A stretch of DNA of 24,000 bases from an uncultured Desulfonema sp. GTDB taxonomy: Bacteria > Desulfobacterota > Desulfobacteria > Desulfobacterales > RPRI01. This document shows, one piece after another, positions 1 through 24,000 of this stretch. The notes beneath the pieces are model-generated. The model did no database searches, was not told the DNA's origin, and saw only the letters and a list, made by a program, of their open reading frames with translations. The stretch is from contig CAYODW010000016.1 in assembly GCA_964402865.1 (NCBI GenBank), positions 1 through 24,000 of the forward strand, read 5' to 3'. Positions within the stretch are counted from its first letter, which is position 1. The number at the start of each line of letters is the position of its first letter. Both the position numbers and the translations under genes were made by a program.

Positions 1-132
1 GTGCGACATACAATGTGTATGTCTCCGCGCAATCCCTTGATTTCCTTGAGCTTGCTCAAAATAACCTATTTCCGAATTGAAAACTTATTAATCAGTAAAT
101 AGAATGAAACTGTTACCGGAGATACTCAAGCA

Positions 133-1908
133 ATGTACGGTTTTTACGGCAGGATTCTCAAAATAGATCTATCCTTAAAAAAGCATGTCATAGAATCTGT
201 CGATGAGCAGATTTATAAAAAATATCTTGGAGGCAAAGGACTCGCCTCTTACCTTCTTTATAATCTTAACCCCCCGGGAGTTGATCCCTTGTCTCCCGCA
301 AATTGTCTCATTTTTGCGGCAGGTCCAGTTACCGGGAGCATGACATGGGGCTCCTCGCGTTACGGGGTTTTCACGAAATCGCCCCAGACCAGGCTTTATT
401 CCGAATCCTATTCGGGTGGAAGAGTGCCCGAAGCAATCGATTCCACGGGATACGATGCAATTGTCATAACAGGAAAAAGTTCGAAGCCAGCCTTACTTGT
501 TATTCATCCCGATGGAGTTGAGTATCACGATGCGGAAGGGATTTGGGGGATGAATACATATGAAACCGAAGATGCCGTCAACAAGCTGTTCAGCAAATCA
601 AGGGATAAAAATTTTAAATCCGGATCTGTTGTAATAGGTCCGGCAGGTGAAAATCTTGTAACATTTTCCGTAATCGAAAATGACAAGTGGCGTTGTGCGG
701 GAAGAACCGGAGTCGGAACCGTCCTGGGATCGAAAAACCTAAAGGCCGTATATTTTGCTGGAAATAAAAAGCGGCCGCTGTTTGACAAAGAAGGCCTTGC
801 ATCATTTTCAAAAAAACTTGCCGCTGAATCAAAGAACAAGCCGTTTGTCCTTGCATACAAAAATATGGGTACTCCAAGGATGGTCGAAACCACAAACAAG
901 GCTGGGGCTTTCCCTTCGGGATACTGGTCGGAAGGCTCATTTGACAAATGGGAAAAGATTGGAGCCGAAGCTCTCCACAGGCAATGCAAAGTAGTTCCGA
1001 GCGCCTGCGCAAAATGCTTTATTGCCTGCGGGAGGATGACGACAATAAAGAGCGGTCGTCACGCAGGTCTAACGATAGAAGGACCCGAATACGAAACGAT
1101 ATTCGCTTTCGGCGGTTTATGCCGGATTGACAGCATTGATGAGATTGCCTATCTTAATGATATATGTGACAGTCTTGGGATGGATACGATATCGGCTGGA
1201 AATCTTTGCGGATTCGCAATTGAAGCTTCAAGGCTGAAGAAAATATCTTATGCGATTGATTATGGTGATGTTGATGCAACAGCAGAGCTTCTTCACATGA
1301 TTGCGGGACGAAAAGGAGTTGGCGATACTCTGGCTCACGGGATAATACATGCCGCGAAAGAATGGGGTTTGGAAGATATTGCAGTACACGTAAAAGGGCT
1401 CGAGCCGCCGGGTTACGATCCCAGAGTCTTAAAAGGATGCGCTCTTGCATATGCGGTATCGGACAGGGGCGCGTGCCATTTGAGAGCAACATTCCATAAT
1501 CCTGAATTGACAGGCACGATATCGCCTGAAATTGTTGAAGGAAAGGCCGCCCTTTTTATAGATTATGAAAACCGCCTTGTTCTTTTTGACACCCTTATCC
1601 TGTGCCGTTTTTACAGAGATATGTATCCATGGGATAATATTTCGCATTTGATCCGGATGACCACCGGTCTGGATGAAAAAAGAGAAAGGCTTGAAAAAAG
1701 AGCTTCGGATATTTCCGACCTTGTGAGGTGTTTCAATATCAGAGAAGGCTTAAAACAGGAAGATGAGAGATTGCCGCAGCATCTGCATAAGGAGCTTACA
1801 AAAACCGGCCAGACAATAAGCGAGAAAGAATTAAAAGGTATGATTCTGGAGTATTACAGTCTTCGCGGGTGGAATGAACAGGGTATTCCCATTAAAGCAG
1901 TGGTCTAG
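133..1908 (+). CDS. aor: Aldehyde:ferredoxin oxidoreductase, tungsten/molybdopterin AOR family
   Basis: 591-aa ORF. The N-terminus MYGFYGRILKIDLS is typical of the AOR N-domain. CAKCFIACGR is a C-x2-C-x3-C 4Fe-4S ligand motif. GLEPPGYDPR and DRGACHLR motifs are present. GGAGA lies about 10 nt upstream of the ATG. Confidence 0.9.
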   Translation: MYGFYGRILKIDLSLKKHVIESVDEQIYKKYLGGKGLASYLLYNLNPPGVDPLSPANCLIFAAGPVTGSMTWGSSRYGVFTKSPQTRLYSESYSGGRVPEAIDSTGYDAIVITGKSSKPALLVIHPDGVEYHDAEGIWGMNTYETEDAVNKLFSKSRDKNFKSGSVVIGPAGENLVTFSVIENDKWRCAGRTGVGTVLGSKNLKAVYFAGNKKRPLFDKEGLASFSKKLAAESKNKPFVLAYKNMGTPRMVETTNKAGAFPSGYWSEGSFDKWEKIGAEALHRQCKVVPSACAKCFIACGRMTTIKSGRHAGLTIEGPEYETIFAFGGLCRIDSIDEIAYLNDICDSLGMDTISAGNLCGFAIEASRLKKISYAIDYGDVDATAELLHMIAGRKGVGDTLAHGIIHAAKEWGLEDIAVHVKGLEPPGYDPRVLKGCALAYAVSDRGACHLRATFHNPELTGTISPEIVEGKAALFIDYENRLVLFDTLILCRFYRDMYPWDNISHLIRMTTGLDEKRERLEKRASDISDLVRCFNIREGLKQEDERLPQHLHKELTKTGQTISEKELKGMILEYYSLRGWNEQGIPIKAVV

Positions 1909-2018
1909 GAGTCAAGGGGTCAAAGGGTCAAGTGAAAGGAAAGCCATAGAGGACTTCGGATATATATCGGACGTTTGAGGGTTTTAAGAACCTTATGAAA
2001 CATAATAGGAGATGCATC

Positions 2019-2744
2019 ATGAAAAGATATACATTTTATATAATTATTTTCTGCATCATATTGCTGACAGGATGTGCAACTTATACCGCAAAGCCGCTTC
2101 CCTTTAAATCCCCGGCTGCCATGAAGAATGCCGTTAATGTGGAAGGCGCGGATATTGCGGCAAGGGCATTTACCGATCCGGATGAAGCAAAAACGATCTT
2201 CGGTTTTGATATACTTTCCGCCGGTATGCTTCCCGTCCAGGTCGTTTTCGACAACCAGGGCTCGCATCCTTTCGAAGTTGTCGGCCATCAGACTTTTCTT
2301 GAAGACAAAAACGGGAATCTCTGGCCGATATTAGGCAAGGAGATTGCCTATGAAAGAACGACCCGATATGCAAAAACAAAGGAGATTTTCAAGGAGGGTG
2401 CATATAAGGGTTTTCTGGGAGCAGCGGCCGGCGCTATCATAGGAACGGCTATAGGAATTGTTTCGGGTGAAAATGTTGCGTCTGCGGCCGGAAAAGGGGC
2501 TGCTTTGGGCGCCGCAGCCGGAGCTACGATAGGCGGAGTGACCGGATATGGCTCGGATAATGCAATAAAGTCGATAACAAACGATTTGCGCGAAAAATCC
2601 CTCCAGAGCAACGCGATTCTCCCTAAAAGCCTCGCTCACGGAATATTATTTTTCCCGGGTGAAGCCGGCTCTGCAAAACAGCTCCGTCTTCAGATAATGG
2701 AAAAAGACACCGGAAAGGTACATGTTATAAAACTTGACTTTTAA
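2019..2744 (+). CDS. Uncharacterised lipoprotein with a central glycine-zipper segment
   Basis: The ORF track starts at 1995, but the internal ATG at 2019 is preceded by GGAG (2008-2011). It yields MKRYTFYIIIFCIILLTGC, a signal peptide with an LTGC lipobox. A central Gly/Ala zipper reads GAAAGAIIGTAIGIVSG...GAALGAAAGATIGGVTG. I recognise no enzyme motif. Confidence 0.7.
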   Translation: MKRYTFYIIIFCIILLTGCATYTAKPLPFKSPAAMKNAVNVEGADIAARAFTDPDEAKTIFGFDILSAGMLPVQVVFDNQGSHPFEVVGHQTFLEDKNGNLWPILGKEIAYERTTRYAKTKEIFKEGAYKGFLGAAAGAIIGTAIGIVSGENVASAAGKGAALGAAAGATIGGVTGYGSDNAIKSITNDLREKSLQSNAILPKSLAHGILFFPGEAGSAKQLRLQIMEKDTGKVHVIKLDF

Positions 2745-2772
2745 AGGTGTCAGGGAACGCCTTTTTTCTTTT
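2745..2772 (+). terminator. Rho-independent terminator after the lipoprotein gene
   Basis: Stem AGGTGT (2745-2750) pairs with ACGCCT (2757-2762), including one G-U pair, around the 6-nt loop CAGGGA. It is followed by TTTTTCTTTT, immediately after the stop codon. Confidence 0.6.
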
Positions 2773-2883
2773 CCCGTTGACATTATTAAATAGGTTCTTA
2801 ATTTACCTTAAACATTTATGGTTTTTGACATTCTTTCAGAAAATCCAGAAACCAGAAATGAAATTATTAATAACGGAGATTAA

Positions 2884-3567
2884 ATGATGATGCATATAGA
2901 AACAAAAGAGCAGGTTATGGAAAAAATCATGTCTCAGAAAAAACCGGTTTGTCCGCACTGCGGAGTCGAGATGAATATATGGGAAGTTCCATCGATTAAT
3001 TGCGGAGATGGTCTCGGATGGGGAACTCCTTATCTATTTATATGCTTTAATGATGAGTGTCCATTGTACGTAAAGGGGTGGGAGAACATCAAGGATAATT
3101 ATTCCCACAGCGCTTCATACAGATGCATGAATTACCCTGGAACCGAACAATTCGAACTCATTACTGTTTTCAGTCCGGTCGGCGCAACAGGGCAGATTAT
3201 AGACGATCAGGTAATGGCGCAGCAGGAAGCTTTGAAAGAAGCCACAAAAAAAGGTTTCTCCATACTGGCTGGATGCTATGTATCGAAAGACTCGCCTTCG
3301 GTTTTACGGATTCTTCTCGATCCTACCGAACCCGCCAGAGTCAGACTCAAAGCCGCAGAAATGATCGGAGATATAGGAGACACTGACGCGATAGAACCTC
3401 TCCGGAATTTGAAATTTGAAAGCAGGGTTCTTCAGGAAAAGGTCGAAGAATCGGTTGTAAAAATTCACGAAAAATTTTTTACAAGGGAGTGCCCGTTCTG
3501 CGCGGAGATAATTAAAAAGAGGGCCAATACCTGCAAACACTGTGGAAAAGAAGTGGCCGGACAATAG
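2884..3567 (+). CDS. Uncharacterised protein with an N-terminal Cys-rich domain, a HEAT-like repeat and a C-terminal zinc ribbon
   Basis: 227-aa ORF with GGAG 5 nt upstream of the ATG. CPHCG...C...C...C motifs lie in the first 60 aa. ARVRLKAAEMIGDIGDTDAIEPLRNL resembles a HEAT / PBS-lyase-type repeat. The C-terminal CPFCAEIIKKRANTCKHCGK is a CxxC-N10-CxxC zinc ribbon. Confidence 0.6.
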   Translation: MMMHIETKEQVMEKIMSQKKPVCPHCGVEMNIWEVPSINCGDGLGWGTPYLFICFNDECPLYVKGWENIKDNYSHSASYRCMNYPGTEQFELITVFSPVGATGQIIDDQVMAQQEALKEATKKGFSILAGCYVSKDSPSVLRILLDPTEPARVRLKAAEMIGDIGDTDAIEPLRNLKFESRVLQEKVEESVVKIHEKFFTRECPFCAEIIKKRANTCKHCGKEVAGQ

Positions 3568-3589
3568 CTGTAACGATAAAAATTTATCT

Positions 3590-3750
3590 GACAGGATAAA
3601 CAGGATTATTTGTAAAGCCGCTCCGGAAGATCGGCCCGAAACACGCATCCGCTTCGCGGAAGGAAGTAAGCGCCGACGTTGGCTTTAGGCTTATTGCCTG
3701 ACCAGCTTCAGGCGGGCAGACAACATCATGTTCATCCTGTTAATCCTGTC
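3590..3750. repeat. Long-range inverted repeat (17 nt, 16/17 complementary) enclosing a GC-rich, internally self-complementary 127-nt core
   Basis: Left arm GACAGGATAAACAGGAT (3590-3606) is complementary to right arm ATCCTGTTAATCCTGTC (3734-3750) with a single central A/A mismatch. Each arm is itself a tandem ACAGGAT duplication. The core contains further nested complementary segments. The right arm covers the gpmI stop codon (3740-3742). Confidence 0.6.
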
Positions 3751-5296
3751 TAATTTTAAGCAAAGAAAGCCCGTTCATTGAGGACGGTTTTTCGATTCCC
3801 ATGATCTCAAGTATAGTCGGAGCTATATCCCCAAGAACACCGCTTCTCAATTCGGCCTTTTTTCTCGAATCATCAACAAGAATAAAAGGAACGGGATTTA
3901 GCGTGTGCGCGGTATGAACATGCCCATTTTCATCAATCATCGTTTCGGCATTTCCGTGATCCGCCGTAATCAGAACAACCCCTCCCTGCTTTTTCACCTC
4001 GCCGACAATTTCGCCGACACAGGAATCTATTGTTTCGCAGGCATTAATTGCGGCTTCCACAACTCCCGTATGTCCGACCATATCCATGTTTGCAAAATTG
4101 AGTACAACAAGATCATAATGACCTGATTTCAAACGCGATAAAAGCTCGACGGTTACAATCCGCGCACTCATCTCCGGTCTCTTGTCATATGTCGAAACAT
4201 CGCGGGGAGATGGTATAAGGCATCTTTCTTCAAGAGGAAACGGTTTTTCCTCACCACCGTTGAAAAAATATGTAACATGAGCATACTTCTCCGTTTCGGC
4301 AATCCTCAACTGTTTTAATCCATTTTTACTTATGACTTCACCGAGAATCTCCTTCAAGTGAACAGGAGGAAAAGCGACAGGCAGGGTGAATTTCTCATCG
4401 TACTGGGTCATGCAGGCGAACCCTGATATCCGGAGATAAGGTTCTCTTTTGAATAAATCGAAATCGGGCTCGGTTAACACGCGTGTGATTTCTCTTGCCC
4501 TGTCAGACCGGAAGTTGAAAAAAATAATCCCGTCCCCGTTTTCTATTTTCACCGGATGCTTCCCATCATTCCCGGTTATGATGACCGGTTTTACGAACTC
4601 ATCCGTCTCTTTTCGCAAATAGGCATTCCTAACCGCATCAACAGGATTTTTTTCTTCTGTTCCTTCCCCGTTAACGTAGAGTCTGTATGCCTTTTCGATT
4701 CTGTCCCATCTGGTATCGCGATCCATTGCGAAATATCTCCCGCATACAGAAGCAATCTCTCCGGCTCCTTTATCGGTTATATAATCCTGTAGTCTCTGCA
4801 TGAATATCACGCCGCTGTCAGGAGGAGTATCCCTCCCGTCAAGTATGGGGTGTATATAAATACGTTTCAATCCCTTTTCGGCAGCCATATTAATCAGCGC
4901 AAAGAGATGGTTTATATGACTGTGAACTCCTCCGTCCGAAAGAAGTCCCATGAGATGCAGGGATGCATTCTCATCTTTTACCATATTTATGACGGAACAG
5001 AGCGCATCATTTTCAAAAAAACTTTTATCCCGGATCGCCTTATTGATCCTGACAAGATCCTGATAAACCACCCTTCCGGCGCCTATGTTCAAATGTCCGA
5101 CTTCCGAATTTCCCATTACGCCTTCCGGGAGACCAACTGCTTCGCCCGAACACAACAATCGGGTATTAGGATACTCTGATTTGAATTTATCAAGAAACGG
5201 GGTTCTTGCCATGGCTATCGCATTTCCTTTGCCCGAACCGCTTATTCCCCATCCATCAAGTATTATAAGAATGCAGAATTTTTGGTTATTCAACAT
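3740..5296 (-). CDS. gpmI: 2,3-bisphosphoglycerate-independent phosphoglycerate mutase
   Basis: Motifs ILDGWG, GNSEVGHLNIGAGR and ADHGNAE are present, and the length is about 518 aa. The ORF track extends to a TTG at 5332. The first ATG (5296, MLNNQKFCILIILDGWG) fits homolog N-termini better and overlaps the rsfS stop. Confidence 0.9.
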   Translation of the reverse strand: MLNNQKFCILIILDGWGISGSGKGNAIAMARTPFLDKFKSEYPNTRLLCSGEAVGLPEGVMGNSEVGHLNIGAGRVVYQDLVRINKAIRDKSFFENDALCSVINMVKDENASLHLMGLLSDGGVHSHINHLFALINMAAEKGLKRIYIHPILDGRDTPPDSGVIFMQRLQDYITDKGAGEIASVCGRYFAMDRDTRWDRIEKAYRLYVNGEGTEEKNPVDAVRNAYLRKETDEFVKPVIITGNDGKHPVKIENGDGIIFFNFRSDRAREITRVLTEPDFDLFKREPYLRISGFACMTQYDEKFTLPVAFPPVHLKEILGEVISKNGLKQLRIAETEKYAHVTYFFNGGEEKPFPLEERCLIPSPRDVSTYDKRPEMSARIVTVELLSRLKSGHYDLVVLNFANMDMVGHTGVVEAAINACETIDSCVGEIVGEVKKQGGVVLITADHGNAETMIDENGHVHTAHTLNPVPFILVDDSRKKAELRSGVLGDIAPTILEIMGIEKPSSMNGLSLLKIRQD

Positions 5297-5708
5297 ATGC
5301 TTCCAGCTCTCCGGCCTTCCTTGCTTTTTCAATCATACTCTTGGTCGTCATGCGTTTTGCATCCGACCAGAGTCCTTCAAGATCATAAAATTTTCTTACA
5401 GTTTCATAAAAAATATGAATTATGACATCCCCGTAGTCCAGCAAAACCCACAGCCCTTCATTTTTCCCTTCGACACTCAACGGCTTCAATCCTCTCTTTT
5501 TCAGATAACGTTCAACATGATAGGCAATTGCGGCAGCCTGGCGATTGGAAAGAGCGCTGCATATTATAAATATATCGGCAACGGAAGTAAGTCCCCTTAC
5601 GTCAAGTATAACAACATCGGCGGCTTTTTTCTCCAATACAGCTTTAACATAAAGATCGATTCGCTGATCTAAGTCCTGCATTGCCTGATTTGATTTCTTT
5701 AAAGTCAT
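5286..5708 (-). CDS. rsfS: Ribosome silencing factor RsfS (iojap family)
   Basis: 140 aa. DVVILDVRGLTSVADIFIICSALSNRQAAAIA...LLDYGDVIIHIF is the typical RsfS core. The gene sits directly after nadD, as in many bacteria. Confidence 0.85.
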   Translation of the reverse strand: MTLKKSNQAMQDLDQRIDLYVKAVLEKKAADVVILDVRGLTSVADIFIICSALSNRQAAAIAYHVERYLKKRGLKPLSVEGKNEGLWVLLDYGDVIIHIFYETVRKFYDLEGLWSDAKRMTTKSMIEKARKAGELEAYVE

Positions 5709-6385
5709 CTGTATAATCCCTTGCTTTTAATAAAGAGTTCGACATTCGCCGGTACAAGAAAGCAAATGGGCTCTCCTTCTTGTGCCATCCTGCGAATTTT
5801 TGTTGAAGAAATATCCATTTGACTTACTTCAAATATATATACAGGCTTATTAACTTCATGCATATAACAGGAATCCTGCTTTGAAAAATAGTACCCCTCT
5901 GATATTTTCGCATTGAGAAAATCTCCTAAATTCATCAGCTTCGCCGTAGAATCCGTGTAGTTACCCCCCGGCCTTGCCATGACTATAAATGGTACAAGGC
6001 CAAAAAGCTCCCTGAATGATTTCCATGTATCTATTTCGAGGAATGCGTCAAGACCTACTATAAGATAGAAGTCGGTTTGATCGGTTTGAGATGATTTAAA
6101 ATATTTTACAGTATCTATTGTATATGAAGGACCCGACCTTTTGAGTTCAACATCCGAAACTGTCAATGCTGAATAATCTGAAATTGCCATCCTGATCATT
6201 GCGAGACGATCTATGGCGTCTGCAACACAGGATGAATCCTTGTGCGGAGGAATTGCAGATGGAATAAAGCACACGCTGTCTAAGGCAAACCCAACCTGCA
6301 CTTCAACCGCAGATCTGAGGTGTCCGAAATGAACCGGATTAAATGTTCCCCCCAACAGTCCTATTCGTTTCAAATAATGCCTCAA
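5705..6385 (-). CDS. nadD: Nicotinate-nucleotide adenylyltransferase
   Basis: GLLGGTFNPVHFGHL is the (H/T)xGH nucleotidyltransferase motif, and ISSTKIR lies near the C-terminus. The apparent TTG start abuts the proA TGA stop; an alternative TTG lies 12 nt downstream. Confidence 0.85.
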   Translation of the reverse strand: MRHYLKRIGLLGGTFNPVHFGHLRSAVEVQVGFALDSVCFIPSAIPPHKDSSCVADAIDRLAMIRMAISDYSALTVSDVELKRSGPSYTIDTVKYFKSSQTDQTDFYLIVGLDAFLEIDTWKSFRELFGLVPFIVMARPGGNYTDSTAKLMNLGDFLNAKISEGYYFSKQDSCYMHEVNKPVYIFEVSQMDISSTKIRRMAQEGEPICFLVPANVELFIKSKGLYR

Positions 6386-7642
6386 TCACTCTCTGACCTG
6401 ACCATCTCCGAATACTATGAATTTTGTCGTGGTGAGCTCTTCCAGACCCATCGGTCCGAAAGCATGCAGCTTGGAAGTGCTTATTCCTATTTCAGCCCCC
6501 AATCCGAGTTGCCCTCCGTCATTAAAACGCGTTGAAGCATTCACAAGAACGACAGAGGAATCGACTTCGCGGAGAAAACGCCTTGCCCTGCCGTAATCGC
6601 CTGTAACGATCGACTCGGTATGGTTTGATCCGTATTTTGCAATATGGTTGATCGCCTGATCCATATCGTCCACTACCCTGACCGCAACAACAAGATCCAG
6701 AAATTCAGCAGGCCAGTCCTTTTCAGTTGCTTTATCAGCCATCGGAAGAATTCTGCATGTTTTAGGACAGCCTCTGATTTCAACTCCTGCTGCAGCGAAT
6801 TCCTTTGCAATTCCGGGAAGAAAATCCCCTGCTATATCCCTGTGGACAAGCATAGTCTCCATGGCATTACAGACGCCGGGACGCTGAACCTTGGAATTAA
6901 AACATATTTTCCGGGCCATGCCGAGATCAGCGCCATCATCAACATAAACATGACAAACTCCCTTGTAATGCTTTAAAACAGGTATTCTCGAATTCTCGAC
7001 TACAAAACGTATAAGCCCTTCGCCCCCGCGGGGAATGATAAGATCTATATACTCTTCCTGGCTTAAGAGGGCATTTACGGCAAGCCTCTCTCTTACAGGC
7101 ACAGTCTGAACAGCTTCTTCTGGCAGTCCCGATTCTTTCAGGGCTTTTTTAATGATACCGGTCAATGCCTGGTTAGAGCAAAAAGATTCCGAACCTCCGC
7201 GCAATATAACCGCGTTTCCTGCCTTGAGGCAAAGCCCGGCAGCATCAACGGTTACATTTGGCCTTGACTCGTAGATAATTCCTATAACTCCCAGAGGAAT
7301 ACGCATGCGCGATACCTGGAGCCCGTTTGGCCGTATCCATGACCTTGATATCGAACCGACAGGGTCCTCAAGGGCAGCTACCTCTTTAAGACCGTCCGAC
7401 ATCGATCTGATTGTTGAATCACCTATCGTAAGTCTGTCAATAAAGGCTCCTGAAAGTCCGGCTTTTTTTGCGCCGGAAAGGTCTGTTTTATTCTCTTTCT
7501 TAATGTATTTTGCCTGGTTGATTATTTCATCGGCGATTTTTAAAAGGACCTCATTTTTCTTTGCTGTGGGGCATTTTGCAACATCTCTTGAAGCGGCCCT
7601 TGCCGATTTGGCTATTTCTGCTATGGTTGTTTCAACAGTCAT
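6386..7642 (-). CDS. proA: Glutamate-5-semialdehyde dehydrogenase (gamma-glutamyl phosphate reductase)
   Basis: 418 aa. [13 protein letters not shown] and the catalytic-Cys region [14 protein letters not shown] are present. A strong RBS (GAGGGAG) lies upstream of the ATG. Confidence 0.9.
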
Positions 7643-7808
7643 CTGTTACTCCCTCTTTTCAGCGACTTCGATATTTTCATTTTGTTCCGTTGTTCCGGAA
7701 TTTTATCGCCTTACGCCTCACAACTTGCTCATTTTGAATTGTATTTCACACAAGAAATCCCACAGATTGACACAGAGATCGCACAAAAGGGCCATTTCCG
7801 GATTGAAA

Positions 7809-8945
7809 CTAATCGCATTCGCCTGTTAACGCAAGATTGTCTCTGTGAATGACTTCATCATAGGGCTTATGTCCAAGCTTCTCTTTTATCAGACTCGTCT
7901 TTAGTCCCATGATCTTCTTTATATCGGAAGCGCTGTAATTTACAAGACCGACTCCGATCACTTCATTGTCCGCATTGCTGAATTCAACTGGAGAACCTTC
8001 CCCGAATTCTCCTTTTACTCTTATAATGCCTCCTGGGAGCAGGCTTTTGCCTTTTTCAACAATCGCGTTTACGGCGCCGTCGTCTATTATAATAGAGCCC
8101 CGCGGCTTCAGCGAAAAAGCTATCCAGCATTTCTTTCTTGAGAGTCTTTCCTTTCCGGGAACGAAAAAAGTGCCATGTGCTTCGCCTTCAAAAAGTCTGG
8201 AAAGAATGCCGGGTTTTTCACCTTTTGCTATAATCATCGGAATTCCCGCTGCTGTGACTTTTTTTGCCGCCTTGATTTTGGTGAGCATACCGCCTGTTCC
8301 GAGAGTTCCCGGCATGCTGCCTGCCATCTTTTCAATGCTCTTTCTTATCGTATTAACGACAGGAATAAGTTCGGCGTCGGGATTACTGCGGGGATCTTTT
8401 GTGTAGAGTCCTTCAATATCGGTAAGAGTTACAAGAACATCTGCATCCATCAGGATCGCTATCATCGCCGCGAGATTGTCGTTGTCTCCGAATTTAATAT
8501 CCTCAACCGCGACAGTGTCATTTTCATTTATAATCGGAACAATCTTCCATGACAAAAGGGTGTAAATTGTGTTTCTCGCGTTAAGATATCTTTTTCTGTT
8601 TGACAGATCTTCACTTGTAAGAAGTATCTGGGCTACTTTTTTATCGAATTTTTCGAAGGCTTTTTCATATTCCATTATAAGCCCGGCCTGTCCGACCGCG
8701 GAAACGGCCTGCCTTTTTGGAATCTCATCAGGTTTTTCCCGAAGACCTATTTTTCTTAATCCTGAAGCCATGGCGCCCGAAGAGACTAGAATAACTTCTG
8801 TTCCCTTGTCCATCAGAAGGCTTATCTGCCTGCTTATAGAGCCCATGACCTTTAAATTCAGTCCTTGGTCCTCGGTTAAAACATTGCTCCCTATTTTGAC
8901 AACAACTCTCTTTGAAGAAGTAATAGATTTGCCGTCATCTTTCAT
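7809..8945 (-). CDS. proB: Glutamate 5-kinase with a C-terminal PUA domain
   Basis: 378 aa with the N-terminal amino-acid-kinase motif VVVKIGSNVLT. The PUA-like C-terminus reads GSIIIDDGAVNAI...GDVIGVGLVNYSA-type. The start overlaps the obg stop. Confidence 0.9.
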   Translation of the reverse strand: MKDDGKSITSSKRVVVKIGSNVLTEDQGLNLKVMGSISRQISLLMDKGTEVILVSSGAMASGLRKIGLREKPDEIPKRQAVSAVGQAGLIMEYEKAFEKFDKKVAQILLTSEDLSNRKRYLNARNTIYTLLSWKIVPIINENDTVAVEDIKFGDNDNLAAMIAILMDADVLVTLTDIEGLYTKDPRSNPDAELIPVVNTIRKSIEKMAGSMPGTLGTGGMLTKIKAAKKVTAAGIPMIIAKGEKPGILSRLFEGEAHGTFFVPGKERLSRKKCWIAFSLKPRGSIIIDDGAVNAIVEKGKSLLPGGIIRVKGEFGEGSPVEFSNADNEVIGVGLVNYSASDIKKIMGLKTSLIKEKLGHKPYDEVIHRDNLALTGECD

Positions 8946-9954
8946 CTTTTTTGTCTTCTCTGCATTTACCCAGTAATAATGCGGTTTTCTGTTTCAGCCG
9001 GCTTATGCCTTCGCCTGTTGCGGCGGATATTGTCAATACTTCGGTATTCCCGGTCGCTTTTATAAAAATATCCGCCGCTTCTTTCGCGCCTGTGATATCG
9101 AGCTTATTAAGTACAACCAACACTGGTTTCTCGGCAAGACTTTTGCTGTATGAAGCAAGTTCCCTTTTTATAGTATTGTAGCCGGAAAGAGGCAAATCGG
9201 GGTTAATGGCCGAAGCGTCTATAAGGTGGATAAGCATGCTTGTACGTTCTATGTGCTTTAGAAATTGTATTCCAAGGCCTGCTCCTTCATGGGCGCCTTC
9301 GATAAGTCCCGGGATATCTGCAACAACAAAAGGTTCTCCCCCGGCGATTTTTACTACACCCAGCATGGGTGTGAGGGTGGTAAATGGATAATCTGCTATT
9401 TTAGGATGTGCTGAAGAAATAACGCTGATAAGCGTAGATTTGCCTGCATTTGGAAGTCCGACAATTCCGACATCTGCAATAAGCTTGAGCTCAATTTTCA
9501 GATTTAAGGTCTGGCCTTCCTCGCCAGGTTGCGCAAAACGGGGGGTCCGGTGTGTTGATGTTGCAAATTTCTTATTCCCTTGGCCGCCTCTTCCCCCTCT
9601 GGCAATTACAAAGGACTCATCAGGTTCAACCATATCTTTCAATATGCTGCCTGTGGTAGTATCGCTTATTACCGTACCGGGAGGGATTTCAATGATCAGG
9701 TCTTTCCCTTTTTTTCCGGTTTTTAGTCTTCCAGCTCCGTCTCCGCCTTTTTCAGCGATGAAATTCTTTTTATACCGGAAATCGTAAAGGGTTCGCTTTT
9801 GTGATACTGTCCTGAAGATAACATCACCGCCCTTGCCGCCATCTCCACCGTCCGGTCCTCCGCGCGGAATAAACTTTTCTCTTCTGAGACTTACACAGCC
9901 TCTTCCACCGTTACCGGACTGGACAGTAATAATTGCTTCATCTATAAATTTCAC
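8935..9954 (-). CDS. obg: GTPase Obg/CgtA
   Basis: MKFIDEA N-terminus and a Gly-rich Obg fold ([18 protein letters not shown]). G1 is [10 protein letters not shown]3 is DIPGLIEGA and G4 is NKLD. It lies directly downstream of rpmA. Confidence 0.92.
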
Positions 9955-10205
9955 TCTGCATATACGCTGGCTTTTTTACGTGAACGTCCAAAATCTTCAT
10001 ACGCAACGACCCCGTCAATCTTTGCAAACAATGTGAAATCTTTCCCCAAACCGACATTGTTGCCAGGATGTATTCTTGTTCCAAGTTGACGAACAAGTAT
10101 GCTGCCGGCTCGGACTTTCTCGCCGCCGAAGCATTTCACGCCACGTCTTTGTCCATTACTGTCACGGCCATTCCTTGAACTGCCGCCTGCCTTCTTGTGT
10201 GCCAT
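9951..10205 (-). CDS. rpmA: 50S ribosomal protein L27
   Basis: 84 aa. [24 protein letters not shown] is the canonical L27 N-terminus. Confidence 0.95.
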
Positions 10206-10230
10206 TTATATACTCCTGTAAAAAAACAAG

Positions 10231-10542
10231 TTATGCTTTTATGCTGTCGATTTTAATTGCCGTATAAGCCTGCCGGTGACCGTTTTTACGGCGATATCCT
10301 TTTCGTCTTTTGAATTTGAAGACCAGAATTTTTTTCGCCTTATCCTGCTCAACGATACTGGCAAGGACAGTTGCATTCTCGACAAAAGGATTGCCGACTT
10401 TAACTGTTTCACCATCCGAAAACATGAGAACCTTATCAAATGAAACAGTTGTACCAACATCACCGGGTATTTTCTCAATTCTAAAGGTTTCACCTTGTTC
10501 AACCTTATATTGCTTTCCGCCGGAATTAACTATAGCGTACAT
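10231..10542 (-). CDS. rplU: 50S ribosomal protein L21
   Basis: 103 aa. MYAIVNSGGKQYKVEQG is the canonical L21 N-terminus, and GGAGGA lies upstream of the ATG. Confidence 0.95.
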   Translation of the reverse strand: MYAIVNSGGKQYKVEQGETFRIEKIPGDVGTTVSFDKVLMFSDGETVKVGNPFVENATVLASIVEQDKAKKILVFKFKRRKGYRRKNGHRQAYTAIKIDSIKA

Positions 10543-10587
10543 TTTTTCCTCCTGAAAAATCAGATTACTATATTTTGAAAAATTGTG

Positions 10588-10615
10588 ATAATATCCTTCA
10601 AAAATATATTGTCAA
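10588..10615 (-). promoter_or_regulatory. Sigma-70-type promoter candidate for the rplU-rpmA-obg... operon
   Basis: On the minus strand, TTGACA (10615-10610) is followed by a 16-nt spacer and TATTAT (10593-10588), about 45 nt upstream of the rplU ATG. Confidence 0.55.
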
Positions 10616-10740
10616 GAATAATCTGGATTTTATAAGCCTGTATGGTATTAATTCCCCTGATCAGACCAACCTGATTTATATATAACATATGGAACTATTT
10701 TTATTTTTTGTCAACAATAGTTTTAAACTGCGGCCGGATG

Positions 10741-10769
10741 TTGACAGAATCGTAAAAAAGCAGAAATAT
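10741..10769 (+). promoter_or_regulatory. Weak sigma-70-type promoter candidate for the dehydrogenase gene
   Basis: TTGACA (10741-10746) is followed by a 17-nt spacer and AAATAT (10764-10769). The -10 element is a poor match. Confidence 0.3.
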
Positions 10770-10818
10770 CAGAACAAATTCGCATTTTCACCCAAAACAA
10801 ATTTGAGAGGACAATTCA

Positions 10819-11721
10819 ATGCTGACAGTAAAAAATGATTGTACAAAAATTGGCTGGATAGGAGCTGGCGTCATGGGACTTTCAATGTGCCGGCACATAA
10901 TGGAAAAAGGATTTGCCGTAACCGTATATAACAGGTCACGCAGCAAAGCCGAGCCGCTCATCGAAAAAGGGGCTGTATGGGCATCATCTCCCGATAAGGT
11001 AGCCGGATTATCGGATATTGTTTTTACCATGCTCGGACTTCCGGAGGATGTCAGGGAGGTTTATATGGGGAGAAAGGGTATATTTTCAGGGGTTAAAAAA
11101 GGCTCCATTCTTGTTGATATGACGACAACGAGCCCGAGCCTTGCAATCGAAATTTATTCATTTGCAGCAGAAAAAGGAGTTTATGCTGTTGATGCACCAG
11201 TTTCAGGCGGTGACGTAGGCGCCCGCTCAGGAACTCTCTCCATAATGGTTGGCGGTGATCCGGAGATTGTCGAAAAAATAAAGCCACTTATGGAGGCAAT
11301 GGGGAAAAAGATAGTATACCAGGGACCTGCGGGTTCAGGGCAGCACGCAAAAATGTGCAACCAGATCGTCGTAGCAGGCACGATGATAGGTGTATGTGAA
11401 AGCCTCCTTTACGGATATAAGGCCGGACTCGATATGAAGACCATGCTTTCCAGCATATCGGGGGGCGCTGCGGCATGCTGGGCGCTCGATAATATGGCGC
11501 CGCGGATTTTAAAAAGAGATTTTAATCCCGGCTTTTTCGTCGAGCATTTTATTAAGGACATGGGTATAGCCCTTGATGAGGCTAAACGGATGAAACTCGT
11601 TCTTCCGGGACTTGCTCTTGTAAATCAGTTATATATGTCGGTTCTGGCTCACGGCGGCGGGAAATCGGGCACACAGGCGCTTATACTGGCACTTGAACAG
11701 ATGAGCAATATATCCCATTAA
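10819..11721 (+). CDS. NAD(P)-dependent beta-hydroxyacid dehydrogenase (3-hydroxyisobutyrate / 2-hydroxy-3-oxopropionate reductase family)
   Basis: 300 aa with the N-terminal Rossmann motif IGWIGAGVMG. Family-typical DAPVSGG and GSGQHAKMCNQ motifs are present. The RBS is GAGAGGA. Confidence 0.85.
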   Translation: MLTVKNDCTKIGWIGAGVMGLSMCRHIMEKGFAVTVYNRSRSKAEPLIEKGAVWASSPDKVAGLSDIVFTMLGLPEDVREVYMGRKGIFSGVKKGSILVDMTTTSPSLAIEIYSFAAEKGVYAVDAPVSGGDVGARSGTLSIMVGGDPEIVEKIKPLMEAMGKKIVYQGPAGSGQHAKMCNQIVVAGTMIGVCESLLYGYKAGLDMKTMLSSISGGAAACWALDNMAPRILKRDFNPGFFVEHFIKDMGIALDEAKRMKLVLPGLALVNQLYMSVLAHGGGKSGTQALILALEQMSNISH

Positions 11722-11723
11722 TT

Positions 11724-12566
11724 TTATTCTCGGACTTTCTTATGCCGATTCTGGATATAGGCATTCCGCAGACCCTCATAAGGCTCCAAAGCCGCTTTTT
11801 TAAAGGTTTCGTAATCGCCTATCTTAAGAGATGTCTCATTTATTATCCTGTAACCGGTCACTATCAATGACGCCTCAAGAGGTTCAACATATGAAACCGG
11901 TTTTAAAAACCGGTCGCCCGCCATGCCGAAAGTGTCCCGGAGAGTGGAAGGTCCGAGGAATGGCCATACAATATAAATGCCGTTTCCTATACCGTATGTC
12001 GCAAAAGTCTGACCCAGATCTTCATCGCCATTTTTTAATTCAGGATAATTTTTTGCCGGATCATCAAAACCCAGGATGCCTTCAGTGCTGTTTACGACGA
12101 ACCGTGCGAATTCATGACTTGCGGTCTCAAATTTACCCTGAAGCAGGCAGTTTACTAACCGGACCGGCATTCCCAGATTATCAAAAAAATTATGAACACC
12201 GGTCCTTACCATCCTCGGGATTACGGCACGGTACATAGTCGCGACAGGTTTCATAAACCAGAAATAGAGCTTGTCATTGAAATGAAACATGCCCTTGTTC
12301 CAATAATAAAGAGGGTCGGCAATCCTGATGATTTCTTCACCGGTCTCTTCTTTTAAAAAATCTGGGTCGTCATCCAGATACTCCTGATCGGAATAATCCG
12401 ACCCGGTAGCAATCAGGACTTCCGGCAAATGCTCTTTACCTGTCTCAATAATTGATTCAGAACCATATCCCGGCAAAAGAACATCCTGGGAGCTATATGC
12501 TGGTGGAGCCGACATAACGGCAATAAATACAATATAAAAAATAATTGAGGCCTTGAATCTATTCAT
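11724..12566 (-). CDS. mlaA: MlaA/VacJ family outer-membrane lipid-asymmetry protein
   Basis: DPLYYWNKGMFHFNDKLYFWFMKPVATMYRAVIP...VHNFFDNLGMPVRLVNCLLQGK matches the MlaA/VacJ core. The ORF track start (12638) is a TTG inside mlaC. The ATG at 12566 gives MNRFKASIIFYIVFIAVMSAPPAYS, a signal peptide with no lipobox Cys. Confidence 0.8.
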   Translation of the reverse strand: MNRFKASIIFYIVFIAVMSAPPAYSSQDVLLPGYGSESIIETGKEHLPEVLIATGSDYSDQEYLDDDPDFLKEETGEEIIRIADPLYYWNKGMFHFNDKLYFWFMKPVATMYRAVIPRMVRTGVHNFFDNLGMPVRLVNCLLQGKFETASHEFARFVVNSTEGILGFDDPAKNYPELKNGDEDLGQTFATYGIGNGIYIVWPFLGPSTLRDTFGMAGDRFLKPVSYVEPLEASLIVTGYRIINETSLKIGDYETFKKAALEPYEGLRNAYIQNRHKKVRE

Positions 12567-12594
12567 AAATATGACATTACCATATAATAGCAAT

Positions 12595-13209
12595 TTATTT
12601 GATTTCAGCTTTTTGCTGTTCCGCAAGTTTTTTTTCAAGCCGCCCTATGAGTTCGTCGGGAGATTCCTTCGAGAGAATTTCGTTAAACTGGGACCTGTAA
12701 TTCTGAACGAGGCTGATACCTTCGATCTGAACATCATAGACCTTCCAGTTGTTATCCTTCAACCTCATACTGTAATCGACCGAAAACTCGCTTTTTTCTC
12801 TTACTATCTTTGTTTTTACTACCGCCTTGGAATCAGTAACCATCTCCTCTCCGATGTAAACCACTTTTTCATCCCTGTATTCTCCCCGAACCTTTTCATA
12901 ATAAGTATTTCCGAGAATTTCTGAAAAAACCTTGCTGAATTTTATTCTCTGCTGCGGAGAAAACCTCTTCCAGTTACTTGCCAGCGCCCTTCCTGAAAGC
13001 TCCATGAAGTCAAAAGCTTTTCCTGCTATTTCCCATATTTTATCACGCTGAACGTTTTTAAGAGATGGGTTTTTAAACTTGGAGTCTCTCAAAAGGCTGA
13101 TCCCTTCGTCTATCGGGCCTTTAAGCGCATCCATCGGTCCCGTATCAGCACAAAAAAGAAAAGCCGGTGAAAAGGTTATCATAATAAAAAGAATTACAGC
13201 TTTTTTCAC
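12595..13209 (-). CDS. mlaC: MlaC/Ttg2D periplasmic phospholipid-binding protein
   Basis: 204 aa with a signal peptide. FDFMELSGRALASNWKRFSPQQRIKFSKVFSEIL...WKVYDVQIEGISLVQNYRSQF is the typical MlaC pattern. Confidence 0.85.
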   Translation of the reverse strand: MKKAVILFIMITFSPAFLFCADTGPMDALKGPIDEGISLLRDSKFKNPSLKNVQRDKIWEIAGKAFDFMELSGRALASNWKRFSPQQRIKFSKVFSEILGNTYYEKVRGEYRDEKVVYIGEEMVTDSKAVVKTKIVREKSEFSVDYSMRLKDNNWKVYDVQIEGISLVQNYRSQFNEILSKESPDELIGRLEKKLAEQQKAEIK

Positions 13210-13241
13210 TGATCTCTCCTGTCAGATATAATTTGTTGGTT

Positions 13242-13685
13242 TTAAATCTTGCCAAAAACATACTTGCTTAACAACTCTTCAAGATCAAGAGCAGACTCAG
13301 TCTCAGTTATCATCTCTCCCGGCTTCAGTAAAGCATCAGAGCCGCCCGGGGAAATCTTTATATATTTGTCTCCGATTATACCGGCGGTCTTAACCGACGC
13401 GATTACATCATCCGTCAGGACAAGCCCCTTCTCTATTTTCATTTTGACTATGGCATTTTTATCCTTATCAAGGGAAATTGACTCAATAGTGCCCACCTTA
13501 ACTCCGGCTATCTCTACAGGAGCACCTTGCTTCAGACCTGAAACAGACTGGAATCTGGCATAAACCGGATAATTGTTATCACCTACCAGCTCCATCTTTC
13601 CAAGCTTAATGGTAAGATAACCCACACAAACGAGCCCGAGCAGAACAAATATTCCAACGTATGTTTCTATTAATGTTTTTTTCAC
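13242..13685 (-). CDS. mlaD: MlaD, an MCE-domain protein
   Basis: 147 aa with an N-terminal TM helix followed by an MCE domain (YARFQSVSGLKQGAPVEIAGVKVGTIESISLD). Confidence 0.85.
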   Translation of the reverse strand: MKKTLIETYVGIFVLLGLVCVGYLTIKLGKMELVGDNNYPVYARFQSVSGLKQGAPVEIAGVKVGTIESISLDKDKNAIVKMKIEKGLVLTDDVIASVKTAGIIGDKYIKISPGGSDALLKPGEMITETESALDLEELLSKYVFGKI

Positions 13686-13700
13686 ATTCCCTCCAACTCA

Positions 13701-14909
13701 TCAGCAGTAACTGAGCTTATATTTCTTGCTTTCCTTAAACTTTGAGCCTGTAATAATCTCTTCAGGACGGTTGCCGGAACCAGCCTCTGCAAATGAGGCG
13801 CTTGCAAACAAACAAAAATCGGGTTTGGGTGCTTTCTCCAGAATATCATTTAAATCAATCATTGATACCAGTCTGTCGCACATTATTTCTGCTTTGTCCC
13901 CGGCTAAACCTGGAAGAAGGATGAGGATGCCCTCATGCCCGTAAAAGAAACAGCTATCAGTGCCTCTTATACAATCATGTGCCTTTGAAACAAAGCTGTT
14001 TAAAATTGCTTTTGAGGCGCCCGTTCCCTGACTCAGTGCTATCTCGTTTAAATTTTCCAGGTGGAGTAGTATAATAGAAAATCCCGTTTGCCCAGGCATT
14101 GCAAAGGCCTGCTCTCCCGAAAGCTTGCCTTTGTGAGTAATCGAAGGAATACAATCTATCTTTTCACTACGGTTTTCCATTCCCTGTATAAATTCTTTTA
14201 TGGCAGGATCTGAAGCCGCAGCCAATTCATCCTTGCTTCCTTCAAAAAGTACGCGGCCATCATTTAACATGGCAACCCGCTGCGAAATATTAAAAATATC
14301 GGGTATGTCATGGCTGATAACAACCCCTGTAAAGCCGAACTTCTGCTGATAATCAGATATCATCCTGTGGACAGCTTTTTTTCGGATAGGATCAAGCCCT
14401 GTTGTAGGCTCATCGAATAGGACTATCTCCGGATCAGTGATTAGCGCTCTTGCAAGGGCCACCCTTTTTTTCATCCCTCCCGAAAGCTGTGAAGGGTACT
14501 TTTCGTCTATCTCATGCAGATCAAGCTGTTCCATTTTATCCCTGACCCGTCTGTTTATCTCCGAATCGGGTAAAGATGTTGTTTCACTGAGCGGAAGGGC
14601 GATGTTTTCATATATTGTTAAAGAATCGAAAAGGGCTGTTCCCTGAAACATGTAACTGCATTTTCTTTTTAGGGCTTTTCTCTCGGCCTTGTTCATGTCC
14701 GAAACAGGGCGACCTTCAAAAAGGATTGCACCCGAATCCTGTTCTAGGAGTCCGATGATATGCTTGAGAAGTACACTTTTCCCTCCCCCGCTTTTTCCAA
14801 TTATCGTTGTTATCTCGCCCTTATAAATGCTGAGATTGGTGCCGGATAGAACATGGTTTTCACCAAAGCTCTTATAAACATCCTTAAATTGAATTAAAGG
14901 CTCTCTCAT
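13701..14909 (-). CDS. mlaF: MlaF-type ABC ATPase fused to a C-terminal degenerate GGDEF-like domain
   Basis: Residues 1-243 form an ABC ATPase: Walker A GKSGGGKS, signature LSGGMKKR, Walker B IVLFDEPTTGLD and H-loop ISHD. Residues of about 270-400 align to the GGDEF fold, with FSIILLHLENLNEI in place of the DxD-FK region. RGTD followed by 5 residues and then GHEGI (nt 13926-13967) stands in place of RxxD-N5-GGDEF. ILILLPG and CLFASASFA match the conserved GGDEF beta strands. Confidence 0.8.
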   Translation of the reverse strand: MREPLIQFKDVYKSFGENHVLSGTNLSIYKGEITTIIGKSGGGKSVLLKHIIGLLEQDSGAILFEGRPVSDMNKAERKALKRKCSYMFQGTALFDSLTIYENIALPLSETTSLPDSEINRRVRDKMEQLDLHEIDEKYPSQLSGGMKKRVALARALITDPEIVLFDEPTTGLDPIRKKAVHRMISDYQQKFGFTGVVISHDIPDIFNISQRVAMLNDGRVLFEGSKDELAAASDPAIKEFIQGMENRSEKIDCIPSITHKGKLSGEQAFAMPGQTGFSIILLHLENLNEIALSQGTGASKAILNSFVSKAHDCIRGTDSCFFYGHEGILILLPGLAGDKAEIMCDRLVSMIDLNDILEKAPKPDFCLFASASFAEAGSGNRPEEIITGSKFKESKKYKLSYC

Positions 14910-14918
14910 AAGTTTTAT

Positions 14919-15719
14919 TTACAGCAGAAAAGATGTTAAAACATAATCTGTTACAAGAATCAGAATACAGGAAATAACAACAGCCGAAGTCGTTGAAATG
15001 CTAACTCCTTTTGCGCCGAAACCATCGGTCCTTGTATGTGTAAAATAGCCCTGGAAACAGCATATCGTTACAATAACAGCCGCAAATACAACCGACTTTA
15101 TAAAACCTCCTGTAACATCCTCCAGCACCACGCTCGTTTCAATACGGGTAAAGTACGCGCCCGGGCTTATTCCTAGCAGAACGGAGCCGGTAAGATACCC
15201 TCCCAGAATACCGACCACGTCAAAAAGGGCGGTAAGTAGAGGCATACTGATTAAAGCGGCAGCCAGCTTTGGACTAACAAGAAAACGGATGGGGTTGATA
15301 TCCATTGTCTCAAGAGCATCGATCTCTTCCGAAATCCTCATTATACCAACTTCAGCAGCCATAGCCGAACCGGCTCTTCCCGTCACCATAATAGCCGCCA
15401 GTACAGGACCAAGTTCCCTTATCAGTGAAAGAGCAACAGCAGCTCCTAAAAATCCGGTTGAACCGAATTTTACGAGTGTATAGTATCCCTGAAGCCCGAG
15501 CACCATTCCGGTAAATGCCCCTGTAAGACATATGACAAAAACCGATTTTGCCCCGATGAAATAAATCTGCTGCATTATTTTATTAAACTGGAAAGGACGG
15601 TAAAATATTAACGCAAAACTCCTGAAAAAGAAAATGGCGATGCGTCCCATCTCCTTTATTATGAAGATTGTTTCCCTCCCAAGACTGGTGAGCGGGTATA
15701 TAAAAGCGGATATGTGCAT
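14919..15719 (-). CDS. mlaE: MlaE ABC permease
   Basis: LTSLGRE...FTGMVLGLQGYYTLVKFG...SLIRELGPVLAAIMVTGRAGSAMAAEVGIMRISEEIDALE is the canonical MlaE core. I chose the internal ATG at 15719 (266 aa, the same size as characterised MlaE). The extra 25 codons in the ORF track overlap a strong promoter-like element. Confidence 0.85.
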   Translation of the reverse strand: MHISAFIYPLTSLGRETIFIIKEMGRIAIFFFRSFALIFYRPFQFNKIMQQIYFIGAKSVFVICLTGAFTGMVLGLQGYYTLVKFGSTGFLGAAVALSLIRELGPVLAAIMVTGRAGSAMAAEVGIMRISEEIDALETMDINPIRFLVSPKLAAALISMPLLTALFDVVGILGGYLTGSVLLGISPGAYFTRIETSVVLEDVTGGFIKSVVFAAVIVTICCFQGYFTHTRTDGFGAKGVSISTTSAVVISCILILVTDYVLTSFLL

Positions 15720-15776
15720 TATAACAACCTTATAACAATTCCAAATTACAATATAAATGAATTTGTTTCTTTTACG

Positions 15777-15804
15777 AATATAATAAAATGGCATAAGGTG
15801 TCAA
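15777..15804 (-). promoter_or_regulatory. Sigma-70-type promoter candidate for the mla operon
   Basis: On the minus strand, TTGACA (15804-15799) is followed by a 16-nt spacer and TATATT (15782-15777). Confidence 0.5.
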
Positions 15805-15883
15805 GAAAGTAAAAATGATATGAAGCCTAATATTGATTATTGATTCAGGCAAATCAAAAATACAGCTCCTTAAGAAGTCATAA

Positions 15884-15912
15884 TTGACAATCTTCTGCCG
15901 CCTTGTTAAAGT
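15884..15912 (+). promoter_or_regulatory. Sigma-70-type promoter candidate for the hydrolase gene
   Basis: TTGACA (15884-15889) is followed by a 17-nt spacer and TAAAGT (15907-15912), about 37 nt upstream of the ATG. Confidence 0.45.
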
Positions 15913-15948
15913 TTTTTTATAAATGGTTCAAAATGAGATTTATAAGAG

Positions 15949-16821
15949 ATGATCACAACACAAGGAGATTCCGTGGGAAATTTTACCGGATATTCAGAAG
16001 GATATTGCAGACACGACGGTCTGAATATTTTTTACCGCCAGTATAAGGCCAGTCCTGAAAAAGCAAGAATGATCATAACCCACGGGCTTGGGGAACACTC
16101 GGGACGGTATTTGAACGTAGTAAACAGCCTTGTCCCTAAAGGCATAAGCATTTTTGCGCCCGATTTCCGCGGACACGGGAAAAGTGACGGGAAACGGGGC
16201 CATGTCCTTTCTTTCGGCGACTATCTTGAAGATCTTTATTCAATATCAGAAGTGGCTCTAAAAGAAAAAAAGCCCGGTATGAAATGCTTTCTCCTTGGGC
16301 ACAGCATGGGCGGTCTTATCGCAATAAATTACACAATCCTCCGGCAGGAGACAATTGACGGGCTGATTATTTCATCCCCCTCTCTCGGAGTGGCTGTAAA
16401 AGTTCCGGCCATAAAAGCTGCTCTGGGGAAAGCAATGTCATTTTTATGGCCGGGCTTGAGCTTGAATAACGAGCTGGATGCTTCAAAGATAAGTCATGAT
16501 AAAAAGGTGGTGGAAGCCTACAGAAATGATCCTCTCGTGCATGATCGCGTTACCGCCCGCTGGTTCACCGAATTTTTATCGGCGATGGAAAATGCCAATA
16601 ATCAGATATCGGAAATTAAAGTGCCTTTCCTGATGCAAATAGCCGGAGATGATCATATTGCTAATGCGGCAGCTTCGAAATCTTTTTTTGAAAGACTCTC
16701 TTCAAAAGACAAAACCCTTCATGTCTATGAAGGACTTTACCATGAAATTTTCAACGAGAAAGAAGAAGACAGAAAGCCGGCGATAGACGACCTTGAAAGC
16801 TGGATCGATTCCCGCATATAA
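15949..16821 (+). CDS. Alpha/beta hydrolase, lysophospholipase / monoacylglycerol-lipase-like
   Basis: 290 aa. HGLGEHSGRY, the nucleophile elbow GHSMGG, a late acidic residue in AGDDH and YHEIFNE (catalytic His) together give the pattern of the PldB/MGL-like hydrolase group. Confidence 0.8.
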   Translation: MITTQGDSVGNFTGYSEGYCRHDGLNIFYRQYKASPEKARMIITHGLGEHSGRYLNVVNSLVPKGISIFAPDFRGHGKSDGKRGHVLSFGDYLEDLYSISEVALKEKKPGMKCFLLGHSMGGLIAINYTILRQETIDGLIISSPSLGVAVKVPAIKAALGKAMSFLWPGLSLNNELDASKISHDKKVVEAYRNDPLVHDRVTARWFTEFLSAMENANNQISEIKVPFLMQIAGDDHIANAAASKSFFERLSSKDKTLHVYEGLYHEIFNEKEEDRKPAIDDLESWIDSRI

Positions 16822-16847
16822 TGACCTGAATTTCTCCAGCGACGGTA

Positions 16848-17993
16848 TCATTTTGCGGCCTTTCCTACCACATTCTTTCCAAATTTTTTCACAATATCGT
16901 CAAGAGCTCTGTCCACCTTTTCCCACTTGCCGTTCTCCTTTTTCTCTTCATCAAACAGGTTTATCTGTAAAGGAACGGAAGCGGGAATAAGCCCGCTCAC
17001 TCCTACACCTATTAACCTTACCTCTTTATTAAGTTCATAAGAATTAAGAAGCGCTGCTGCTTCTTTATATATGGCCCGCGAAGAGTGTGTGGGTGATTTA
17101 ACAGTAATGCTCCGGGTGGACTGTCTGAAATCGGCATCTTTTATTTTAAGCACAACGGTCTTTGCCATTAATTTCTTGCCCCTGAGCTGCTTCCCGATAT
17201 CTTCAGCATGTGCGAGAAGATACTTATTCAGAAATATTTTGTCGCACGTATTTTTTTCAAGAGTTGTTTCGCAGCTTATGGATTTGCTGCGGCTGAGTGG
17301 TACAATAGGGGAATTATCAGAACCGGTCGAAAGCTCAAGGAGCCTGTAACCATATTTTCCAAATCTTTTTATAAGCATCTCCGCGGGATATTTCTTGACA
17401 TCACCAAGCAATTTAATCCCTGTTTTTTCAAACTCTTTAAATGTCGCCTTTCCTACTCCAGGAACTTTCCCGATTGGAATAGATTCCGCAAATAGTAGAG
17501 CCTGTTCAGGCATTATTATGGTTAAACCATCAGGCTTATTAATGTCGGAAGCTATTTTGGCAAGGAACTTGTTAGGCGCAATACCGATGGAACAGCCAAG
17601 GCATACCGTATCTCTTATTTTTTTTTTAATGGATGAACCGATTGTTTCAGGATCACCATGCAGCCTTTCACATCCGGATATATCCATATAGGATTCATCA
17701 ATGGAAACAGGCTCAACTAGCGGTGAAAATTCTTCCAGTAAAGCCATTATCTTTTCTGAAATTTCGGAATACCTTCCCATTCGCGGGTGAAGAAATACAC
17801 CATCAGGACATTTTTGTCTCGCCAGATACATGGGCATTGCCGAATGAACCCCGAACTTTCTTGCTTCATAACTTGCCGCAGAAACAACACCGCGCCCGGA
17901 CAGCCCGCCAACGATAACGCACCTGCCCTTCAGATTATTATCAAGCTGTTCCACTGATGCGAAAAATGCATCCATATCAATATGAAGGATCAT
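16848..17993 (-). CDS. dinB: DNA polymerase IV (Y-family translesion polymerase)
   Basis: 381 aa. MILHIDMDAFFASVEQ and SIDESYMD are catalytic-carboxylate motifs, and GKVPGVGK is helix-hairpin-helix-like. Confidence 0.92.
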   Translation of the reverse strand: MILHIDMDAFFASVEQLDNNLKGRCVIVGGLSGRGVVSAASYEARKFGVHSAMPMYLARQKCPDGVFLHPRMGRYSEISEKIMALLEEFSPLVEPVSIDESYMDISGCERLHGDPETIGSSIKKKIRDTVCLGCSIGIAPNKFLAKIASDINKPDGLTIIMPEQALLFAESIPIGKVPGVGKATFKEFEKTGIKLLGDVKKYPAEMLIKRFGKYGYRLLELSTGSDNSPIVPLSRSKSISCETTLEKNTCDKIFLNKYLLAHAEDIGKQLRGKKLMAKTVVLKIKDADFRQSTRSITVKSPTHSSRAIYKEAAALLNSYELNKEVRLIGVGVSGLIPASVPLQINLFDEEKKENGKWEKVDRALDDIVKKFGKNVVGKAAK

Positions 17994-18030
17994 TGATCAT
18001 ATTTCCCTGACAAGAAAGCTTGCTATTTAT

Positions 18031-18056
18031 TACAAATTTGTATTATTATACAAATT
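18031..18056. promoter_or_regulatory. Overlapping AT-rich palindromes upstream of dinB; candidate repressor operator, possibly SOS-type
   Basis: AATTTGTAT-N4-ATACAAATT (18035-18056) has perfect 9-nt arms. It overlaps the 12-nt palindrome TACAAATTTGTA (18031-18042). It contains TTGT-N8-ACAA (18038-18053) and, on the dinB strand, a TATAAT hexamer. It lies 38-63 nt upstream of the dinB ATG. Confidence 0.4.
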
Positions 18057-18179
18057 ACTATGGATGGACTCGCAAAAAGCGATTTTATGCCGTGAACGGC
18101 AGCCTATTACCTTTAGAACATACCGGATTATATCATAAGTGGAAAGAATTTAAACTCTGTAAAATTTGATTGATAATCA

Positions 18180-19703
18180 ATGAAAACAATAGAAGATATT
18201 ACCCTGCTTTACGAAATCAGCAATGCCTTGAATGAACACCTTGATCTCAAGAAATCGCTGTACAAGGTCCTTGATATACTGTCCAGTTCTCTGAATATGG
18301 TTCGGGGAACCATAACCATTCTCAACCCGTTGCGTAATGAAATTCACATAGAGGTGGCACACGGAATCTCGCGGAATATAGTCGAAAATGTGAAATATAA
18401 ACTGGGAGAAGGAATTACGGGTCGCGTTATTCAAACAGGCAAAGATGTTGCCATTGCTAAAATCAGCCAGGAACCTCTTTTTCTCAACCGGACTGCCTCT
18501 CGCAAAGCTTCGAATAAACAGGAACTTTCGTTTATTTGTGTTCCTGTGAAAAAGGGGGATCATGTAATCGGAGCCCTAAGCGTGGACAGGCCTTATGACC
18601 CGAATTACCCCCTTAAAGAAGGTAAAAAACTGCTTTCTGTTATTGCGACAATGATAGCAAGACATGTCATAAATCTGGAAATAATCAGCCTGGAGAAGGA
18701 ACAGCTGAAAAATGAAAACAGAAGATTAAGAAGCGAGCTTGAGAACAGATACAGCGTAACAAATATTATCGGAAACAGCAGCAGGATGCGTGAAGTATAT
18801 CAGATGATTTCTCAAGTCTCGAAAAGTAACGCAACTGTTCTTTTAAGAGGTGAAAGCGGAACAGGCAAAGAGCTCGTTGCGAATTCAATACATTACAACA
18901 GTAATAGAGCCAAGGGACCATTTATCAAGGTAAATTGTGCGGCTCTTCCCTCGAACCTTATCGAAAGCGAGCTCTTCGGGCATGAAAAAGGATCTTTTAC
19001 GGGCGCAATTAAACTGAAACTCGGAAAATTCGAGCTTGCCGATAAAGGGACTCTTTTTCTCGATGAAATAGGATCTGTAAATCTCGACGTTCAGGTAAAT
19101 CTTCTGCGTGTTCTTCAGGAAAAGGAATTTGAAAGGATCGGAGGTCAGAAAACAATAAAAACAGATGTGCGCATTATAACCGCGACCAATAAAAATCTTG
19201 AGCAGGCGGTTGATGAAGGCACTTTCAGAGGAGATCTCTATTATCGCCTGAATGTTTTTCCCATTTATATGCCGCCGCTAAGGGAAAGAAAAACAGATAT
19301 CCTGCTTCTAGCAGATTACTTTCTGGAAAAATACGCACATGAAAACAATAAGGATATAAAGCGATTTTCAACCCCTTCAATAGATATGATGATGGCTTAT
19401 CACTGGCCCGGGAATGTGCGTGAGCTTGAAAACTGCATTGAACGGGCGGTTTTATTGTGTGAAGAAGGAGTTATTCACAGCTACCATCTTCCGCCGACCC
19501 TGCAGACAGGTTCTGAATCCGGAACAATGCCAACTCTTTCACTTGATGATGCAGTTGCAACCCTTGAAAAGGAAAAGATTATTGATGCTCTGAAAAATAC
19601 GAGGGGAAACAGCGCCCAGGCAGCAAAAATTATGAAAACAACCATCAGGAAGTTCAACTATAAAGCAAAAAAATATAATATCGACTTTCACCAGTACCGT
19701 TAG
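18180..19703 (+). CDS. Sigma-54-dependent transcriptional activator (GAF sensor, AAA+ domain and Fis-type HTH; NifA-like architecture)
   Basis: 507 aa with an N-terminal GAF-like domain. The AAA+ domain has Walker A GESGTGKE, the sigma-54 contact loop GSFTGA (a GAFTGA variant), [10 protein letters not shown] and LFLDEIG. The C-terminal HTH reads [24 protein letters not shown]. Confidence 0.9.
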
Positions 19704-19905
19704 AATAACTGAACAGAAGATACCTTTCTCCGCTCTTCGGATAATCGGAAGGCGGTAATTGCACCAAGAAGAGTGAGTGTGAATAATTCTGATTGCAGAT
19801 TTCAATGCCGACGATCGAAAACATTCCAATGCCTTACAAGGCAAGCTCTGCACAGACGTTCCCTAAACACTTAGCTGCCGGTATTACCGGGAAGGAAATT
19901 AGTTT

Positions 19906-20274
19906 ATGCAATTCACTTTTGCGCACAACAACTTTAATGTATTGAATTTGGAAAAAAGCCTCGATTTCTACAAAAAGGCGCTGCAACTGACTGAAGCCAG
20001 AAGGCGCGTGGCGCCGGATGGTAGTTTTATCCTTGTTTTCTTAAGCGATGGTCATATGACGCACCAGCTCGAATTAACCTGGCTCAGGGATAGGCAGGAA
20101 CCATACAATCTCGGTGATAACGAATTTCATCTGGCCTTTATGGTTGACGATTTTGCGGGCGCCCATGCCCTGCATGAAAAAATGGGTTGTATCTGTTATG
20201 AAAACAAAGCCATGGGGATCTATTTTATAAATGATCCGGACGATTACTGGATCGAAATTGTCCCCAAGAGATGA
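19906..20274 (+). CDS. VOC-family protein, small glyoxalase I (lactoylglutathione lyase)-like
   Basis: 122 aa. FAHNNFNVLNLEKSLDFYKKALQL...ELTW...NEFHLAF...YWIEIV follows the single-domain glyoxalase I pattern. Confidence 0.75.
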   Translation: MQFTFAHNNFNVLNLEKSLDFYKKALQLTEARRRVAPDGSFILVFLSDGHMTHQLELTWLRDRQEPYNLGDNEFHLAFMVDDFAGAHALHEKMGCICYENKAMGIYFINDPDDYWIEIVPKR

Positions 20275-20289
20275 TGTGGATGGGTGGCA

Positions 20290-21639
20290 TTATAAAAATT
20301 GCAATTCCAACTCCCTGCGTATCTTGTAAGCGTGAGTCGTCGTATCCACTGCAACATCATTCCAGCAGAGTGATTGACCTTCTTTGACCGTACGAATGAC
20401 TTTTATGTCATGCGCGAGTCCCAGCGGTAAGCCGCCCATCGCGACCGATCTATTAACCGGTAATAATTTCCCCCAAACAGTGTACCCACCTTCACCGTCG
20501 AGGATAGTCCCTGCCTTCAGATCGCTTTTGGCGGTTGCAACCACATCGGCATTCCAGCTATGTGCGACTCCCGTGGCTTCTTTACGTAATGCGACACTCG
20601 CCACCGACATGCCGACTTCCAGGCCAATCAGATGCCAGCGTTTATAGAGTGTGAAATATCGACCGCTCGGATCCGTATGGGCATTGTATTCTTCAAAACA
20701 GTTTTTAATGTATTCCGTTTCCGCTTCAACTGTCACCCACACACCCATACGGATGTCATATGGAATCTTTCTACCATCCGCCTCAAGCGAGGATATAACT
20801 TCGACCATCCCTTTTTTCTCAAGAACACCACCTTCAGAAACAGGTCGTGTGACATAAGGAATATCTTCAATACCGGCAGGTGGGTACAGGAGCCCATTGC
20901 TGGGTACCGATAGACCGGTGGCATTCGCAACCGCGGCGCACTCAATGGAAGGCTTGGAGCCATCAAGGAAACTGTTGAACATCTTTGGATTCAAACCGCC
21001 GCGCCGGGCTTGTTCCGGCGTTAGCCCGTAATAGCCCCAAACGGTATCAGGTGTGGATTCAGAAAAGTGGGGCAGCCATTTATGACCACGACCGGCAGCT
21101 ACGACAGGAAAACCGCACGTTCTTGCCCAGTCCACCAGATCACAAATCAATGCCGGCTGATCTCCGAATGCCAATGAATAGACAACCCCCGCTTCAGCAG
21201 CTTTCCGGGCGAGCAGGGGGCCACAAAAGGCATCTGCTTCAACAGTCACGTTGACAACGTGTTTGTTATAATTGAAAGCGAGCAGGCAGTGATCGACAGC
21301 AGCAATAGGGTGCCCCGTACATTCAACTATAACGTCAATTGCCGGGTGTTTGACAAGCGCTTCCCAATCTTCTGAAATACAGGTGAATCCAGTTTTAAGC
21401 GCTTTGTCTAATGATGCGGCATTGAATTGCTGATCCTTCCATCCGACTCGCGCCAGATTGCGCTTAGCGCCGGCGGGAGAGAGATCTGCGATACCGACTA
21501 GGTGAACGCCGGGGGTATTCGGGAGTTGTGCCAGGTACATCGAGCCGAACTTGCCGGCACCTATGAGGCCAACGCGTATGGCTTTATTATTGGCGGCGAG
21601 TTGTTGCAGTTTTTCATGAAGACTCAATACGGTCACCAT
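20290..21639 (-). CDS. NAD(P)-binding oxidoreductase with a C-terminal SAF domain (homoserine-dehydrogenase-like family of unknown substrate)
   Basis: The Rossmann motif RVGLIGAGKFGS lies near the N-terminus. The C-terminal part (DLKAGTILDGEGGYTVWGKL) looks SAF-like. The ORF track start (21711) is a TTG that coincides with a -35 hexamer; I chose the ATG at 21639 (MVTVLSLHEKL). Confidence 0.7.
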   Translation of the reverse strand: MVTVLSLHEKLQQLAANNKAIRVGLIGAGKFGSMYLAQLPNTPGVHLVGIADLSPAGAKRNLARVGWKDQQFNAASLDKALKTGFTCISEDWEALVKHPAIDVIVECTGHPIAAVDHCLLAFNYNKHVVNVTVEADAFCGPLLARKAAEAGVVYSLAFGDQPALICDLVDWARTCGFPVVAAGRGHKWLPHFSESTPDTVWGYYGLTPEQARRGGLNPKMFNSFLDGSKPSIECAAVANATGLSVPSNGLLYPPAGIEDIPYVTRPVSEGGVLEKKGMVEVISSLEADGRKIPYDIRMGVWVTVEAETEYIKNCFEEYNAHTDPSGRYFTLYKRWHLIGLEVGMSVASVALRKEATGVAHSWNADVVATAKSDLKAGTILDGEGGYTVWGKLLPVNRSVAMGGLPLGLAHDIKVIRTVKEGQSLCWNDVAVDTTTHAYKIRRELELQFL

Positions 21640-21682
21640 TGTTATGTATAGGTAATGATGGTAATAACTTGTGTCTGCCGTG

Positions 21683-21711
21683 AGTATAGGCGGAACTATT
21701 ACGGGAGTCAA
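21683..21711 (-). promoter_or_regulatory. Sigma-70-type promoter candidate for the SAF-domain oxidoreductase gene
   Basis: On the minus strand, TTGACT (21711-21706) is followed by a 17-nt spacer and TATACT (21688-21683), about 44 nt upstream of the ATG at 21639. Confidence 0.5.
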
Positions 21712-21812
21712 GAAAACTTATCGTAGCTGCCATTGAAGCTCCCCGCCGCATAGCAGAAGGGAAATGCGCTCGCTGTTTCGGTTCGATTTCACTCAACTTT
21801 GACGGCCTGCTT

Positions 21813-21848
21813 AAAATCTCGGCAGGAATTGCTATATTGCCGAGATCT
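21813..21848. promoter_or_regulatory. Inverted repeat in the 366-nt divergent intergenic region; candidate regulator binding site or RNA hairpin
   Basis: ATCTCGGCA (21816-21824) and TGCCGAGAT (21838-21846) are perfect 9-nt arms separated by 13 nt. Two further flanking base pairs follow after one mismatch. Confidence 0.4.
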
Positions 21849-22077
21849 TGAATTACACATGCAAGGCGGCATTATGCAGCAGGAACTTCTCAATTTTTTG
21901 TATATTTACAGAATATTAAGGGCTAAGTCAATAAACAACTGATAAAAGAATAAAATATCACTTGAAAGCCTTTGAATATTGTGTTAGGCGGGTCGTGGTT
22001 TTATTATATGCGAAAGACTCTTTTTATTGTTAATTTGAAGTGGATATTCCTTTCTACCAATCTGACGGGAGGCTGGT

Positions 22078-24000
22078 ATGATTGAGGCGGTTCTGTTTAT
22101 GCTGGGACTGGGGCTTGCTTGCAGTTCTTTATTGAGCGCGGCCTCCAAAATATTTTATGTGTATGAAGATCCAAGAATAGCTGAAGTTGAGGGGGTTCTC
22201 GCAGGCGCCAACTGCGGAGGTTGCGGTTTTGCGGGCTGCTCCGCGGCCGCGGGCGCAATTGTATATGGAAAAGCCACGCCCAGCGCTTGTATTGTCGGCG
22301 GAATGGAATCGGCCGTAAATGTTGCAAGAATTATGGGGTTAGATCCGGGAACGGCCGAGCCGAAAAAATCCCTTAACGAATGCAACGGAGGAGACAGGGC
22401 CGAAGATAAGTTTATCTATAACGGTATCACAAGCTGCAGGGCGATGTCGGCATATTACGGTGGAAAACGTCTTTGCCGTGTAGGCTGTATAGGATTTGGA
22501 GATTGCGTTGCTTCGTGCATGTTTAATGCCGTTCATATGGGACCGGACGGGTACCCGGTTGTTGATGAAGCAAAATGCGTCGGATGCGGGGCATGCGAAA
22601 AAGTCTGTCCGAAAGGCATCTTAAACGTTCGTTCAATGTCCGAGAGGCTTCTTCATTTCAACGCGGAAGACGACGCCCTTTCACCGTGCAGCCAGACATG
22701 TCCTGCCGAAATCAATATTCCGCAATACATATCGCAGATCGCGAGTCGTGATTTTTCCGGAGCCGTTAACACAATAAGGGATCGAAATCCACTTCTTCTT
22801 TCCTGTGGAAGAGTCTGCCCTCATCCCTGCGAATCCTATTGCCGGAGAGGAATTGAAGACGAGCCTGTATCCATCAATCAGTTGAAGCGCTTTGTTGCGG
22901 ACTATGAAATGAATTCAGGAAAGCGTCTTCCAATTCCATGCGCTCCATCTACCGGGAAAAAAGTGGCGGTTGTCGGTGGCGGACCGGCGGGCTTAAGCTG
23001 TGCATATTTCCTGAGACGGCTTGGCCATGATGTAACCATATTCGATATGATGCCGGAGCTGGGCGGCATGATCCGCTACGGTATTCCGGAGTATCGCCTT
23101 CCAAAAACCGTGCTGAAATGGGAGACGGACGGTATTCTGGCGCTGGGTATCGAGCATAGGCCCAACGTAAGGCTGGGAAAGGATTTTGGTATCGCATCTT
23201 TAAAAACCGAAGGATTTGACGCCGTTTTTCTCGGCATCGGCGCATGGAAGGACTACATGCTCGGGGCTGAAGGTGAAAACCTTGAAGGTTGCTACACCGG
23301 AATTGATTTTCTGACGCGGTTTGCAGAGCATCAGCAGGAAGGAAAGAAAATTGGATCTTTTACCATTGGCCGTAAATGCGTTGTAATCGGAGGTGGAAAT
23401 ACAGCTATAGACTGTGTCCGGACTCTGATCAGACTCGGAGCGGAAGAGGTTTATATTGTTTACCGCAGAACCCGGAGCGAGATGCCCGCCAATAAGGTTG
23501 AAATAGAAGCGGCTGAGCACGAAGGCGTGAAGTTTGTATTTCTTGCTGCGCCTGTCAAGGTAATTGCCGACCAGAACAATCGGGTATCCAAACTCGAATA
23601 TCTCAGGATGGAGCTTGGGGAACCGGATGCAAGCGGAAGACGTCGTCCCGTGCCGGTGAAAGGCTCTGAAACCTGTATTGATACCGATATGATTATTTCC
23701 GCCATAGGCCAGGGGCCTAACGTTTCATTTATAAATGACGATGAAGTAATAAAAGAATTGAAAATTACCAGGTGGAGTACGATAGATGCCGACCCTGAAA
23801 CTTTACAGTCAAGCATCCCTTATGTTTTTACGGCAGGAGACGCGTTTACCGGGGCTTCACTGGTTATTGAGGCAATCGGAGGAGGGAGAAGGGCGGCCCG
23901 GGCAATTCACCTCTATCTGACGGGAGAGGAAGTTACACCTGTCCCAAAATCTTTAAGGAAAAAGCATATCCGGGAATCTCTTTTTACTTCCGTTGAAGGG
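22078..24000 (+). CDS. Fusion protein, 3'-truncated by the window edge: RnfB-like membrane-anchored Fe-S domain plus a GltD-like NAD(P)H-dependent flavoprotein (glutamate synthase small-subunit family)
   Basis: Absent from the ORF track because there is no stop in the window. Hand translation from ATG 22078 (GGGAGG at 22067-22072) to 24000 shows no stop over 641 codons. It reads MIEAVLFMLGLGLACSSLL (TM helix), ANCGGCGFAGC (RnfB-type cluster), CIGFGDCVASC and CVGCGACEKVCP (ferredoxin clusters), CSQTCP...CGRVCPHPCESYC (GltD N-terminal cluster), VAVVGGGPAGL (FAD) and VVIGGGNTAIDC (NADPH). Confidence 0.85.
   Translation, partial: MIEAVLFMLGLGLACSSLLSAASKIFYVYEDPRIAEVEGVLAGANCGGCGFAGCSAAAGAIVYGKATPSACIVGGMESAVNVARIMGLDPGTAEPKKSLNECNGGDRAEDKFIYNGITSCRAMSAYYGGKRLCRVGCIGFGDCVASCMFNAVHMGPDGYPVVDEAKCVGCGACEKVCPKGILNVRSMSERLLHFNAEDDALSPCSQTCPAEINIPQYISQIASRDFSGAVNTIRDRNPLLLSCGRVCPHPCESYCRRGIEDEPVSINQLKRFVADYEMNSGKRLPIPCAPSTGKKVAVVGGGPAGLSCAYFLRRLGHDVTIFDMMPELGGMIRYGIPEYRLPKTVLKWETDGILALGIEHRPNVRLGKDFGIASLKTEGFDAVFLGIGAWKDYMLGAEGENLEGCYTGIDFLTRFAEHQQEGKKIGSFTIGRKCVVIGGGNTAIDCVRTLIRLGAEEVYIVYRRTRSEMPANKVEIEAAEHEGVKFVFLAAPVKVIADQNNRVSKLEYLRMELGEPDASGRRRPVPVKGSETCIDTDMIISAIGQGPNVSFINDDEVIKELKITRWSTIDADPETLQSSIPYVFTAGDAFTGASLVIEAIGGGRRAARAIHLYLTGEEVTPVPKSLRKKHIRESLFTSVEG

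What the first reader, a model, noticed from the sequence alone, without database searches (positions are those of the whole stretch)
13701..14909. MlaF ATPase carries a C-terminal degenerate GGDEF domain with an intact I-site, in an mla operon that lacks mlaB
Characterised MlaF proteins are roughly 250-270 aa, whereas this one is 402 aa. After the complete ABC domain (ending near residue 243), the remaining 155 aa or so thread onto the GGDEF fold almost residue for residue. When hand-aligned to the WspR/PleD pattern, the spacing from the first beta strand to RxxD differs by only one residue. The catalytic signature is destroyed: GGDEF becomes GHEGI, and the Mg/GTP-binding DxD and N residues are replaced. 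The allosteric I-site motif survives as RGTD, exactly five residues upstream of the ex-GGDEF position (nt 13926-13967). An inactive A-site with a retained RxxD is the known hallmark of GGDEF domains that act as c-di-GMP receptors rather than cyclases. The operon (mlaE-F-D-C-A) has no STAS-domain mlaB, which in E. coli is the regulatory partner of MlaF. The fused domain may therefore occupy that regulatory niche and couple outer-membrane lipid trafficking to c-di-GMP. I do not know of a described c-di-GMP-gated Mla system.
Basis: partly seen in the sequence, partly recalled or inferred. Interest (0 to 1): 0.7.

Follow-up and report, generated by a model that had tools for sequence, protein, structure and literature searches.

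The report
Lipid-transporter ATPase with dead GGDEF domain
The ATPase of an outer-membrane lipid transporter (Mla) in sulfate-reducing Desulfobacterales bacteria carries a conserved, catalytically dead copy of the enzyme domain that normally makes the signal molecule c-di-GMP; it probably acts as a built-in regulator, but whether it senses c-di-GMP is untested.

Summary
ORF 13701-14909 (-) encodes a 402-aa protein. Residues 1-243 are an intact MlaF-type ABC ATPase. Residues 274-402 are a GGDEF-fold domain with a destroyed catalytic site (GGDEF becomes GHEGI; the Mg and guanine ligands are replaced) and an intact primary I-site (R315-x-x-D318 plus R346). It sits in an mlaE-F-D-C-A operon with no STAS gene nearby.

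It is not an artefact. More than 150 distinct homologues of about 403 aa have the same fusion, always in the same operon. All named sources are Desulfobacterales, including the isolates Desulfococcus multivorans and Desulfonema ishimotonii. The extra domain is under purifying selection (dN/dS 0.05-0.38).

The I-site Arg is missing in 27% of members. Four cysteines are better conserved than that Arg. The window's clade lacks a secondary-site Arg. MlaB is rare outside Proteobacteria anyway, so its absence says little.

Best reading: a cis-acting regulatory or dimerisation domain under the ATPase dimer, with c-di-GMP as a plausible ligand in the window's clade (about 40%). The family is catalogued in databases (sometimes misnamed "diguanylate cyclase"), but I found no description in the literature. 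I rate it a new variant of known kinds.

The parts
14919..15794 (-). mlaE (permease). The true start is probably the internal Met at about 15719, because homologues begin MHISA...
   Evidence: Pfam MlaE E = 5e-79; homologue starts seen in L001 and L002
13701..14909 (-). mlaF-GGDEF* fusion gene, 402 aa plus stop codon
14181..14909 (-). ABC ATPase domain, residues 1-243. All catalytic motifs are intact: Walker A GKSGGGKS, Q89, signature LSGGM, Walker B LFDEP, H200.
   Evidence: Pfam ABC_tran E = 2e-35; these motif residues are invariant in 121 family members; the LSGGM Met is typical of Mla/TGD ATPases (PMC7367683)
14091..14180 (-). Linker, residues 244-273. In most family members this segment carries the GGDEF N-terminal DxLTG motif and helix alpha-A. 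In the window's clade it is degenerate.
   Evidence: pLDDT below 50; alignment
13704..14090 (-). Catalytically dead GGDEF-fold core, residues 274-402
13926..13967 (-). Residues 315-328, RGTDSCFFYGHEGI: I-site RxxD, a five-residue spacer, then the former GGDEF motif
   Evidence: gapless alignment to SadC RDGDVLARYGGEEF
13872..13874 (-). Codon for R346, equivalent to PleD R390, the second Arg of the primary I-site
   Evidence: basic residue in 88% of the family
13950..13952 (-). Codon for C320 (D318+2), Cys in 149 of 153 family members
13878..13880 (-). Codon for C344, Cys in 148 of 153 family members
13812..13814 (-). Codon for C366, which co-varies with C402
13704..13706 (-). Codon for C402, the last residue of the protein; co-varies with C366
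13242..13685 (-). mlaD (short, single MCE domain)
   Evidence: Pfam MlaD E = 1e-22
12595..13209 (-). mlaC
   Evidence: Pfam MlaC E = 1e-42
11724..12638 (-). mlaA (start codon uncertain)
   Evidence: Pfam MlaA E = 2e-68

Best explanation
The gene encodes the ATPase subunit of a complete Mla phospholipid-transport system (MlaE, F, D, C, A). In a Desulfobacterales-specific family, this ATPase has replaced the short C-terminal tail of classical MlaF with a catalytically dead GGDEF domain.

Shown here: the ABC motifs are intact; the extension has the GGDEF fold; it cannot make c-di-GMP; the fusion is conserved in more than 150 homologues, always in the same operon; and it is under purifying selection.

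Inferred: the domain starts exactly where the ABC core ends, so the two copies should hang beneath the MlaF dimer, as the C-terminal regulatory domains of MetN, ModC, MalK and OpuCA do. There they would control how readily the two ATPase domains close, and so set transporter activity.

In the window's clade the most likely ligand is c-di-GMP, bound at the retained primary I-site (R315, D318, R346). That would tie outer-membrane lipid trafficking to the c-di-GMP level. Whether binding activates or inhibits cannot be inferred.
For: Identity and reality of the fusion. Fused homologues in two MAGs are syntenic with the window. Twelve metagenome loci carry mlaE-F*-D-C-A. The best 120 hits of a full-length family profile are all about 403 aa with PF00005 + PF00990, and include Desulfococcus multivorans and Desulfonema ishimotonii. 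Their operons are the same.

Fold. Dead A-site and I-site register.

Selection: dN/dS of the GGDEF part is 0.05-0.38 in eight pairs from three sub-lineages.

I-site: R315, D318 and R346 are each present in 14 of 14 members of the window's clade. R315 is kept in 73% of the family and about 36 of 48 clusters at 65% identity, even though catalysis, and hence product inhibition, is gone. A basic residue at 346 occurs in 88%. Arg at the position of the secondary I-site (PleD R313) occurs in 97 of 153 members, and the clade that lost R315 also changed it to His.

Precedents (general knowledge plus retrieved papers): degenerate GGDEF domains such as PelD and SgmT bind c-di-GMP through RxxD (PMC3509222, found; PMC3838380). 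[quoted passage not shown]
Against: No binding data exist.

R315 is absent in 27% of members, and a whole clade shows no constraint at that position while keeping the domain. The family's common function therefore cannot depend on RxxD.

Most members have Lys, not Arg, at 346.

The window's clade lacks a secondary-site Arg (F/Y269), and its helix alpha-A region is degenerate. YfiN shows that RxxD alone does not ensure binding.

Four cysteines are better conserved than R315, which points to some other or additional function.

The position of the domain relative to the ATPase dimer was not modelled, because no coordinates or multimer prediction were available.
Confidence: 0.42

Rival explanations
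1. Ligand-independent structural module. The dead GGDEF domains simply dimerise under the ATPase domains and stabilise the MlaF2E2 complex. This would do the job that the C-terminal 'handshake' tail and MlaB do in E. coli. RxxD would be an inherited remnant.
For: The domain replaces the C-terminal tail exactly at about residue 245. In E. coli the tail and MlaB promote MlaF dimerisation and stability (PMC7367683). The I-site Arg is dispensable in 27% of members, which keep the rest of the domain. No STAS gene lies near any operon.
Against: R315 is retained in about three quarters of lineages, at domain identities of only 25-35% between clades. That is far more than an unconstrained surface Arg should show. 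It also co-occurs with Arg at the secondary-site position. Most Mla systems work without MlaB or any extra domain.
Confidence: 0.25
2. A sensor for something other than c-di-GMP. One option is a thiol or metal (redox) switch using the conserved cysteines, either as pairs C320/C344 and C366/C402 or as a site bridging the two subunits. Another is a different nucleotide bound at the remodelled A-site face.
For: C320 is Cys in 97%, C344 in 97%, C366 in 83% and the C-terminal C402 in 77% of members, against 73% for R315. C366 and C402 co-vary: both present in 118, both absent in 26, C366 alone in 9, C402 alone in 0, with at least 8 independent co-losses. They lie on adjacent strands according to the published sheet order beta2-3-1-6-7. 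Canonical GGDEF domains have V/L at the C320 position (sequences). The hosts are strict anaerobes. Other family-specific invariant residues, N286 and E375, remain unexplained.
Against: C344 also occurs in ordinary cyclases (SadC, 3ign). Buried cysteines can be plain hydrophobic core residues. Cys-Cys distances were not measured. In the window's own clade the C366/C402 pair is eroding: only 8 of 14 members keep all four cysteines.
Confidence: 0.2
3. An active diguanylate cyclase fused to MlaF, as some database names ('diguanylate cyclase') imply.
For: UniRef and NCBI give this name to the Desulfococcus and Desulfonema proteins. The fold is GGDEF.
Against: GG[DE]EF is GHEGI in the window and G-L-N-K-I in the family consensus. 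The Mg-binding Asp and the guanine-binding Asn and Asp are replaced.
Confidence: 0.01
4. An artefact: a frameshift or assembly fusion of mlaF with a separate GGDEF gene.
For: None found.
Against: More than 150 independent fused sequences come from isolates, MAGs and metagenomes, with lengths of 402-410 aa. There is no split homologue, and the extension is under purifying selection.
Confidence: 0.005

Closest known systems
E. coli / A. baumannii MlaF with MlaB (MlaFEDB; PDB 6XGY, 6XBD, 7D06)
   Same: Same ATPase family: E = 4e-51 to 1e-49 over residues 3-245, with the LSGGM signature. It has the same partners MlaE, D, C and A.
   Different: Classical MlaF is 269-276 aa. It has a tail of about 25 residues that 'shakes hands' with the neighbouring MlaF and with the STAS protein MlaB. 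Here there is no such tail and no MlaB, and a 130-residue GGDEF-fold domain follows the ABC core. The score against the NCBIfam MlaF equivalog model is 194 bits, below the 441-bit cut-off.
Degenerate-GGDEF c-di-GMP receptors (PelD, PopA, SgmT; the GGDEF-like domain of BcsE)
   Same: A dead A-site combined with a retained RxxD five residues upstream. The window also keeps the equivalent of PleD R390.
   Different: Those receptors are fused to GAF, REC, kinase or other signalling domains and control polysaccharide secretion, the cell cycle or matrix genes. None is part of an ABC ATPase. Binding is unproven here, and RxxD is not universal in the family.
ABC ATPases with C-terminal regulatory domains (MetN C2 domain, ModC, MalK, and the CBS domains of OpuCA/OpuA that bind c-di-AMP)
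   Same: An extra domain directly follows the ABC core, in a protein of about 400 aa. This is the expected place for a ligand-controlled brake on closure of the ATPase dimer. OpuA-type ATPases (7AHC, 408 aa) appear among the ABC hits.
   Different: The extra fold here is GGDEF (palm-like), which I have not seen reported for an ABC ATPase. The transporter is a lipid-trafficking MCE system and not a solute importer.
Active diguanylate cyclases with product inhibition (PleD, WspR, tDGC, SadC, DosC)
   Same: Best structural and sequence matches for the extension. Primary I-site residues are aligned. In most family members an Arg also sits at the secondary-site position.
   Different: There are no catalytic residues, so the I-site cannot be serving feedback inhibition.

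Membership tests
MlaF (ATPase of the Mla/MCE ABC transporter) | ABC domain with intact Walker A, Q-loop, signature, Walker B and H-loop | tested here: met
   Pfam ABC_tran E = 2e-35; these motif residues are invariant in 121 family members, including the window
MlaF (ATPase of the Mla/MCE ABC transporter) | Encoded next to mlaE and mlaD (and here also mlaC and mlaA) | tested here: met
MlaF (ATPase of the Mla/MCE ABC transporter) | Reaches the NCBIfam equivalog cut-off for MlaF (PRK11831) | tested here: not met
   It is the best-scoring model, but at 194 bits against a cut-off of 441. This is a divergent MlaF-type ATPase, not an E. coli-type equivalog.
MlaF (ATPase of the Mla/MCE ABC transporter) | Met in the signature motif (LSGGM), typical of Mla/TGD ATPases | tested here: met
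   M146 is invariant in the family; the criterion comes from PMC7367683
E. coli-type MlaFB module | Short C-terminal 'handshake' tail plus the STAS protein MlaB | tested here: not met
   A GGDEF domain follows residue 245. No STAS domain is present in the window ORFs or in the flanks of 10 other loci. A STAS gene elsewhere in the genome cannot be excluded.
GGDEF domain fold (PF00990) | Significant sequence or structure match to GGDEF domains | tested here: met
   Window alone: 23.3 bits against a gathering cut-off of 23.8 and E = 5.5e-5 to SadC. Family profile: E = 1.7e-19. Foldseek: top 50 matches all GGDEF.
Diguanylate cyclase (active GGDEF enzyme) | GG[DE]EF motif, Mg-binding Asp, and guanine-binding Asn and Asp | tested here: not met
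   GHEGI; H283, A291 and K300 occupy the ligand positions; the family consensus is G-L-N-K-I
Degenerate-GGDEF c-di-GMP receptor (PelD/PopA/SgmT type) | RxxD five residues upstream of the former GGDEF motif | tested here: met
   R315-G-T-D318; 14 of 14 in the window's clade but only 73% of the family
Degenerate-GGDEF c-di-GMP receptor (PelD/PopA/SgmT type) | Additional arginines completing the site: the PleD R390 equivalent, and a second Arg from the secondary I-site or from another domain | tested here: inconclusive
   R346 is present. The secondary-site position is F269 in the window (Arg in 97 of 153 family members). A donor Arg from the ABC domain cannot be assessed without a full-length model.
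Degenerate-GGDEF c-di-GMP receptor (PelD/PopA/SgmT type) | Demonstrated c-di-GMP binding | not testable with these tools
   Needs DRaCALA, ITC or MST
ABC ATPase with C-terminal regulatory domain (MetN/ModC/MalK/OpuCA type) | An extra folded domain immediately after the ABC core | tested here: met
ABC ATPase with C-terminal regulatory domain (MetN/ModC/MalK/OpuCA type) | Ligand-dependent control of ATPase activity or transport | not testable with these tools
   Needs biochemistry

The most novel reading that the evidence does not exclude
The Mla lipid transporter of Desulfobacterales is gated from the cytoplasm by a dead GGDEF domain built into its ATPase. That domain would read c-di-GMP through its I-site and possibly also a thiol or metal signal through its conserved cysteine pairs. 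This would be the first ABC transporter ATPase that is itself a c-di-GMP receptor, and the first direct link between a second messenger and outer-membrane lipid homeostasis.
Probability: 0.35. Interest if true: 0.75.

Novelty: new variant of a known kind. Interest (0 to 1): 0.55.

Why it matters
How Mla transport is regulated, and even its direction, is still debated. The only known cytoplasmic regulator is MlaB, and most bacteria lack it.

A conserved family in which the ATPase carries its own sensor-type domain offers a natural experiment on post-translational control of an MCE/ABC lipid transporter. If the domain binds c-di-GMP, it would add a new output (envelope lipid trafficking) and a new receptor architecture (inside an ABC ATPase) to c-di-GMP signalling.

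The hypothesis can be tested directly, because members exist in cultured strains (D. multivorans DSM 2059, D. ishimotonii) and the soluble protein can be made recombinantly.

There is also a practical point for annotation: these proteins should not be called diguanylate cyclases.

Tried and rejected
- Single-sequence AlphaFold of the full protein gave a useless model (pLDDT 39).
- Word-indexed homology searches with the C-terminal domain alone, or with its profile, found only 1 and 9 relatives. The family became visible only through the exhaustive HMMER search and a full-length profile.
A three-sequence sub-alignment worked.
- An exact look-up of the window protein found no record.
- The AFDB fold library was unavailable.
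- I could not obtain model coordinates. Cys-Cys distances, I-site geometry and the position of the domain relative to the ATPase or the MlaB-binding surface were therefore not measured.
- Frameshift or assembly artefact: rejected.
- Active cyclase: rejected.
- The R315 x R346 association is weak (odds ratio 3.2, uncorrected p = 0.025). The R315 x R269 association (odds ratio 11) rests largely on one clade. I use neither as strong evidence.
- Rfam and tRNA scans of the window found nothing.

Full report
**1.

The minus-strand ORF at 13701-14909 encodes 402 aa. Residues 22-170 match Pfam ABC_tran at E = 2e-35. The best NCBIfam model is MlaF (PRK11831), aligned over residues 4-245, although its 194 bits fall well below the equivalog cut-off of 441. 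Solved MlaF chains are 269-276 aa and align only to residues 3-245. The neighbouring genes are mlaE (14919-15794), mlaD (13242-13685), mlaC (12595-13209) and mlaA (11724-12638). All are on the minus strand, separated by 9-32 nt or overlapping.

For this single sequence the Pfam GGDEF match (residues 274-356) is borderline: E = 6e-5, and 23.3 bits against a gathering score of 23.8. Three further tests settle it:
- A profile of 18 family members hits solved diguanylate cyclase domains at E = 1.7e-19, covering positions 12-163 of 168.
- An AlphaFold model of residues 244-402, built on an 83-sequence alignment, has core pLDDT of 80-92 and a beta-alpha-alpha-beta-beta-alpha-beta-alpha-beta order of elements.
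- All 50 best Foldseek matches in the PDB are GGDEF domains (DosC, SadC, PleD, WspR and others) at probability 1.00.

A gapless alignment to SadC fixes the motif register:

| Window residue(s) | Canonical equivalent |
|---|---|
| H283 | Mg-binding Asp |
| A291 | guanine-binding Asn |
| K300 | guanine-binding Asp |
| R315-G-T-D318 | I-site RxxD |
| G324-H-E-G-I328 (five residues after D318) | GGEEF |
| R346 | second Arg of the primary I-site (PleD R390) |

**2. It is a real, conserved family, and it is already in the databases**

An exhaustive HMMER search with the extension alone found about 20 relatives. These were either full-length proteins of about 400 aa or fragments that begin inside the ABC domain.
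- Two MAGs (Desulfobacteraceae JBFYVZ010000265 and JAHJJB010000242) encode 403- and 408-aa fusions. The first is syntenic with the window.
- All twelve metagenome loci from a different sub-lineage carry the fusion gene followed by the Mla genes in the same order, mlaE-mlaF*-mlaD-mlaC-mlaA, as far as each contig extends.
- A full-length family profile returned 7994 ABC hits. The best 120 are all 402-414 aa with precomputed PF00005 + PF00990.
- Members include Desulfococcus multivorans DSM 2059 (EPR38784.1) and Desulfonema ishimotonii (WP_124329746.1, UniProt A0A401G074). Sources name them "ATP-binding cassette domain-containing protein", an Mla ATP-binding protein, or, wrongly, "diguanylate cyclase".
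- Their operons are the same, and no STAS gene lies within 8-10 kb on either side.
- A Pfam scan of 29 small unannotated ORFs from the window and five loci also found no STAS domain.
- All named sources belong to Desulfobacterales or Thermodesulfobacteriota.

The extension evolves faster than the ABC part (about 32% against about 65% identity to the window). It is nevertheless under purifying selection, with dN/dS of 0.05-0.38 in eight pairs from three sub-lineages. The frameshift or assembly-artefact explanation is excluded.

**3. What is and is not conserved in the dead GGDEF domain**

These figures cover 153 distinct members.

| Position (window numbering) | Conservation |
|---|---|
| D318 | invariant |
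| C320 | 97% Cys |
| C344 | 97% Cys |
| 346 | basic in 88% (mostly Lys) |
| C366 | 83% Cys |
| C402 (last residue) | 77% Cys |
| R315 (I-site Arg) | 73% Arg |

The former GGDEF motif is G-L-N-K-I in the family consensus.

R315 is lost in 12 of 48 clusters at 65% identity. One 29-member clade has D/G/S/N/T at that position, which suggests the position is unconstrained there, yet all 29 keep all four cysteines. The window's clade (14 sequences) shows the reverse: R315, D318 and R346 are each 14 of 14, but only 8 of 14 keep all four cysteines.

C366 and C402 co-vary strongly. Both are present in 118 members, both absent in 26, C366 alone in 9, and C402 alone in none. At least eight lineages lost both independently. 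The published GGDEF sheet order, beta2-3-1-6-7 (PMC3838380), places their strands side by side.

The position aligning with the secondary I-site Arg (PleD R313, tDGC R115) is Arg in 97 of 153 members. It is His in the clade that lost R315, and F/Y in the window's clade, where the surrounding helix is degenerate and modelled with low confidence.

**4. Weighing the c-di-GMP reading**

In favour:
- Catalysis is gone, so product inhibition cannot explain why an Arg is kept at 315 in about three quarters of lineages that share only 25-35% identity in this domain.
- Most of those lineages also keep a basic residue at 346 and an Arg at the secondary-site position.
- The one large clade that lost R315 changed the secondary-site residue as well.
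- The window itself has the canonical R-D-R primary site.
- Degenerate GGDEF domains that use RxxD as c-di-GMP receptors are an established class (PelD, PopA, SgmT; PMC3509222, PMC3838380).

Against:
- RxxD is "necessary but not sufficient". YfiN keeps RxxD but lacks the other arginines, and it did not bind c-di-GMP by ITC.
- The window lacks a secondary-site Arg.
- A quarter of the family lacks R315, so whatever the family has in common does not require the I-site.
- The cysteines are the more conserved feature.

I put c-di-GMP binding by the window protein at about 0.4.

**5. The mlaB argument**

[quoted passage not shown] Absence of mlaB is therefore the default, and an anticorrelation between the fusion and mlaB would be uninformative.

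One point does remain. In E. coli the short tail that follows Asp245 and MlaB together promote MlaF dimerisation and stability (PMC7367683). In this family the GGDEF domain starts at exactly that point. A role in holding or positioning the ATPase dimer is therefore plausible on positional grounds, but I could not model it.

**6. Most likely mechanism**

Shown: an active-looking MlaF ATPase with a dead but selected GGDEF domain fused at the end of the ABC core, in a complete Mla operon.

Inferred: two such domains lie beneath the ATPase dimer, as in MetN, ModC, MalK and OpuCA, and modulate closure of the dimer. In the window's clade the input is most likely c-di-GMP at R315/D318/R346.

Rivals:
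- a ligand-independent dimerisation or stability module (about 0.25);
- a sensor of something else, most notably a thiol or metal switch using the C320/C344 and C366/C402 pairs (about 0.2).

These readings are not mutually exclusive.

**7. Novelty**

No paper in the searchable library mentions an MlaF-GGDEF fusion or a c-di-GMP-regulated Mla system. A 2023 review of c-di-GMP receptors lists no ABC transporter.

The family is nevertheless already annotated automatically with both Pfam domains. Both ingredients are known kinds: ABC ATPases with C-terminal regulatory domains, and degenerate GGDEF receptors. I therefore rate it a new variant of a known kind, with moderate to high interest. It is directly testable with proteins from cultured strains.

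Noticed in passing
window 13950-13952, 13878-13880, 13812-13814, 13704-13706 (codons for C320, C344, C366, C402): Four cysteines in the dead GGDEF domain are better conserved across the family than the I-site Arg. C366 and the very last residue, C402, are gained and lost together (118 both, 26 neither, 9 and 0 alone). This may be a disulfide or metal site, and it is unexplained.
   Followed up: partly
window 14103-14105 (codon for F269); family alignment: The position aligning with the secondary I-site Arg of PleD (R313) is Arg in 97 of 153 members. It is His in the clade that lost the RxxD Arg, and F/Y in the window's clade.
   Followed up: partly
P0036 and P0041 (metagenome proteins): A divergent sub-lineage of the fusion has degenerate ABC motifs: Walker A ends in GKR, the signature is LSGEASKS, and Walker B is LFDRP. 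It is probably an inactive ATPase that still carries the GGDEF-like domain.
   Followed up: no
P0022 (290 aa): The same subtype of dead GGDEF domain (RDFDSC..RYG, and a Cys two residues before the basic residue in the next helix) occurs on a non-ABC N-terminal region. This domain subtype is therefore not restricted to MlaF.
   Followed up: no
window 15949-16821 (+); L001 3065-3913; L015-L017; L018: Lipid-related neighbours recur around the operon. A Hydrolase_4 alpha/beta hydrolase (lysophospholipase-like) is transcribed divergently from mlaE in the window and in L001. A PlsC-type acyltransferase (PF01553) follows mlaA in Desulfococcus and Desulfonema. A YhdP-like lipid-transport gene lies nearby in L018.
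   Followed up: no
window 14919-15794 (-): The mlaE ORF as listed starts at the first ATG (291 aa). Homologues start at the internal MHISA... Met (266-268 aa), so the real start is probably near 15719.
   Followed up: partly
public records EPR38784.1 and WP_124329746.1 / A0A401G074: UniRef and NCBI name some family members 'diguanylate cyclase' although every catalytic residue is missing. This is an annotation error that can propagate.
   Followed up: yes
window 21.7-24.0 kb (+): This GC-richer stretch with no listed ORFs is in fact one long plus-strand ORF (at least 645 aa, with a Cys-rich N-terminal part) that runs off the end of the window. No Rfam family or tRNA was found anywhere in the window.
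   Followed up: partly
L015-L017, upstream of mlaE: A hybrid-cluster protein gene (Prismane/hcp) lies just upstream of the mla operon in Desulfococcus and in Desulfonema ishimotonii, followed in Desulfococcus by a flavodoxin gene. Given the conserved cysteines, a possible link to redox or nitrosative stress is worth a look. It may be coincidence.
   Followed up: no
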